Positions 1 to 64,000 of a stretch of DNA of 64,000 nt are shown here, piece after piece. Under the pieces are notes generated by a model. It worked only from the letters and a program-made list of their open reading frames with translations, was not told the DNA's origin and did no database searches. The position numbers and the translations under genes were made by a program. The number at the start of each line of letters is the position of its first letter. Positions within the stretch are counted from its first letter, which is position 1. This DNA is from Dehalococcoidia bacterium (lineage in GTDB: Bacteria > Chloroflexota > Dehalococcoidia > UBA6926): NCBI GenBank assembly GCA_965205915.1, contig OZ242191.1, positions 853,410 through 917,409 on the forward strand. The letters are read 5' to 3'.

Positions 1-308
1 CCAGATCGAATTGGGACATGTCGACCGGCTCCAGCAAGCGCTCGATAGACCCCTCGTCAATCTTTTCTTGGGCAAGTCGGAGATCGTATTGCCTCTGGAG
101 ATTCAGCCAGTATTCAGGTGTCATGCAGAACGCGTAGCCGAGGCGCACAGCGGTTTCGGCAGTGATTGACCGCTCGCCGCCAATGATGCCGCTAACCTGC
201 GCCGGCGTCACCCCGATGGCCTTCGCAAGCTTGTGTGCCGTTAGGCCATTCTCGCTCAGTATCTCTGCCAGATGCTCACCCGGATGGATGGGGGGCCTGA
301 TCTTCATT
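1..308 (-). CDS. higA: HigA-type HTH (XRE-family) antitoxin; the window start cuts off its C-terminal codons, so it is partial
   Basis: Reverse-complement translation from the ATG at 306-308 reads MKIRPPIHPGEHLAEILSENGLTAHKLAKAIGVTPAQVSGIIGGERSITAETAVRLGYAFCMTPEYWLNLQRQYDLRLAQEKIDEG... This is a typical HigA/VapI HTH antidote. It lies 34 nt downstream of higB on the same strand, the classic toxin-first higBA order. The ORF runs off the window start, so it is missing from the ORF track. Confidence 0.6.
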
Positions 309-342
309 CGTCATCCTCCTAGCGTGAATTGTGATACCCCAC

Positions 343-624
343 CTAATGATAATCAACCACTTCCACGTCATATGCGCCCAAGCGGCTATCCCACGTGAAA
401 CACACGCGCCAGCGTTGGTTGATCCTTACGCTCCATTGGCCGGCCCGATTGCCTCTCAGTCGCTCAAGTCGGTCGCCACGTATTCTCGCCAAGTCGCGAA
501 GATCTTGTGCCGCGAGGACGCGATTCAGTTTTTCCTCCGCACGCGACTGAATTTCGGGCGGAACCGACCGCACGTCCATCCCAAGGGCCAATTGTTCAGT
601 GAGCCTGTTCTTGAAGCGATTCAT
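343..624 (-). CDS. higB: HigB toxin (RelE/ParE superfamily, plasmid maintenance system killer)
   Basis: 93 aa. Motifs ...LERLRGNRAGQWSVRINQRWRVCFTWDSRLGAYDVEVVDYH match the HigB killer-protein family. Followed by higA. Confidence 0.7.
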   Translation of the reverse strand: MNRFKNRLTEQLALGMDVRSVPPEIQSRAEEKLNRVLAAQDLRDLARIRGDRLERLRGNRAGQWSVRINQRWRVCFTWDSRLGAYDVEVVDYH

Positions 625-1041
625 ATGAGTAAAGCGTTACCGAGGCCAGTCTATGCTTTTGGCCGCGTGGCCCCACCCGCTCCGACTAAATCTCAGGCTA
701 CCAAGTGGGGGCGTCGGGTGGCGCCCTACTTCAGCAGCAGCTGAGGCCGCTGATGCTCTTGAGGTGGAGGGTGCGGGCCTTGGGTGAGGCGGCGGCGGGC
801 AACTCGGTCGTCACGGCGACGAATTCGATTGGCTGGTCTGCGCACGCGCAGGCGCCCTCGCAGCTACACGCATCGGCAAGCTCCCTGCCGTTTGCGCCCA
901 GTCGGATTAGTCCTTCAAGCTGCGTCGTAACCGCCATCGCTGCGCTCCCATCTATCCGTGGCTCAAAACGTAGATCACAAGTAGCTACGATCAGTATGCC
1001 ACGACCTCGTGCGGCTGACGGTACGAGGCCTTAGAACCCGC

Positions 1042-1539
1042 CTAGGCGCCAGGCAATCGGCCTGCGCCGCGCTGGTTGTGATTCGAGCGATCCTCAATGA
1101 CGTCGTTGACCTCAAGCGCATGGGCAGCCAGTCGTAACGCCGCCTCGCCGGCGGTCAGTGATCCGCCCTCCTCAGCCGGTTTAACGTGGATGAAGAAGTC
1201 ATCACCCATCTCCGGCGAAGGGAACTGATCGGGCCAGAAGAAGGTAAAACCTGACTGACGGGCTGTCTGTTGATCAAGGGGCCTGTCCCCGACATGCCAA
1301 TACGTGCTGAGATCCGGATACCGCTCCTTGAGTGTCGGCATGTGGTGCTTGAGAATCACGAAGTCAGGCTCAAGACCGTAACCGTTCCACATGAGCGTCT
1401 GCGAACTCTCCGGGCGATCCGACGCGCTGCCAACGATCGCGCCCTTTGAACGAAAGTATTCGACGTGCTCCCGTGTCAGGATGCCATTTGGATCACCGAA
1501 CTCCATCGTTCCGTCAATATCAAACGTGATTAGCCACAC
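1042..1539 (-). CDS. HAD-superfamily hydrolase (small phosphatase-like)
   Basis: N-terminal FDIDGT (DxDGT) nucleophile motif, 165 aa. Confidence 0.45.
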   Translation of the reverse strand: MWLITFDIDGTMEFGDPNGILTREHVEYFRSKGAIVGSASDRPESSQTLMWNGYGLEPDFVILKHHMPTLKERYPDLSTYWHVGDRPLDQQTARQSGFTFFWPDQFPSPEMGDDFFIHVKPAEEGGSLTAGEAALRLAAHALEVNDVIEDRSNHNQRGAGRLPGA

Positions 1540-1701
1540 GGCAATAACAACTCCCCAGAAAAAGAGTGGGTGGTTCCGCTACTGTACGTTCCAGCTACGT
1601 TTTGCGTCAAGACGCGGCGGTCGTCTTCAAATATTCGGTTATTCGTATTCACAAATCGCTCTGAGCAGCGGTGAATGAGCCTTACCGTACACAATTACCT
1701 G

Positions 1702-3128
<1,427 letters not shown>

Positions 3129-3129
<1 letters not shown>

Positions 3130-3626
3130 CAGGCCTCTGCCTCTAGCGCAACGATGACGTGCGCGGCAATCACATCCGCGCCACTCGCCGCGCTGCCCAA
3201 AGGCAGCCCTTCAAGGGTCTTAAATTTCAGGTTCAGCTTGTCTGGTTCCACATGAAGACTCATGGCAAGAGATTTGATCATGGCGTCACGGTAAGGGCCA
3301 AGGCGGGGCGCATCCGCATAGAGCGTAGCATCGGCATTTCCCAGCCGCAATTGACGCTCCTCCACCATGGCCGCCACGCCACGCAGCAAATCCATACTGT
3401 CCGCGTCCTTGTACGCCGGATCAGTACTTGGAAAATGCTGGCCGATGTCACCAAGCCCCGCCGCGCCAAGCAGCGCATCCGTCAATGCATGGGCAAGCGC
3501 ATCGCCGTCCGAGTGGCCAAGCAGGCCGCGATCGTGCTCAATCCTGACGCCGCCAAGAATCAACGTCCTGCCTTCCACGAGCGCGTGGCTATCGAACCCG
3601 AGTCCGACGCGCATTGCCGCCATCAC
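3129..3626 (-). CDS. ispF: 2-C-methyl-D-erythritol 2,4-cyclodiphosphate synthase
   Basis: GFDSHAL...GHSDGDALAHALTDALLGAAGLGDIGQHFP is the IspF signature. 165 aa. Its start overlaps cysS. Confidence 0.9.
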
Positions 3627-4348
3627 CGCGTTCCACTGAGGTCATCAGCGGACACGACGCCACGGCGATTAAGCACGGCCTTCGCGAACGCCACATCAAT
3701 AGGCGTGGTGACCTTGAGGTTGGACGGATCGCCTTCAAAGATGTGGACAGGCCACCCAAGCGCCTCGAAAAGACTTGCATCGTCCAGCAGCAGGTCGGCC
3801 GGCGCTTCTTTGTGCGCCCGTTTCAGCATGTCCGTCGAAAATGCTTGCGGCGTTTGCGCGGCGTAGAGCGTCGCCCTGTCCGGTGTTCGGACAATCAGGC
3901 CGCCCTGCCCCGCTTCCTTAATGGTGTCCTGCACGGGCACTGCGGGGATGGCTGCTCCGTGCTCTCGCGCCGCCTCAACGCCCCGCGCAATAAGCTCCGG
4001 CGTAACACAAGGGCGCGCGCCGTCATGCACAAGAGTGATTTCGTTCTCCGGCGCGGCGTTCAGACCGGCGAGGACGGACGCGCGTCGGGTCGCCCCTCCC
4101 GCGCGTACTGCCGCAACCTTGCACAGTCCCATTGATGCCACGAGGGATTCGCCTTTTCCTACGGATTCGGGCGCGACAACAAGGACAATGTGGTCGAGTT
4201 CAGGCGCATCTTCCATTGCGCGGAGCGAATAGGAGACCATCACACGGCCGAGTAGCGGCGCGAATGCCTTTTCCACTCCCCCCATGCGCTCGCCGGAGCC
4301 TGCGGCGACGATGATGCCAACGGTCGGCCGGTGCGATGTGCCGGTCAT
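3623..4348 (-). CDS. ispD: 2-C-methyl-D-erythritol 4-phosphate cytidylyltransferase
   Basis: VAAGSGERMG glycine-rich N-terminus typical of IspD. 4-nt overlap with ispF (operon ispD-ispF-cysS). Confidence 0.9.
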   Translation of the reverse strand: MTGTSHRPTVGIIVAAGSGERMGGVEKAFAPLLGRVMVSYSLRAMEDAPELDHIVLVVAPESVGKGESLVASMGLCKVAAVRAGGATRRASVLAGLNAAPENEITLVHDGARPCVTPELIARGVEAAREHGAAIPAVPVQDTIKEAGQGGLIVRTPDRATLYAAQTPQAFSTDMLKRAHKEAPADLLLDDASLFEALGWPVHIFEGDPSNLKVTTPIDVAFAKAVLNRRGVVSADDLSGTR

Positions 4349-6861
4349 TACCGGGTGACGAGGTTCAGGAGCCTGCCCGGGACATAGATGACGCGGGCCG
4401 GGTCTGTGCCGTTGAGGGCGGTCTGGATTTTTTCGCTACCCATCGCAGCCACCCGCGCATCGTCCTCGGCGATGTCCGCCGCGACGGTTAGCCTGTCGCG
4501 CAGTTTGCCGTCCACCTGCACGATGAGCGTGATTTCCTCGGATTTCGTCAGTGCGGAGTCGTAGTCAGGCCACGCCTGCTGATGGATGGAATACGGGTTG
4601 CCCGACGACTCCCAGAGTTCTTCTGTAAGATGCGGCGCGATGGGACATAGCAGAAGCAGCAGAGTGTCATACGCCTTGCGCCACTCCGGGCTTGTGGCCG
4701 CCGTTGGGCTATCCGATTCGATGCGTGACAGCGTGTTGGTGAAGGTCATCAACGCCGCAATCATCGTATTGAGTTGGAAGGATTCGATGTCCTCGGTCGC
4801 TTTCTGGATCGTGCGGTGCATCTCGCGAGTAAGCTCGGTGGCGATGTTGGGCGGCGCGGCGGCGCCCTCTGCACGGCATCGAACCTCGCACAGCTCCCAC
4901 ACGCGGTTGAACCAGCGCGGCACACCACGGATACCCTGCGTGCTCCACGCCCCGCCCTGATCCCACGGGCCGACGAACATCAGATAGGCGCGCACGGCGT
5001 CCGCGCCGAGTAAAACCGTCTGCTCGTCGGGATTCACGACGTTGCCGCGACTCTTGGACATCTTCTCGTGATCCTCACCGAGAATGACGCCCTGGTTGAA
5101 CAGCCGCTTGAACGGCTCATCAAACGAGAGTAGGCCCAGGTCGCGGAGCGCCTTTGTGAAGAATCGGGCATAGAGCAGGTGCATGACGGCGTGCTCCGCG
5201 CCGCCGGTGTAAAGATCGACGGGCGCCCACTTGGCTAGGTCCGCCGGGTCGAATGCCGCGTCAGTGCCGGCGTCCGGGCTTGTGTAGCGGAACTGGTACC
5301 ACGATGAGTCCACGAACGTGTCCATCGTGTCCGTCTCACGCTCCGCCTCGGCGTTGCCGCATTGGGGACACGTCGCGACGCGGAAACTGTCGTGATATTT
5401 CAGAGGCGACTCGCCCGTCGGAAGGAACTCGGCGTCGTCCGGTAATACGACCGGGAGTTGATCTTCCGGCACGGGCACAGTTCCACAGTGCGGGCAGTAG
5501 ATAATCGGTATCGGCGTGCCCCAATATCGTTGACGCGAGACAAGCCAGTCGCGCATCCGATAGGACACTGTCGGTCCGCCCCAACCGTTTTCTTCCAGAT
5601 GCCGCGCGACAGCTGCCTTGCCGTCCTCGTTCGGCAGTCCGGTGAATGGGCCCGAATTGACCATGGCGCCGGGCTCGATATACGCCTCACTCAACGGCTC
5701 TCCGTCGTAGTCCGCGGGGGCAATCACAACCTCAATCGGAATGTCGTACTTCGTTGCGAATTCAAAGTCTCGTTGGTCGTGAGCCGGCACGCCCATGACC
5801 GCGCCCGTGCCATACGTGGCCAGCGCATAGTCGGCGATCCACAGCGCGACCTTTTGTCCGTTGAGGCGATTAACGCAATACGTGCCGAGTGGCACGCCGG
5901 TCTTTTCCTTATCGACGGCAAGCCGCTCGATTTCAGTGAGGCGGCGGGCCTGCGCCACATACTCCTCCACGTCGGCGCGCTGCTCATCAGTCGTGAGAGC
6001 GGATACGAGGGGATGCTCAGGCGCGAGCACCATGAACGTGACGCCGTAAGCCGTATCGGGCCGCGTCGTAAACACACGCAGATCGTCAACATCCACGCCC
6101 GGAACATCCAGGCCAAACGAAATCTCCGCTCCCTCAGAGCGCCCGATCCAATTGGTCTGCATCAGGTTGATGCGCTCAGGCCAATCGATCTTCGAGTGGT
6201 CCAGCAACTCCTCCGCGTAGTCCGTGATGCGGAAGAACCACTGCTCAAGGTCGCGCTGATAGACGGCCGTTCCGCAGCGTTCGCACGTGCCGTCCGGCAT
6301 CACCTGCTCACGGGCGAGCGTCGTCTGATCCTTCTCACACCAGTTAACCGGGGCCATGGCGCGGTAGGCCAGACCCTTCTCATAGAGCTTGAGGAAGAAG
6401 TACTGGTTCCACTTGTAGTACTCAGGCAGGCAGGTGATGACCTCGCGCCGCCAGTCGTAGCTTGCGCCGATGGTCTTGAGTTGGGCGCGCATCCGCTCCA
6501 CGTTGTCCAACGTCCACGTCTGAGGGTGGATGCCGCGCTGAATGGCCGCATTCTCGGCGGGCAGGCCAAAGGCATCGAACCCCATCGGATGGAGGACGTT
6601 GTAGCCGCGCATCCGCATATAGCGGGCTTGGGCATCCGCCGGCGCCTCCGCGTACCAGTGGCCGACGTGGAGATCGCCCGAAGTGTAGGGGAACATGGTC
6701 AGGGCGTACCACGTGGGGCGCGAATCGTCCGATTTGGCCTCATGAAGGCCGTCCGCCTCCCAGCGTTCCTGCCACTTTCGATCAAGCGCGAGAGGATCGT
6801 ATTTGAGGTTATATGGATTGTCCGCGCGCCTCTCCACTGTCATCGATGTGCTGTCCCCCAC
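4348..6861 (-). CDS. leuS: leucyl-tRNA synthetase
   Basis: 837 aa. HVGHWYAEAP (HIGH-like), KMSKSRGN, CP1 editing-domain sequences. Confidence 0.95.
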   Translation of the reverse strand: MGDSTSMTVERRADNPYNLKYDPLALDRKWQERWEADGLHEAKSDDSRPTWYALTMFPYTSGDLHVGHWYAEAPADAQARYMRMRGYNVLHPMGFDAFGLPAENAAIQRGIHPQTWTLDNVERMRAQLKTIGASYDWRREVITCLPEYYKWNQYFFLKLYEKGLAYRAMAPVNWCEKDQTTLAREQVMPDGTCERCGTAVYQRDLEQWFFRITDYAEELLDHSKIDWPERINLMQTNWIGRSEGAEISFGLDVPGVDVDDLRVFTTRPDTAYGVTFMVLAPEHPLVSALTTDEQRADVEEYVAQARRLTEIERLAVDKEKTGVPLGTYCVNRLNGQKVALWIADYALATYGTGAVMGVPAHDQRDFEFATKYDIPIEVVIAPADYDGEPLSEAYIEPGAMVNSGPFTGLPNEDGKAAVARHLEENGWGGPTVSYRMRDWLVSRQRYWGTPIPIIYCPHCGTVPVPEDQLPVVLPDDAEFLPTGESPLKYHDSFRVATCPQCGNAEAERETDTMDTFVDSSWYQFRYTSPDAGTDAAFDPADLAKWAPVDLYTGGAEHAVMHLLYARFFTKALRDLGLLSFDEPFKRLFNQGVILGEDHEKMSKSRGNVVNPDEQTVLLGADAVRAYLMFVGPWDQGGAWSTQGIRGVPRWFNRVWELCEVRCRAEGAAAPPNIATELTREMHRTIQKATEDIESFQLNTMIAALMTFTNTLSRIESDSPTAATSPEWRKAYDTLLLLLCPIAPHLTEELWESSGNPYSIHQQAWPDYDSALTKSEEITLIVQVDGKLRDRLTVAADIAEDDARVAAMGSEKIQTALNGTDPARVIYVPGRLLNLVTR

Positions 6862-6957
6862 GTACTGGTTGAGATGCCGATAATGCCCGTTCAGTATACA
6901 GGGCGGCTCTCCGAGACAGGCTTTCGGCGCCTATACTGAAGTAGCGCAGGGGCAGCG

Positions 6958-7440
6958 ATGAATTACCTGGTTGAAAAGGTGTCTGAAGACGCCGAGACGA
7001 AGCAAAGCGTGCTCATTCTCCGACGCGTGGAGGGTGAGGACAGGCTGGCGCTGAACGTCCAGGAGCGGGAAGCCGTCGTGCTCGGCAGCCTCTTGGCCAA
7101 GGACGGGATGCCGGACACAGCTGTGCTGGAGCATCTGCGTGATACGGCCTCCCGACGCGCGGGCGCCGTCGTCGGCATCCGCCTCCTGATGATCGATACT
7201 CGCGACGGCCCTGCTCTGACGCCCGTGCTGGTCATGCGGCAAACCGATTCCTCCCTAGAACAGGCGATACCGGCTTCACTAGCGCACGCCGCCGCGTGGT
7301 CACTGGCACTGAACCTGCCATTTGAAATCGACGACGAACTTGTGGCGACACTACAGTCCATCGTCACCATCATCCCCGGAGAACCCCCAAGCGGCTTCCG
7401 CGAGCTACTAGAAGGTCTGGATGAGATAGATAGGGTTTAG
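6958..7440 (+). CDS. hypothetical protein; its C-terminal ~43 aa module is duplicated downstream
   Basis: 160 aa ORF divergent from leuS. The C-terminal LNLPFEIDDELVATLQSIVTIIPGEPPSGFRELLEGLDEIDRV recurs in the ORF at 7561-7770. Confidence 0.4.
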   Translation: MNYLVEKVSEDAETKQSVLILRRVEGEDRLALNVQEREAVVLGSLLAKDGMPDTAVLEHLRDTASRRAGAVVGIRLLMIDTRDGPALTPVLVMRQTDSSLEQAIPASLAHAAAWSLALNLPFEIDDELVATLQSIVTIIPGEPPSGFRELLEGLDEIDRV

Positions 7441-7560
7441 GGGGAGGCGCGGCTTGCTGAATCACTGTGGCTGGTAGTGACGCTCAGCATTTTTGGCCAC
7501 ACTTCGCAGAACTCACTTGTGCGAGCCGAGTCAAGCGCCACATTGGTATTCACGGCGTGA

Positions 7561-7770
7561 ATGATAATCATTCATGGCTTGACGATGGAATCACTGCCTC
7601 GGCCTCATTGGCCCACGCAGTTGCCTGTCCCGTCGCCCCTCAACCTGCCATTTGAAATCGACGACGAACTCGTAGCGACGCTGCAATCCGTCGTCACCGT
7701 CATCCCCGGAGAACCCCCAAGCGGCTTCCGAGAACTACTAGCAGGGCTGGATGAGATAGACCGGGTTTAG
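7561..7770 (+). CDS. small ORF (69 aa) carrying a second copy of the LNLPFEIDDELVATLQS..GLDEIDRV module
   Basis: About 125 nt (7646-7770) is ~90% identical to 7316-7440. The nucleotide differences keep the frame and are mostly synonymous or conservative. Confidence 0.3.
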   Translation: MIIIHGLTMESLPRPHWPTQLPVPSPLNLPFEIDDELVATLQSVVTVIPGEPPSGFRELLAGLDEIDRV

Positions 7771-7842
7771 AGGTCCCTCCCGGTTCACAGAATCGCTTAC
7801 ATAAAGTAATATTCACAGCACGACACGATAAACTCCTCCACG

Positions 7843-9663
7843 ATGACCACCGCCACCAACTACTACGATGTCTTGGGCGTTCATCACGACGCCTCACCTG
7901 ACGACATCAAGAAAGCGTATCGCCAAGCCGCCAAAGCGGCCCATCCCGACAAGAATCAGGAGGGCGACGCCAACAAACGGACGGCCGCCATAAACGAGGC
8001 ATACGAAGTCCTTTCCGACCCCGATAAGAGAGACGCGCACGACAAGGAACTGTCCAACCAACCCAAACAAGAGACGCGCACGACAAGCAGACCTGACAGT
8101 AGCGACAGCCATTACGGGGGTCCCTCTTGGCGGGACGACGCACGACAGCGGGCTGAAGCAAAAAGTCCCTTCGAAGAAGAGGCTCGACGACAAGCCGAAG
8201 CATATCGTCAACGCCAGGAAGAGGCCGGACAACGGCAGGAGAGACAGCGTCAAAGCGAGCAGGGGCGTTGGGCCGGGGATAGGAAGGCGCGTGAAGAACG
8301 GGATGGGCGCGTAAGAGCAGAGCAGCAAGCGCAAGAAGCCAGAGCTCGGTCGGAGACTCAGCGACTGGCCGAAGAGCTTCGCCAAAGGAGAGAGGCAAGA
8401 AGGCGGTCTGAAGAGGCGGCGCGGAGAGCAGAGGAACTCCGTAGGCGCCTTGAGGTACAGGAGGCCGCGAAGCGGGCCGCGGATCAGCGGAGAGCAGAGG
8501 AACTCCGTAGGCGCCTTGAGGGGGTACAGGAGGCCGCAAAGCAGGTGCAGGCTGCCCTCGAACAAGCTCGGTCCATTTGGAGGAGGGCGGCTGATCGACG
8601 AGAAGAATCTAGGCAACTCTCCAACTATGAGTCCCAAGCCGAGGAAAAACGTCGCGCGAGGTGGATGGCGGCTGATCGACAAGAAGAATCTGGGCGACTC
8701 TCCAACTATGAGTTCCAAGCCGAGGAAAAACGTCGCGCGAGGTGGATGGCGGCTGATCGACAAGAAGAATCTGGGCGACTCTCCAACTATGAGTTCCAAG
8801 CCGAGGAAAAACGTCGCGCGAGGTGGAGCGGCGCCTATCCTGAAGCCCACGCGAGGCCATTGAGCCGCGCGTCGGTCAATACAGAACAACCTCCCGCCAA
8901 GGCTCACAGCCTTTCTAATGTGCGCCCACAAAGTCGGAATCCAATTAAAGTAGTTCGCTCAATCTGGAGATTGGTGTCTTCGGCCGGCAGGGTAGGGCTG
9001 CGGCAGCCAGAGCAGGACTCACACCATGCCAGGGAGGCGGCGCAACTGCGAATAGCATGGGAAATTCGAAAGGAAGAGTTGCACTTGACCGAGATTGCTC
9101 GGCTTCACGAAGAGCAATTGGAGGCGGCGCAACTGCGAATAGCATGGGAAATTCGAAAGGAAGAATTGCGCTTGACCGAGATTGCTCGACTTCACGAAGA
9201 GCAATTGGAGGCGGCACGACGTGCCGCATGGGAAAGCCGAAAGGAAGAATTGCGCTTGGCCGAGATTGCTCGACTTCACCGAGAGCAATCGGAGGCAAGA
9301 GCGGGTGAACACGCCAATCAGGGCCTCGCCTGCGTCCTGAAGGGAGACTTTGAGCGAGCGATTGCTGAGTTTTCGAACTCATTCGCGCTGGATCCCAAAG
9401 CCGCTCCGCTGCTTGTCGCAAGAGGCGCTGTGTACAGCGCCATGGGGCGGAACGTGGCGGCAATTGAAGATTTTTCAGACGCCCTCAGGCACAACCCCGA
9501 CGACGCGTCGGTGCTAGGCCAGCGGGCAGAAGCATATGTGAAGCAAAGGCAATATGGCCTTGCGCTGGGCGACCTCAATGTAGCACTGGGTCTGGACCCT
9601 CAGAATCGTGACTATTTGCGGCGGCGGGCCGAAGTCAACACGCAGCTGGGCAATTGGCGATAG
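7843..9663 (+). CDS. J-domain (DnaJ-like) protein with a charged coiled-coil repeat region and C-terminal TPR repeats
   Basis: N-terminal YYDVLGV...AYRQAAKAAHPDKN...EAYEVLSDPDKR J-domain. Three families of in-frame tandem repeats: 2 x ~65 nt, 3 x 81 nt and 3 x 87 nt. C-terminal TPR-like helices (AIAEFSNSFALDP... ALGDLNVALGLDP). Confidence 0.7.
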   Translation: MTTATNYYDVLGVHHDASPDDIKKAYRQAAKAAHPDKNQEGDANKRTAAINEAYEVLSDPDKRDAHDKELSNQPKQETRTTSRPDSSDSHYGGPSWRDDARQRAEAKSPFEEEARRQAEAYRQRQEEAGQRQERQRQSEQGRWAGDRKAREERDGRVRAEQQAQEARARSETQRLAEELRQRREARRRSEEAARRAEELRRRLEVQEAAKRAADQRRAEELRRRLEGVQEAAKQVQAALEQARSIWRRAADRREESRQLSNYESQAEEKRRARWMAADRQEESGRLSNYEFQAEEKRRARWMAADRQEESGRLSNYEFQAEEKRRARWSGAYPEAHARPLSRASVNTEQPPAKAHSLSNVRPQSRNPIKVVRSIWRLVSSAGRVGLRQPEQDSHHAREAAQLRIAWEIRKEELHLTEIARLHEEQLEAAQLRIAWEIRKEELRLTEIARLHEEQLEAARRAAWESRKEELRLAEIARLHREQSEARAGEHANQGLACVLKGDFERAIAEFSNSFALDPKAAPLLVARGAVYSAMGRNVAAIEDFSDALRHNPDDASVLGQRAEAYVKQRQYGLALGDLNVALGLDPQNRDYLRRRAEVNTQLGNWR

Positions 9664-9909
9664 GCTGACATGAATCGTCGGCAGGCTGATGAGTTGGTTG
9701 CCTTGAGTGACACGGGGCCCGCCAGACCGGAACCCTCGGCCGGAATTGACGCCCCTGCCATTTGACCTTTGCGGACGTGTGCTATAGTATTCGATTGTGC
9801 TTGGGTTGATGCCGGCCCGCTAGATCACATTGGATGTGCCTGCTTCGCTGGGAGAAGAACGCCCCGCGAGCAGGCTTTTTGTGTCTCTAAAGAGAGAGAG
9901 GAGCGCCGA

Positions 9910-18073
<8,164 letters not shown>

Positions 18074-18161
18074 ACTCCCAATCCCGCCAGTAACCGGTAC
18101 ACAAAAGGTCGGGGCGGCGCAATGCGCCGCTCCGACTCAGGTTTTGACACAGTAAGCCGCG

Positions 18162-18893
18162 TTGCCTATCCTTGCGGGCGTGTTGTCTATACGATTCATC
18201 CAGGCGCTCGGCATCGCCGTGCTCATTGCCCTACCCGCCCTGTTCATCACGACGAACGTCCGCATCGCATTCCAGAGCCAGACTCTGTACACCTACGCAA
18301 TCGATGCGTTCGACGCGCCGGAACGCATGGGCGTCGAACGGGAGGAGCTCGTCAAGGGCACGGCGGGCCTCATCGACTACTTTGAGTCCAACGAGGATTT
18401 GATCACAACTGAAATAATCGTCTACGGCATCAGCGAGCCCCTCTTCACGGAACGGGAGGCCATACATTTCCGCGACGTTCGCGACCTGCTGAAACGTGTC
18501 TACTTCGTGCAGGCTGTCGCCACGCTGATTGTCCTTGCGGCAGTCATTGCAGCGATAGTTGCCGCGGCCGGAGGGAGGCCCGAACTGGCGTCAATCATCT
18601 TTCGACGAATACGGCAGAGCGCAGTTTGGACCGTCATCGCAATCGCCGCCATCGGCCTGATCGCGGCGCTGGGCGGGTTCAACTTCCTCTTCCTGCAATT
18701 CCACCTGCTCAGCTTCTCCAACGATCTCTGGCAGGGCACGGCAAGCGACAGGATGATTCAACTCTTCCCGCAGCTCTTTTTCCTGCAAGCGACGTTGCTC
18801 ATTGGTCTGGCCACAGTTGTGGAGATGGCCGTAGTGTGGGCAGGCGCGACGGTGTCGCTGAGAGGAATGGGTTCGCCAAAACGCTTGTCTTGA
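18162..18893 (+). CDS. TIGR01906/DUF1461-family integral membrane protein
   Basis: Multi-pass membrane protein with the conserved FTEREAIHFRDVRDL block of the DUF1461 family. TTG/GTG start region 18162-18179. Confidence 0.55.
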   Translation: MPILAGVLSIRFIQALGIAVLIALPALFITTNVRIAFQSQTLYTYAIDAFDAPERMGVEREELVKGTAGLIDYFESNEDLITTEIIVYGISEPLFTEREAIHFRDVRDLLKRVYFVQAVATLIVLAAVIAAIVAAAGGRPELASIIFRRIRQSAVWTVIAIAAIGLIAALGGFNFLFLQFHLLSFSNDLWQGTASDRMIQLFPQLFFLQATLLIGLATVVEMAVVWAGATVSLRGMGSPKRLS

Positions 18894-18986
18894 CTCGGAT
18901 ACTCGGGAGTCTGCAACGATGGAGGACGAAATAAGGGCTGAAATTCGTGCCATAATGGGTACTGCTGGAGTGGGAAGGCGCAACGT

Positions 18987-19331
18987 ATGAGTCCGGAAAT
19001 GGTGGCGATCTTTGGAGTCGGGGCAGGATTGGCTGTCCTGATATTCGGGCTGTTTGGTTGGATGCGGGCCGATATTGCAAGGATGCGTCAGGAGTTTCGA
19101 TCGGAGATGGCGCTACTCCGGCAGGACATGCGAGAAGAGATGACCCAACTCCGGCAGGACATGCGAGAAGAGATGACCCAACTCCGACACGATATGCGGG
19201 AAGACATGACCCAACTCCGACAGGAATGGCGGCAGGAACTACGCGACGCCGAACAACGTATCATCCGCGCCATTGTCAGCCATCGTCATCCTGAACCGGA
19301 CAGCGAACCCGTCTTTGGCCAACCGGTCTAG
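18987..19331 (+). CDS. small membrane-anchored coiled-coil protein with LRQDMREEMTQ tandem repeats
   Basis: N-terminal TM helix (VAIFGVGAGLAVLIFGLFGW). Then 3+ copies of a 33-nt in-frame repeat (19116-19214). Its 3' end overlaps the convergent lipA stop by 4 nt. Confidence 0.45.
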   Translation: MSPEMVAIFGVGAGLAVLIFGLFGWMRADIARMRQEFRSEMALLRQDMREEMTQLRQDMREEMTQLRHDMREDMTQLRQEWRQELRDAEQRIIRAIVSHRHPEPDSEPVFGQPV

Positions 19332-20236
19332 CGCCCCGCCTGCTCCTCCGCGTGGTAGGAGCTACGCACAAGCGGCCCGGACTCAACGTGGCTGAATCCC
19401 CGCGCCATCCCCTCTTCACGTAGCTCAGCAAACTCCTCCGGCGTGTAGAAGCGATCAAGCGGGGCGTGAGACGGAGTCGGGCGCAGATACTGCCCGATTG
19501 TCAGGATGTCGCAGCCGACACTGACCAGGTCATCCATTGTGGACAACAACTCCTCGCGCGTCTCCCCCAAGCCCACCATGATGCCGGACTTGGTACGCAT
19601 TCCGGCCCGCTTGGCCCGCTCCAGCAGTTCCAGCGACTGCCAATAGTTGCCTCGCGGCCTCACGACGCGAAACACCGACGGCACACTCTCGATATTGTGA
19701 TTCAGGACATCCGGCGCGGCGTCGATGACGGTGCGCAGAGCCTCCCAATTCCCGCCGAAGTCGGGGATCAACACTTCGACACCCACTCCCGGCGCGGCGC
19801 GCCTCACCGCCTCTATTGTTCGGGCAAAGATGGCGGAGCCGCCGTCCGGCAGATCGTCGCGGTCGACGGACGTAATGACCGCGTACTTGATGTCCATTCG
19901 ATGGATGGCCTGAGCCACGCGCAGTGGTTCAAGCGCATCGACAACGCCGCCCGGGTCGCCGGTCTTCACGGCGCAGTAGCGACAAGCGCGGGTACAGGTG
20001 TCACCCAGAATCATGAATGTTGCCGTGCCGCGATCCCAGCAGTCGCCGATGTTGGGGCATCTTGCCTCTTCGCAGACGGTGTGGAGGGCGCTACCCTCAA
20101 CGAGGGCCTTTAGTTTGCGATAGCGCTCGCTGCCCGGCGCGGGAACCTTGAACCATTCCGGCAAGCGGCGTGGTCGTGGCGCGCGTTCCTGTATTGTCAG
20201 GGTCATTGTGCTCACCAGAATACCACCGGCGCCCAC
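19328..20236 (-). CDS. lipA: lipoyl synthase (radical SAM)
   Basis: CEEARCPNIGDCW and CTRACRYC cysteine motifs. Confidence 0.9.
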   Translation of the reverse strand: MGAGGILVSTMTLTIQERAPRPRRLPEWFKVPAPGSERYRKLKALVEGSALHTVCEEARCPNIGDCWDRGTATFMILGDTCTRACRYCAVKTGDPGGVVDALEPLRVAQAIHRMDIKYAVITSVDRDDLPDGGSAIFARTIEAVRRAAPGVGVEVLIPDFGGNWEALRTVIDAAPDVLNHNIESVPSVFRVVRPRGNYWQSLELLERAKRAGMRTKSGIMVGLGETREELLSTMDDLVSVGCDILTIGQYLRPTPSHAPLDRFYTPEEFAELREEGMARGFSHVESGPLVRSSYHAEEQAGR

Positions 20237-20252
20237 GATCTCTTATGGAATC

Positions 20253-21692
20253 CTATATCCCCGTCAGGTCTCGGCCTGCCCCGATTAGGCGTTGCACACG
20301 CTCCATTGAACGCGCCTCCGCGTAAATCCGCAGCAACGGCTCCGTGCCGGAGAAGCGGATCAGTAGCCAGGATCCGTCCTCAAGCGTGAATCTGAATCCG
20401 TCTGTCGTCCCTACGTCCGTCACGGCCACACCCGCGAGTTCCGTGGGCTGAGTGTCCGCCACGCTGCCCATCACTTCGACGCGGCGCGCGGCGGGAAACA
20501 CGAGGTCAAGACGGTCGTAGTAATGCGGTCCGACGGTTTCATACAGCCAGTCGATCAACCCCGACAGGGAGCGGCCCGTCCGCGCCATCGCGTCCAGGAT
20601 GTAGAGCGCCGAGAGAACGCCGTCGCGCTCCGGCACATGGCCGCGGAAGCCGAATCCGCCACTCTCCTCGCCGCCAATCAGCGCGTCAGTCTCCATCATG
20701 CGCGGCCCCACGTACTTGAACCCGACGGGCTCCTCATACACGGGCACGTCGTACTTCTCACCGAGGATGTCGATCATCCGCGAGCTTGTGATGGATTTGA
20801 CCAGCGCGCCGCGTTCGCCGCGAATCTCGAGTAGATAGAACGCGAGCAGCGCAAAGAACTGGAGTGGTGTCAGAAAGCGTCCACGCTCGTCCACCCCGCC
20901 GACGCGATCCGCATCGCCGTCCGTTGCCAAGCCAACGGAATAGCCGTTCCGCACGACGGTCTCACGCAATTCGCCGAGGTTGTGGGAAATCGGCTCCGGC
21001 TGTTTCATTCCGGGAAAGGCCGGGTTCCGCTCGCCGTGAATCTCCATCAGCTCGGTCTCGCCGCCGCTGAGCATATCCATCAGGTAGCCCATGCCTGCTC
21101 CGTACATCGGATCGCTGACGACGCGCAGCCCGGCGGCCTTGATTCTCTCAACGTCCACCAAAGACCCTAACTGGTCGATATAGACTGGGCGGGGATCGAT
21201 CATCGTGACGATGCCGTCCCGTCGCGCGTCCTCCAGGGGCATGGTCGCAGGTGGCCCCAACGCCTCTGCCTCATGAATCTCCCGCTCAACGGCGGCGATG
21301 ATCTCCGGCGATGCCGAGCCGCCATATTCGGGCTTGTACTTGAAACCGTTCCATTCAGGCGGATTGTGGCTCGCGGTGACGATGATTGCGCCGGCGGCCT
21401 TCCTGGCAATGACGTTGTAGCTGATCGTCGGTGTCGGCGCCCACGTCTGGCAGAGGAAGGATGGCACGCCGTCCGCCGCGAGTACTTCCGCGATGGCCGC
21501 CGCGAATCGCTCCGAGCCGAACCGCGTGTCGTACCCGACGATGACGCCCTGTCCCGCCGTTCCCTGAGCCTTGAGATAGCGGCTCACGCCCTTTGCGCAG
21601 GCGCGAACGTTGTCAAAGGTGAACTCCTCGGCGATGATCGCCCGCCAGCCGTCAGTTCCAAAGGCGATCTTGGATTGAGTCGACGTGGTCAA
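20253..21692 (-). CDS. phosphomannomutase/phosphoglucomutase-family mutase
   Basis: TASHNPPEWNGFK active-site serine loop. 479 aa alpha-D-phosphohexomutase architecture. Confidence 0.85.
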   Translation of the reverse strand: MTTSTQSKIAFGTDGWRAIIAEEFTFDNVRACAKGVSRYLKAQGTAGQGVIVGYDTRFGSERFAAAIAEVLAADGVPSFLCQTWAPTPTISYNVIARKAAGAIIVTASHNPPEWNGFKYKPEYGGSASPEIIAAVEREIHEAEALGPPATMPLEDARRDGIVTMIDPRPVYIDQLGSLVDVERIKAAGLRVVSDPMYGAGMGYLMDMLSGGETELMEIHGERNPAFPGMKQPEPISHNLGELRETVVRNGYSVGLATDGDADRVGGVDERGRFLTPLQFFALLAFYLLEIRGERGALVKSITSSRMIDILGEKYDVPVYEEPVGFKYVGPRMMETDALIGGEESGGFGFRGHVPERDGVLSALYILDAMARTGRSLSGLIDWLYETVGPHYYDRLDLVFPAARRVEVMGSVADTQPTELAGVAVTDVGTTDGFRFTLEDGSWLLIRFSGTEPLLRIYAEARSMERVQRLIGAGRDLTGI

Positions 21693-21759
21693 GTTCTTGC
21701 AGCCTCCATTTTCGACCTGGTCACACGATTGTTGTTATTTCCCGGAAGACTCGATGAGC

Positions 21760-22890
21760 CTACGAGGTTATCCCGTGTACGGGAAAGATCAGCTCCCGCA
21801 CCCGGCGCACGGACTCTTCCGCCTCTCGCCATACGCGGGCGTCATCCGCCTCAAGCAGGTCGGGAGCAGGGTCATCACGCAATTGCTTGAGGCCGTAGTT
21901 CTCCTGGTAGGACTGCGGAATATCGTCAGGGAGCTCCGCGCCTGCCATCACAGCGTAGTCCATCGCCCAGCACCGCGCGACGGCGGAGAGATCGTATCCG
22001 CCGCCCCCCATGGCAAGCCACTTGCCGGGTGAGAGGCTGCCCAATTTCGCGACGGCGGACGTATGGCCTTCGGACGTAAGTCGCAGGTGCGTCAAAGGGT
22101 CGTCGATGTGCGTGTCTATCCCCTGCTGCGTCACCAGCACGTCCGGATTGAAAGCGCGAATTAAAGGGGCGACGGCGTTCTCGATGACGTGCGCGTACGC
22201 CGCGTTGTGCGTGCCGGGCGCGAGAGGCACGTTGACGGCGTAGCCGACGCCTGGCTCTTCTCCCATCTCGGCGGTCTCACCCGTGCCGGGAAACAGCGTC
22301 TGTCCGGACTGATGAATCGAGATAGTAAGCACATGGTTGCTGCTGTAGAAGGCATTCTGTACGCCGTCCCCATGATGGGCATCGATGTCCACGTAGGCGA
22401 CGCGTTCAGCGCCCAGTGCCAGCAGGCGAAGGATGGCGATTACGGCATCGTTGAACACGCAGAAACCGGACGCGAAATCGGGGCCGGCGTGGTGATAGCC
22501 ACCACCCGCGTTGAACACCGCGTCCGCCTCTCCGTTCCACACGGCCTCCGCAGCCACGAGCGACGCGCCCGCGGCCAGCGCCGCCGCGTCGTACATGCCT
22601 TCGGAGATCGGGTTGTCGCCCCAGTCACTGAAACCGTAGCGGTGTTGGCGGTGCAGGTCCTCGCCGCGGCTGAATGCCTGCACGGACTCAACGTAGTCGC
22701 GGCCATGAAACGACATCAGCTCGAGATCCGTGGCAACACGGGGCTCGATGACGACGGCGTCCGGCCGCTCGAAGACGCCATATGCCTGCAAGAGTTCATA
22801 GACAAGCCGTAGCCGCATCGGCCGGAGCACGTGATCCTCCCGAAGGATGTTGCGCGTTAGCTCCGGGCTGTACATGAATCCGGCTGTCAT
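21760..22890 (-). CDS. acuC: AcuC/histone-deacetylase-family (Zn-dependent) deacetylase
   Basis: DIDAHHGDGVQ, HHAG and GGGGY motifs of the HDAC/AcuC fold. Likely start is the internal M (MTAGFMYSPE...) at 22890, so the longest ORF (to 22968) is probably an extension. Confidence 0.8.
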   Translation of the reverse strand: MTAGFMYSPELTRNILREDHVLRPMRLRLVYELLQAYGVFERPDAVVIEPRVATDLELMSFHGRDYVESVQAFSRGEDLHRQHRYGFSDWGDNPISEGMYDAAALAAGASLVAAEAVWNGEADAVFNAGGGYHHAGPDFASGFCVFNDAVIAILRLLALGAERVAYVDIDAHHGDGVQNAFYSSNHVLTISIHQSGQTLFPGTGETAEMGEEPGVGYAVNVPLAPGTHNAAYAHVIENAVAPLIRAFNPDVLVTQQGIDTHIDDPLTHLRLTSEGHTSAVAKLGSLSPGKWLAMGGGGYDLSAVARCWAMDYAVMAGAELPDDIPQSYQENYGLKQLRDDPAPDLLEADDARVWREAEESVRRVRELIFPVHGITS

Positions 22891-22968
22891 AAATAGTACC
22901 GCGCTCCCTTGCTTTCCCCTCTCGCTATGGTACAGGGCTGTAACGCTTGGCACACGGGCGAATGGCAA

Positions 22969-23739
22969 TCAGATGTTGAGGATCATATCCGCCTGACCGA
23001 GAAAAATATTCCAGCCGGTGTCGACGCGGAGAGCGTCTATTTCCAGGGCGATCTGTTGCTCATGCGCCGGGTTGCGATGCACAACGACGACCCGCGGTAT
23101 CCACTCTGAGGCGGCAATGATGCGCTCGATCTCGCCGCGCAGCATCGCCGGTGTCATATGGCCGTTTCGCGTGGCATCGTCCGCCCCCGCATTCGAGTAC
23201 GTGACTTCAGTAATGAGGACGTTCGGCGGGGCTGCCGCAAGGCGCTCGGAGAATCCCGGGGCGGTGTCGCCCGTGTAATACACGCTTACGCCGTTGCCTG
23301 AGACAAGGAAACCCACTGCGGGCGCGGTGTGGTTGGCGGCGTACGGCGTGACTGTGACGTCGTCCACGTGTATGGGAGCATTCAACTCCAATGGGTGAAA
23401 CTGGGCGCGTGGGGTTCCGTCCGCCGCAGTTCGCTCCTGATACGCCGAGTAGACGACGTTGTTCATCAGATGGGCTTCCAGCGTATCGAGCGTGTCCTGG
23501 AGGCCGTAGACGTGCAGCGTTCCCGCTAAAGGCGTCGCGTAGGCCAACGCGGGTAGATCGCGAATGTGGTCGTAGTGTCGGTGCGTAACGAAAACGTGGC
23601 GCAGGGCGCGGAGTTCCTCAATGGAGAGAGAGCGCGTCAGGCTGCCGGCATCGAGCGCGATACTGCCATCAATGACAACTCCGGCAAGCCGAGTGTCGGC
23701 CGATTCCGCATTGTGGGCGCCGGTGAGGCGGATTTGCAT
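22969..23739 (-). CDS. MBL-fold metallo-hydrolase
   Basis: THRHYDHI (HxHxDH) motif. 256 aa. Directly upstream of acuC. Confidence 0.7.
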   Translation of the reverse strand: MQIRLTGAHNAESADTRLAGVVIDGSIALDAGSLTRSLSIEELRALRHVFVTHRHYDHIRDLPALAYATPLAGTLHVYGLQDTLDTLEAHLMNNVVYSAYQERTAADGTPRAQFHPLELNAPIHVDDVTVTPYAANHTAPAVGFLVSGNGVSVYYTGDTAPGFSERLAAAPPNVLITEVTYSNAGADDATRNGHMTPAMLRGEIERIIAASEWIPRVVVVHRNPAHEQQIALEIDALRVDTGWNIFLGQADMILNI

Positions 23740-23784
23740 GGGATCAGAGGCGCCAGGGTTCTATCAACGATCAGCGCGAGACCG

Positions 23785-25008
23785 TTAGCCCTCAGGCGCG
23801 GAACCGGCGCTTAGATCCAGCGGAACTATAGGATCCGAAAGATTCACCTCGAACGAGAATGTTTCATTCGCAAGGAAGCCGTTGATATAGAACATGACCG
23901 GCCGGCCTTCAAAACCCTCTTCTTGCTGCGGGCCTACGTATGTGAGCGGATAGAACCCTTCCGTTTGGATTACTCCAATAGTCGTGATATAGCACTCAAG
24001 CCTTGCCTGTATCGTGCCGCCATTCGGCGCAGGCTGGCCATGCAGGGTGGCCCGGCCGGTGAAGATTCGTGGGAATACGGGGATGGGCTCAGGCAAGCCC
24101 GGTCTTACCAGGTCCGCGCAGATAGGGTTGGCGGCAAAGAACCTGGCCCCCTGCTTAAGTGCATCCACGTTTGACAGGATCGAACTGATTGATACGCCTA
24201 TCCCCGATCCGGTTTGCCCGGGACCGAGCACATGCTCGTTTCTCAACGAAACGATGCCGATAACATCCGTATTCAAGTTAAAAATCGGAGCGCCACTAAG
24301 GCCCTCGCCGAATGGGGTTTCGGTCTGAAAATAAAGTGTTCCGCCAACCTCGTGGCGGGCCAGAATTCTGCTTGAGACGCCGTTTGCGCCTTGCCCCGTG
24401 GCGCCCCCAAGATATCCGATTGCGACAATCGTCTCGTTCGGGGGAACAAAGGCGTCTCCGACCAACTCCAGGGGGGGGATCTCCGCAGGAACCTCCAGTT
24501 GGAGAACAGCCACATCTTTGAGAGCATCCCTGCCCACCAGCGTGGCACGCACTGTGCCGATTGTGGCGTGTGTGACACGGATTTCGGTGGCATCCAGCGG
24601 TATGAGATCGGAGCTTGTAAGGATGTGGCCTTCGTCATCGAACACGAAGCCGGTTCCCTGGGCGTTTCCGATGTTGATACGGACGGTGGAGCCTTCAACG
24701 ACCGGTATGACATCTCCCGGCGTGAGAATGGGTTTCGGCGTGGGAGTCGGCGTGGGCAGCGGAGTCGCCGTTGGCAGTAGCGGCCGGGGCGTCGCCGTGG
24801 GAGTCGGTGTAACGGTCGGCGTTGGGGTTGCGGTTGCCGTGGGGGTCGGGAGGGGAGTGTATGTTGGACGCGGAGTTGGCGAGGGCGCCGGAGTTGCCTC
24901 GCCATTACAGGCTGCGCCGGCGGCAAAAGCAAGAATGACCGACAACAATACGACGCCGTATAGCGCCAGCTTCAACCTGGTGTTGACTGCCCTACTCCCC
25001 CACATCAT
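23785..25008 (-). CDS. secreted trypsin-like (S1 family) serine peptidase with Pro/Thr-rich linker
   Basis: N-terminal signal/TM segment. ~55-aa PT-rich low-complexity linker. GNAQGTGFV and GLSGAPIFN blocks typical of S1C/HtrA-like proteases. No PDZ recognisable. Confidence 0.6.
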   Translation of the reverse strand: MMWGSRAVNTRLKLALYGVVLLSVILAFAAGAACNGEATPAPSPTPRPTYTPLPTPTATATPTPTVTPTPTATPRPLLPTATPLPTPTPTPKPILTPGDVIPVVEGSTVRINIGNAQGTGFVFDDEGHILTSSDLIPLDATEIRVTHATIGTVRATLVGRDALKDVAVLQLEVPAEIPPLELVGDAFVPPNETIVAIGYLGGATGQGANGVSSRILARHEVGGTLYFQTETPFGEGLSGAPIFNLNTDVIGIVSLRNEHVLGPGQTGSGIGVSISSILSNVDALKQGARFFAANPICADLVRPGLPEPIPVFPRIFTGRATLHGQPAPNGGTIQARLECYITTIGVIQTEGFYPLTYVGPQQEEGFEGRPVMFYINGFLANETFSFEVNLSDPIVPLDLSAGSAPEG

Positions 25009-25080
25009 GAATCGCTAACCACACTTCTCCCATTGATTGGCGCTCGGTGTCATCGGCGCCTGACATAGGGCGGTTATACT

Positions 25081-26025
25081 TTGGCAATGGTCGCATCAGG
25101 CAGCCGCGTCAATCCGCCTTCCTGCGCCGACTTCCATTCTACCGTACTTGTGACGGGTGGGACGGGTGTTATGGGAACCCTCGTCGCGAATCGCTTACTT
25201 GCCGAGGGGTACTCAACGCGCGTCTATTCACGGCGCGCAACGCAGGTTGACGCTGCTTCCGGCGCCGATCCCTACGACGGGGATATTCGTGATGCCGACG
25301 CGCTCGCGAATGCCCTCAACGGCGCGGATGCCGTGGTGCATCTTGTGGGAATCCTGCGAGAGGCCGGACGCGCGCAGACCTTTGGCGGCATCTTTGTTGA
25401 CGGCGCGCGCGCCGTTATTGAGGCCGCGCGTCAGGCGGGCGTTCGTCGGTTAATCCACGTGACGGGCATCGGCGCGGATCTGGAATCCCCGGATGCCTTT
25501 GAACAAACTAGGGGCCATGCCGAGCAGGAAACACGGGCATCAGGCCTGGATTGGACAATCATCCGCCCCTCGGTCATCTTTGGCGTTCGCGGCAGTATGT
25601 TCGATCGAATGGCTCAGAGCATAAAGAGCACCTGGCCATTTGCCGTTGTGCCGCGCCGGAACGGGCTTTACCAGCCTTTGTGGCGCGATGACGCCGCTGC
25701 GTGCATCGTTGCGGCCCTGCGCGACCGCAGCACGCTCGGCGGGACGTATGAACTCGGTGGACCGGATTCGTGGAGCTATCGGGACCTGACGCGGCTGGCA
25801 ATGCGTCAACTCAGGCTCAAGCGAATCATGCTGCCGCTGCCCGCCCCGTTGCTCTTGGCGGGAGCCTCCTTGCCCCGATTCGTCGGGAAAAGCCCGCTCG
25901 TCTTAGGTTCGGAACTACGGCAACTCACAAGAGACAATCGAACCGACCCGGAGGTCATGCGCTCGGTCTTTGGGGTGGCACCGACGAGTATGTCGGACAA
26001 GTTGGATGAGGTCTTTTCTCTGTGA
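25081..26025 (+). CDS. NAD(P)-binding epimerase/NmrA-like (NDUFA9-like) family protein
   Basis: VLVTGGTGVMG Rossmann motif. 314 aa. True start may be an internal GTG. Confidence 0.65.
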   Translation: MAMVASGSRVNPPSCADFHSTVLVTGGTGVMGTLVANRLLAEGYSTRVYSRRATQVDAASGADPYDGDIRDADALANALNGADAVVHLVGILREAGRAQTFGGIFVDGARAVIEAARQAGVRRLIHVTGIGADLESPDAFEQTRGHAEQETRASGLDWTIIRPSVIFGVRGSMFDRMAQSIKSTWPFAVVPRRNGLYQPLWRDDAAACIVAALRDRSTLGGTYELGGPDSWSYRDLTRLAMRQLRLKRIMLPLPAPLLLAGASLPRFVGKSPLVLGSELRQLTRDNRTDPEVMRSVFGVAPTSMSDKLDEVFSL

Positions 26026-26332
26026 CGGAACAGGCGTGGAGCGTCGGGGAATGACTTAGAATAACGATAGCAGGGCGTGGAGGCGATTGAGCGCGCATAT
26101 TCAGGCCTCCACGAGCAGCGTAGGGGGAATTGAAAGAGTGACAACGCGCTGGACAGGGCTTTCGCCCGTGACGCGCCGCGCGCCGGACGCGCCGCAGATG
26201 GACCCGAACCGCGTCGCGCCTGCCCGCACGGCCGGGCGGCGGCGGGGACGCGCAGGCGTGCGCCAACCCGATGAACTCGAGCATTTGCGCGACCGCCTAA
26301 GTCGATTCCGCCCCACTCAGGTTCGCCTGACG

Positions 26333-26881
26333 ATGCAGATGAAGATCGCCCTGAGCGGTCTCTTCTTCGGGACGTTCCTGGTCGCGGGCGGCCTGTTTGT
26401 CGCCTACCTAAATGCGGACGAAACCCGCGTCGAGCAATACGGCCTCATCGGCGCGTTCATTGTCAGCCTCACCTCGAGCGCGACGGTCGTTCTTCCCGCG
26501 CCGGGCATCCTCATCATCCTGAGCATGGCGGAGATCATTGATCCGTGGCGGCTGGGCATCGTAACCGGCATCGGGGGCGGGCTGGGCGGCGGCACCGCGT
26601 ACCTGGCCGGGGCCGTGGGCCGCGACGCGATGGGCGAATCGAGCAGGCTCAAGCAACGCATGACGGACCTATTCAACAGCAGGTGGGGCATGGTGATCCT
26701 GTTCGTGGGCAACCTGATCCCGTTCGCGCCCGGCGACGCCATCAGCGCCATCGCCGGCATCTCCCGCTTTCCAATCCTGCAATTCTTCATCTATGTCATC
26801 ATCGCCTCGATTCTCAAGATGATTGCGCTGTCATGGCTTGGTCGTATCGCGCCGGATATCGCAGGAACATTCCTGGGTTAG
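26333..26881 (+). CDS. DedA/VTT-domain (SNARE-associated) membrane protein
   Basis: YGLIGAFIVSLTSSATVVLPAPG is the typical DedA core. The in-frame upstream extension from 26087 is Arg/Pro-rich and probably non-coding. Confidence 0.5.
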   Translation: MQMKIALSGLFFGTFLVAGGLFVAYLNADETRVEQYGLIGAFIVSLTSSATVVLPAPGILIILSMAEIIDPWRLGIVTGIGGGLGGGTAYLAGAVGRDAMGESSRLKQRMTDLFNSRWGMVILFVGNLIPFAPGDAISAIAGISRFPILQFFIYVIIASILKMIALSWLGRIAPDIAGTFLG

Positions 26882-26898
26882 CGAGGAGCGACGTTTCC

Positions 26899-27360
26899 AT
26901 GCATGTTGCTGTCGGCGCCGATCACGCGGGCCTCCCCCTCAAGGACACCGTCATACGGCGAGTTGAGAGGCTGTCGCACGTTGCCGTCGATCTTGGAGCA
27001 TATGAATACGAGGCGCATGACGACTACCCTGACTTCGCGCTCCTGGTTGCGCGGGCCGTCGTGGAGGGCCGAGCAGATCGCGGGATCATCCTGTGCGGCA
27101 GCGGTGTGGGCGCGAGCATTGTTGCGAACAAGGTTTCAGGCATACGCGCGGCAGTCTGCCATGACACGTATTCGGCGCGGCAGGGCGTGGAGCACGATGA
27201 CATGAACGTCCTTGCCATCGGCGCGCGTATCATCGGTTCGTCGCTGGCCCATGACATTGTTGAAGCGTTTGTCGGCGCAGCCTTCACGGGAGAAGAGCGT
27301 CACGCAAGACGGCTCGAAAAGGTCAAGGCAATCGAAGCTTCCGGCGGCGTGTCACAATAG
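26899..27360 (+). CDS. rpiB: ribose-5-phosphate isomerase B
   Basis: MHVAVGADHAGL...ILCGSGVGASIVANK matches the RpiB/LacAB family. gaggag RBS 10 nt upstream. The long ORF from 26545 is an upstream in-frame run. Confidence 0.85.
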   Translation: MHVAVGADHAGLPLKDTVIRRVERLSHVAVDLGAYEYEAHDDYPDFALLVARAVVEGRADRGIILCGSGVGASIVANKVSGIRAAVCHDTYSARQGVEHDDMNVLAIGARIIGSSLAHDIVEAFVGAAFTGEERHARRLEKVKAIEASGGVSQ

Positions 27361-27397
27361 GCACATAACTATTGAGCGCATCCGAAAGGAAAACGAC

Positions 27398-28627
27398 TTG
27401 GCCACGCAGGATCTGAAGCAGAACGAATTCGTCACAGCAGTGTCAGCCGCCGTTGACGAGTTGAGCGACGAGCTGGTTCGCATCAGCAAGGAGGTCCACG
27501 CCCATCCGGAGCTCAACTACGAGGAGTTCTATTCCTCGGCGCTGTTGGCGGACACGATGGAGCGACACGGCTTTTCTGTTGAGAGAGGCTCCGGCGGAGT
27601 GGAGACGGCCTTTCGGGCGACGCTTGAGGGCGGCGCAGGGCCGGGCCCAACTGTGGCGTTCCTGGCCGAATACGATGCCCTGCCGGAAATCGGCCACGGC
27701 TGCGGCCACAACCTGATCGCCATCTCCAACATCGGCGCGGCTCTTGCACTCAAGGCGCTTATGCCTCGCCTCCCCGGCCGCATTGAGGTGCTTGGCACGC
27801 CGGCGGAAGAGGGCGGCGGCGGAAAGATTCGCATGATCGACGCGGGCGCGTTCGGCGATGTGGACGTCGCGCTTTCTTCTCATCCGGCTGCCAATCGCAC
27901 CGTGATTCCCAATTCGATCCCCGTCGAGGAGAGTTGGAGTCTCGCGATGGTCGGTTACAGATTCGCCTACCACGGCAAGGCGGCCCACGCCGCCGTTTCG
28001 CCCCATCACGGCATCAATGCCCTCAACTCCGTCATTCATCTCTTCACGGGTATTGACGCCCTCAGGCAGCACTTGCGTGATGACACGCGTATCCACGGCA
28101 TCATCACGGACGGCGGGCGAGCGCCCAACATCGTGCCCGATTTCGCCGCAGCAAACTTCATGCTCCGCTCTCGTGACCGCGTGTACCTGGGCGAGGTGGT
28201 GGAGCGGGTACGACAGGTCGCGGAGGGCGCGGCGACACTGACGGGCGCAACCCTGGAGATACTGGACGCCCATCCCATGTACGAGAACGTGCTCCCCAAC
28301 GAGCCGCTCGCGAGGGCTTCCCGTCAATATGCAGAGGCCGTCGGGATGACCGTCCACGATCCCCGGCCCGGATCGCGGGGCGGCGCATCAACGGATTTTG
28401 GCAACGTGAGCCAGCGTATGCCGTCCTTTGCCGTCAGTTTTGCGGTGAGCGAGACGCCGGTGGCGGGACACTCCATTGCCATGACGGAGGCGGCGCTGTC
28501 TGACCTCGCGCATGAAAGCGCGCTGGGAGTGGCAAAGTCGCTGGCGCTGACGGGCATCGATGCGCTAACCAACGCCGATTTCCTGCAGGCCGTTCGCGCG
28601 GACTTTGAGGCGAGGAACGGCAACTGA
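27398..28627 (+). CDS. M20D-family amidohydrolase (N-acyl-amino acid/hippurate hydrolase-like)
   Basis: GCGHNLIAISNIGAALALK and GTPAEEGGGGK metal-binding blocks. Start assigned to a TTG after an aaagga RBS. The longest ORF overlaps rpiB and is unlikely. Confidence 0.7.
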   Translation: MATQDLKQNEFVTAVSAAVDELSDELVRISKEVHAHPELNYEEFYSSALLADTMERHGFSVERGSGGVETAFRATLEGGAGPGPTVAFLAEYDALPEIGHGCGHNLIAISNIGAALALKALMPRLPGRIEVLGTPAEEGGGGKIRMIDAGAFGDVDVALSSHPAANRTVIPNSIPVEESWSLAMVGYRFAYHGKAAHAAVSPHHGINALNSVIHLFTGIDALRQHLRDDTRIHGIITDGGRAPNIVPDFAAANFMLRSRDRVYLGEVVERVRQVAEGAATLTGATLEILDAHPMYENVLPNEPLARASRQYAEAVGMTVHDPRPGSRGGASTDFGNVSQRMPSFAVSFAVSETPVAGHSIAMTEAALSDLAHESALGVAKSLALTGIDALTNADFLQAVRADFEARNGN

Positions 28628-28646
28628 TACCGTAGACATTGGTCAA

Positions 28647-30023
28647 ATGACACGAATTAAGATTGAAAACGCACGGTTCATTATGACGATGAACGAGTCA
28701 CGCCGCATCATCAGCGACGGGACGATCATCATGGACGATGACCGTATCTCCCACGTTGGCAAGTCCGCGGACCTCGCCAACGCGCCGGCGGAGCGTGTCA
28801 TTGACGCGCAGGAGATGGTTATCACGCCCGGCTTTGTTAACGGGCACATGCACATCTCATACGCCCACGCCACACGCGGCATCTTTCCCGATGACCTGAG
28901 TCCCCGTGACTATCTGGCCAATGTGTTCGCCCTCCAGAAATCCATGACGGAGGAGGAGGAACGCGACACCACGCTGCTGGGCATCACGGAACTGCTGCGC
29001 GGCGGAACAACGACCTTCGTAGATCCGGGCAGCACGCGCTTCCTCGATGCCTGCATGGAAGCCTATGAGAGGTCCGGCTGCCGCATCGTCGTCGGACGGC
29101 AGGTTACAGATCGGACGAACCCGCTGAATCTACCTATCTATGAAACGGGTGAGGCGATCGCGCTCACCGGACGAACCATTGACGCCTACGATGGCGGACT
29201 TGATGGGCGTGTTCACGCGTGGGCTATGCCTTTTTCCATCGACTACTGTTCTCCCGAGTTGCTGCGAGAACTCAAGGCGATGGCCGATTCCATGGACACG
29301 CGGCTTACACTGCATCACGGAAACGCGCCGGCCACCGTGCGGTCATTCCTGGAGCGTTACAGCGTTCGCCCCACCATGTGGCTGGAGGATCAGGGCATTC
29401 TTGGCGACAACGTCGTTCTGTCTCACGTCATTGGACTGGACGGCAAGGAAGTCGCCTCAATGGCGCGCACAGGCGCGTCCGGCATCCTCTGCCCCACTGC
29501 GGCGATGAAAATGGGTTCCGGTATCTCTCAACAGGGAATGGCGCCTGAAATGCTGAGGAGCGGCGTGACCCTCGGACTTGGCACGGACGCCGGCAACAAT
29601 TCCAACCTGGTTGAAACGCTCCGGTCCATGTATCTCATCGCCATCCTGTTCAAGGACGCGCGGACTGACACGCGCATGATTCCCGCCGAAAGCGCGCTGG
29701 AAATGGCGACAATCGGCGGAGCGACGGCGTTGGGATTGGACCACGAGATTGGTTCCATCGAGCCCGGCAAGAAGGCCGATCTGGTTCTGTTCGATACGCG
29801 CCGCGCCCAATGGCGGACGCTGTTCAATCCTGTCAACAGCCTTGTCTACAACGCGGACGGACGCAGCGTTCACACCGTTATCGTCGATGGGCGGATCGTC
29901 GTTGAGGGCGGAGAGGCCAACTTCGTGGATGAATGGGAATTGGCGCAGCGTGTGCAGCGGCACGGCGAGTCCATGCTCAAGCGCACCAACACCTCGTTCC
30001 CGTCCCGTTGGCCGGTGATCTAA
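28647..30023 (+). CDS. amidohydrolase-superfamily protein (TRZ/ATZ / nucleoside-deaminase-like)
   Basis: PGFVNGHMHISYAH (HxH), later HH and D metal ligands. 459 aa. Confidence 0.7.
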   Translation: MTRIKIENARFIMTMNESRRIISDGTIIMDDDRISHVGKSADLANAPAERVIDAQEMVITPGFVNGHMHISYAHATRGIFPDDLSPRDYLANVFALQKSMTEEEERDTTLLGITELLRGGTTTFVDPGSTRFLDACMEAYERSGCRIVVGRQVTDRTNPLNLPIYETGEAIALTGRTIDAYDGGLDGRVHAWAMPFSIDYCSPELLRELKAMADSMDTRLTLHHGNAPATVRSFLERYSVRPTMWLEDQGILGDNVVLSHVIGLDGKEVASMARTGASGILCPTAAMKMGSGISQQGMAPEMLRSGVTLGLGTDAGNNSNLVETLRSMYLIAILFKDARTDTRMIPAESALEMATIGGATALGLDHEIGSIEPGKKADLVLFDTRRAQWRTLFNPVNSLVYNADGRSVHTVIVDGRIVVEGGEANFVDEWELAQRVQRHGESMLKRTNTSFPSRWPVI

Positions 30024-30044
30024 GTAGAAACAGGAAGCCGCCGG

Positions 30045-30089
30045 ATTCCCGCCTTCGCGGGAATGACGGATGGGGCGGGAATGACGCGG
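30045..30089. repeat. REP-like extragenic palindrome (attcccgc-cttc-gcgggaat + gacggatgggg), with a partial second copy
   Basis: Perfect 8-bp inverted repeat with a 4-nt loop, between convergent genes. Related copies at 40128-40157, 57932-57946 (5' half) and 58890-58918 (3' half). Confidence 0.6.
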
Positions 30090-30138
30090 CCCGGGTGCGG
30101 CCTATCTGCGTAATTGGACCAACTCGCCGCCGCCTAAA

Positions 30139-31338
30139 TTAATCGGGCAGCGCGCCTTCTGAACGCATCACGTTGGCGAGCAGGCCGATTCCCTCCTGGA
30201 TCTCCGCCGGTGTGGGAAAGCTGTAGTTGAAACGGGCGCGACGCGATCCCTCGCCGATGGGCGAGAACTGGTGGCCTCCAAGATAGCGAACACCGCGCTC
30301 CTGCGTGATCGGCTCAAGCGTCTGCATGTCCGTGTTCTCCGGGAACTCCGCCCACACGAACATCCCCGCCTTTGGCACAGTCATGGAGACGAGCGGGCCA
30401 AAGTTCTCTCCAAGCGCCGCGACCATCGTGTCGCGCTTATGGCGCATCCGGTCGTTGAGGTGGCTGATGCGGGAGTCCATGTGATCTTCCATGAACTTGG
30501 CAACGATGAGACCGGAAAGGTAGTCGTTGCCGACATCCTGCTTGTACGCGGCCATGCGCTCAACGAGGCGGGCATCCGCCGTCACCCACGCCACGCGCAC
30601 ACCGGGCGAGAGAATCTTGGAGAACGTGGCGATGTAGATAACTCGTTCTTCCGCCCCGTCCAGTGAGGCGATGGCAGGCGGCATCTCATCCACGTCCAAC
30701 GTCTGATCCACGTAGCAATCGTCTTCCATGATCAGCGTGTCGTATTCCTGCGCCAGAGACAGCATCTTCTGACGGCGCTCCGTCGGCATGATGGACCCAT
30801 CCGGGTTCTGGGGGCTGGGAATGGTGTAGATAAACTTTGGCGTGACTCCCTCGGCTTTTAGCTCGCTGAGGCGTTCCTCAAGGATGTCCATCCTCATGCC
30901 ATCGTCATCGCGGTCGATGGTGACGATGCGGAGGCCGCTGGCCACGAAAGTCCGTACCGCGCCCTGGTAGAAGAACCGATCCGTGATGATGGTGTCGCCC
31001 GGAATTGTCAGGGTTTCGAGGCAGAGTGTGATGCCCTGAGCGGAGCCGTTGGTGGTGAGCACATCCTTGATCGTGGGCCACGTCATGCCGCGATGAGCCG
31101 CCATCTTGTGGAGGATGATCTCCCGCGTGCGGACGGGGCCGTACGTTGGCGGGTATCGCGCGATGATCTCTTTTTCTTCGTGGATGACGGCGCGAGCGGC
31201 CTCTGCGAGGTCTTCGATCGGCATCACGTCCGGGCCGGGATTGGCCCCTCCGAAGTCGTACTGGAAGACCTCTTCCTGCCACGTCGGCACGGGCCTCTCA
31301 GGCACGGTCCAGAATCGGGAATAGTCAACGCTGCCCAT
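30139..31338 (-). CDS. PLP-dependent aminotransferase (class I/II fold)
   Basis: SFSKILSPGVRVAWV lysine-containing PLP-attachment block. 399 aa. Confidence 0.75.
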   Translation of the reverse strand: MGSVDYSRFWTVPERPVPTWQEEVFQYDFGGANPGPDVMPIEDLAEAARAVIHEEKEIIARYPPTYGPVRTREIILHKMAAHRGMTWPTIKDVLTTNGSAQGITLCLETLTIPGDTIITDRFFYQGAVRTFVASGLRIVTIDRDDDGMRMDILEERLSELKAEGVTPKFIYTIPSPQNPDGSIMPTERRQKMLSLAQEYDTLIMEDDCYVDQTLDVDEMPPAIASLDGAEERVIYIATFSKILSPGVRVAWVTADARLVERMAAYKQDVGNDYLSGLIVAKFMEDHMDSRISHLNDRMRHKRDTMVAALGENFGPLVSMTVPKAGMFVWAEFPENTDMQTLEPITQERGVRYLGGHQFSPIGEGSRRARFNYSFPTPAEIQEGIGLLANVMRSEGALPD

Positions 31339-31468
31339 GGCTCACCGGCCTTTCTTCCCCTACCGACGCGGCTTAAAAGAAAACACCGCGTTGAGCGGAG
31401 AGTACCATACGGCGGCTTGTGATGCCGGTCACAGACGGACCGGCATCACAAGCCACCCAAAGCGCGAT

Positions 31469-32674
31469 TTATTCGGTCGGCCAGCCGTCCGGTATCTCGT
31501 TGGCAGCCAGGGCTGTACGGATGCCTTCGGCAGCCTCATCCGTCACCCATGTGCTCCACTCTTCTTCGTTGGTAAGAAGCCACCACAACGCTGAATCTCC
31601 GTCGTCGGCATTGGGATTATCTCCCCGCCATGCAACGACGGTTCCGTACTCCGGAATATCGAAGCTCCAGTTCTGGAACATCGCGATGAGCTCAGGCGCG
31701 CTCTCTATCAGCTCTGTTCGCACTGCGATCTTAATCTCGGAGTCGCGGTAGCCGCAGCCTGCGGTCGGGGGAGTACCGTCGCTTACGTAGGCCTGCAGAC
31801 CGGTCCAGCACTCTTCGTTGTACGCCGGCTCCTCCAACGCAACGAGGTCAAGTACAAGGGCGGGGTTATTCGTTCCCCACTGGTAGCCGAGCCACGGCTC
31901 CTGACGCTCATACTTGCCATAGAGGTCCGCGTTGGCGGATGCGCCGTCACCCGGCCTGGAGACGAACACATGGTCAGTCAGGCCATAGGCTAGTATCTGC
32001 GCATCGTTGACGCCTTCACATGCCCAGCCAACGACGCAGGTGACCAGAAAGGCCTTGCCTTCCGATTCCGGCCTTACGAACAGTTCCTGGTACTGTGGAT
32101 CCTTCAGGTCTTCCACGCTATCCAGATCCGGATACTGCTCCTGGAGGTACCTTGGAATCACGAAAGCTGATTGCCAGTCCGCGCCGAGACTAAAGCCGAC
32201 TTCCTGAACGGATCCCTCGGCCAGCGCGTCAACCCAGGCGTCATTCTGGTTCGGCAGCCAGATCTCCATTGTCACGTGCGTATCACCACGGCGCAGGCCC
32301 TGCAGCAGCGGGAGCGTCGCGCCTAATACGACATCCGTCGGATAGCCGTAGCCCTTTTCAAGGATGTATTGGGCAATCCGATTCTGAACCATGGCGCTCG
32401 GCCAGTTAAGGTCGCTGAAGATGACGGTTTGCATTTCCATCATGCTTTCCTCTGTAGCAGTCGGCGCAGGCCTGGGCGTTGACGTTGCCGCAGGTCGAGG
32501 CGTAGCCGTTGGATCGTCCATGTCATCCACCATGACCGTGGGTTCTTCAACCACCGGAGCAGTCGTGGGTGGACTGACCTGTGGAGTCGCAGTTGGGGCT
32601 TCGCTCCCACAAGCGGCAACTGCAACGACCATTGCCACGGCAATGGCAAAGACTAGAACTGTGAGTTTCCTCAT
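31469..32674 (-). CDS. proX: glycine betaine/proline ABC transporter substrate-binding lipoprotein (ProX/OpuAC-like)
   Basis: Lipobox VAACGS. OpuAC-type domain. Completes a proV-proW-proX arrangement. Confidence 0.75.
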   Translation of the reverse strand: MRKLTVLVFAIAVAMVVAVAACGSEAPTATPQVSPPTTAPVVEEPTVMVDDMDDPTATPRPAATSTPRPAPTATEESMMEMQTVIFSDLNWPSAMVQNRIAQYILEKGYGYPTDVVLGATLPLLQGLRRGDTHVTMEIWLPNQNDAWVDALAEGSVQEVGFSLGADWQSAFVIPRYLQEQYPDLDSVEDLKDPQYQELFVRPESEGKAFLVTCVVGWACEGVNDAQILAYGLTDHVFVSRPGDGASANADLYGKYERQEPWLGYQWGTNNPALVLDLVALEEPAYNEECWTGLQAYVSDGTPPTAGCGYRDSEIKIAVRTELIESAPELIAMFQNWSFDIPEYGTVVAWRGDNPNADDGDSALWWLLTNEEEWSTWVTDEAAEGIRTALAANEIPDGWPTE

Positions 32675-32765
32675 CCGATTCTTCCTTCCCCTACCTTTTC
32701 TTATCGCGAACCTTTAACATAGCGCAATTCAGTGTTTCTTGCCAAACCAGCTTGGTCGGTCGGAA

Positions 32766-33842
32766 TCATCCTGCGGTCATCGCCTGCGTACGGCGGGCTG
32801 CGACAGCCTGTGTAAGGCGGTCAATGATGATCGCGAGGAACACAATAGCGAGTCCGGCCAGCAGACCGTTCCCCGGCTCGTTCCGTTGCAAGGCGCGATT
32901 GACATTATCGCCAAGTCCCCCGGCGGCCACAAGGCTTGCGATCGTCACCATGGCCAGCGCCATCATGGTTGTCTGGTTGATGCCGGCCATGATGGTCGGC
33001 AGGGCCATTGGAACCTGGACCTTGGCGAGAACCTGCATCGGGGACGAGCCAAAGGCGCGAGCAGCCTCCACGACGGACGGCGAGACCTGCCGAATGCCTA
33101 GATTCGTCAATCGGATGACGGGGGGCGTGGCGTACAGAATGGTAGCGAAGACGCCGGCCGGCTTGCCGAGTCCAAAGAACAAAATGCCCGGCAGCAGGTA
33201 GACAAAGCTCGGCATCGTCTGCATCCCGTCGAGGATTGGTCTCATCAGACCATCCGCAGTGTTACTGCGGGCGCCAATGATTCCGATCGGCAGCCCGATG
33301 GACACGGACACGGCGACGGAAACCGTCATCAAAGCAACGGTGTCCATGGTGTTTTCCCAAAGACCCATGAACCCAATGAACATGAGCGACAGAAACGTGA
33401 ACGTCAGGAGCGACCAACGGCCGACGGCGAATGCCATGAGACCAAGGCCGACAACAACGGCGGGCCACGGTGTCCATATCAGGACCTTCTCGATATAGAT
33501 AAGGGCATAGGTCACCCCGGTGCTCAAGGCGTCAAATGCCCACGCGGCCTCACGGGTCAGCCAAGTGACGACACCGTCGATCGAGTCTGCGACTACCTTC
33601 CTGGCCGTCACATCAAATGTCATGGATCCATCGGACGACGGTTCGGTGTACACCGTCGTGTAGAATCCCATTTCCGGGCCCCAGATCAACAGGCTTAGAA
33701 TCAGGGCAACGGCCACAGCTCCCAGTCCCAAAAGCCAGCGGTCACGAGGTCGCTGTCCAAAGGAAATCTTTTCCAGTTGCGCCTCGGACTCATCTGCCGC
33801 CGAAACGGGACTGACCCGGCCGGCCTGCTCAGTGCGTTCCAT
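32766..33842 (-). CDS. proW: glycine betaine/proline ABC transporter permease
   Basis: ABC permease fold with an EAA-like loop. 358 aa. Start overlaps the proV end. Confidence 0.8.
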   Translation of the reverse strand: MERTEQAGRVSPVSAADESEAQLEKISFGQRPRDRWLLGLGAVAVALILSLLIWGPEMGFYTTVYTEPSSDGSMTFDVTARKVVADSIDGVVTWLTREAAWAFDALSTGVTYALIYIEKVLIWTPWPAVVVGLGLMAFAVGRWSLLTFTFLSLMFIGFMGLWENTMDTVALMTVSVAVSVSIGLPIGIIGARSNTADGLMRPILDGMQTMPSFVYLLPGILFFGLGKPAGVFATILYATPPVIRLTNLGIRQVSPSVVEAARAFGSSPMQVLAKVQVPMALPTIMAGINQTTMMALAMVTIASLVAAGGLGDNVNRALQRNEPGNGLLAGLAIVFLAIIIDRLTQAVAARRTQAMTAG

Positions 33843-35055
33843 CCTTTACCCCCGTTATCCCCGGATTGCCTGCTCCCTGGCTGTCAGGCAATAGGTCATT
33901 CTTACGAATCTCGCCGAGAAGCACACCACCATCTCCGACAACGGCCACCGGGCGAGTGGATTCCGCGACCACCTGCAGCACGTCCTCAAGCGAGTCATCA
34001 GGCGACACGGACACGGGCGGCACGACGCTAGCTCCGTCCAGGGTGTCGCGGTTGCCGGCCACGAGTGATTGCGCTTCTCGACGAATGATCAGGCCCTCGA
34101 GTTTCGAATCGCCTGAAACCAGGAAAAGCGTGTCCATCTTCAGGGTGTCCATCAAGTGGAGGGCGGCGCGAGGACCCTGCCGTGTGTAGATGATGTCTTC
34201 CGGCGCCTTCATGACAGCGCTCGCCGGCACGATGCGGGTGGTGGAAACATCTCGAACGAACTCGGAGACGTAGTCATCGCTCGGGGCGGACACAATCTCC
34301 TCAGGCGATCCCTCCTGGATAATCTCACCATCTCGCATGATTGCAATTCGATCCCCGAGCTTTAGGGCCTCATTGAGGTCGTGAGTGATGAAGACAATTG
34401 TCTTGTGCAATTCAGATTGCAGGGAGACCAGTTCATCCTGCATCTGGCGGCGAATGAGCGGGTCAAGTCCGCTAAACGGCTCATCCATAATCAGGACGGA
34501 CGGGTTGACCGCAAGCGCCCGCGCGAGGCCGACGCGTTGCTGCATTCCACCACTCATTTCACGGGGATAGTAACGTTCCCAGCCATTGAGACCGACGGTT
34601 TCGATTACTTCCTCTGCGATACGAAGCCGCTCGTGCTTCCCGACTCCCTGAATTTCCAGACCATACGCCACGTTTTCCAGGACGCGGCGATGTGGAAGCA
34701 GGGCGTAATTCTGGAAGACCATCGCTGTCGTTGTCCGGCGGAACTCACTCAATTCCCGGGGCGAGTACTCGAGGATGTCTTCCCCACTGAAATAGACACG
34801 CCCATTGGTTGGCTCAATAAGCCTGATCAGAGTACGGGCAAGAGTCGACTTGCCGCTTCCGGAGAGGCCCATGACAACAAAGACCTGCCCCTGACGAACG
34901 CTGAAGGATAGGTCTCGCAGGGCGACGACAAGGCCGAGCTCTTCCTGGATCTCTGTCCGGGATTTCTCGGCATGTTCAGGTTCCAGGGCACGATCCGGAT
35001 GGTGACCAAACACCTTCCAGAGGTTCCTGACTTCTATTTGGATGTCATTGTTCAT
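33829..35055 (-). CDS. proV: glycine betaine/proline ABC transporter ATP-binding protein with C-terminal CBS pair
   Basis: Walker A GLSGSGKST, signature LSGGMQQRV, Walker B LIMDEPFSGLD. C-terminal CBS-like region. Likely start MNNDIQIEV at 35055. Confidence 0.85.
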   Translation of the reverse strand: MNNDIQIEVRNLWKVFGHHPDRALEPEHAEKSRTEIQEELGLVVALRDLSFSVRQGQVFVVMGLSGSGKSTLARTLIRLIEPTNGRVYFSGEDILEYSPRELSEFRRTTTAMVFQNYALLPHRRVLENVAYGLEIQGVGKHERLRIAEEVIETVGLNGWERYYPREMSGGMQQRVGLARALAVNPSVLIMDEPFSGLDPLIRRQMQDELVSLQSELHKTIVFITHDLNEALKLGDRIAIMRDGEIIQEGSPEEIVSAPSDDYVSEFVRDVSTTRIVPASAVMKAPEDIIYTRQGPRAALHLMDTLKMDTLFLVSGDSKLEGLIIRREAQSLVAGNRDTLDGASVVPPVSVSPDDSLEDVLQVVAESTRPVAVVGDGGVLLGEIRKNDLLPDSQGAGNPGITGVKDGTH

Positions 35056-35258
35056 GATGGCTGGCGGAGGAAATGAGAGTATCTCAGGTGGCCAAAGCTC
35101 TCCGCTTGATTCGCTATCGTAGGCATAAGCGCGCGAACTCGTCCAATGAGGCCCGCAAGCAGATAGGCGGCAATAGGCGGGCTTTGTTGCGGGCAGACTT
35201 GGTTCATGCCAGAATGACGTGCTAACCACTAATGCTCAGCGTTGCGGGAGGAAATCTT

Positions 35259-36329
35259 ATGTCATACAGGCTATTGCTTGCGATTCTGGCAATCTTTGCC
35301 GGAGTGATAGCGCTTGCGGCATGCGGAAGTGACGATGCGGGGGATCCGCGGGAAGACACCCTCGGCGAAATTCTGCAGCGAGGGAATCTCGTCTGCGGCA
35401 TCAAGGCCGATACACCCGGCTTTGGTGTTCTGAATCCGGACGGCACCGCCGTAGGGAACGATGTGGAGTACTGCCGCGCCCTGGCAGCAGCCGTATTCGG
35501 CGACGCCAACGATGTTGAGTTCAAGGAGGCCACATCGGCCAACCGGTTCGAGTTGCTCGCAGCCAAGGAAATCGACGTGCTGATCCGCACGACAACGTGG
35601 ACTGCGAGCCGTGATGCCTCCCTGAACGTGGCGTTCGCCCCGACGACCTTCTACGACGGCGCAGGCATTATGGTCAAGGCAGACTCCCGCGTTAGCAGCA
35701 TCAATGAGCTTGGCGGCTCCACCATCTGCATCCTGGACGGCACCAGCACACAGGGCGCAGTGTCTGACTACTTTACTGAGAACGGTCTGACGTACTCTGA
35801 GTTGACCTTGCAGGACAACGCGTCCATCCGCGGCTCGTTCATCGGCGGTCAGTGCGACGCATGGTCCTCTGACAAGTCGCAGCTTGGCGGCCACCAGTTC
35901 TCGCTGAAGTCCGACGAGCAACTTGACGCCATCGTCCTGCCGGAGACCCTCTCCAAGGAGCCTCTAGGCCCGAGCGTTCGAGATTACGACTCCGAGTGGG
36001 AAGATGTGGTTCGCTGGGTTGTCAACGGCATGATCATCGCCGAGGAGCAGGGTGTAACATCTTCGAACGTCTCCCAGATGGCTGCCAATCCGCCGAATAA
36101 CACCGTTGCCCGACTCCTGGGTGTCGGCTTTGCCGGCGGCGCGCCGAGCGACCTCGGCATCGGCCACGGCGACATCGATGGAACGTTCATGCAGGACGTG
36201 ATCAGCCAAGTAGGAAACTACGGCGAGGCGTATGCCTCCACGCTTGAGACCGTTGGCCTGACACGCGCAGGTTCTCCCAACGCCTCCTACCTGAATGGCG
36301 GTCTGATCTACGCCCCACCCATGAGGTAA
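35259..36329 (+). CDS. aapJ: general L-amino acid ABC transporter substrate-binding lipoprotein (AapJ/BztA-like)
   Basis: Lipobox LAACGS. Polar amino-acid binding fold. Confidence 0.75.
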   Translation: MSYRLLLAILAIFAGVIALAACGSDDAGDPREDTLGEILQRGNLVCGIKADTPGFGVLNPDGTAVGNDVEYCRALAAAVFGDANDVEFKEATSANRFELLAAKEIDVLIRTTTWTASRDASLNVAFAPTTFYDGAGIMVKADSRVSSINELGGSTICILDGTSTQGAVSDYFTENGLTYSELTLQDNASIRGSFIGGQCDAWSSDKSQLGGHQFSLKSDEQLDAIVLPETLSKEPLGPSVRDYDSEWEDVVRWVVNGMIIAEEQGVTSSNVSQMAANPPNNTVARLLGVGFAGGAPSDLGIGHGDIDGTFMQDVISQVGNYGEAYASTLETVGLTRAGSPNASYLNGGLIYAPPMR

Positions 36330-36405
36330 CCAAAAACCGGAGCAATGGCAAGGCGCATGGCCTGTTATCGCAGGTCATGCGCCTACCATTATCTGAGCCT
36401 CAATA

Positions 36406-37572
36406 ATGAAGACATACGCCAGCAACCTCTGGTATCACAGCTCTTCTCGCGCCAATCTGATCAATATCGTTGTCGGCACTTCTGCCGTCGTCATCGCCAC
36501 CTATCTGATCTACTCGATCTTCACCAGCCTCTTTGATTTCGGATTCCTGACCGGTCCGTACGCAAGCCCGGATCGAAGCGGCATTTTCTCATTCCTGCAT
36601 GTCGAGGCCAGCGATCCTAGATGGCTGGGAATGCTCAAGGGCGCAGGAAACACGATCTCCGTTGTCATCTTCGCCATAGCGCTCGCTTCGCTCCTTGGCC
36701 TCCTGGTCGGCGTTGCACGGTTGTCCACCAACCCCATCCTGAATCGGCTGGGCAAGATATACGTCGAGACCTTCAGGAATCTGCCTCTCCTGTTGCTCAT
36801 GTACTTCTTTGCCTTTGGCGTGTTCCGGTCCCTGCCCCAGATCGAATCACGTGTCGGCATTGACGGGTTCTTCATGGTCAGCAATCGGGGGGTTGCGGTC
36901 CCGTGGTTGCAGGGCGCGCACGATGTCTGGTGGCTGTGGGTGATTGCCCTGCTTGCGGGCGGCGCCGTCGCGCTCTGGGTGCGTCGAAGGCGGGAACGGC
37001 AAGAGGAGCTGACAGGGCGCATAACGCGCGGCAATACATGGGCAATTGCGATCTTCCTTGGCGTTGCAGTCGTCTCGTACCTCTTATTGGCGTTTCCACT
37101 CAGGCCGGCGCTTCCCGAGGTGGTCCAGTCCGACGCCGGATTTTACGCCTACCGGAATGGGGCCCAACTGGGGCTGGGATACATAAGCGCGCTCGTGTCC
37201 GTCACGCTGTATTTCGGCGCATTCATTGCTGAAATCGTGCGCGGGTCAATCCAGGCCGTGCCGCACGGGCAGGTTGAGGCAGGCTCATCACTTGGATTCT
37301 CCGCGTACCAACGATTCACGCTGATTGTCCTGCCACAGGCACTGCGAATCATGATCCCTGCTCTGAACAATGAGTATCAGAACACCAACAAGGACTCCAC
37401 TCTCGCGCACGTGATCGCGTTCGGTGAGATCGTTTTGATCTCAAACCGCATCGTCAATAACTCCGGGAATCTGCTGCAGGTCTATCTCTTCATCTTCATC
37501 GTATTCATCCTGACCAACCTGATCATCACGACGATCATGAACACAATCAACAAGAACGTGCAGTTGAAATGA
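36406..37572 (+). CDS. aapQ: amino acid ABC transporter permease (AapQ-like)
   Basis: 388 aa polytopic permease. Confidence 0.75.
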   Translation: MKTYASNLWYHSSSRANLINIVVGTSAVVIATYLIYSIFTSLFDFGFLTGPYASPDRSGIFSFLHVEASDPRWLGMLKGAGNTISVVIFAIALASLLGLLVGVARLSTNPILNRLGKIYVETFRNLPLLLLMYFFAFGVFRSLPQIESRVGIDGFFMVSNRGVAVPWLQGAHDVWWLWVIALLAGGAVALWVRRRRERQEELTGRITRGNTWAIAIFLGVAVVSYLLLAFPLRPALPEVVQSDAGFYAYRNGAQLGLGYISALVSVTLYFGAFIAEIVRGSIQAVPHGQVEAGSSLGFSAYQRFTLIVLPQALRIMIPALNNEYQNTNKDSTLAHVIAFGEIVLISNRIVNNSGNLLQVYLFIFIVFILTNLIITTIMNTINKNVQLK

Positions 37573-38915
37573 GTATGGTCGCCATACAGAAGGATTCCCT
37601 CGCCGAGCGCGTTGCGTGGGCGAGGGACAACCTGTTTAACACCCGGGCCAACACGGCGATTACGCTCGTCTCCTTTGCGGCTGCCGCGCTCGTCCTATTC
37701 CTGGTTGTACGGTACGTGCTCTTCCAGGCTAACTGGGGACTTGTGGCGCTGAACCGAAAACTCTTCTTTGTCGGCAGTTATCCCGCCGATGAAGCTTTCC
37801 GCATCTGGATCGCCTTGTTCCTTGCGGTGGGTCTGATTGCCATCACCTACGGCATTTGGGGTGGGCGCTTACGCCCGTACATGATCGTCGTGGGTGTCGT
37901 GGCGGCCCTGGTGTTGACGCTCGGGCTCGGAGTCGAGCCGCGCATTGAGGAGCGCCAATTCACGGAGATTATTCAGTCCGGTGGCCAGTCAACCACTATA
38001 AGTGGCATCAACAGGGTGCTCGTGATGGAGGGGGGATGGGCGCCCTCTTGGCTGTATTCGTTATCACTAGGGCTAGCAGTGCCGTTTGGATCAACCTGGG
38101 TGCTCCTGGCGGGCGTGTTTGGAACGCTTGCCGGCGGGGCGGTCATCGGCAAACGGTTTGTTGCGAAGTATCGGGGCAATCAAATCCTGCTACAGGGCAT
38201 TGGCGCGCTGTGGGTGCTGCTGATCCCCGCCGTTGTCCTTCTCCAGATCGGCGTCTCCACCAACCATTGGGAGAGCGCCTTTCTGGATATCATTATCTTC
38301 TCGGTTGGCGTCTTCTTCTCATTCTTCATTGGCCTGGCATTGGCGATGGGAAGAGTATCGGCTTATCGCGCCATACGGATATCGACCGTCGGATACATCG
38401 AAGTTGTTCGCGCCGCGCCGCTCCTTGTTTGGCTGCTGTTCGCAACATTCCTGAAGGGCGAATTGGGCCCGGTGGGCGAGGCCTTCAGCAGCATCGACCT
38501 GGTCTATCGTGTGATGTTTGTGTTTGCGTTCTTCGGCGGGGCATACATTGCAGAGGTCATCAGGGGAGGCTTGCAATCGGTGCCACGGGGACAGGCGGAG
38601 GCGGCACAGTCCATCGGGCTCTCATCCCTCCAGATGTACACTCTCATCATCCTGCCGCAGGCGATTAGAGCAGTTATCCCGGCTATCATCGGCCGGTTCA
38701 TCGCTCTGTGGAAAGACACTGCCCTGTTGGCGGCAATCTCCCTGGTCAACACCCTTGAGAAGTCCAGGAAGGTTCTGGGAGGCCAAACGGACATCGCAGA
38801 GGGAGCGTTCTTCGAGATCTACCTAATTGTGGGGCTAATATACTGGGTAATCTCCTACATGCTGTCCCGCCTCGGAGAGACGGCGGAATCACGGCTGGGC
38901 GTCGGACAACGATAG
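37569..38915 (+). CDS. aapM: amino acid ABC transporter permease (AapM-like)
   Basis: 448 aa polytopic permease. 4-nt overlap with the upstream gene. Confidence 0.75.
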
Positions 38916-38943
38916 CTGCACGTTGAGGAGGGGGATCTCGACC

Positions 38944-39693
38944 ATGCCGAAGAATAGTGACTACGAAATGGTTCGTATGGAGAACGTGATCAAGCGATTT
39001 GGCAGCTTCACGGCCCTAACTGACATCAACCTGTCCATCGCGGAGGGAGAAGTTGTCGTCATGATCGGCCCCTCAGGGTCAGGAAAGTCGACGGTCCTCC
39101 GAACAATCAATCAACTTGAAAAACACGACTCCGGCCGCATCATCGTGGACGGGATGGAAATCACGGACGATCTGCGCACGCTTGCCCAGATTCGCACGGA
39201 GACGGGCATGGTCTTCCAGCAGTTCAACCTGTTCCCACATATAAGTGTTCAGCGAAATATCACTCTTGCTCCGCAGAAAGTGCGCCACATGCCGCAGAAG
39301 GACGCGGAGGCTCTGGCCATGCAACTGCTGGAGCGGGTGGGCATACCGGAACAAGCTGACAAGTTCCCCGGCCAACTATCGGGCGGGCAGCAGCAGCGTG
39401 TGGCCATCGCTCGCGCCCTGGCGATGAATCCAAGGCTGATGTTGTTCGATGAGCCCACATCCGCCCTTGACCCCGAGATGATCAACGAAGTGCTCAAGGT
39501 CATGGGCGAGCTTGCGGCGGACGGCATGACGATGATCTGCGTCACTCATGAGATGGGGTTCGCGCGCGGGGTGGCGGATCGCGTGATTATGCTTGATGAG
39601 GGCATGATTGCGGAGGAAGGCGCGCCCAACGAATTCTTCAATAACCCGCAGAGCGAACGCGCCAAGCTGTTTCTGTCACAGATTCTGCACTAA
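38944..39693 (+). CDS. aapP: amino acid ABC transporter ATP-binding protein (AapP/GlnQ-like)
   Basis: Walker [10 protein letters not shown], signature [15 protein letters not shown], Walker [13 protein letters not shown]. Confidence 0.85.
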
Positions 39694-39705
39694 ATTGGGG
39701 GGGGG

Positions 39706-39778
39706 TGGAGCCGAGGGGATTCGAACCCCTGACCCCCTGCTTGCAAAGCAGGTGCTCTCCCGACTGAGCTACGGCCCC
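39706..39778 (-). tRNA. tRNA-Ala (anticodon UGC)
   Basis: Manual fold: acceptor GGGGCCG/CGGCTCC with the G3:U70 Ala identity pair, D-arm GCTCAGTCGGGAGAGC, anticodon loop TTTGCAA, T-arm AGGGGTTCGAATCCCCT, discriminator A. A partially encoded CC follows. Confidence 0.85.
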
Positions 39779-40127
39779 ACAATGTGAGGGCGGCTTAGAC
39801 CGCCTTTGATTGTTGCGCGACGCTTCGCGACTGTCCTATCTCATTGATGATAACCGCGTCGGTATTCGTCGTCTCGGCTACTTTGGCGCCGCTACGTTCC
39901 CGCCGATGCGCCGATGATGGCGAGCGTGATTATTGCTCCTGCCACCGTTGCGACAGCCGCCAGTATGCACAACTCAAGCAGGCCGAAGCCTCGCCGCCGT
40001 CTTTCCGTGCCCCCAAAATCCTCATCCATGACTGATCCTCACCGTATCCCTGCGCTGTCTAACCATTATGCCCGCTCCCGCAGGGCTTGAGTGGTGATCC
40101 GGGCATGAGCGGAGTGAGACCCAATGG

Positions 40128-40157
40128 ATTCCCGCCTGCGCGGGAATGACGGGGTTG
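40128..40157. repeat. REP-like palindrome copy (attcccgc-ctgc-gcgggaat + gacggggttg)
   Basis: Same family as 30045-30089. Confidence 0.6.
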
Positions 40158-40315
40158 TTACGACGGAAGGGGCTCGCCAAGCCGGAACGCGGTGTGCCAG
40201 CTGAAACGGCCAAACAAGGCCGGATCACGAACCGCGAAAGAAGGCGGAAGGGGCCCGCCAAGCCGGAACGCGGAATGCCATCTGCACCGGCAAAGGAAGG
40301 CTGAATCGCGAAGTT
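40157..40315. repeat. two tandem ~75-nt non-coding repeats
   Basis: cggaaggggcYcgccaagccggaacgcggNNtgcca... occurs twice, head to tail, between tRNA-Ala and sufU. Confidence 0.55.
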
Positions 40316-40320
40316 TAAAA

Positions 40321-40815
40321 TTAACCGCCGGAGTCGGGGTCTGAGGAGCCTACGTCTTCGCGGCCGGTTGCGCCATCGAGGGCTTTCAGGAGCGTGTCCC
40401 ACGCGAGGACGGCGCACTTGACACGGGTTGGGTAGCGAGACGCGCCCTGCAGGGCCATCAGATCACCCATCGCCTTTTCATCCACGTCTTTGCCCAGGAT
40501 CATGGCACGGAAGCCTTGCGCAAGCGTGTTTGCCTCATCGACGGAGCGGCCTCGGATGGCCTCCGTCATCATCGACGCTGACGACTGCGAGATGGAGCAG
40601 CCCTGCCCCACGAACGCGATCTCCTCGACCGCGCCGTCGCGGATGCGGGCGGTCAGGCGAACCTCGTCGCCACAGACCGGGTTGAACTGTGTCAGATCCG
40701 CGTCGGCGGACTCCAGCACCTTGTTATTCCGGGGTATCCGGTAGTGATCGAGGATCAGGTCCCGGTAGAGTTCATCGAATTGGGGATCAGGTTCGCTGCC
40801 TGCCAAAGAGTTCAC
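40321..40815 (-). CDS. sufU: SufU/IscU-like Fe-S cluster assembly scaffold (SUF system NifU family)
   Basis: DPQFDELYRDLILDHYRIPRN...CGDEVRL...GQGCSISQSS cysteine triad. Probable GTG start overlapping the sufS stop. The longer annotated ORF is an upstream extension. Confidence 0.7.
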   Translation of the reverse strand: MNSLAGSEPDPQFDELYRDLILDHYRIPRNNKVLESADADLTQFNPVCGDEVRLTARIRDGAVEEIAFVGQGCSISQSSASMMTEAIRGRSVDEANTLAQGFRAMILGKDVDEKAMGDLMALQGASRYPTRVKCAVLAWDTLLKALDGATGREDVGSSDPDSGG

Positions 40816-42043
40816 CAGCCTTCTTGAGCGCGTCGACAAGGCGGTCGACATCGTCATTCGTATTGTAAACATAGAAGCTCGCGCGGGCGGTAGCGGAGAC
40901 GTTGAGCCGGCGCATGAGCGGCTGCGCGCAGTGATGGCCGGCGCGTATCTGCACACCCTCCCAGTCCAGCGTCTGGGCAATGTCATGTGGATGGACTGAT
41001 TCGACGGCGAACGAAACAACGCCGCCACGCTCCAGGGGATCCGTCGGCCCATGCACGGTCACTCCCTCGCCAAGGGTTTCCATCTGTTTGAGGGCATATG
41101 TCGTTATTTCAATTTCATGCTGACGGACGGCATCCATGCCGAGGGCGGTCAGGTAATCGATGGCCGCGCCAAACGCGACAACATCGGCGAAGTTCGGCGT
41201 GCCGGCCTCGAACTTCCAGGGCGGGTCTTTCCACGTGAACCCGTCCTCGCGCACCTCCATGATCATCTCGCCGCCACCGAGGAAGGGCGGCATTTCATCC
41301 AGCAACGCCCTCTTGCCGTGCAGGACGCCGACGCCCGTTGGCCCAAGCATTTTGTGGGAAGAAAAGACGTAGAAATCGGCGTCCATCTCGCGGACATCGA
41401 CAGCCATATGCGGCGCTCCCTGCGCGCCGTCCACGATGGCGATCGCGCCCACGGCGTGCGCCTTGTCCACCAGTTCACGCACAGGATTGATGGTGCCGAG
41501 GACGTTGGACACATGCGTGAATGAGACGACCTTTGTTCTCTCGTTGATGAGGGAGTCTATGTCGGACAGATCCAGGAAACCCTCATCGGTTACGGGAATA
41601 AAGCGGACAATCGCTCCCCGTTCCGCGCAGATCATGTGCCACGGAACGATATTTGAGTGGTGCTCCATGAGCGTGACGAGCACCTCATCGCCCTCGTTCA
41701 GATTGGCGCGCCCCCACGCAAAGGCGAGCAGGTTCAGCGATTCGGTGGTGTTGCGGGTGAAGATGATCTCGCTTGTGGAGGCTGCGTTGATGAATGTCGC
41801 GGTCTTCTCACGCGCGCCCTCGTAGGCGGCGGTCGATTCCTCCGACAGCGTATAGATGCCGCGATGGACGTTCGCGTTGGACGTGCGATAAAAGTCCGCC
41901 AGCGCGTCGATGACCTGTTTCGGCTTCTGCGACGTGGCGGTGCTGTCCAGGTAGACGATGGGGTGACCGTTGATGATGCGGGAGAGGATTGGAAAATCGC
42001 CGCGAACGGCCTCTACGTCAAGCTTCAAGGATTGATCAGACAC
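40787..42043 (-). CDS. sufS: cysteine desulfurase SufS (aminotransferase class V)
   Basis: 418 aa with the PLP-lysine block SSHKMLGPTGVGVL and C-terminal active-site Cys region. Confidence 0.9.
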   Translation of the reverse strand: MSDQSLKLDVEAVRGDFPILSRIINGHPIVYLDSTATSQKPKQVIDALADFYRTSNANVHRGIYTLSEESTAAYEGAREKTATFINAASTSEIIFTRNTTESLNLLAFAWGRANLNEGDEVLVTLMEHHSNIVPWHMICAERGAIVRFIPVTDEGFLDLSDIDSLINERTKVVSFTHVSNVLGTINPVRELVDKAHAVGAIAIVDGAQGAPHMAVDVREMDADFYVFSSHKMLGPTGVGVLHGKRALLDEMPPFLGGGEMIMEVREDGFTWKDPPWKFEAGTPNFADVVAFGAAIDYLTALGMDAVRQHEIEITTYALKQMETLGEGVTVHGPTDPLERGGVVSFAVESVHPHDIAQTLDWEGVQIRAGHHCAQPLMRRLNVSATARASFYVYNTNDDVDRLVDALKKAGELFGRQRT

Positions 42044-42072
42044 GGCGACCGGCCCCGCGCGAAAGCGGCGCG

Positions 42073-42858
42073 CTATTGCGCTGCCGGCGCGACCGCGCTG
42101 CCGGCGCCGGTTCGTATGAGGTCATAGCCGTGTTCCTCAAGGTCATGAGCAAGCTCCGGCCCTCCCGAGCGAACGATGGCGCCGTCCAACATCACGTGAA
42201 CGGTGTCCGGCTCAATGTAGTTGAGAATGCGCGTGTAGTGCGTTATCAGAAGGATGCCCAACTCCGGGTTGCGAAGCTGATTCACGCCTTCAGCGACGGT
42301 GCGCAGGGCATCGATATCGAGGCCGGAGTCAGTCTCGTCCAGGATGGCGACCGTGGGGTTGAGGACGGCGAGCTGGAGGATTTCACTACGCTTCTTTTCG
42401 CCGCCGGAGAAACCGGTGTTGACGTAGCGGGTTGCAAAGGCGCGATCCATGCCGAGCGCGTCCATCTTCTCATTGACCATCTGGCGGAACTCGACGAGCG
42501 GCATCTCCCCGCCGCGGTGGGTATTGACCATCTGCCGCAGGAAGTTGATAAGCGTGACGCCGGCAATCTCAACGGGGTACTGGGAGGCGAGAAAGATGCC
42601 GGCGAGAGATCGCAGGTCCGGCAGCATTAGCGTGATGTCCGCGCCCTTGTAGAGGATGCGCCCGCCGGTCACGACATAGCGCGGGTTCCCCATCAGCGTG
42701 TTGGCGAGGGTGCTCTTGCCGGAGCCGTTCGGCCCCATGACCGTGTTGACCTTGCCGGTGGGGATCTCCAGGTTTACGCCCTTGAGGATCTCTTTGCCGT
42801 CGACCGCAACCTTCAGGTCTTCAACGACCATGACGGCATTCCCGTTCTTTGTGGACAC
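42073..42858 (-). CDS. sufC: Fe-S cluster assembly ATPase SufC
   Basis: GPNGSGKSTL, FSGGEKKR, AILDETDSGLD. Length and termini match SufC. Confidence 0.9.
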   Translation of the reverse strand: MSTKNGNAVMVVEDLKVAVDGKEILKGVNLEIPTGKVNTVMGPNGSGKSTLANTLMGNPRYVVTGGRILYKGADITLMLPDLRSLAGIFLASQYPVEIAGVTLINFLRQMVNTHRGGEMPLVEFRQMVNEKMDALGMDRAFATRYVNTGFSGGEKKRSEILQLAVLNPTVAILDETDSGLDIDALRTVAEGVNQLRNPELGILLITHYTRILNYIEPDTVHVMLDGAIVRSGGPELAHDLEEHGYDLIRTGAGSAVAPAAQ

Positions 42859-43013
42859 TTAGTAATGCTCCCTGCGTGCGCGGATGGAAAAGCTGTTTCG
42901 GTGGGCAGTCCGGCGCGCTACTCGCCGCGCCGCGAACGCCTCATACGTATAGTTCATGCTCTGTTGTCATTCTACGGAGTGGCGGTAAGGCATGGCAAGG
43001 GAGAGAGGGACGT

Positions 43014-43415
43014 TCAGGATGGGGCGGTAATCAAATCGATGCCCGGCACACGAGGGAAGTCGGTGTCGGAGGTGGCCAATGGGCAGCCAAGAAAAACGGC
43101 CGTTGCGGCTATCCATGCGTCGGGTTGCTTGAGGGCCCTGCCGACTCTTATACGCAATTGGGCAGAAATCTCCGCGAGTTGCCGATTCGGCCAGAATACC
43201 TCATACCTATCGATGTGCTGGGCCAGGGTGTTGCGTCGCCGGTCATCCCAGTTTTCAGCCAATGGCCACGCGAGGATCTCTTCCAGCGTCTGGAATGAAA
43301 TCACAAGGCGCTTCTCCGCCAGTTCCCGCCCATAGAATCCAGCCTGTTCATGCCCATTGAACAGGTAAACGACAACGTTTGTATCAACGACCACCTGTTC
43401 AGATGGCTGGATCAT
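43014..43415 (-). CDS. vapC: PIN-domain toxin (VapC-like)
   Basis: VVDTNVVVY N-terminal Asp and a later ATSDTDF acidic block. 133 aa. 4-nt start/stop overlap with the upstream RHH gene. Confidence 0.7.
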   Translation of the reverse strand: MIQPSEQVVVDTNVVVYLFNGHEQAGFYGRELAEKRLVISFQTLEEILAWPLAENWDDRRRNTLAQHIDRYEVFWPNRQLAEISAQLRIRVGRALKQPDAWIAATAVFLGCPLATSDTDFPRVPGIDLITAPS

Positions 43416-43972
43416 GCTCCATCCCGAGCCTCGCGCACGGAACGGATGAATCCGTCGACGTCCAGTGGCCAGTCTGCCCTAATCACGTTTGCTGGATCGA
43501 ATGGCGGTTTGGGCGACTGCCTGATCGCCCGGAGGGCATCAGGAGGGGTGGCCCAATCGGTCGCGCCCCGGACCTCTTCAACTCTTACCACCTTCCAGTT
43601 TCCCTCAGCGTCGAAGTGTCCTGTACCGCGCAGTTCGACATGCGCCGAGGCAAGACGCGTTATTTCGTCCCTGAGAGACTCATCAAACTCCAGACTTACG
43701 GGCTTCTCGCCATATTGGTCAATTACCGCCGTCCCTCTGGACAGATTGATCTCTTTCAATTGGCCAAAGAGTATGGCTCCGGTTCCCTGCGAATCACCGG
43801 TTTGCCCAGAGCTTGCGGCGCTGTTTAGCCGCGCGCGGTTCGAGACATACTCTTCCACTGCCTCGCGAATCACAGCGCTGCGCGAGCAACCCTCCGTTGC
43901 GGCCGCCTCATCAATCCTCTTGGCAAGGTCCGCCGATGCTGTGAACGTAATGTTCTGAGATTGTTGAGCCAT
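43412..43972 (-). CDS. ribbon-helix-helix (CopG/VapB-like) antitoxin with an unusual ~140-aa C-terminal extension
   Basis: N-terminal ITFTASADLAKRIDEAAATEGCSRSAVIREAVEEYV RHH motif. Then a Ser/Gly linker and an uncharacterised C-terminal region. 186 aa total, versus 70-90 aa for typical VapB. Strong aaggag RBS. Confidence 0.6.
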   Translation of the reverse strand: MAQQSQNITFTASADLAKRIDEAAATEGCSRSAVIREAVEEYVSNRARLNSAASSGQTGDSQGTGAILFGQLKEINLSRGTAVIDQYGEKPVSLEFDESLRDEITRLASAHVELRGTGHFDAEGNWKVVRVEEVRGATDWATPPDALRAIRQSPKPPFDPANVIRADWPLDVDGFIRSVREARDGA

Positions 43973-44040
43973 GAGTTGGCGAACTCCTTTGGAATCTGCC
44001 GCCCATCTTACCGCGAACGGTGGAGGGGCGTGATAATCCC

Positions 44041-45441
44041 CTACCCCCCGCCGCCGCCGGAGAAGCCCGGTTCGGTCATCTTGGCGGCGTCGAGGATTTC
44101 TTCCAGTGCTGACTCGCCGAGTTCCGTTGTGCGCAGGGCCACCTGCCTGACCGTCTCGCCGGTCTTTGACGCTTCATGCGCGATGGCTGCGGCGGCATCG
44201 TAGCCGATGACGGGCGCGAGCGCGGTGCAGATAGCAAGGCCTTGCTCCACAGTCTCCGGCCCGCGCCGCGTGGACACGAGGCCCTCAATGCACTGCTCGC
44301 GGAAGTTGTCCGCCTCTGCGGCGAGCAGATCGATCGATTGCAGCAGGTTGTAGGCGGCGACGGGCATCATGACGTTCAACTCAAAGTTGCTGCCCTGGGC
44401 ATCGGCAATTGTGACCGTCACGTGGTTGCCCATGACCTGCGCGGCAGCCTGCGCCACGGATTCCGCGATGACGGGGTTGATCTTGCCGGGCATGATCGAT
44501 GAGCCGGGCTGGACCTCAGGAAGGGCGATCTCGCCTAAACCGGCGCGCGGCCCGGAGCCGAGCCATCGAACGTCGTTTGCGATCTTGAGCATGCTGACTG
44601 CGACGGTGTTGAGAACGCCGCTCGCCTCCGTGACGGCGTTCAGGGTGCTCTGCGCCTGGAAATGGTTCTCCGTCTCACGGATTTTGAGGCCGGTGGCGGA
44701 TGACAGGCGGGCGCAGACCATCTCTGCGAACTCCACGTCGCGTCCGATGCCCGTGCCGACTGCCGTTCCACCGAGCGGAACCTCGCAGAGCTCATCGATC
44801 GCGTGGCGGAGTCGCCGCACCGCGCGCTCCATCTGCCCGGCATGGCCCAGAAACTCCTGGCCGAGACGGATGGGCGTCGCGTCCTGCAGGTGGGTACGCC
44901 CCGTCTTGATGACGTCCCAGAAGGCCGCCGACTTGTCCGCGAGGGCGCCTTGGAGGCGCTCCAGCGCGGGAATGAGCTCCGACGCGATGCCGTTGGCGGC
45001 GGCAACCTGTATGGCCGTCGGGATGACATCGTTGGAGGACTGCCCGCGATTGACATGATCATTGGGGTGAACCGCCCGCGAACCGGCGTCGCCTCCGAGG
45101 ATCTGCGCGGCGCGGTTGGCGATGACCTCGTTCGCATTCATATTCGTGGACGTGCCGGAGCCGGTCTGGAAGATATCAAGGACGAAGTGGACATCGTGCT
45201 TGCCGTCCATGACCTCCTGCGCGGCCGTCCTGACGGCCGCCGCCGTCTCCGGCGTGATGCCGCCGAGTTCCTCATTGACCTCCGCGGCGGAGCGCTTGAT
45301 CAGCGCCAGCGCCCGGATGAAGCTGCGAGAGAAGCGCAGGTCGCTGATGGGAAAATTGCGGACGGCGCGTTGCGTCTGCGCGCCCCACAGGGCATCGTCC
45401 GGCACCTCCATCTCGCCCATTGAATCGCGTTCGATGCGCAT
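44041..45441 (-). CDS. fumC: class II fumarate hydratase
   Basis: GSSIMPGKINP signature, WGAQTQR N-terminal block. Start at MRIERDSMGE (45441). Confidence 0.85.
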   Translation of the reverse strand: MRIERDSMGEMEVPDDALWGAQTQRAVRNFPISDLRFSRSFIRALALIKRSAAEVNEELGGITPETAAAVRTAAQEVMDGKHDVHFVLDIFQTGSGTSTNMNANEVIANRAAQILGGDAGSRAVHPNDHVNRGQSSNDVIPTAIQVAAANGIASELIPALERLQGALADKSAAFWDVIKTGRTHLQDATPIRLGQEFLGHAGQMERAVRRLRHAIDELCEVPLGGTAVGTGIGRDVEFAEMVCARLSSATGLKIRETENHFQAQSTLNAVTEASGVLNTVAVSMLKIANDVRWLGSGPRAGLGEIALPEVQPGSSIMPGKINPVIAESVAQAAAQVMGNHVTVTIADAQGSNFELNVMMPVAAYNLLQSIDLLAAEADNFREQCIEGLVSTRRGPETVEQGLAICTALAPVIGYDAAAAIAHEASKTGETVRQVALRTTELGESALEEILDAAKMTEPGFSGGGGG

Positions 45442-45561
45442 CGAGATATGTCCTCCTGGGCGTGCAAATTTTCTTGTTTTCGGGCGTCGTCCGACACGAA
45501 TGCGAATGCCGCCCCTCGTCATGATACAAGGGCGGCTCGGAGAGTCGCCGCCACTCAGCGA

Positions 45562-47199
45562 CTACTCGGCGAACAGGGGCAATGATTCCCGAGCCGCGCC
45601 CAGAGAGTTGGCCGATACCCAGCTCAGGAACCCCTGGTAGCGACGAGCCGAGAGCCGGGTCGTCGCCTCGCCCCCGATCCCCGCAAGGAGATGCCTCGCG
45701 CGTCGAGCGGCGTCCGACTCACCGGGATTGGGCAGGACGGTGTAGACATCACGCGTCCGCCGTTCGAGCTCGATATCAGACTCCAGGTCAGCCATCGCAA
45801 GCAGGAACGGGAGGACGGCCGTTGCCAGCATGTCCAGGGCGCGGCCTCTGCCGAGCAGTGCGGACGGCTCGCCACGCCTGGCTAATCCGAAATCGCGATG
45901 CGATGCCCAATAGCCCGTCGGCGGGACTATTAGCGCCTCAATCAAGCGGGTTGCCGTCTCTCGCGGTGTCACACCCTCAATGGCGATTCGTCTGAGCGTC
46001 TCCGGCAGTTCCGGCCCCATAAGCCAGGGGCGCATCATCTCTACCGCGACGCCCATCCGCCTGACGGGGTGGTTGTCCGGTCTCACGCGGAACGTCTGCC
46101 ACGACCCTCGCGGCAACGATTCAAGTCCCGGATGCCGCGCCCATTCGGCCTCGGCGCGGCCGGTATAGTCATCCGCGAATAATCGTGCGCGGAAGCCATC
46201 CGACGCCGGCGCATCCTCAAGCAGCCGCCCCTGCGCCGCTCTGTCCCTCTGCGACGGCAGCAGGCCCGCAGTGCCAAAGAGCAGGCCGGTCAGCCGTGCG
46301 ACACGTGTCTCATCGTTCGAGCCGCCCTCTGCCAGGCCGCGCAGCGTCTCAATCGGCAACAGCCGCGCGACTTCCTGGAATGCCGTCATGTTTCGCGTAT
46401 AGCCCAGCCCCCTGAACAGCGCCTCGTACAGCGCCTGCTCCGGCCCAACGACGGCGATATCTCCCTCCATCGCTGCCGCCCGTTCCTCGAGACGCGCATC
46501 GCCCAACGAGTCGAGAAGCGCGGCCAAATCCCGACCACTCCTGATACCTCGCCCTTTTTGGGCCTCGGCGTTCTTGGGAGTGCCACGCCGATGGGGCGGC
46601 GGCAGGAACTCCAGCACCGGCGCGCCCGCAATCTCCGTGAGGCCGCATGCGTCCTCGACGACGTGGAGGATGACGCTTGCGAACGCCGGATTCGAATCGT
46701 GCCCGTGTGCGTACCAGTCCGGCGCCCGCAGGTGCATCTCCACATCACCGCTAACAATGCGGGGCGGTTGGCCGGGGGATGCGATAGCGATGACGGCGTC
46801 AAGAAAGTCCGGGCCGTCGCCGGAATTGCGCGCGCCCATGTGGATGACCCCAACGGGCATACCCGCGAGCGTCCTGAGCTTCCGATTGCGAGATCTCAGG
46901 CCGCCTGACGCCCACGCATCACAGAGATGTTTTTCGCTTTCCCATCTACCACGGTCATCAGAAAGCTGCGTGGCATAGTGCGCCGCGCCCTCGCGAATGC
47001 CCGCCTTTGCGGACGAACTGAGGCTGACATTTTCTCGTTGGACGTCTCGGCGACTTTGCCGGACAACGCCATTAGTGACTAAGTACCCGCGCATGTGCGG
47101 ATTGTAGCGCAACCGTTCCGACAACGTCACAACGGTTGGATCGGGGAAGCAGCCGGAGGTTGTTAGTCCCTGATCTGGCCGTCTCCGACGATGGTCCAC
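45562..47199 (-). CDS. hypothetical protein (possibly DUF2851-like)
   Basis: 545 aa with a GPDF...GDVEMH...WYAHGH block. No confident family assignment. Confidence 0.4.
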   Translation of the reverse strand: MDHRRRRPDQGLTTSGCFPDPTVVTLSERLRYNPHMRGYLVTNGVVRQSRRDVQRENVSLSSSAKAGIREGAAHYATQLSDDRGRWESEKHLCDAWASGGLRSRNRKLRTLAGMPVGVIHMGARNSGDGPDFLDAVIAIASPGQPPRIVSGDVEMHLRAPDWYAHGHDSNPAFASVILHVVEDACGLTEIAGAPVLEFLPPPHRRGTPKNAEAQKGRGIRSGRDLAALLDSLGDARLEERAAAMEGDIAVVGPEQALYEALFRGLGYTRNMTAFQEVARLLPIETLRGLAEGGSNDETRVARLTGLLFGTAGLLPSQRDRAAQGRLLEDAPASDGFRARLFADDYTGRAEAEWARHPGLESLPRGSWQTFRVRPDNHPVRRMGVAVEMMRPWLMGPELPETLRRIAIEGVTPRETATRLIEALIVPPTGYWASHRDFGLARRGEPSALLGRGRALDMLATAVLPFLLAMADLESDIELERRTRDVYTVLPNPGESDAARRARHLLAGIGGEATTRLSARRYQGFLSWVSANSLGAARESLPLFAE

Positions 47200-48476
47200 T
47201 TGTAGGATGTCAGCTCGCGCAGTCCCATCGGCCCGCGCGCGTGCAGCTTGTTGGTGCTGATTGCCACCTCAGCCCCCAGCCCAAGCTGCGCGCCGTCCGT
47301 GAACCGGCTTGACGCGTTGACGATGACGGCCGCCGCATCCACCTCATCAAGGAATCGCGTCGCGTTCTCATCGTTCCTGGTCAGGATCGCCTCCGTATGG
47401 CCGGAGCCGAACTCGGCGATATGCTCCAGAGCCTCGTCGAGGGAATCGACAACCTTGACGGCTGCCGTCAGCGACAGGAACTCCCGTCCCCAATCGTCCT
47501 CCACGGCGGCGATGACGCGCGTCGGCGGCTCAGGCCCCATCAGGGCAAGCGCGCGTCTGTCCGCGTGGATCTCGACACGGTCCTTGCTCCATTCCTCCAC
47601 AACTCTGGGCAGCAGCTTTGGCGCGGCCTGTGAGTGGACGAGCAACGTGTCCAGGGCGTTGCACACCGTGGGCCGTTGCACCTTGGCGTTGTACGCGATG
47701 GCGACTGCCTGCTCGATGTCCGCGCTCGCGTCCACATACGTATGGCACACGCCGATGCCGCCCGTCACGACGGGTATTCGCGCGTTGTCCCGCACAAAGC
47801 GGATGAGCGTATCGCTGCCGCGGGGAATCAGCAGGTCAATGCCTCCCTCATATATGAGCATCTGTCCTACGATGGCTCGATCCGTCGACTCGATGATCTG
47901 CGCCGCGTCCTTTGGCAGCCCGGCGGTCTCCAGCGCCTCCCGCACGATCCCGGCCAGCGTCGTCGTTGAGTTGATGGCCTCCTTGCCGCCGCGCAGGATG
48001 ACGGCGTTGCCGGACTTTATACAGAGGGCGGCGATATCGATGGTCACATTGGGGCGGCTCTCATAGACGGCGGCGATGACACCGAGCGGCACACGCCTGC
48101 GGCAGACGCGGAGGCCGTTCGGCAGCTTGGAGGCATCGAACTCCTCGCCGATGGGGTCAGGCAGCGCGACGGTGGCGCGAACATCGACGGCCATGCCGCG
48201 CACGCGCTCCTCGTTCAACAGGAGCCGATCAAGCAGGACATTGGACATGCCGTCCGCCTGCGCCGCCGCATAGTCTCGCTGATTGGCGGCGACTATCTCA
48301 GCGGACCGCTCCTCAAGCAGCGCCGCGATGCCCTCAAGCGCCCGGTTCTTCTCCTCAGTAGTCGCGCGCGAAAGGGGGCGGCTCGCCTTGCGGGCCGCCG
48401 TGGCCTTGCTGACAAGCTCCTCGGAGAACTCGCCAACCGGGGTTGTTGTTGTCTCAGTTACCGTCATCGCGGTCAC
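47163..48476 (-). CDS. proA: glutamate-5-semialdehyde dehydrogenase (gamma-glutamyl phosphate reductase)
   Basis: 437 aa aldehyde-dehydrogenase fold with ProA-type termini. Downstream of proB. Confidence 0.9.
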   Translation of the reverse strand: MTAMTVTETTTTPVGEFSEELVSKATAARKASRPLSRATTEEKNRALEGIAALLEERSAEIVAANQRDYAAAQADGMSNVLLDRLLLNEERVRGMAVDVRATVALPDPIGEEFDASKLPNGLRVCRRRVPLGVIAAVYESRPNVTIDIAALCIKSGNAVILRGGKEAINSTTTLAGIVREALETAGLPKDAAQIIESTDRAIVGQMLIYEGGIDLLIPRGSDTLIRFVRDNARIPVVTGGIGVCHTYVDASADIEQAVAIAYNAKVQRPTVCNALDTLLVHSQAAPKLLPRVVEEWSKDRVEIHADRRALALMGPEPPTRVIAAVEDDWGREFLSLTAAVKVVDSLDEALEHIAEFGSGHTEAILTRNDENATRFLDEVDAAAVIVNASSRFTDGAQLGLGAEVAISTNKLHARGPMGLRELTSYKWTIVGDGQIRD

Positions 48477-48517
48477 TCATCCTTTGGGTGGCGCATCTGC
48501 TTACACATGCCGTCCTG

Positions 48518-48543
48518 CTATCGATCTATCGATCTATCGATCT
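48518..48543. repeat. ctatcgat x3 direct octamer repeat upstream of proA
   Basis: Three perfect tandem copies, each containing the atcgat palindrome, in the 144-nt gap between the membrane-protein gene and proA. Confidence 0.6.
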
Positions 48544-48620
48544 CTTATCAGATACTCAATTGTAGTGGCGCGGAATATGCGGTTCAAACGGCTGGGGAAT
48601 TACAGCCACAACCAGAACAG

Positions 48621-49103
48621 TCACTCACTGAGTGCCTCCTCTCTACGGTACCCTGATGAAGTTGTGACCGCTCCTATCAGTACGCCCACGGCCATTCCGA
48701 CGAAACTCATGACGTCCTGGACTGTCACCCACCAACCCAAATCGTCATAAGCGGAGGTAAAGAACAGGCCGAATATCAGTAATCCGCCCCCGACAAGCAA
48801 AAGAATTGTGCCCGATAGTACCGCCAAAAGCCGCTGTCCGATAGGTGCTACAGCACCAGCCAACCAGACTGCTGCGAATGAACTGGCGGCAAACTGAAAA
48901 AGTATGTAGATTGCGTAGAACAGTTCCGCTGTTGGAAGCTCTACAAGCCATAACAAGTTGACGTCACCCCGAGGAAACACCAGCAAGTCAAGCGACCAGA
49001 TAAGACGCAGAACCAGCGAAACGAGAATGTATCCTGTCAAAAAGGTTGGTAAGATTAGCGCCCATCTAGTCCACGTAGGTAGCTTCTGAACGAATTCATC
49101 CAA
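48621..49103 (-). CDS. small integral membrane protein (4 predicted TM helices), lower GC than its neighbours
   Basis: 160 aa hydrophobic ORF between the displaced proB 3' remnant and proA. About 56% GC by eye, versus about 65% for proA. Confidence 0.4.
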   Translation of the reverse strand: MDEFVQKLPTWTRWALILPTFLTGYILVSLVLRLIWSLDLLVFPRGDVNLLWLVELPTAELFYAIYILFQFAASSFAAVWLAGAVAPIGQRLLAVLSGTILLLVGGGLLIFGLFFTSAYDDLGWWVTVQDVMSFVGMAVGVLIGAVTTSSGYRREEALSE

Positions 49104-49119
49104 GACTTGGCTCCCCTCC

Positions 49120-49311
49120 TCACAGCAGCGCCAGGTGGTCTCGGTGGACCATCTCCTCGCCGTGGAAGATGGTGCCCGATGGTGAGGCGTCCTCGAAGAA
49201 GCTCCTGAATCCCTTGCGGATTGCCGATTTAAGAGCTTTTCCCTGTCCTCCGCCCTCTACAAAGATCGTCGCGCTCACCAGCGGTTGCCCCCAATGTGAC
49301 CACGCGTCCAC
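49120..49311 (-). pseudogene. chimeric ORF: about 30 foreign N-terminal codons fused to a diverged duplicate of the proB 3' end
   Basis: The C-terminal ...FFEDASPSGTIFHGEEMVHRDHLALL matches the ProB C-terminus ...FFDDASTSGVTYHGEEMIHRDHLTLL. DNA 49120-49205 is ~80% identical to 50613-50700. GTG start overlaps the ATPase gene end. Confidence 0.55.
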
Positions 49312-50519
49312 AGCTCGCCTACCCGATACTTCTCAAGCCAGATGCCAAAGTTCTCCTTATCCACCCGTTTGAACTCGGTGCCGTTCCTGCCTCGCTCGGT
49401 GATGATGAGCGATTCCGGTTGATCGTTTAGATGATCCACGATGTACTCGGAGTGCGTCGTAACGATTAGCTGCGTCCGTTCGGAGGCCTCCTTGATCATG
49501 CGCGTCACGTTCTGGAGCAGGTCCGGATGCAGGCCAACCTCCGGCTCCTCCAACAAGATCAACGGCGGGGGATTGGGGTTGCACAGGATCGCGATCAGAC
49601 ACAGATAGCGAAGCGTGCCGCCGGACATTCGATTAGGCGTGATTGGGGAGTCCAAGCCGTCTTCAAAGATGATTGTCTGGAGCGTGCTGGCAGCCACCTG
49701 CGTGTCAACGTCTTTGATTCCTTCGTAGAGGTCCTTCACACGATCCTTCACGGCGTCGCGGATTTTCGCGTTGTTCAACAGCGAGTTCAGCAGCGTGTGG
49801 AGATTGCTGCCCTTCTGATTGAGCGGGCCGGGCAGATTTGCGGCCAATTCCGCTTGGCGCAGCGCAGAACCCGGCCCGGTGTCAAACACGTCGTAAGCCT
49901 GGATTCCATCCAGGCGGAGCCGAAGAAACGTAATTTCTGGATACGTGTTCATGTCCGCCAGTTGCGGCAACACGGATCGGATCATAGAGAATTTGTTATC
50001 ATCGGGGGCCGTGCTTTTTTCGAGGGTGACGTCTTCACGACGCATTGCAGGGAGAAGGCTCCGTATCGCGGATACGATAGGATCGCCGTTGTTCCGTCTA
50101 TACAACGGTTGCCATTCAGTACCCTGGTCAAGGTAATCGTCTGCTCCCCACACCGCCTCGTCCACAATCACGGGGTTCTGCCCCCAAGGTGGCTCAGCCA
50201 GTGACAATCCATATCCCACAGTGCCATAACCCAAAAATTTCCAGCTCGGGTCGTTCATAGCGACGCTAATGCTTGCAATCCGGGCCTCACCGGAGCCCTT
50301 CCATATCCAGCCACTGATGCCGCCGTTGTTCAGAACGAATTGATCGAGATTGTTGGGCACAGCACGCAAGAGCGATAATGCCTGCACCAAGTTGGACTTG
50401 CCAGACCCGTTAGGGCCAATGAGCACGTTCAACGGGCCCAGTTCAAGCGTCTGAGCTTCCGGGCCAAACGACAGTATGTTTTCAAGCCGAATCGAACGTA
50501 TCAGACCGTTGCCTGCCAA
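49275..50519 (-). CDS. orphan AAA_21/ABC-type ATPase (defence-island-like ATP-binding protein)
   Basis: Walker A GPNGSGKSN, signature-like MSGGTLRY, Walker B LILLEEPEVGLHP, H-loop TTHS. No Toprim or other nuclease domain. Lower GC than proA/proB. Inserted between proB and proA. Confidence 0.7.
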   Translation of the reverse strand: MAGNGLIRSIRLENILSFGPEAQTLELGPLNVLIGPNGSGKSNLVQALSLLRAVPNNLDQFVLNNGGISGWIWKGSGEARIASISVAMNDPSWKFLGYGTVGYGLSLAEPPWGQNPVIVDEAVWGADDYLDQGTEWQPLYRRNNGDPIVSAIRSLLPAMRREDVTLEKSTAPDDNKFSMIRSVLPQLADMNTYPEITFLRLRLDGIQAYDVFDTGPGSALRQAELAANLPGPLNQKGSNLHTLLNSLLNNAKIRDAVKDRVKDLYEGIKDVDTQVAASTLQTIIFEDGLDSPITPNRMSGGTLRYLCLIAILCNPNPPPLILLEEPEVGLHPDLLQNVTRMIKEASERTQLIVTTHSEYIVDHLNDQPESLIITERGRNGTEFKRVDKENFGIWLEKYRVGELWTRGHIGGNRW

Positions 50520-50612
50520 CCTTGTTGCCTCCTGCTCTTGCGTTTCGCTTGCTCAGTAGATTCGGCAGATTCCCCGGCCACTACGTGGCTGACATAATTC
50601 TAATGCCTCGCC

Positions 50613-51764
50613 TCACAGCAGCGTCAGGTGGTCGCGGTGGATCATTTCTTCTCCGTGGTAGGTGACTCCGGATGTGGAGGCGTCATCGAAGAATTGGCGG
50701 ATTTCCGCGTTGTGTAGGCCCGCAAGCCGACGCATCAGGCCCGCAGGGTACGAAACGGCGCCGCGCGCCACGCCCGTCTCATCCGGCCCGACGATTTCAA
50801 CGATGTCGCCCGTTGTGAACTCTCCACGCACCTCGCGCACGCCGACGGCCAGCAGGCTGGACGAGCCGCCACGTAATGCCCGCGCCGCGCCCTCGTCCAC
50901 AACGACCTGCCCGCGCACAAAGAGCGGGCCCTGCGAGCGACGGCGGGCAGAGGCTCGCCTTCGCCCCCACGCCTCGAATCGCGTGCCAATCTCCTCCCCC
51001 CGCGCCGACCGCAGCAGCACATCCGGCGCGTGGCCGTTGGCGATGACTACCGTCGTGCCCCATGACGTTGCCTCTGCCGCCGCGCGCACCTTGGAGGCCA
51101 TGCCGCCGCGCCCCTGCTCGCCGGGCATCTCCGCGGCCATTGCCTGTATCGCGTCCGTCACACGATCAACCTTATGGATAAGCGCCGCGTCTGAATTCGT
51201 TCGGGGATCGCTGTCGAAGAGTCCGTCCTGATCCGTCAGCAGGATGAGCATGTCCGCCGCCATCAGGTTTGTGAGAGCGGCGGAGAGGTTGTCGTTGTCA
51301 CCGAGCGTCTCACTCAGCTCTTCAGAGGCGACGACGTCATTCTCGTTGACGATGGGAATAACCCCCAGGCTCAAGAGCTCTCGCAGCGTGCGGCGGATGT
51401 TGGCGGCGGAACGCCCTACGGTCAGATCGGAGCGCGTGATGAGCGCCTGAGCGACGACCAGGCCATGTTCCGCGAACGCCCCCTCATAGGAGCGCATCAG
51501 GTGATGCTGGCCGATCGCGGCGAGTGCTTGCAGGGTCGTGACGCCGCGCCCCTTCCCCCTGAGTCCGACGATACTCCGCCCCAGCGCCACCGCCGCCGAG
51601 GTCACGATGATGACCTGCGATTGAGCGGCGACTATTTCCGCCACCTGCTTGGCGATAGACCCTATCAGGGCTTCATCAAGCTGATCGCCGCCATCCGTCA
51701 GCACGCCGGTGCCGAGCTTGGCCACGATGAGGCTGTTCCGCGGCAAGCTAGCGGCTTTGGCCAT
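50613..51764 (-). CDS. proB: glutamate 5-kinase with C-terminal PUA domain
   Basis: Amino-acid kinase fold with a PUA tail. Start probably MAKAASLPRNSLIVAKLGTG (51764). The longest ORF extends to 51794. Confidence 0.9.
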   Translation of the reverse strand: MAKAASLPRNSLIVAKLGTGVLTDGGDQLDEALIGSIAKQVAEIVAAQSQVIIVTSAAVALGRSIVGLRGKGRGVTTLQALAAIGQHHLMRSYEGAFAEHGLVVAQALITRSDLTVGRSAANIRRTLRELLSLGVIPIVNENDVVASEELSETLGDNDNLSAALTNLMAADMLILLTDQDGLFDSDPRTNSDAALIHKVDRVTDAIQAMAAEMPGEQGRGGMASKVRAAAEATSWGTTVVIANGHAPDVLLRSARGEEIGTRFEAWGRRRASARRRSQGPLFVRGQVVVDEGAARALRGGSSSLLAVGVREVRGEFTTGDIVEIVGPDETGVARGAVSYPAGLMRRLAGLHNAEIRQFFDDASTSGVTYHGEEMIHRDHLTLL

Positions 51765-51914
51765 CGATGACCCTGAGGCGTCGTTCACAATCACTCTCGT
51801 GCCGTCTCACGGCGGCTTTCCGGAAATACAGTCCAACCGATAATCCGGTGTCAAACGACAACGGTGCTTAAAAGTATATCGCCGCCAACATGGTGGGCGA
51901 CTGCTACAATCGCC

Positions 51915-53180
51915 ATGCTATTCAAGAACGCGCCCGGGCAGGTGATTGCCATTCACGTTACGAGTCTTTCGCTGACCCACTTTCGGAACTATGCGTCGCT
52001 GGCCTTTGAGCCGGCGGGCGGTGTGACGCTGCTGACGGGTGGCAACGGGCAGGGCAAGACGAACCTGCTGGAATCGCTGCATGTTCTCGCAACCGGCCAC
52101 TCGCACCGCGCGGACACCGATCGCGAGGTGATCGGCTGGAGCGCGGCGCGGGAGCCGATCCCGTACACACGCATCACCGCCGATGTAACAGCCGGTGATG
52201 GAGAAACTCGCCGCCTTGAAATGGTCATGCAGATAGCGCGCCGCGAGGAAGCCGGTTCAGCGCCCCGCCCCGCGCAGCCGAGTTCGGTGGAAATCGGTCC
52301 ATCCGCGTTGAAAGGCGGCACACTGCAAAAGGGCTACCGCGTCAATGGCGTACGGCAACGCTCTGCGAGCGGGGTCGGTAACCTGGCTGTCGTTCTCGCT
52401 GGGCCGGAGGAGGTTGATCTGTTTTCTGGCCCGCCCGCGGATCGGCGGCGCGCTATCGATTCGACAGCCCTCCAGACAGATGGAGAATACGCGCAGTCCC
52501 TTAGACGCTACGAGCGCCTCGTCACACAGCGGAACTCCGCGCTGCGCAACGCGCGCGAGCGCGGAGTTTCGGAACGCACACAGGAAATGCGCCTGTGGGA
52601 GCAGGAGCTCGTCCGCGTCGGCGCGTACATCATTCACCACCGCTTCGCGATGCTGGAGGTATTACAGCAAGAGATGCTTGCGGCCCATGCCGAGTTCACG
52701 GGGCGCAGGGGGCAGCTATCGCTGGACTATCGCTCTACCGTGCCGGTGGAAGTGGAGGCGAGGGGCGCGGCTGAGGCGATTGAGTCATCGTTCGTGGAGG
52801 CGCTCGATTCGGCATGGCGGCGCGATTCCGCTACTGCCACAACATCCGTGGGCCCCCACCGCGATGACCTGCGCGTCGCGTCAGGCGACATTGACCTCGG
52901 CGTCTACGGTTCACGCGGCCAACAGCGAACGGCGGCGTTGGCGCTGGTCATCGCACAATCGGCCTACATCGGGCGAATGCTTCGTGATGAGCCGGTCATC
53001 TTGCTGGACGATCCTCTCTCGGAGCTCGATGCCGACCGCCGCGAGCGCGTGCTGCGCCACTGCCTGACGCCCGGCCGCCAGGTCCTCATCACGACGGCGG
53101 ACGTGGAACTCATCCCCGCGGACATCCGCAAGAGCGCGGCGATTTACACCGTGCGGGGCGGGGCGGTGACGGCAGCGTGA
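51915..53180 (+). CDS. recF: DNA replication and repair protein RecF
   Basis: HFRNY, Walker A GGNGQGKTN, signature/Walker B LLDDPLSELD. Contains a ~60-80 aa lineage-specific insertion. Alternative GTG start at 51942. Confidence 0.8.
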   Translation: MLFKNAPGQVIAIHVTSLSLTHFRNYASLAFEPAGGVTLLTGGNGQGKTNLLESLHVLATGHSHRADTDREVIGWSAAREPIPYTRITADVTAGDGETRRLEMVMQIARREEAGSAPRPAQPSSVEIGPSALKGGTLQKGYRVNGVRQRSASGVGNLAVVLAGPEEVDLFSGPPADRRRAIDSTALQTDGEYAQSLRRYERLVTQRNSALRNARERGVSERTQEMRLWEQELVRVGAYIIHHRFAMLEVLQQEMLAAHAEFTGRRGQLSLDYRSTVPVEVEARGAAEAIESSFVEALDSAWRRDSATATTSVGPHRDDLRVASGDIDLGVYGSRGQQRTAALALVIAQSAYIGRMLRDEPVILLDDPLSELDADRRERVLRHCLTPGRQVLITTADVELIPADIRKSAAIYTVRGGAVTAA

Positions 53181-53234
53181 ACGCAACAGAAGTGTTGACT
53201 TTTGTAAAGGTTGGCGCAATTCTGAGGAGACTGA

Positions 53235-53423
53235 ATGAATGCGAATGAGTTGCGGCGTTGGCTGAGCAAGCAGGGAGCGACGTTTGAGAGGCATAAGGGT
53301 GGCAGTGGACACGTAACCGTCAGGCGGGGTGACCGGACAAGCCAACTTCCTATGCACGGCGGACGGAAAGAGCTGGGACGCAGACTCGTCGAGAAGATCA
53401 AGAAAGACTTGGGGTTAGACTGA
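53235..53423 (+). CDS. hicA: HicA-family mRNA-interferase toxin
   Basis: 62 aa. MNANELRRWLSKQGATFERHKGGSGHVTVRRGDRTSQLPMHG matches the HicA fold. Confidence 0.8.
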   Translation: MNANELRRWLSKQGATFERHKGGSGHVTVRRGDRTSQLPMHGGRKELGRRLVEKIKKDLGLD

Positions 53424-53887
53424 TGCTCGCCTATCCGATAACGCTTGAAGAGGACGATGGGGCTTTGCTCGCAACATCGCCGGACTTCCCGGAACTGACG
53501 TCCTTTGGTGATGATGCGGACGATGCGCTGGCCCACGCCGTGGATGCGCTGGAGGAGGCTATTGCCGCCCGAATGAGTTATCACCAGGAGATTCCGTTGC
53601 CTTCGCGCGGTGAAAACCTCGTTCCGCTTCCGACCCTCACATCGGCAAAGGTCATGCTTTATCGCGCGATGCGGGAGAACGGCATCGGCAAGGCGGAGTT
53701 GAGTCGCCGACTGGGGTGCCACATGCCACAGGTGGACCGCCTCCTGGATCTCAACCACAGTTCGAGAATGAATATGATTGACGCCGCCATGCGCGCCGTC
53801 GGCCTCCGGTTGAGCATTAGCGCCGTCCCCGTGGAGACCCCCCTACTGGCCATCGCCGAAGAGCAAGGCAAGTATCGGGCACGATGA
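53423..53887 (+). CDS. hicB: HicB-family antitoxin with C-terminal HTH
   Basis: 154 aa. Starts at the hicA stop (ATG/TGA overlap). N-terminal HicB-like fold, C-terminal HTH-like region (RLGCHMPQVDRLLD). Confidence 0.7.
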   Translation: MLAYPITLEEDDGALLATSPDFPELTSFGDDADDALAHAVDALEEAIAARMSYHQEIPLPSRGENLVPLPTLTSAKVMLYRAMRENGIGKAELSRRLGCHMPQVDRLLDLNHSSRMNMIDAAMRAVGLRLSISAVPVETPLLAIAEEQGKYRAR

Positions 53888-53922
53888 GGAACGGCTACCA
53901 TTAGTGACGCGGGAGATTTGGC

Positions 53923-54201
53923 ATGGATGTAAATGACAACCTGCTTGAGCGGATCGCGTCGGATCCGCGGATACTGTTCGGAAAGCCGGTAATTCGTGGG
54001 ACGCGCATCGCAGTCGAGCATGTGCTCGAAATGATGGCAGCCGGTATGACGCAGGACGAAATCGTCGAAGGCTATGACCGCCTGAGCCCGGACGACATCA
54101 GGGCATGCCTGACCTATGCCTACCGCTATGTTGCAGGTGAACTTGGCTATGGCAATGCGAATGGGAATGACGCGGTACGCCCTAGGGATAAAGCAAGATG
54201 A
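53923..54201 (+). CDS. DUF433-family protein (putative antitoxin)
   Basis: GKPVIRGTRIAVEHVLEMMAAGMTQDEIVEGYDRLSPDDIRACLTYA matches the DUF433 consensus. Confidence 0.7.
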   Translation: MDVNDNLLERIASDPRILFGKPVIRGTRIAVEHVLEMMAAGMTQDEIVEGYDRLSPDDIRACLTYAYRYVAGELGYGNANGNDAVRPRDKAR

Positions 54202-54446
54202 GCGTCGATGACACCTTGCTGGAGCGCTTCGTTGGCGAGGACGGACTCATCCCAATCAATCCTCACATTCCTGATTGCGGCATGAGAGTTGAAAGCGTTC
54301 TCGCCATGTTGGCCAGCGGAATGACTTATAGGGAAATCCTCGCCCAGAACCCGTCTCTTCAGGCAGACGACATCAGGGCCTGTATCACCTACGCGTACCG
54401 CTGCGTGTCCGGCGAGCTAATCCTCGGTCGACTTGTCATCCGATAA
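54198..54446 (+). CDS. second DUF433-family paralog (diverged)
   Basis: RVESVLAMLASGMTYREILAQNPSLQADDIRACITYA aligns with the upstream gene. 4-nt overlap between the two paralogs. Confidence 0.6.
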   Translation: MSVDDTLLERFVGEDGLIPINPHIPDCGMRVESVLAMLASGMTYREILAQNPSLQADDIRACITYAYRCVSGELILGRLVIR

Positions 54447-54450
54447 CTCT

Positions 54451-54809
54451 CGTGCGTTTTCTGGTCGACGAGTCCGCAGATTCCCACATCCTCCGTTCCA
54501 CACTTGAGTCATTGGAACACGACGTAATCGCTGTGAGGGACCTTGAAAGGGGTATAGCGATGACGAACAAGTCCTGGCGATGGCCTTTGCCGACAACCGC
54601 GCCCTCATAACCAAGGACAAGGACTTCGGCAGACTGGTTTTCGAGTCCGGTTTGCCGCATCGCGGGGTCATTCGCATTTCTGATAGGGATGCCTCTAGTG
54701 TCGTTGCTGCCGTGCTGGACGTTATCAAGAATTACGAAGATGCCATCGAGGATGGCTCCTTTGTCACGGTCGACTACAACGGAGTGCGGATTACGCCAGG
54801 GCCTCGATA
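54451..54809 (+). pseudogene. DUF5615-family (PIN-like) toxin gene disrupted by a 1-nt frameshift at a G-run
   Basis: The first frame reads VRFLVDESADSHILRSTLESLEHDVIAVRDLERG, then hits a stop. The other frame reads KGYSDDEQVLAMAFADNRALITKDKDFGRLV...GVIRISD. Together these match the DUF5615 consensus. Adding one G to the gaaagggg run near 54545-54552 restores a ~118-aa ORF. Confidence 0.55.
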
Positions 54810-54916
54810 AACACCCCTGCTGCGCTTGACGTTTCATCCTGTACGGGGTAGCGTCCATGTGTACGAAAGTGACGCCCCACCGGCGTTGCGTGATGGAATA
54901 ACCTGGAGGACATATC

Positions 54917-55765
54917 ATGGCGAGAATCGTCAGTATCGAAGAGGCGGGGAATCGATTCAAGGACGGAATGCTCATCGCAATGACCGGTGGCAATGACCGC
55001 GCCTCCATGGCGCTGACACGCGAGATTGTCCGGCGCGGTATCAAGGATCTCAACCTTGTCTTCACGCCCGCCGGCGGCATTCAGGGCGACATGCTCATTG
55101 GCGCAGGCGCGGTTGCATCCATCGACACCGGCTCCCTCACATTCGGCGAGCGCGGCCTTGCGCCCAACTACCGCCGTGTGGCCAAAGAGGGAGGAATCGC
55201 AGCGCTGGACAGCACCTGACCCGTTACGCTCACAGGGCTCCAGGCTGGAGCCAACGGCGTGCCGTTCATCCCGTCCCGTGGCGTCATCGGCACTGACCTC
55301 GTCAACCTCCACCCCAACTGGAAGATCATCGAGGACCCCTACAACGAGGGTCATGACATCCTCCTCGTCCCGGCAATCCGCCCGGACATCGCCATCATCC
55401 ATGCATTCAAGGCCGATCGGTCCGGGAACATCCTGGCCCCCGGCTACGATGACCGCATGATTGCGCAGGCCAGCGACAAGGTCATCGTGACCGTTGAAGA
55501 GATCGTCGACTACGATCTGACCGAGGATTCGCGCGGTGGCCACGTCATCCCGTGGCCGTTCATCAGCCTCGTCGTCCACGTCCCCGCGGGCTCGCACCCC
55601 GGTGGCATGAAGCCGTACTACGTGGCGGACGATGCGCACTTCGCGCAGTACATGGAGGCCGCCAAGACCGGTGACGGCTTTGCGCGGTATCTCGATGAGT
55701 TCGTGCGCGGCCACACGGAGGACGAGTATCAAAAGCTCGTAACTCGTGTGCCCGTGACCGCCTAG
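54917..55765 (+). CDS. CoA-transferase subunit A (GctA/AtoD-like) interrupted by an in-frame TGA at 55217-55219
   Basis: ORFs 54917-55219 and 55259-55765 lie in the same frame (...AALDST*PVTLTGLQAGANGVPFIPSRG...) and together give a ~282-aa subunit A. Either half alone is too short to function. Confidence 0.6.
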
Positions 55766-55794
55766 AAGCGCGTAGCAGGCGAATACCCGCCGCA

Positions 55795-56538
55795 ATGCCG
55801 TTTCAGTCAGACGACTTCACCGTCGGCGAGTTGATGGCCACCCGCATCTCGCGGGAGGTTCATGACGACACATACGTTGGCACCGGCGCCGCATCGCCCG
55901 TGCCCATGGCCGGGGTTCTGCTTGCGCAGGGGACACACGCGCAGGACATGATCTACGTTGCCATCGGCGCGTCTGATCCGGCGCTCAGCCCCATCAGCGG
56001 CAAGGAGACATTCGATCTTGCCCAGCGTGGCAGGCTCGACATCTTCTTCCTCGGCGGCGCGCAGATAGACGGCCACGGCAACATCAACCTGACCACCATC
56101 GGTGACCATGACCGGCCTGACCTGCGGCTCCCCGGCGCGGCCGGCTCCGGGATGCTCTACTTCATGACGAATCGCGTCATCCTCTTCCGCATGGAGCATA
56201 CGCTGCGGGTGTTCGTGGAAGATGTGGATTTCATCACCTCCGCCGGTTCCAGCAGCGAACGTGTGGAACGCCCCGGCGGCCCATCCATGCTCATCACGAA
56301 TCTCTGCGTTATGTTGTACCTGAAGGATCAGAAGCGGTTTGAACTGGAATCCGTTCATCCCGGGGTCACTGTTGATGAGGTGAAAGAGAACACCGGATTC
56401 GAGTTCATCGTTTCAGGAAATGTGCCGGAGACGACGGCCCCCACCGCGGAGCAGTTGAGCCTATTGAGGGGAAGCATCAAGGATAGCGTCGGCGGGCAAT
56501 ACCCGGGCTTTCTGGAGTCAGGGGGTTTCGGCGGATAA
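55795..56538 (+). CDS. CoA-transferase subunit B (GctB/AtoA-like)
   Basis: 247 aa with family I CoA-transferase beta-subunit features. Immediately follows subunit A. Confidence 0.8.
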   Translation: MPFQSDDFTVGELMATRISREVHDDTYVGTGAASPVPMAGVLLAQGTHAQDMIYVAIGASDPALSPISGKETFDLAQRGRLDIFFLGGAQIDGHGNINLTTIGDHDRPDLRLPGAAGSGMLYFMTNRVILFRMEHTLRVFVEDVDFITSAGSSSERVERPGGPSMLITNLCVMLYLKDQKRFELESVHPGVTVDEVKENTGFEFIVSGNVPETTAPTAEQLSLLRGSIKDSVGGQYPGFLESGGFGG

Positions 56539-56620
56539 GCGGGCTCGCGGGTCTTGACGCCCAACCGGTGTTCATTGACACTAAGCTATGGATGTGATGA
56601 GGTCCATAACGGACACAACG

Positions 56621-56655
56621 AGGGGCATGTTTGCGCGTGCCCCTTTGCTTTTTCC
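56621..56655 (+). terminator. putative rho-independent terminator after the CoA-transferase genes
   Basis: ggggca-N10-tgcccc stem followed by tttgcttttt. Confidence 0.45.
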
Positions 56656-56721
56656 GGGGCAGGGAAATCGGCATGAAGGCGCCGCGTTGCGGCGCCTTGT
56701 TGATTAAGGGGGCTGGCAAAT

Positions 56722-57912
56722 ATGGTCGCAACTGAAATCGCCGAGCGAGGAGTGGATTTTGGCATCGACGAGGGTATGCCGGAGTTCAAACAACTCAGAC
56801 GCGCCTACGGGTTTGAAGAAGTGGCCATCGTTCCCGGTCGCGTCACTCTGAATCCGGACCAGACCGACATCAGCTTCGCGATGGGCGGCCGCGTGTTTGA
56901 CCTCCCCATCATGGCCGCCGCAATGGACGGCGTCGTGGATCCGGCCTTTGCCGCCACCTACAGTCGCCTCGGCGGCCTTGCCGTCCTCAACCTCGAGGGA
57001 GTACATGGGCGCTATGCGAACCCTGAAGAGGCCCTGCAAGAGGTCCTTGAAGCCCCGTCCGACTCTGTTACGGCCACTCTCCAGCGAATCTACTCTGCCC
57101 CCATCAAGGATGAATACATCGGCGCAACCATTGAGAAGATGAAGTCGCTCGGCGCGACCGTGGCCGTCGGGGCCACACCTGCCAACACCAAGCGTTTCAT
57201 TGGGACGGTCGTCGAGACCGGCGCCGATTACTATGTCTGCCAATCGACCGTCACGACGGCGCGTCATATCTCAACAAGCCCCGTCGGTCTCCACTTTGAC
57301 GACCTTGTGGGCCGCATTCCGATTCCCGTCATCGTCGGCAACGTCGTTGGCTATCACCAGACGATGGAGCTGTTGCAGACGGGCGTCGCCGGCATCCTCG
57401 TGGGAGTCGGCCCCGGCGCGGCATGCACAAGCCGAGAGGTGCTCGGCATCGGCGTGCCACAGGTCACGGCGACAATCGAGACAGCCGCCGCGCGCGATGA
57501 GTACCATCGCCGAACCGGACGCTACGTTCCAATCATCACGGATGGTGGAATCCGCTCAGGCGGCGACCTCTGCAAGGCGCTCGTCTCGGGCGCGGATGCC
57601 GTTATGCTTGGTTCCATTTTCGCCTCTGCTGAAGAGGCTCCGGGCAAGGGTTATCACTGGGGCATGGCCACGCCGCACCCCGCGCTCCCGCGCGGCACGC
57701 GGGTTCGCGTCGGTGTGCGGGCCAACCTTGAGCGCCTGCTCTTCGGCCCAACGGATCGCACGGACGGCACGGAGAACCTGGTCGGCGCAATCCACACGGC
57801 CATGGGCATGTGCGGAGCGGAGACGATTCGCGACCTTCAGCAGGCTGAGATGATCGTCGCCCCGTCCATCAAGACAGAGGGCAAGCAGCTACAGCTGTCG
57901 GGCCAGGTCTAG
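56722..57912 (+). CDS. IMP dehydrogenase/GMP reductase-family protein lacking CBS domains (GuaB-related)
   Basis: TIM-barrel IMPDH blocks (IGNVVGYHQ, GVGPGAACTSREV catalytic-Cys loop, DGGIRSGGDLCKAL). 396 aa. Confidence 0.75.
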   Translation: MVATEIAERGVDFGIDEGMPEFKQLRRAYGFEEVAIVPGRVTLNPDQTDISFAMGGRVFDLPIMAAAMDGVVDPAFAATYSRLGGLAVLNLEGVHGRYANPEEALQEVLEAPSDSVTATLQRIYSAPIKDEYIGATIEKMKSLGATVAVGATPANTKRFIGTVVETGADYYVCQSTVTTARHISTSPVGLHFDDLVGRIPIPVIVGNVVGYHQTMELLQTGVAGILVGVGPGAACTSREVLGIGVPQVTATIETAAARDEYHRRTGRYVPIITDGGIRSGGDLCKALVSGADAVMLGSIFASAEEAPGKGYHWGMATPHPALPRGTRVRVGVRANLERLLFGPTDRTDGTENLVGAIHTAMGMCGAETIRDLQQAEMIVAPSIKTEGKQLQLSGQV

Positions 57913-57950
57913 GTTCCGGCCTACAGACGACCGCCGGATTCCCGCACAGT

Positions 57951-58890
57951 GAGACCTTTGAGTAACCGTGTTGGCGTCTGACGTTGGGACACAGGTCGCG
58001 ATGGTGGGCGCCTGCAGGTCCCTTGTGCGGCATTCTGTGGCGTGTGATTGGGAGGCGGAGCCGTTTTCGAGGAGTGTGGCAGCGTCTGGCCGTCGGACTT
58101 TGGGGTCATGTCCGGTCAGGCAGCGTGTGGGGTCAAGCGGATGTACTTCCTGAGATTGTAGGCCATCAGTTTGAGGTACATCTCCACCGAGTTGCGTTGC
58201 AATCCTCTGTACTGGACACGACTGTAGCCGTAGCTGCGTTTCAGTGTCCCGAAGACCTTCTCGACCAGGGATCGCCGTGGCGCAATCAGGTCATTCCGTG
58301 CGACTCCAATCCGCATCGGGATCTCTCGTGCTCTTCACGCCAGGCCCTGCGCTCATCGGCGGGCGTTTCACCTGCGCCTCCACCAGCGTGGCGTCCATCA
58401 ATGTCCCCTCCTTGACGAACAGACCCCGCCTCTCCAACTTGCCTGCCCAGTTCATGGAAGAGCTTCTCCGCAAGGCCGCGATTCGCCAACTCCGTACGGA
58501 ATCGGCTGATCGTCGAGTAATCCGGCGTGTCGTCCTCAAGCCCCAGTCCCACGAAACGGCGGAACGAAATACGGTCGTCGAGCGCCTCCTCCATCAGGGG
58601 GTCCGAGAGGGTGTACCCCTGCTGGAGCAGCAGGATCTTCACCATCGTCAACGGTGGATAGCTGGGGCGTCCCTCCGGCGCCGAATACACGCCAGCCACC
58701 AGCGCATCGAATCCGTCCCACTCGATCTCCCGCCCGATGCGCTCCAAACGCTCATTCCTGCCAAGCGTCCCCGGCAGCAACGAATTCACCAATGACGGCT
58801 GCCCCATCTGACGATGCATCACTCACCCCCCTAACAGCATCCGCGCTCTATCCATTTTGGACTGGATAGAGGGGGTTACTCAAAGGTCTC
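57951..58890 (-). mobile_element. internally deleted IS5-family (InsH-like) insertion sequence with perfect 17-bp terminal inverted repeats
   Basis: IRs GAGACCTTTGAGTAACC at 57951-57967 and, in reverse complement, at 58874-58890. The transposase is split over three frames: an N-terminal DUF772-like piece at 58286-58822, a middle GTLMDATLVEA piece at 58291-58539, and the C-terminal VEKVFGTLKRSYGYSRVQYRGL piece at 58116-58316. The DDE core (~130 aa) is missing. Confidence 0.7.
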
Positions 58891-58918
58891 CCTTCGCGGG
58901 AATGACGGGTGGGGTTGT
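58890..58918. repeat. 3' half of a REP-like element (ccttcgcgggaatgacgggtgggg) split by the IS insertion
   Basis: Matches the 3' half of the 30045-30089 element. The 5' half (ccgccggattcccgc) sits at 57932-57946 on the other side of the IS. Confidence 0.55.
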
Positions 58919-58959
58919 CAGGTCAAGTTCAGGATTACGCGAGCGGCCACGGCAAGTGC

Positions 58960-59451
58960 CTATTCGACAGTTGAGATCGTAAAACTCTGGGGGCCGGACG
59001 GCGTCTCGACCTCGACCTTGTCGCCGGATCTCTTTCCGAGCAACTTACTGCCCACGGGCGATTCGTTGGAAATACGTCCGCGCGCGGCATCCGCCTCCGC
59101 CCTGCCAACAATAGTCCACCGCTCCTTCTCGCCGTCTCCATCGAGAACGACGACGGTAGAGCCGACGCGAACCGCGCCGTCACTCTGTGGGCCCTGCGCT
59201 TCGATAATCGATGCGCGGCGCACGCTGTCCTCAAGTTGGCGAATACGGCCTTCGAGGAAGGCCTGCTCATTCTTGGCGGCGTCGTATTGGGCGCTGTCCG
59301 TGATGTCGCCAAGCTCCTTGGCGCGCTGAATCATTTCCGCCACCTCAGGGCGGCGCACGTTGCGGAGCCCTTCAAGCTCCTCCTTCATGCGCTCCAGCCC
59401 CTCGGCGCTGATGTAGACCTTGTTGTCGGCAGCGGCGTTGTCAGTAGTCAT
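58960..59451 (-). CDS. greA: transcription elongation factor GreA
   Basis: N-terminal coiled-coil with conserved acidic residues (YISAEGLERMKEELEGL, DSAQYDAAKNEQ) and a C-terminal FKBP-like domain. 164 aa from MTTDN. Confidence 0.9.
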   Translation of the reverse strand: MTTDNAAADNKVYISAEGLERMKEELEGLRNVRRPEVAEMIQRAKELGDITDSAQYDAAKNEQAFLEGRIRQLEDSVRRASIIEAQGPQSDGAVRVGSTVVVLDGDGEKERWTIVGRAEADAARGRISNESPVGSKLLGKRSGDKVEVETPSGPQSFTISTVE

Positions 59452-59528
59452 ATGAATCTCCAATCTGAAGATGGTTTGTGTGGGGCGCAATCCGGCCGAA
59501 TGGGGCGCCCCAAAGTCCAGACAGTGTA

Positions 59529-60893
59529 CTAGTCTTCGAGCCGTCCTGCTAGCGAGTTCATCACAATCCCGGTGGCCACCTTTGGGAAAAAGAACGTCGA
59601 TTTCGGTGGAAGACGCTCTCCGGCCCCCGCCGCCTCCGTCATATCCACCATTCCGACGGCCTGCAACAGGAAGCCAGCATCATACTCGCCGGAGCGCACG
59701 GCCTCGATAGCCTCGGCCGCGCCTCGTGGGTAGGACAGCCAGCCGCGACTCTCTGCCTCCTGCTGGTTCGCGCCCACCCCATGGGTAAGAAGGACATCGA
59801 GAAATACACATGGCGGGAGCCGACCCCACGCCTCCGTCGCTCCCGTCAGCAGCCCTTCAAAGATGCCGGACTCGATTGGACGGAGCAGCCTGAGTATGTC
59901 GCCGGGGGGTTCGATAAGCGCCATCATCGGCGTCTCGCCGTTTTCTGCCCGCACAGACGCGAACTTCTCCGCCGCTTCTGCGGGAGACAGGCCGGAAACA
60001 TCAACCTCTTCCGACATGAAATAGGTCTCAACCTGTCGTTGGAGGCGGGCGCGAGCATCATCAGGCAACCCACGCAGCAATCGGTGGTACGGCAGGCTGA
60101 TGAGTCCCGGGTCATCGATGGCCGTCAACGCTGCCATGATGTACCCGGCGGCGTACTCCGGATCGTCCAACTCCGCTCCACGCTCATCCCAGTACGCCAG
60201 CGCCGTCTCATAGCGGTGATGGCCGTCAGCGACGTAGAGCGGACCGCCGATGCCAAGCCTGATCGCCCCGGCCTCCCCGGGGTCTGCTACATACCAGATC
60301 TCGTAGTCGTCTCCCGCGAGATCCGTGAACGACGCGTCAGTCGGGCGCACGGCGATTGCCCTAAGAAGCCGTCGAAGCTCGCCGTCTTCATCCTCATACA
60401 ACGCCATGATCGGGCTGACATTCGCGTCAACGGCGTTCATGAGCATCAACCGGTCGCGCTTTGCTGCCTCATGCGTGTGCTCATGCGGCAGCACGGAGCC
60501 GTCTTCCCACGCCGCTAGTCGTACTGCCCCGATCAATTCAAACCGGCTGACCTTTTCTCCACCAATGTGAAAGGAATGCCGAACCAGGTAGAAATGGGGC
60601 GATTCGTCCCTCCGCAGCACACCCGCGGAGGTCCACTCACTCCACGTCCTGGCCGCGGAGCCATACGGATCATCAGGCGCGACGGCGGACGGCAATTCAA
60701 GCCGGATGACGTTGTGCGGGCTTGCCTCAAGGAGGCGCGTCATATCCGCCGGAGAAATGACGTCATAGGGTGGAGCGGCCAGCGCGCTCAAGTTCCCTGA
60801 GCGCGCCGAATCATATCGCCAGCCGCGGAAGGGCCGGAAGAGTGAACCCGCCACAACTCTACGTGGCCTCCAGGATGCCGTTGATCGAACCAT
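59529..60893 (-). CDS. DUF1015-family protein
   Basis: 454 aa. N-terminal LFRPFRGWRY block typical of DUF1015. True start probably internal. Confidence 0.65.
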   Translation of the reverse strand: MVRSTASWRPRRVVAGSLFRPFRGWRYDSARSGNLSALAAPPYDVISPADMTRLLEASPHNVIRLELPSAVAPDDPYGSAARTWSEWTSAGVLRRDESPHFYLVRHSFHIGGEKVSRFELIGAVRLAAWEDGSVLPHEHTHEAAKRDRLMLMNAVDANVSPIMALYEDEDGELRRLLRAIAVRPTDASFTDLAGDDYEIWYVADPGEAGAIRLGIGGPLYVADGHHRYETALAYWDERGAELDDPEYAAGYIMAALTAIDDPGLISLPYHRLLRGLPDDARARLQRQVETYFMSEEVDVSGLSPAEAAEKFASVRAENGETPMMALIEPPGDILRLLRPIESGIFEGLLTGATEAWGRLPPCVFLDVLLTHGVGANQQEAESRGWLSYPRGAAEAIEAVRSGEYDAGFLLQAVGMVDMTEAAGAGERLPPKSTFFFPKVATGIVMNSLAGRLED

Positions 60894-61680
60894 CCTGCCC
60901 CTGCGCCCGCCTTAGTGCGGCCACAAGCTCCGGCAAGGCCTCTCCGGTCGGCGCGCGAACGACAATGTCGCACACATCCGTTAGTGCGGTCTCGTTCGGA
61001 TTGATCTCGATAAGCGTTGCCCCGTTCAGACGCCGAGCCACTTCCGGCAGGGCGGCTGCGGGGTAAACGATGGCGGATGTGCCAAGAATCAACACGCAAT
61101 CGCTCTGCGCCGCCTCCATCTGGCACCGCTCCAGAACGTCCGGCGGGATCGGCTCCCCGAACATGACCGTGTCCGTCTTGAGGAACCCTTCACAGTTGGG
61201 ACACCGGGGTGGCAATTCATCGAGCGGAATCTCATCTCGCGTATAGCGATGCACACAATCGATGCATCGAATCAGGGTGTGGTTGCCATGAATCTCCGAG
61301 ATGCTCTCGCTTCCGGCGGCGCGGTGCAGGTTATCGACGTTTTGCGTCACCAAGTGGCGGAGCGTGCCCATCCGCTCAAGATCGACCAGCGCATGGTGTC
61401 CCGGATTGGGCTGCGCGGACTCCAGAGCGTCCCGCATCTCCGGCATCTGATTGCCGGTGAGCCGCTCTTCCCACCACGCCTGGGGATCCCTGAGGAAACG
61501 CTGGTAGCCGAGATTGTCCGGCTCGCCGTACTTGGTCCACAGGCCGCCGGGGCCGCGGAATGTCGGTATGCCGCTCTCGGCGGACATTCCCGCGCCGGCC
61601 AGCGCCGTAAGGTAGCCCGCCTCAGTGATGGCCTGCGCAGCCTCCTCCAATGCGGAATGAATAGAATCAGATAGCGTCAT
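60859..61680 (-). CDS. cobB: NAD-dependent protein deacylase (Sir2 family)
   Basis: GAGMSAESGIPTFRG, QNVDNLH, CxxC...CxxC zinc ribbon. Confidence 0.85.
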   Translation of the reverse strand: MTLSDSIHSALEEAAQAITEAGYLTALAGAGMSAESGIPTFRGPGGLWTKYGEPDNLGYQRFLRDPQAWWEERLTGNQMPEMRDALESAQPNPGHHALVDLERMGTLRHLVTQNVDNLHRAAGSESISEIHGNHTLIRCIDCVHRYTRDEIPLDELPPRCPNCEGFLKTDTVMFGEPIPPDVLERCQMEAAQSDCVLILGTSAIVYPAAALPEVARRLNGATLIEINPNETALTDVCDIVVRAPTGEALPELVAALRRAQGQDGSINGILEAT

Positions 61681-61692
61681 ATGGTGAGTCCC

Positions 61693-62271
61693 CTACGCAT
61701 CGAAGATGTCCCGAACCGGGCACGTGAATTGCGGGATAACGTCCATGCCGGTGAGAGTGTCGTTCTCACGCAGTGTGACAACGGACTCGCCGGGCCGATG
61801 AATCTCAATCATTTTCGTCTCGGGCCAGAGCACCCAGACGAGGCGAACGCCGGCATCCACCCACATTCTCGCCTTGTCATTGATTGCCGGCTGCCTATCC
61901 GACGGAGACACAACCTCTACCACGAGATCCGGCGGTATTTCCGTGTATCCCGGAACAGACGTGCCCGGTGGGCGGCGTTCACTTGAGATGAAAGCGATGT
62001 CCGGCTCACGTACCGTGTCGGGGTTGGTTTCAACTCGCACACCGGAATCAGAGGCGACAATCCTTCCCAAACGGTTCGGCCTTACGCTTAGCCAGAGGTA
62101 TCCCACGAGGTTGCCTACGATTGCTCCGTGTTCTTCTGCTGTCGGCATCTTTGGAATAAACTCCCCCCGGATAAGCTCTCCACGCTTTCCCTTTGAGTGC
62201 ATCTTTAGCAACTCATCTGCCGTGATGAGCCTGTTTCCGGTGGGCGTTAGCGCCTGTTGTGTCGTTGCCAT
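61693..62271 (-). CDS. Uma2-family (DUF820) restriction-endonuclease-like protein
   Basis: PDIAFIS...PDLVVEVVSPSD...D...K core typical of Uma2. Start assigned to the MATTQQ at 62271. Confidence 0.7.
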   Translation of the reverse strand: MATTQQALTPTGNRLITADELLKMHSKGKRGELIRGEFIPKMPTAEEHGAIVGNLVGYLWLSVRPNRLGRIVASDSGVRVETNPDTVREPDIAFISSERRPPGTSVPGYTEIPPDLVVEVVSPSDRQPAINDKARMWVDAGVRLVWVLWPETKMIEIHRPGESVVTLRENDTLTGMDVIPQFTCPVRDIFDA

Positions 62272-62339
62272 GACTAATTGTTCTCCGCTTTGGCTATACC
62301 GCCCTATTGTACTAGGCGACACGCTCGCGCCGCGCGCCG

Positions 62340-64000
62340 TCACGCTCGCGCCACGGATTCCTTGACCCGCAGCTCCAGTCGTTCTGTGTCCTCGGGAGAC
62401 AGATTGAAGTACTTGGCCTGTGGATGATGGAAGACCAGGGCGCTCACCGAGCCCTCAGGCTCCATCATCATCTCCTCCGTCAGGTTGACGCCCAGCGCCT
62501 CCATCGGACGTAGCAGCCGCCACAGAACCTCCTGGTCCTCCAGTCGTGGGCAAGCGGGATACCCAAACGAATAACGCTTGCCGTGGTAGTCCGCTCGGAA
62601 GAGATCCGGTTTCGTGATTTCCGGCGGATCAGAGAATCCCCACATCGCCCGCATCCGCTGATGCAGCAACTCCGCGAATCCCTCCGCGCCCTCAAGCGCC
62701 AGCACTTGCAGGATGTGGGAATCGAGGTACTCGCCCTTGTCTTTCCATTCATCCGCCAACGCGCGTACGCCCGGCCCCACCGTCGTCACGAACGCGCCCA
62801 GGTAGTCCGGCGCGCCGTCTCCGCGCGGCCGCACATAGTCCGCCAGAGATAGTCCCTCTCCCGATTCCTGACGTCCAAATTGAAGACGCTCCAGCACTTG
62901 CTCGCCATCGGGAGACAGGATAAATACATCGTCGCCATCGCTTGCGGCACGGAAGAATCTGAATACGGCTGACGCCCGAATATCATCACGCGACGCCATA
63001 GTGCGCTGTACATCTATGACGCGTTCACGTAACTCTGTTGCGCGCGCCTCTCCCTGCTCAAGCGCCTCTACAAATCGCCCTCGATATCCCAGATGCCGTA
63101 CGTAGAGCATCGTCGGGTTGATGTACGAGAATACCTCATCGAGGTCGTAATCAAGAAGCGTGTGATCGCGGAGATCCGGCGGCTGCGGTGGCGCGTCTAC
63201 GGGTGTGATAACGGCGCGCGGCCTCACATCCGTCTGCGTGGCGGCCGCCCGGGCCACGTCCAGATTCTCCAGTTTTTTCGCTTCGTCTTTCAGATCGGAT
63301 GCAAGCCGGTTCCGTTCCTCCGGCGACCGGATGCGATTTGCCAGGTCAAGCCCCGTCATGGCGTCCGGCGCGTAGGCGACGAGACCCTGATACTCCGGCG
63401 CGATTCGCAGTCTCGTAAAGCGGTTGCTCAGCGCCGCGCCGCCCACCAGGATCGGCACGTCGATACCGGCGTCCGTAAAATCACGCACCGTCTCCACCAT
63501 CATCTGTGCCGATTTTACTAGTAGGCCGGAAAGGCCAATCATGTCCGGCTTGTGCGTGCGGAACGCCTCTATAAGCTCTCCCGGCGGCACCTTGATGCCG
63601 CGGTTAAACACGCGGTAGCCGTTGTTTGACAGGATGATGTCCACGAGGTTCTTGCCGATGTCATGGACGTCGCCCTTCACCGTAGCGAGCAAAATACTGC
63701 CGCGCGAGCTCGACTCATCCGATTCCATGTGCGGCTCAAGGTGCGCGACTGCTGCCTTCATGACCTCTGCCGATTCCAGCACTTCCGCGACGATCAACTC
63801 ATTCGCCGCAAAGAGTCGTCCCACCTCGTCCATGCCGGCCATGAGCGGGCCATTGATAATCTCAAGCGGACCCCGTTCCTCGAGCGCGATATCAAGATCC
63901 GGCGGCATCCCTTCGCGCACGCCCTCAACGACCCGCAGCGCGATACGCTCATCGAGCGACAGCCCTTCCATGCGATCCACGCCCTGTTCGGCGGCTGCGG
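62340..64000 (-). CDS. metH: methionine synthase MetH, C-terminal part (B12-binding and AdoMet reactivation domains); N-terminus runs off the window
   Basis: DVHDIGKNLV cobalamin-binding motif, followed by the reactivation-domain sequence ...YVRHLGYRG... The ORF is open to the window end. Confidence 0.85.
   Translation of the reverse strand, partial: AAAEQGVDRMEGLSLDERIALRVVEGVREGMPPDLDIALEERGPLEIINGPLMAGMDEVGRLFAANELIVAEVLESAEVMKAAVAHLEPHMESDESSSRGSILLATVKGDVHDIGKNLVDIILSNNGYRVFNRGIKVPPGELIEAFRTHKPDMIGLSGLLVKSAQMMVETVRDFTDAGIDVPILVGGAALSNRFTRLRIAPEYQGLVAYAPDAMTGLDLANRIRSPEERNRLASDLKDEAKKLENLDVARAAATQTDVRPRAVITPVDAPPQPPDLRDHTLLDYDLDEVFSYINPTMLYVRHLGYRGRFVEALEQGEARATELRERVIDVQRTMASRDDIRASAVFRFFRAASDGDDVFILSPDGEQVLERLQFGRQESGEGLSLADYVRPRGDGAPDYLGAFVTTVGPGVRALADEWKDKGEYLDSHILQVLALEGAEGFAELLHQRMRAMWGFSDPPEITKPDLFRADYHGKRYSFGYPACPRLEDQEVLWRLLRPMEALGVNLTEEMMMEPEGSVSALVFHHPQAKYFNLSPEDTERLELRVKESVARA

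Follow-up and report, generated by a model that had tools for sequence, protein, structure and literature searches.

A candidate PIN-domain toxin-antitoxin pair whose RHH antitoxin carries a predicted OB-fold module shared across several bacterial phyla

Results

A two-gene cassette with a conserved reading frame

Two overlapping genes were found on the minus strand of the window (the whole 64,000-nt stretch of DNA analysed here, from a Dehalococcoidia bacterium), flanked by a gene for a class II fumarase-type lyase upstream and by sufC, sufS and a NifU-like gene downstream. The first gene encodes a putative antitoxin with an N-terminal RHH domain and a long C-terminal extension, and the second encodes a VapC-like PIN-domain protein; their parts are listed in Table 1. 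In each of the eight recovered contigs, the pair lay between the genes for fumarase and sufC, and the GC content of the cassette was 0.56-0.58, compared to 0.60-0.68 in the surroundings. As noted in the preliminary description, the two reading frames overlap by 4 nt, which is consistent with translational coupling of the antitoxin and PIN genes. The strong ribosome-binding site that it had assigned to the long reading frame was also recovered, and this site was identical across six strains. The ATG that follows it is the earliest start codon available in the 186-aa open frame.

Table 1. Features of the antitoxin-PIN cassette, given in positions of the window and in the direction of transcription
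Feature	Coordinates	Strand	Basis
68-nt intergenic region, fumarase stop to antitoxin start; presumed promoter/operator	43973..44040	(-)	position
Ribosome-binding site AAGGAG, 11 nt 5' of the antitoxin ATG	43984..43989	(-)	sequence
Antitoxin gene, 186 aa, RHH + Ser/Gly linker + predicted OB-fold + tail	43412..43972	(-)	ORF listing; starts MAQQSQNITFTAS
RHH (CopG-type) DNA-binding domain, residues 7-47	43832..43954	(-)	Pfam RHH_1, PHROGs, AlphaFold2
Ser/Gly-rich flexible linker, residues 51-63, SAASSGQTGDSQG	43784..43822	(-)	sequence; AlphaFold2 pLDDT <50 at 56-59
Predicted OB-fold, residues 64-137, order b1-b2-b3-helix-b4-b5	43562..43783	(-)	AlphaFold2, Foldseek
Middle tail, residues 138-164, PPDALRAIRQSPKPPFDP	43481..43561	(-)	family motif PFDxxAFxNDPNPKxFDP, alignment
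Terminal segment, residues 165-186, RADWPLDVDGFIRSVREARDGA; amphipathic helix 172-185	43415..43480	(-)	AlphaFold2, alignment
Stop/start overlap ATGA, 4 nt; minus-strand junction ...GGA GCA TGA / ATG ATC...	43412..43415	(-)	read from sequence
PIN-domain (VapC-like) toxin gene, 133 aa	43014..43415	(-)	ORF listing + Pfam PIN

The antitoxin cluster comprised 16 members with 91-99% identity, and a length of 186 aa was observed in 14 of the 15 listed variants, the sole exception being a frameshifted 162-aa copy on a contig of 1x coverage. Because the frame was kept in 14/15 variants at this level of identity, the 186-aa frame is a real gene and no chance ORF of a GC-rich genome. Strain-level substitutions in the antitoxin fell mostly within the Ser/Gly linker. 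The dN/dS ratio between strains was uninformative, with just 3-6 differences. An artefact, in which a sequencing or assembly frameshift has joined a short RHH antitoxin to a separate downstream gene, would be in keeping with the C-terminal module being present as a separate gene of ~140 aa in other genomes. However, the full length was found in independent assemblies, including several closed contigs of ~2.4-2.5 Mb, a stop codon was absent from the linker of every strain variant, and fusions of the module to an AbrB head with a similar length (177-183 aa) recur independently. The frameshift artefact was refuted by this conservation of frame and its probability is negligible; the gene is a single one, as had been assumed.

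The 68-nt intergenic region showed a mean column identity of 98% among six strains. Neither a promoter-like site nor an operator repeat was found in this region, and by eye just a 4+4 palindrome, ACCGnnnnCGGT, was seen; autoregulation by the RHH domain is therefore left without sequence support.

The RHH head and the PIN protein

The antitoxin was described earlier as having a standard CopG/RHH N-terminus, and this agrees with its match to Pfam RHH_1 (PF01402), which spans residues 8-43 (E = 1.9e-9; 37.6 bits with a cut-off of 20.5) and covers profile positions 2-37 of 39. The domain contains the beta-strand NITFTAS and the motif G-C-S-R-S-A-V-I-R, and AlphaFold2 placed its helices at residues 12-25 and 31-55. 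In addition, the head matched CopG/Arc-like repressor families in PHROGs, and residues 6-56 gave weak matches to CopG-family chains in the PDB (E = 0.03-1.2).

The 133-aa protein encoded downstream matched Pfam PIN with an E-value of 6.1e-17 and 62.8 bits (cut-off 23.6), confirming its assignment as a VapC-like PIN protein. Among 54 PIN proteins encoded beside the module in other genomes, the acidic residues D11, E46, D99, D117 and D119 were invariant and E45 was conserved in 95%, and all of these residues are present in the window protein. Since all of the catalytic acidic residues are kept, the pair is probably active. Scores with NCBIfam models were below the cut-offs for both proteins: the PIN protein scored 26.9 with TA_toxin_VapC (cut-off 80) and 25.3 with Mtu_PIN_fam (cut-off 73.6), and the antitoxin scored 16.5 with TA_anti_VapB_Myco (cut-off 60), through the RHH part only. 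Furthermore, the PADLOC-DB models of defence proteins matched neither the antitoxin nor the PIN protein at E up to 1.

The C-terminal part belongs to a large family outside curated libraries

The remainder of the antitoxin, previously described as a Ser/Gly-rich linker followed by ~125 residues that could not be placed, remained without a family: Pfam gave nothing beyond residue 57, and residues 58-186 had no match at E up to 1. Likewise, no family match to the module was obtained in NCBIfam, PADLOC, PHROGs or PDB sequences, and a known extended VapB-type family that would include the C-terminal region was looked for in the curated families and was not found. A word-indexed homologue search with the whole antitoxin returned its own cluster only. 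We then used phmmer (HMMER) to search residues 50-186 exhaustively against 1.84 billion protein representatives clustered at 50% identity, which gave 114 matching clusters at E up to 1e-3, including 54 at E up to 1e-10; four of the 114 were false positives among repeat proteins. The unit common to these proteins is ~119 residues long and corresponds to window residues 66-184, which were matched end to end by the module HMM with 133 bits. The consensus of the module reads G.L.EVNW...TA.L.......V.LRF...L...M.RLA..YV.V.G.G.....D.W..V.V..I in its first part and PFD...F..NP.PK.FDP...V.ASEPFDVDEF.R.I.E.R in its second part. The window copy is divergent, with 28-46% identity to other members, and substitutions have removed the conserved Trp residues of the family as well as the Arg of its LRF motif.

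The N-terminal parts of the family vary greatly. Among the 97 representatives with a complete module start, 32 have an extension of fewer than 40 residues and 46 have an N-domain of 140-199 residues, the commonest form (~160 aa). This N-domain had no match in Pfam, NCBIfam or PDB sequences, and profile searches of PDB sequences with the module and with the N-domain gave nothing below E = 0.18. Single representatives among the 109 scanned with Pfam carry MazE/AbrB, DUF2442, DUF2806 or AF2212-like heads, and most members of the family have no recognisable DNA-binding head. AbrB/MazE heads were found in P0050 and were also assigned by eye in loci L028, L041, L070 and L078, given their near-identity to P0050; DUF2442 heads were seen repeatedly in MAGs of Latescibacterota and Gemmatimonadota. 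The RHH domain was absent from all of the other 109 cluster representatives, so that the RHH-module fusion was seen in the window's lineage only; a scan of JGI metagenomes with the window antitoxin gave unrelated RHH-only matches and no RHH-module fusion.

When one genome per species was scanned with a 10-sequence alignment, the module was confirmed at 142 places and 80 loci were returned; the sample is biased towards carriers of the ASEPFD and NPNPKIFD motifs. Nearly all of the scanned loci came from MAGs of Dehalococcoidia, other Chloroflexota (including Caldilineaceae), Latescibacterota, Acidimicrobiia, Spirochaetia and Acidobacteriota. Judging from the naming of the MAGs (SB066x, COS, APA, Langseth bins and Aquatic Symbiosis-style isolates), the family may be concentrated in sponge-associated MAGs; literature searches for the MAG accessions gave nothing of relevance. 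Two of the loci, L028 and L078, are from one genome. No match was found when a typical module was searched with tblastn against plasmid and phage collections. Some members of the family adjoin restriction-modification genes.

The module is the constant partner of a PIN subfamily

The linkage of the module to PIN genes was counted by calling ORFs in 83 loci and searching them with the module profile and the window PIN. A total of 86 module ORFs were recovered, and the gene downstream on the same strand encoded a full-length homologue of the window PIN in 61, a truncated homologue in 11 and no PIN homologue in 13, while one was followed by a contig end. Hence, a PIN homologue, full or truncated, was found immediately downstream of the module in 72 of the 85 assessable loci, which represent at least five phyla. 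The gaps between the module and PIN genes were mostly -4, -7 or -1 nt, and the window PIN shares 42-54% identity with the PINs located downstream of the module elsewhere. A profile built from the partner PINs retrieved over 5,000 clusters (90% identity), and among PIN homologues sampled from this side the module gene was directly upstream in 3/3. The module was seen with this one PIN subfamily only, some members of which are named VapC-family toxins by NCBI. Intact module genes beside truncated or missing PINs match the usual decay pattern of such systems.

In addition, stand-alone module genes of ~115-145 aa with a PIN partner were found at L014, L025, L081 and L102, so the module can be the whole partner of the toxin-like gene. 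No small DNA-binding gene was found upstream of the stand-alone module genes, and there is therefore no three-gene version. Because the ~120-aa module accompanies the PIN subfamily in 72/85 loci whatever the N-terminus, the C-terminal part is no bolt-on. The earlier picture of an extra domain fused to a normal VapB is thus reversed, with the module as the conserved part and the RHH domain as a rare add-on. In the survey suggested there for such fusions beside PIN genes, the module was found to recur; the RHH head was found elsewhere in 0/109 representatives.

The module is predicted to contain an OB-fold and a terminal amphipathic helix

We modelled the antitoxin as a monomer with AlphaFold2 using a 57-sequence alignment, which gave a mean pLDDT of 80 compared to 41 with the single sequence. 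For the C-terminal region, the prediction was an OB-fold followed by a tail with an amphipathic helix. The pLDDT was 89-97 over residues 61-140, where three strands (64-76, 81-85 and 92-96) are followed by a helix (98-106) and two further strands (111-120 and 126-136); together these are predicted to form the closed, five-stranded beta-barrel that characterises an OB-fold, with its helix between the third and fourth strands. Consistently, the top matches of the model to the PDB in Foldseek were all OB-fold proteins (E = 1e-4 to 3e-3, probability 1.00), namely archaeal and human RPA small subunits (RPA14), Ten1 of CST, the N-terminal OB domains of AspRS and LysRS, SSBs, the ExoVII large subunit and YgiW, and the structural matches in BFVD were SSBs and tRNA_anti-like proteins. 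At the level of sequence, the Pfam OB families (tRNA_anti-codon, SSB, tRNA_anti-like and others) had no match among the 109 representatives at E up to 0.001. The OB core of the window protein is acidic (net charge -5, pI 4.9) and that of the family is approximately neutral (median -1). The tails of the family are acidic, with a median charge of -5. In the middle tail, F158 is invariant and a helix was predicted at 145-152 with a pLDDT of 59-77. In the terminal segment, D171 and F175 are invariant and V172, D173, E181 and R183 are nearly invariant; the terminal helix was predicted with a pLDDT of 82-90, and its hydrophobic face in the window protein comprises V172, F175, I176 and V179.

RNA binding is common among OB-folds, and PIN nucleases act with OB or S1 partners in RNA processing, e.g. 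in the exosome. We considered that the locus may not be a toxin-antitoxin system and that the PIN protein may be a housekeeping or processing RNase, with the OB protein as its RNA-binding specificity subunit and the RHH and AbrB heads as incidental additions; the linkage and the translational coupling would suit any obligate two-subunit enzyme equally well. However, the gene order, the sizes and the 4-nt overlap are typical of type II systems, and heads of the RHH and AbrB/MazE types are characteristic of antitoxins. The patchy distribution, with sometimes several copies per genome (L028 and L078), the decayed PINs beside intact partners and the lower GC content of the cassette relative to its flanks also argue against a processing enzyme, as do the acidic nature of the OB domain and the naming of some of the PINs as VapC-family toxins by NCBI. 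We consider this explanation quite improbable.

The terminal helix is inherited together with the PIN core

The comparison of two loci of the Gemmatimonadota/Latescibacterota type, L095 and L100, was informative as to the part of the antitoxin that goes with the toxin. Their antitoxins are 81% identical and their PINs 60% identical. The two loci share ~90% nucleotide identity upstream of the antitoxin gene and across its head, OB-fold and middle tail; from ~20 codons before the antitoxin stop to PIN codon ~116, the identity drops to 45-60%; and over the rest of the PIN gene it rises again to 93-95%. The exchanged piece of the antitoxin is exactly the terminal helix (VSEPFDVDEFIRIIREGRD versus IDLTEEEWEAFHRVICEGRN). 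Thus, the last ~20-22 codons of the antitoxin and the PIN core were exchanged between these loci as one unit. Many further pairs were alike, with 85-97% identity in the OB-fold, 32-50% in the end segment and 53-59% in the PIN, and exceptions were also found, in which some pairs have the same end helix though their PINs are only ~53% identical.

Across 65 antitoxin-PIN pairs, we used partial Mantel tests to relate the identity of each part of the module to PIN identity. The correlation was highest for the last 22 positions (r = 0.46; reached by 0/2000 permutations), followed by the OB core (r = 0.30; 0/2000) and the middle tail (r = 0.06; 408/2000); because the 65 pairs are related by descent, these figures are a ranking and not probabilities. 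Since the terminal helix is co-inherited with the PIN, we infer that it is the toxin-specific element that neutralises the PIN. The co-variation of the OB core with the PIN (r = 0.30) suggests direct contact between the OB-fold and the toxin, so the OB-fold probably touches the toxin as well, and a clean division of labour between the OB-fold and the helix is therefore not established.

The OB-fold is kept throughout the family while the head and the end helix are exchangeable, which argues that the OB-fold does something of its own. It may be a trigger sensor for nucleic acid or for a phage or cell protein, controlling the release or degradation of the antitoxin, with the end helix neutralising the PIN. 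In agreement with such a role, the nearest folds include ssDNA- and tRNA-binding OB domains, and restriction-modification genes stand beside some members of the family. A sensor domain beside a separate neutralising element also has a precedent in the literature, where a comparable sensing role was proposed for the Panacea domain in multidomain antitoxins (PMC10440598). Against a sensor, the OB core is acidic in the window protein and close to neutral in the family as a whole, the window copy has other residues in place of the conserved Trp residues and the LRF arginine, and the identity of the OB-fold co-varies with that of the PIN. Furthermore, RPA14 and Ten1, both among the best fold matches, are mainly protein-binding OB subunits. 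On balance we regard a trigger sensor as possible and somewhat doubtful. The more specific proposal, that the OB-fold is a built-in sensor which switches the PIN on when it recognises an invader protein, a tRNA-like substrate or single-stranded nucleic acid, appears unlikely. If it were true, the module family would represent an undescribed sensing antitoxin that is widespread among uncultured marine (probably sponge-associated) bacteria and in which both the heads and the toxin-specific helices can be exchanged. In either form, the sensor idea put forward in the preliminary description for the extra domain would be restricted to the OB-fold sub-domain, the last ~22 residues of the module being the likely toxin-specific element. 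We weakly favour the OB-fold as a folded scaffold or oligomerisation platform that would also contact the toxin.

Discussion

The best explanation, to which we give a probability of roughly 0.6, is that the locus encodes a VapBC-like type II pair on the chromosome, with a three-part antitoxin consisting of an RHH operator binder, an OB-fold and an end helix that neutralises the PIN. The RHH domain would dimerise and is presumed to repress the promoter of its own operon, as other RHH antitoxins do. It would be followed by the flexible linker and by the acidic OB-fold, the part conserved family-wide, and the last amphipathic helix of the tail, PLDVDGFIRSVREARD, would bind the otherwise toxic PIN nuclease and block its active site, as its co-inheritance with the PIN suggests. 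The OB-plus-tail module would be the ancestral and self-sufficient partner of the PIN subfamily, with the RHH domain fused ahead of it in the window's lineage and AbrB/MazE likewise in other lineages, both as later fusions. A module with later-fused heads agrees with the established understanding of antitoxins as combinations of separate parts for DNA binding and for neutralisation (PMC10440598).

In function, the window locus would be an ordinary chromosomal toxin-antitoxin cassette, and the architecture of its antitoxin is the sole unusual feature. A large PIN subfamily has the OB-plus-tail module, which is missing from the curated libraries searched, as its constant partner, and the range of this subfamily includes Dehalococcoidia, Caldilineaceae, Latescibacterota, Acidimicrobiia, Gemmatimonadota and other uncultured lineages. 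A profile of the family would allow thousands of genes beside VapC genes that are now annotated as 'hypothetical protein' to be named. In addition, the natural mosaics, in which the same OB-fold is joined to a different end helix and PIN, provide a ready test of toxin specificity and of the contribution of the OB-fold. In the usual picture, the antitoxin of a PIN toxin consists of a DNA-binding head and a short disordered tail; the predicted OB-fold and conserved motif between the head and the end of the tail represent a new antitoxin architecture. We found no description of OB-fold antitoxins of PIN toxins in the literature.

Compared to the RHH-type VapBC systems, such as FitAB of Neisseria and several VapBC pairs of M. 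tuberculosis, the pair is alike in its antitoxin-first order and 4-nt overlap, in the N-terminal RHH head and the small PIN protein with conserved acidic residues and, probably, in a toxin-specific element at the C-terminal end of the antitoxin. However, classical VapB proteins have 70-90 aa and a short, largely unfolded toxin-binding tail, whereas a predicted OB-fold of ~75 aa and a conserved motif of ~25 aa lie between the head and the terminal helix here, and the window proteins score far under the NCBIfam cut-offs of curated VapB and VapC families. The regulators of the NikR type, which show the kind of architecture that underlies the earlier sensor idea, also have an RHH N-terminus followed by a larger folded C-terminal domain. 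The C-terminal domain of NikR, however, has an ACT-like fold that is different from an OB-fold, and NikR is not paired with a toxin gene; the NikR model of NCBIfam scored 12.6 on the antitoxin (cut-off 111), through the RHH domain only.

The predicted domain resembles RPA14/RPA3, Ten1 and the OB domains of class IIb aminoacyl-tRNA synthetases in its five-stranded barrel, the helix between strands 3 and 4 and the helices after the barrel, and it has no detectable sequence similarity to them (8-19% identity in structural alignments). In contrast to these proteins, the window domain is acidic and its genomic role is entirely different. A likeness in modular organisation is seen with PanA, the antitoxin with the Panacea domain (PMC10440598), where a conserved folded domain is likewise accompanied by variable extra domains and by a short neutralising element that can be exchanged, and in both cases the folded domain is also found as a stand-alone antitoxin. 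The two are unrelated in fold and sequence, however, and no Pfam match to the Panacea family DUF4065 was obtained here. Moreover, Panacea pairs with many toxin families, whereas the module of the window was seen with one PIN subfamily only.

Exchange of the antitoxin end helix and toxin

The module, the predicted OB-fold and tail that form the C-terminal part of the antitoxin in the window, ends in an amphipathic helix. Two operons in other genomes, L095 and L100, were found to be mosaics of each other: their identity is ~90% outside one block, while within this block, which runs from the last ~20 antitoxin codons to PIN codon ~116, it falls to 45-60%. Recombination thereby swapped the end helix and the toxin together, as a single unit.

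At L051, from a Spirochaetia MAG, the module gene is followed by a 749-aa ORF that overlaps it by 4 nt; this ORF begins with the PIN-like motif RRVVVDTSIV, followed by helicase-like motifs recognized by eye. The related locus L077 carries a plain PIN in place of the 749-aa ORF. At three loci from Caldilineaceae MAGs (L054, L062 and L069), the module gene is intact and no PIN was detected, and a 241-246-aa RNase PH-like gene lies ~250-300 nt downstream; these module genes appear to be orphan antitoxin-like genes.

Architectures of module-bearing proteins

The commonest architecture joins the module to a ~160-aa N-terminal domain, as in P0026, P0028 and most ~285-aa members (for example, at L004). 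This domain, with the consensus ...FEGP....GVPL.D...TL.HVQ.AVRLMV.HL.G....GRPP..VR..S.LRL..TS.GSLVAEL..., had no match in Pfam, NCBIfam or PDB sequences, and is a second uncharacterized domain besides the module. In P0025 (345 aa), the OB domain is internally duplicated over its first half, with two module matches, one of them limited to positions 1-55. At L075, from a Candidatus Marinacidobacterium MAG, three tandem or overlapping module-bearing ORFs of 259, 657 and 440 aa (called from the farthest start) lie upstream of one PIN gene; this array could have arisen by duplication, or could reflect a fault in the assembly or the reading frame. The window's module has its closest relatives (P0024) among sequences of this type. 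A 162-aa, frameshifted variant of the window's antitoxin, P0015, was found at L092 on a contig of 1x coverage, and its frameshift is most likely a sequencing error.

Genomic surroundings

The GC content of the cassette (window 43000-44000) is 0.56-0.58, compared to 0.60-0.68 in the adjoining genes, which is compatible with an inserted cassette at this site, with the fumarase gene on one side and the suf genes on the other. A sigma-70-like site lies in the gap that separates the PIN stop from sufC and may represent the suf promoter. Across all 64 kb of the window, Rfam matched one tRNA gene and nothing else. Elsewhere, restriction-modification genes adjoin some module genes (L013, L064 and L002); these are a 990-aa HsdR-like ORF and an ORF resembling a DNA methyltransferase, each recognized by eye, and HSDR_N-domain genes identified by Pfam. 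At L013, a further, unrelated-looking PIN-like ORF lies upstream of the module gene.

Coordinates of the features in the window and at loci in other genomes
Feature	Location	Strand	Details
Sigma-70-like site	window 42969-42998	-	TTGCCA, 18 nt, TAGAAT; 10/12 matches
tRNA gene	window 39706-39778	-	Rfam tRNA, 72.9 bits
Mosaic operon	L095:1851-2935		
Mosaic operon	L100:1848-2935		
Module gene and 749-aa ORF	L051:2461-5609		
~285-aa member	L004:2506-3000		
Three-ORF array	L075:1298-5106		
Frameshifted antitoxin	L092:3445-3933		
Restriction-modification neighbors	L013:3396-6368		
Restriction-modification neighbors	L064:3323-4486		
Restriction-modification neighbors	L002:4031-5087

Follow-up and report, generated by a model that had tools for sequence, protein, structure and literature searches.

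The proB–proA locus of the window (the whole 64,000-nucleotide stretch of a Dehalococcoidia bacterium contig analysed here) raises the question of how an intact proB gene came to be followed by a second, diverged copy of its own 3' end, with an ATPase gene of defence type lying between the two. The original prediction took the arrangement for a decayed integrative element or minimal cassette. We propose that it is, most probably, a recombinant allele of a cargo hotspot, in which a HEC-01 allele was joined by illegitimate, homology-facilitated recombination to an allele carrying a membrane-protein gene, here called memb. All of the genes concerned (proB, the ATPase gene, a chimeric ORF, the 160-aa memb ORF and proA) lie on the minus strand, and the features are as follows:

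50613-51794, minus strand: proB (glutamate 5-kinase with a PUA domain), intact; Pfam AA_kinase 4e-38 and PUA 1e-15
50606-50693, minus strand: repeat copy 1, the working proB 3' end (FFDDASTSGVTYHGEEMIHRDHLTLL, then stop) plus 7 nt past the stop codon; from the repeat search
50520-50612, minus strand: HEC-01 cassette leader, 93 nt, carrying a TAGAAT-like element and, ahead of the TTG start, an AGGAGG ribosome-binding site
49275-50519, minus strand: HEC-01A, a 414-aa ABC-type (AAA_21) ATPase, intact ORF; PADLOC PDLC04177 and Pfam AAA_21
49206-49304, minus strand: putative remnant of an 'allele X', comprising the last 9 ATPase codons and HEC-01B codons 1-24; from the mismatch pattern
49195-49278, minus strand: HEC-01B (DUF4276/TOPRIM-like) stump of 28 codons (VSATIFVEGGGQGKALKSAIRKGFRSFF); PADLOC PDLC04201
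49195-49200, minus strand: recombination joint TTCTTC (Phe-Phe); from the window and L004 aligned with state-3 proB and HEC-01B alleles
49120-49278, minus strand: chimeric ORF of 52 codons, made of the HEC-01B stump and a proB tail; from ORF calling
49113-49200, minus strand: repeat copy 2, a state-3-type proB 3' end (FFEDASPSGTIFHGEEMVHRDHLALL, then stop) that is displaced and fused in frame to the stump; from the repeat search
48621-49103, minus strand: memb, a 160-aa ORFan with four hydrophobic helices; from hydropathy
48477-48620, minus strand: proB–proA spacer, native, of state-3 type; from comparison with relatives
47163-48467 (or 48476), minus strand: proA (gamma-glutamyl phosphate reductase); Pfam Aldedh

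The duplication of the proB 3' end, predicted as about 85 nt at about 80% identity, is real: the two copies (49113-49200 and 50606-50693) are 88 nt long, 81% identical and 1493 nt apart, and no other repeat pair in the 5-kb region is longer than 30 nt (at 73%). General similarity among PUA domains does not account for it, since blastn and tblastn searches with the tail over the 64 kb return just these two copies. Copy 1 is of the same type as the tails in L002 and L004; copy 2 is 88.9% identical to the proB tail of L003. The flanking genes are well conserved in Dehalococcoidia relatives (79-98% aa identity for proB and 82-98% for proA, whose ATG at 48467 agrees with the 434-aa calls in relatives), and the predicted lower GC of the two cargo genes is evident from the computed values, 0.56 (GC3 0.68) for the ATPase and 0.51 (GC3 0.53) for the membrane ORF, compared with 0.65 (GC3 0.78-0.82) for proB and proA.

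Comparison with relatives reveals four allelic states at this position. Sixteen occupied related loci were examined, and the empty state was counted over 18 related Dehalococcoidia species representatives. In 17 of the 18, proB is followed directly by proA, as expected if the ATPase gene is inserted cargo. In the second state an intact HEC-01A and HEC-01B pair occupies the gap and the proB tail is present once (seven loci: L001, L002, L003, L018, L035, L036 and L037), and in the third memb is present without HEC-01, starting 12 nt after proB (six loci, L029-L034); both arrangements anticipated for the relatives, proB–proA and proB–memb–proA, are thus found. The fourth state is the chimera of the window, which is also present in L004, an independent long contig (1x) whose strain has diverged by 3%; proA differs by ~5% between the two chimera-bearing strains. 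The hotspot, which belongs to a clade of uncultured Dehalococcoidia, is a gap of no more than 15 nt separating the stop codon of proB from the promoter of proA. The phylogeny of the cassettes disagrees with that of the flanks, and the picture is one of a proB–proA micro-hotspot where HEC-01 alleles have been exchanged across species. The leader of the window cassette has homologues in L002, L003 and L004, its TAGAAT element recurs in L001 and L018, and a search of the leaders against Rfam for structured RNAs gave no matches at E<=1.

Site-specific integration of an ATPase-carrying element into the proB 3' end, with copy 1 as the element's replacement end and copy 2 as the displaced original in the manner of an att-site duplication, fits these observations superficially, in that an intact gene is followed by a diverged downstream copy of its own 3' end, the cargo has lower GC and the site is empty in most relatives. 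The intact loci speak against it. Seven intact cassettes occupy the same site with one tail and no flanking or att-type repeat, and a search for target-site duplications around intact cassettes gave only a weak recurrence of GGCAT in one cassette type, which we judge unconvincing. The proB tails track host lineage and species rather than the cassette, and L001, L018 and the window group all have the tail type of their host irrespective of the kind of cassette they carry, so the prediction that the element brought its own replacement end is not upheld. Nor is copy 2 a boundary of the cassette: its fusion point is codon 28, within HEC-01B, and from 49200 (at the TTCTTC) the window aligns without a break with L029-L034 through the tail, memb, spacer and proA to fumC. 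The spacer of the window, which contains a conserved proA promoter-like site (TTGAAC-17-TACAAT, 48587-48559) and an 8-nt tandem repeat at 48518-48543, is likewise of the state-3 and not the state-2 type. The absence of an integrase noted originally extends from the proB–proA gap of the window to all 16 related occupied loci, where no transposase or nearby tRNA was seen either; the only tRNA in the window, considered for tRNA-linked integration, is at 39703-39779, ~9 kb away. Viral contigs, searched for signs of phage carriage, contain no close relative of the ATPase or the cassette. With no recombinase gene, no bounding attL/attR repeats and no target-gene end belonging to an element, we regard site-specific integration as very improbable, and a duplicated gene end alone is no signature of it.

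What lies immediately upstream of copy 2 identifies the missing partner. The predicted defence-type ABC ATPase is HEC-01A: it matches PADLOC PDLC04177 at E=5.2e-123 (residues 6-414 on profile positions 4-393 of 393) and Pfam AAA_21 at 7e-35, and its translation contains Walker A (GPNGSGKS), signature (MSGGT), Walker B (LILLEEPE) and H-loop (TTHS) motifs. Its TGA (49277-49275) is overlapped by the GTG (49278-49276) of the chimeric ORF, whose first codons match the N-terminus of HEC-01B (PDLC04201, E=6.6e-8, profile positions 2-36 of 202). The stump had been described as 30 unrelated codons fused to the displaced tail; the fusion stands, and the length is corrected to 26 non-proB codons followed by FF, after which the proB-like tail runs to the end of the ORF at 49120. 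Its interpretation as the remnant of a translationally coupled DUF4276 partner is supported by the profile match and by the intact 196-aa partners in relatives, which score E=1e-71 to 1e-75 on the same profile and also match Pfam DUF4276. The 52-aa chimeric ORF itself has no Pfam match, including to DUF4276, and tblastn with intact HEC-01B finds no such sequence in the 64-kb window besides the stump. The remnant keeps only the first strand and the glutamate of the VEG motif; the metal-binding segment LLVDAEG and all downstream residues of the intact alleles are missing. Because the nuclease partner is destroyed, the pair is probably non-functional, and we suggest that annotation pipelines count the lone HEC-01A here as an incomplete system.

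The joint itself is a 6-nt microhomology, TTCTTC, common to HEC-01B codons 27-28 and proB codons -26/-25. The window reads ...AGGAGC|TTCTTCGAGGACGCC, state-3 proB reads ...CGCCAA|TTCTTCGAGGACGCC, and the HEC-01B alleles continue at this point as TTCTTCCGG or TTCTTCCAG. Co-occurring state-2 and state-3 strains, whose reads a metagenome assembler might have merged, are both represented in related metagenome samples, but six nucleotides is far below any assembler overlap, the stump allele is unlike either parental type, and the same structure was recovered from another sample in L004; misassembly can be dismissed for practical purposes on the strength of that second contig.

A simple route to this structure would begin with two alleles of the hotspot. 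The first would carry the full HEC-01 candidate defence pair, the ABC ATPase HEC-01A translationally coupled to the TOPRIM-like DUF4276 nuclease HEC-01B, and the second would have no cargo but the ORFan membrane-protein gene, placed straight after proB. At TTCTTC, an illegitimate crossover would have linked codon 28 of HEC-01B with proB codon -26 of the second allele, and the exchange would have been completed by a homologous crossover in the shared flank, giving proB – leader – HEC-01A – HEC-01B(1-28)::proB tail – memb – spacer – proA, with the second tail, memb and the state-3-type spacer arriving together. The duplicated proB end would then be explained by recombination with a competing allele of the hotspot, which cut off the nuclease gene. 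Both window flanks are closer to state-2 L037 and L035 (91-100%) than to state-3 L029 (79-95%), so a state-2 recipient is favoured. It would have taken up ~0.73 kb, comprising the tail, memb and the spacer, from a relative in state 3, at the cost of HEC-01B codons 29-196; this direction is the most likely one, as read from identities that differ modestly over a strongly mosaic region. The sequences directly show the four states, the joint, the borders of the mosaic and the missing part of HEC-01B, from which the pathway of recombination, its direction and the loss of function are inferred. The same product is predicted exactly by a merodiploid route, in which a circularised or long fragment enters by a single homologous crossover to form a tandem proB-A-B-...-proB'-memb-proA, followed by a TTCTTC-TTCTTC deletion between B and proB', and replication-slippage and illegitimate deletions leave microhomology at their joints just as typically. 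That route takes two events rather than one, however, and its tandem intermediate is seen at none of the 16 occupied loci, and we think it rather unlikely.

Direct joining of a HEC-01 allele to a memb allele has one further complication. Over 50500-49500 the ATPase gene shows 98-100% nt identity with state-2 strains, and dense mismatches to L002, L035, L036 and L037 then start sharply at 49304. The segment from there to the joint appears to derive from an unsampled HEC-01 allele ('allele X'); the GC of 49206-49278 is 0.53. A 40-aa hybrid query returned no candidates for an intact parent, and an exact 25-mer and a degenerate back-translated pattern had no occurrences in JGI metagenome contigs. 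Within the >=90% ATPase cluster, 14 of the 15 listed members have another C-terminus and one has the chimera type. Since no intact source was found for the stump and the last 9 ATPase codons, the history must include one or more additional recombination steps, or else a parent outside the sample.

Could the chimera nevertheless be a functional new module, with the ATPase served by the 52-aa stump-tail peptide, the four-helix membrane protein or both as substitute effector? The ATPase ORF is intact, and the two chimeric copies (window and L004) differ by 7 synonymous and 3 non-synonymous changes (dN/dS 0.13). The chimeric ORF differs between them by one synonymous and one non-synonymous change, with frame and translational coupling kept in both. 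The memb gene is a true ORFan, clearly coding and under purifying selection (dN/dS 0.23 against the stand-alone L029 allele). It has four hydrophobic segments by hydropathy, a single-sequence AF2 model is all-helical with low confidence (pLDDT 63.6, pTM 0.30), only self-matches are found among 5.8e9 clusters (word-indexed search for remote homologues) and 1.84e9 representatives (HMMER), and there is no match to Pfam or PADLOC profiles. Yet the purifying selection on memb was measured against an allele that stands alone, 10 substitutions between the chimeric ATPases are so few that their intactness says little, and just one of the listed ATPase cluster members shares the chimera-type C-terminus. 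Moreover, each gene occurs without the other, memb without any ATPase at six loci and the ATPase with intact HEC-01B and without memb at seven, which does not bear out the proposed pairing of an ATPase with a small membrane protein. A selectively maintained module therefore seems quite improbable despite the presence of the chimera in two strains, and the same low likelihood attaches to its more specific form, a recent nuclease-to-membrane effector swap, spreading between strains, in which a HEC-01-type ATPase acts via the co-transcribed memb and/or the 52-aa peptide of TOPRIM strand and PUA tail. The intact ATPase ORF is compatible with continued function or with too little time for decay. 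The ATPase is a recently orphaned gene and its adjacency to memb an accidental by-product; the case is one of genome shuffling and not a new kind of system.

Read as a recombinant of two cargo alleles, the locus provides a base-pair record of the natural breakage of a small defence-type cassette, the damage being a 6-nt microhomology crossover between two alternative hotspot cargos without mobile-element machinery. The empty, the two single-cargo and the recombinant states have all been recovered from metagenomes, and the exact donor HEC-01 allele has not.

Among known systems the closest is HEC-01 (Hma-embedded candidate 01 of PADLOC-DB v2; Payne et al., bioRxiv 10.1101/2024.01.29.577857), for which 'defence' is a candidate label, as it gave no protection in published E. 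coli assays. The window ATPase spans the HEC-01A profile end to end, gene order and the 4-nt GTGA overlap coupling it to a DUF4276/TOPRIM-like partner are the same, and the full pair is present at the same locus in L001, L002, L003, L018 and L035-L037; it differs in that the B gene of the window is 28 codons fused to a proB tail, which falls short of the two-gene definition. The TOPRIM catalytic set consists of a Glu after strand 1 and an acidic DxD-type motif after strand 3 (PMC12065111; bioRxiv 10.1101/2024.01.29.577857), and the stump does not contain the full set. In pairing an AAA_15/21-type ABC ATPase with a TOPRIM-fold nuclease, the intact relatives resemble PARIS (AriA with the DUF4435 TOPRIM nuclease AriB) and OLD/Gabija, and DUF4276 is among the partner domains of this ATPase group (PMC11464382; PMC12065111). 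However, AriA profiles match the window ATPase at 3e-34 and 7e-19 as against 5e-123 for HEC-01A, the relatives' partner is DUF4276 and not DUF4435 or Toprim_Old, so that the AriA-type ATPase with a DUF4435 partner that defines PARIS is not what is found, and, unlike in OLD/GajA, ATPase and nuclease are separate proteins.

Homology-facilitated illegitimate recombination (HFIR) with joints of 3-10 bp is documented in transformable bacteria (PMC6382021; de Vries & Wackernagel 2002 and Prudhomme et al. 2002, as summarised there). The window resembles it in having a 6-nt joint exactly at the switch point of parental types, with homologous and mosaic flanking DNA on the other side and foreign DNA beside a partly duplicated or deleted resident segment; it differs in being deduced from natural alleles of uncultured Dehalococcoidia and not observed in an experiment. 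Hotspots for defence genes and other cargo flanked by core genes, as in Pseudomonas and E. coli, are variable spots between conserved genes, and their cargo is exchanged by flanking homologous recombination. The proB–proA gap is similar in that unrelated alternative cargos occupy one position between core genes with no mobility genes, but its cargo is tiny, at one or two genes in 0.5-1.9 kb, and it falls within the proBA pair itself, in the exact interval from one gene's stop codon to the other's promoter.

The genes of the proB-proA region of the window are arranged as follows.

Genes at the proB-proA locus of the window
50613-51794, minus strand: proB
49275-50519, minus strand: 414-aa ORF, ATPase
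ending at 49120, minus strand: short ORF, partner-gene stump followed by a proB-like tail
48621-49103, minus strand: 160-aa ORF, membrane protein
47163-48467/48476, minus strand: proA

A repeat search reveals one outstanding direct repeat, between 49113-49200 and 50606-50693 (two 88-nt copies with 81% identity, separated by 1493 nt); the runner-up pair in 5 kb is merely 30 nt long with 73% identity. Both blastn and tblastn find two copies of the proB tail and no others in the whole 64-kb window, and the repeat is therefore not a general PUA-domain similarity recurring at many loci, the finding that would have counted against the original prediction. Composition differs among the genes, with GC of ~0.65 and GC3 of 0.78-0.82 in proB and proA, 0.56 and 0.68 in the ATPase gene, and 0.51 and 0.53 in the membrane ORF. 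The repeat search, blast and GC values thus bear out the predicted repeat, lower-GC ATPase, short ORF and membrane ORF, and the short ORF does have a non-proB part, although this comprises 26 codons and a shared Phe-Phe instead of the 30 proposed.

The ATPase matches Pfam AAA_21 (7e-35) and, over the full profile length, HEC-01A (PADLOC-DB PDLC04177, E=5.2e-123); the PADLOC-DB profiles for AriA, AbiLi, GajA and Old score far lower. [quoted passage not shown] The ATPase TGA (49277-49275) is overlapped by the GTG of the short ORF (49278-49276), the same coupling as in the intact HEC-01 pairs of relatives, and short-ORF residues 12-46 match the partner, HEC-01B (PDLC04201, profile positions 2-36 of 202, E=6.6e-8). 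Intact HEC-01B proteins in relatives have PADLOC E-values of 1e-71 to 1e-75 together with a Pfam DUF4276 match; the stump was correctly predicted to derive from a DUF4276 partner. DUF4276, in which a Glu and a DxD motif are conserved, has been placed in the Toprim superfamily (PMC12065111); the stump retains the VEG glutamate and lacks the LLVDAEG segment and a further ~170 residues present in intact alleles. There is no other HEC-01B-like sequence in the 64-kb window.

Searching genome contigs with proB identified relatives in 18 species, of which 17 are titled Dehalococcoidia and the other Chloroflexota, with 79-85% aa identity in proB, and mapping of the window proteins shows the order recF<-proB->proA->DUF2851->fumC in all 18. 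Four arrangements of the gap are seen among the related loci (L handles) and the window.

States of the proB-proA gap
State 1: proB, about 110 nt, proA, with no cargo; 17/18 species representatives, as predicted
State 2: proB, HEC-01A, complete 196-197-aa HEC-01B, proA; L018, L001, L002, L003, L035, L036, L037
State 3: proB, 12 nt, membrane ORF, proA, without HEC-01; L029-L034
State 4: the chimera; window and L004

L004, a long '1x' contig, comes from a different sample and has flanks ~3% diverged from the window, and this independent occurrence rules out misassembly of the chimera. At all occupied loci the cargo sits downstream of the proB stop and ahead of a conserved promoter-like element of proA (TTGAAC-17-TACAAT, window 48587-48559), the sole sigma-70-type match in the region. 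This element, followed by a GC-rich inverted repeat, precedes proA in all relatives (48559-48587, leader to 48477); there is no Rfam family match, and the leader of proA may form a structure not yet characterised. The leader also contains an 8-nt tandem repeat (CTATCGAT x3.2, 48518-48543), one unit longer in the window than in L004 and L029-L032.

The proposal that an integrative element had brought its own proB end is not supported. No occupied locus contains a recombinase gene, the sole tRNA in the window is ~9 kb away, state-2 loci carry just one proB tail each, no repeat flanks their intact cassettes, and no close ATPase relative was found on viral contigs. The tails instead track host lineage: those of L001 and L018 are QAEDNAN-type like their empty-site neighbours, and in the window group the tails are EDAS-type in states 2 and 3 alike.

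Alignment of the window and L004 with state-3 loci locates the joint. Homology to state 3 begins exactly at TTCTTCGAGGACGCC (49200 downward) and is unbroken through the tail, short spacer, membrane gene, state-3-type spacer, proA, DUF2851 and fumC; just upstream, the window has ...AAGGGATTCAGGAGC, which is HEC-01B. State-3 proB reads ...GAAATCCGCCAA here, and the equivalent codons of intact HEC-01B alleles are ...TTCTTCCGG or ...TTCTTCCAG (QAFQTFFRKA, QAFRTFFQKA). Together these place the switch within a 6-nt microhomology, TTCTTC (Phe-Phe), and the fusion is in frame because TTCTTC is in frame in both genes. The second tail is thus the terminal part of a proB of state-3 type, carried along with the membrane gene; as a boundary of the ATPase cassette it is rejected, being contiguous with the state-3 membrane gene and spacer.

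The remainder of the locus is mosaic. Between ~50500 and 49305 the window shares 98-100% identity with state-2 L002, L035, L036 and L037, and mismatches become dense abruptly at 49304, so the final nine codons of the ATPase gene, together with the stump, come from a different HEC-01 allele ('allele X'). Of the 15 proteins listed in the ≥90% ATPase cluster, 14 have the C-terminus ...TSGQLGGVRW, and the window-like ...TRGHIGGNRW is found among them only in L004. No intact allele X was recovered with a hybrid query or with exact and degenerate patterns in JGI metagenome contigs. Between 49200 and ~48480 the window resembles state 3 (88-94% to L029), and from proA onward state-2 strains are again the nearer match (91-99%), ahead of L029.

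Such a pattern is more in keeping with a state-2 recipient that would have imported ~0.73 kb (tail, membrane gene and spacer) from a state-3 relative and lost HEC-01B codons 29-196 and its own spacer; transfer in the opposite direction, into a state-3 recipient, is possible. At least one further exchange by homology, close to the 3' end of the ATPase gene, is needed. Homology-facilitated illegitimate recombination, in which a 3-10-bp microhomology joint is paired with a homologous anchor on the opposite side, is known from S. pneumoniae, Acinetobacter and P. stutzeri (PMC6382021), and the TTCTTC joint with its homologous flank fits this process. As a variant, a merodiploid intermediate followed by microhomology deletion would yield the identical product.

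The ATPase core (49500-50500) is 98-100% identical in six strains (window, L002, L004, L035, L036, L037) whose adjoining proB and recF differ by 3-21%, with dS of 0.03-0.05 in the ATPase versus ~0.2 in proA, suggesting recent spread of one HEC-01A allele through diverged backgrounds by recombination. The L003 cassette (L003:7907-9215 versus window 50612-49275) is also mosaic: its leader and first ~220 nt of ATPase match the window at 83-89% identity, nucleotide similarity is undetectable in the middle, which may be a specificity region, and the 3' end is ~69% identical. Cassette and flank phylogenies disagree: L037 and L003 share 95% aa identity in proB and 55% in HEC-01A, L001 and L018 92% and 47%, and L037 and L001 84% and 82%, and cassette types appear to have been exchanged across species at the fixed site. 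In L037, proA (5949-7254) is split into two predicted ORFs of 103 and 343 aa, suggesting a frameshift or a sequencing error in this contig. A second small variable islet (~53900-54818) has two DUF433 ORFs and a DUF5615-type ORF (53923-54201, 54198-54446 and 54452/54580-54810) adjoining HicA/HicB-like ORFs (53235-53887); it occurs in the window, L004, L036 and L037, is missing from L003, L029-L034 and L035, and looks like a toxin-antitoxin-type insertion/deletion polymorphism beside recF.

The membrane ORF is genuinely coding: it differs from the state-3 allele by 17 synonymous and 12 conservative non-synonymous changes (dN/dS 0.23), and its product has four hydrophobic helices. Its GC3 is well below the genome value of about 0.8, yet it is under purifying selection. 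No homologues were found in 5.8e9 clusters or 1.84e9 HMMER-scanned representatives, and the protein (L029:6001-6483 in state 3) is a strict ORFan of this Dehalococcoidia group. Its adjacency to the ATPase is secondary because each is found without the other, which also argues against the suggested new ATPase-membrane protein pairing.

The window locus represents a known candidate family in decayed form, generated via a known type of recombination, and the proB-proA gap is a small, previously undescribed cargo hotspot in uncultured Dehalococcoidia; the value of the case lies in a clean natural reconstruction of the recombination event and in the allele exchange at this hotspot. With the nuclease lost, the window pair most probably has no activity. 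Its ATPase ORF remains intact, but the two chimeric copies are only 10 substitutions apart (7 synonymous, 3 non-synonymous) and its intactness is therefore uninformative. In relatives with the intact pair, we infer that an ATPase sensor/regulator would control a metal-dependent nuclease, by analogy with the ABC-ATPase/TOPRIM pairs PARIS, OLD and Gabija, which HEC-01 would resemble in its mode of action.
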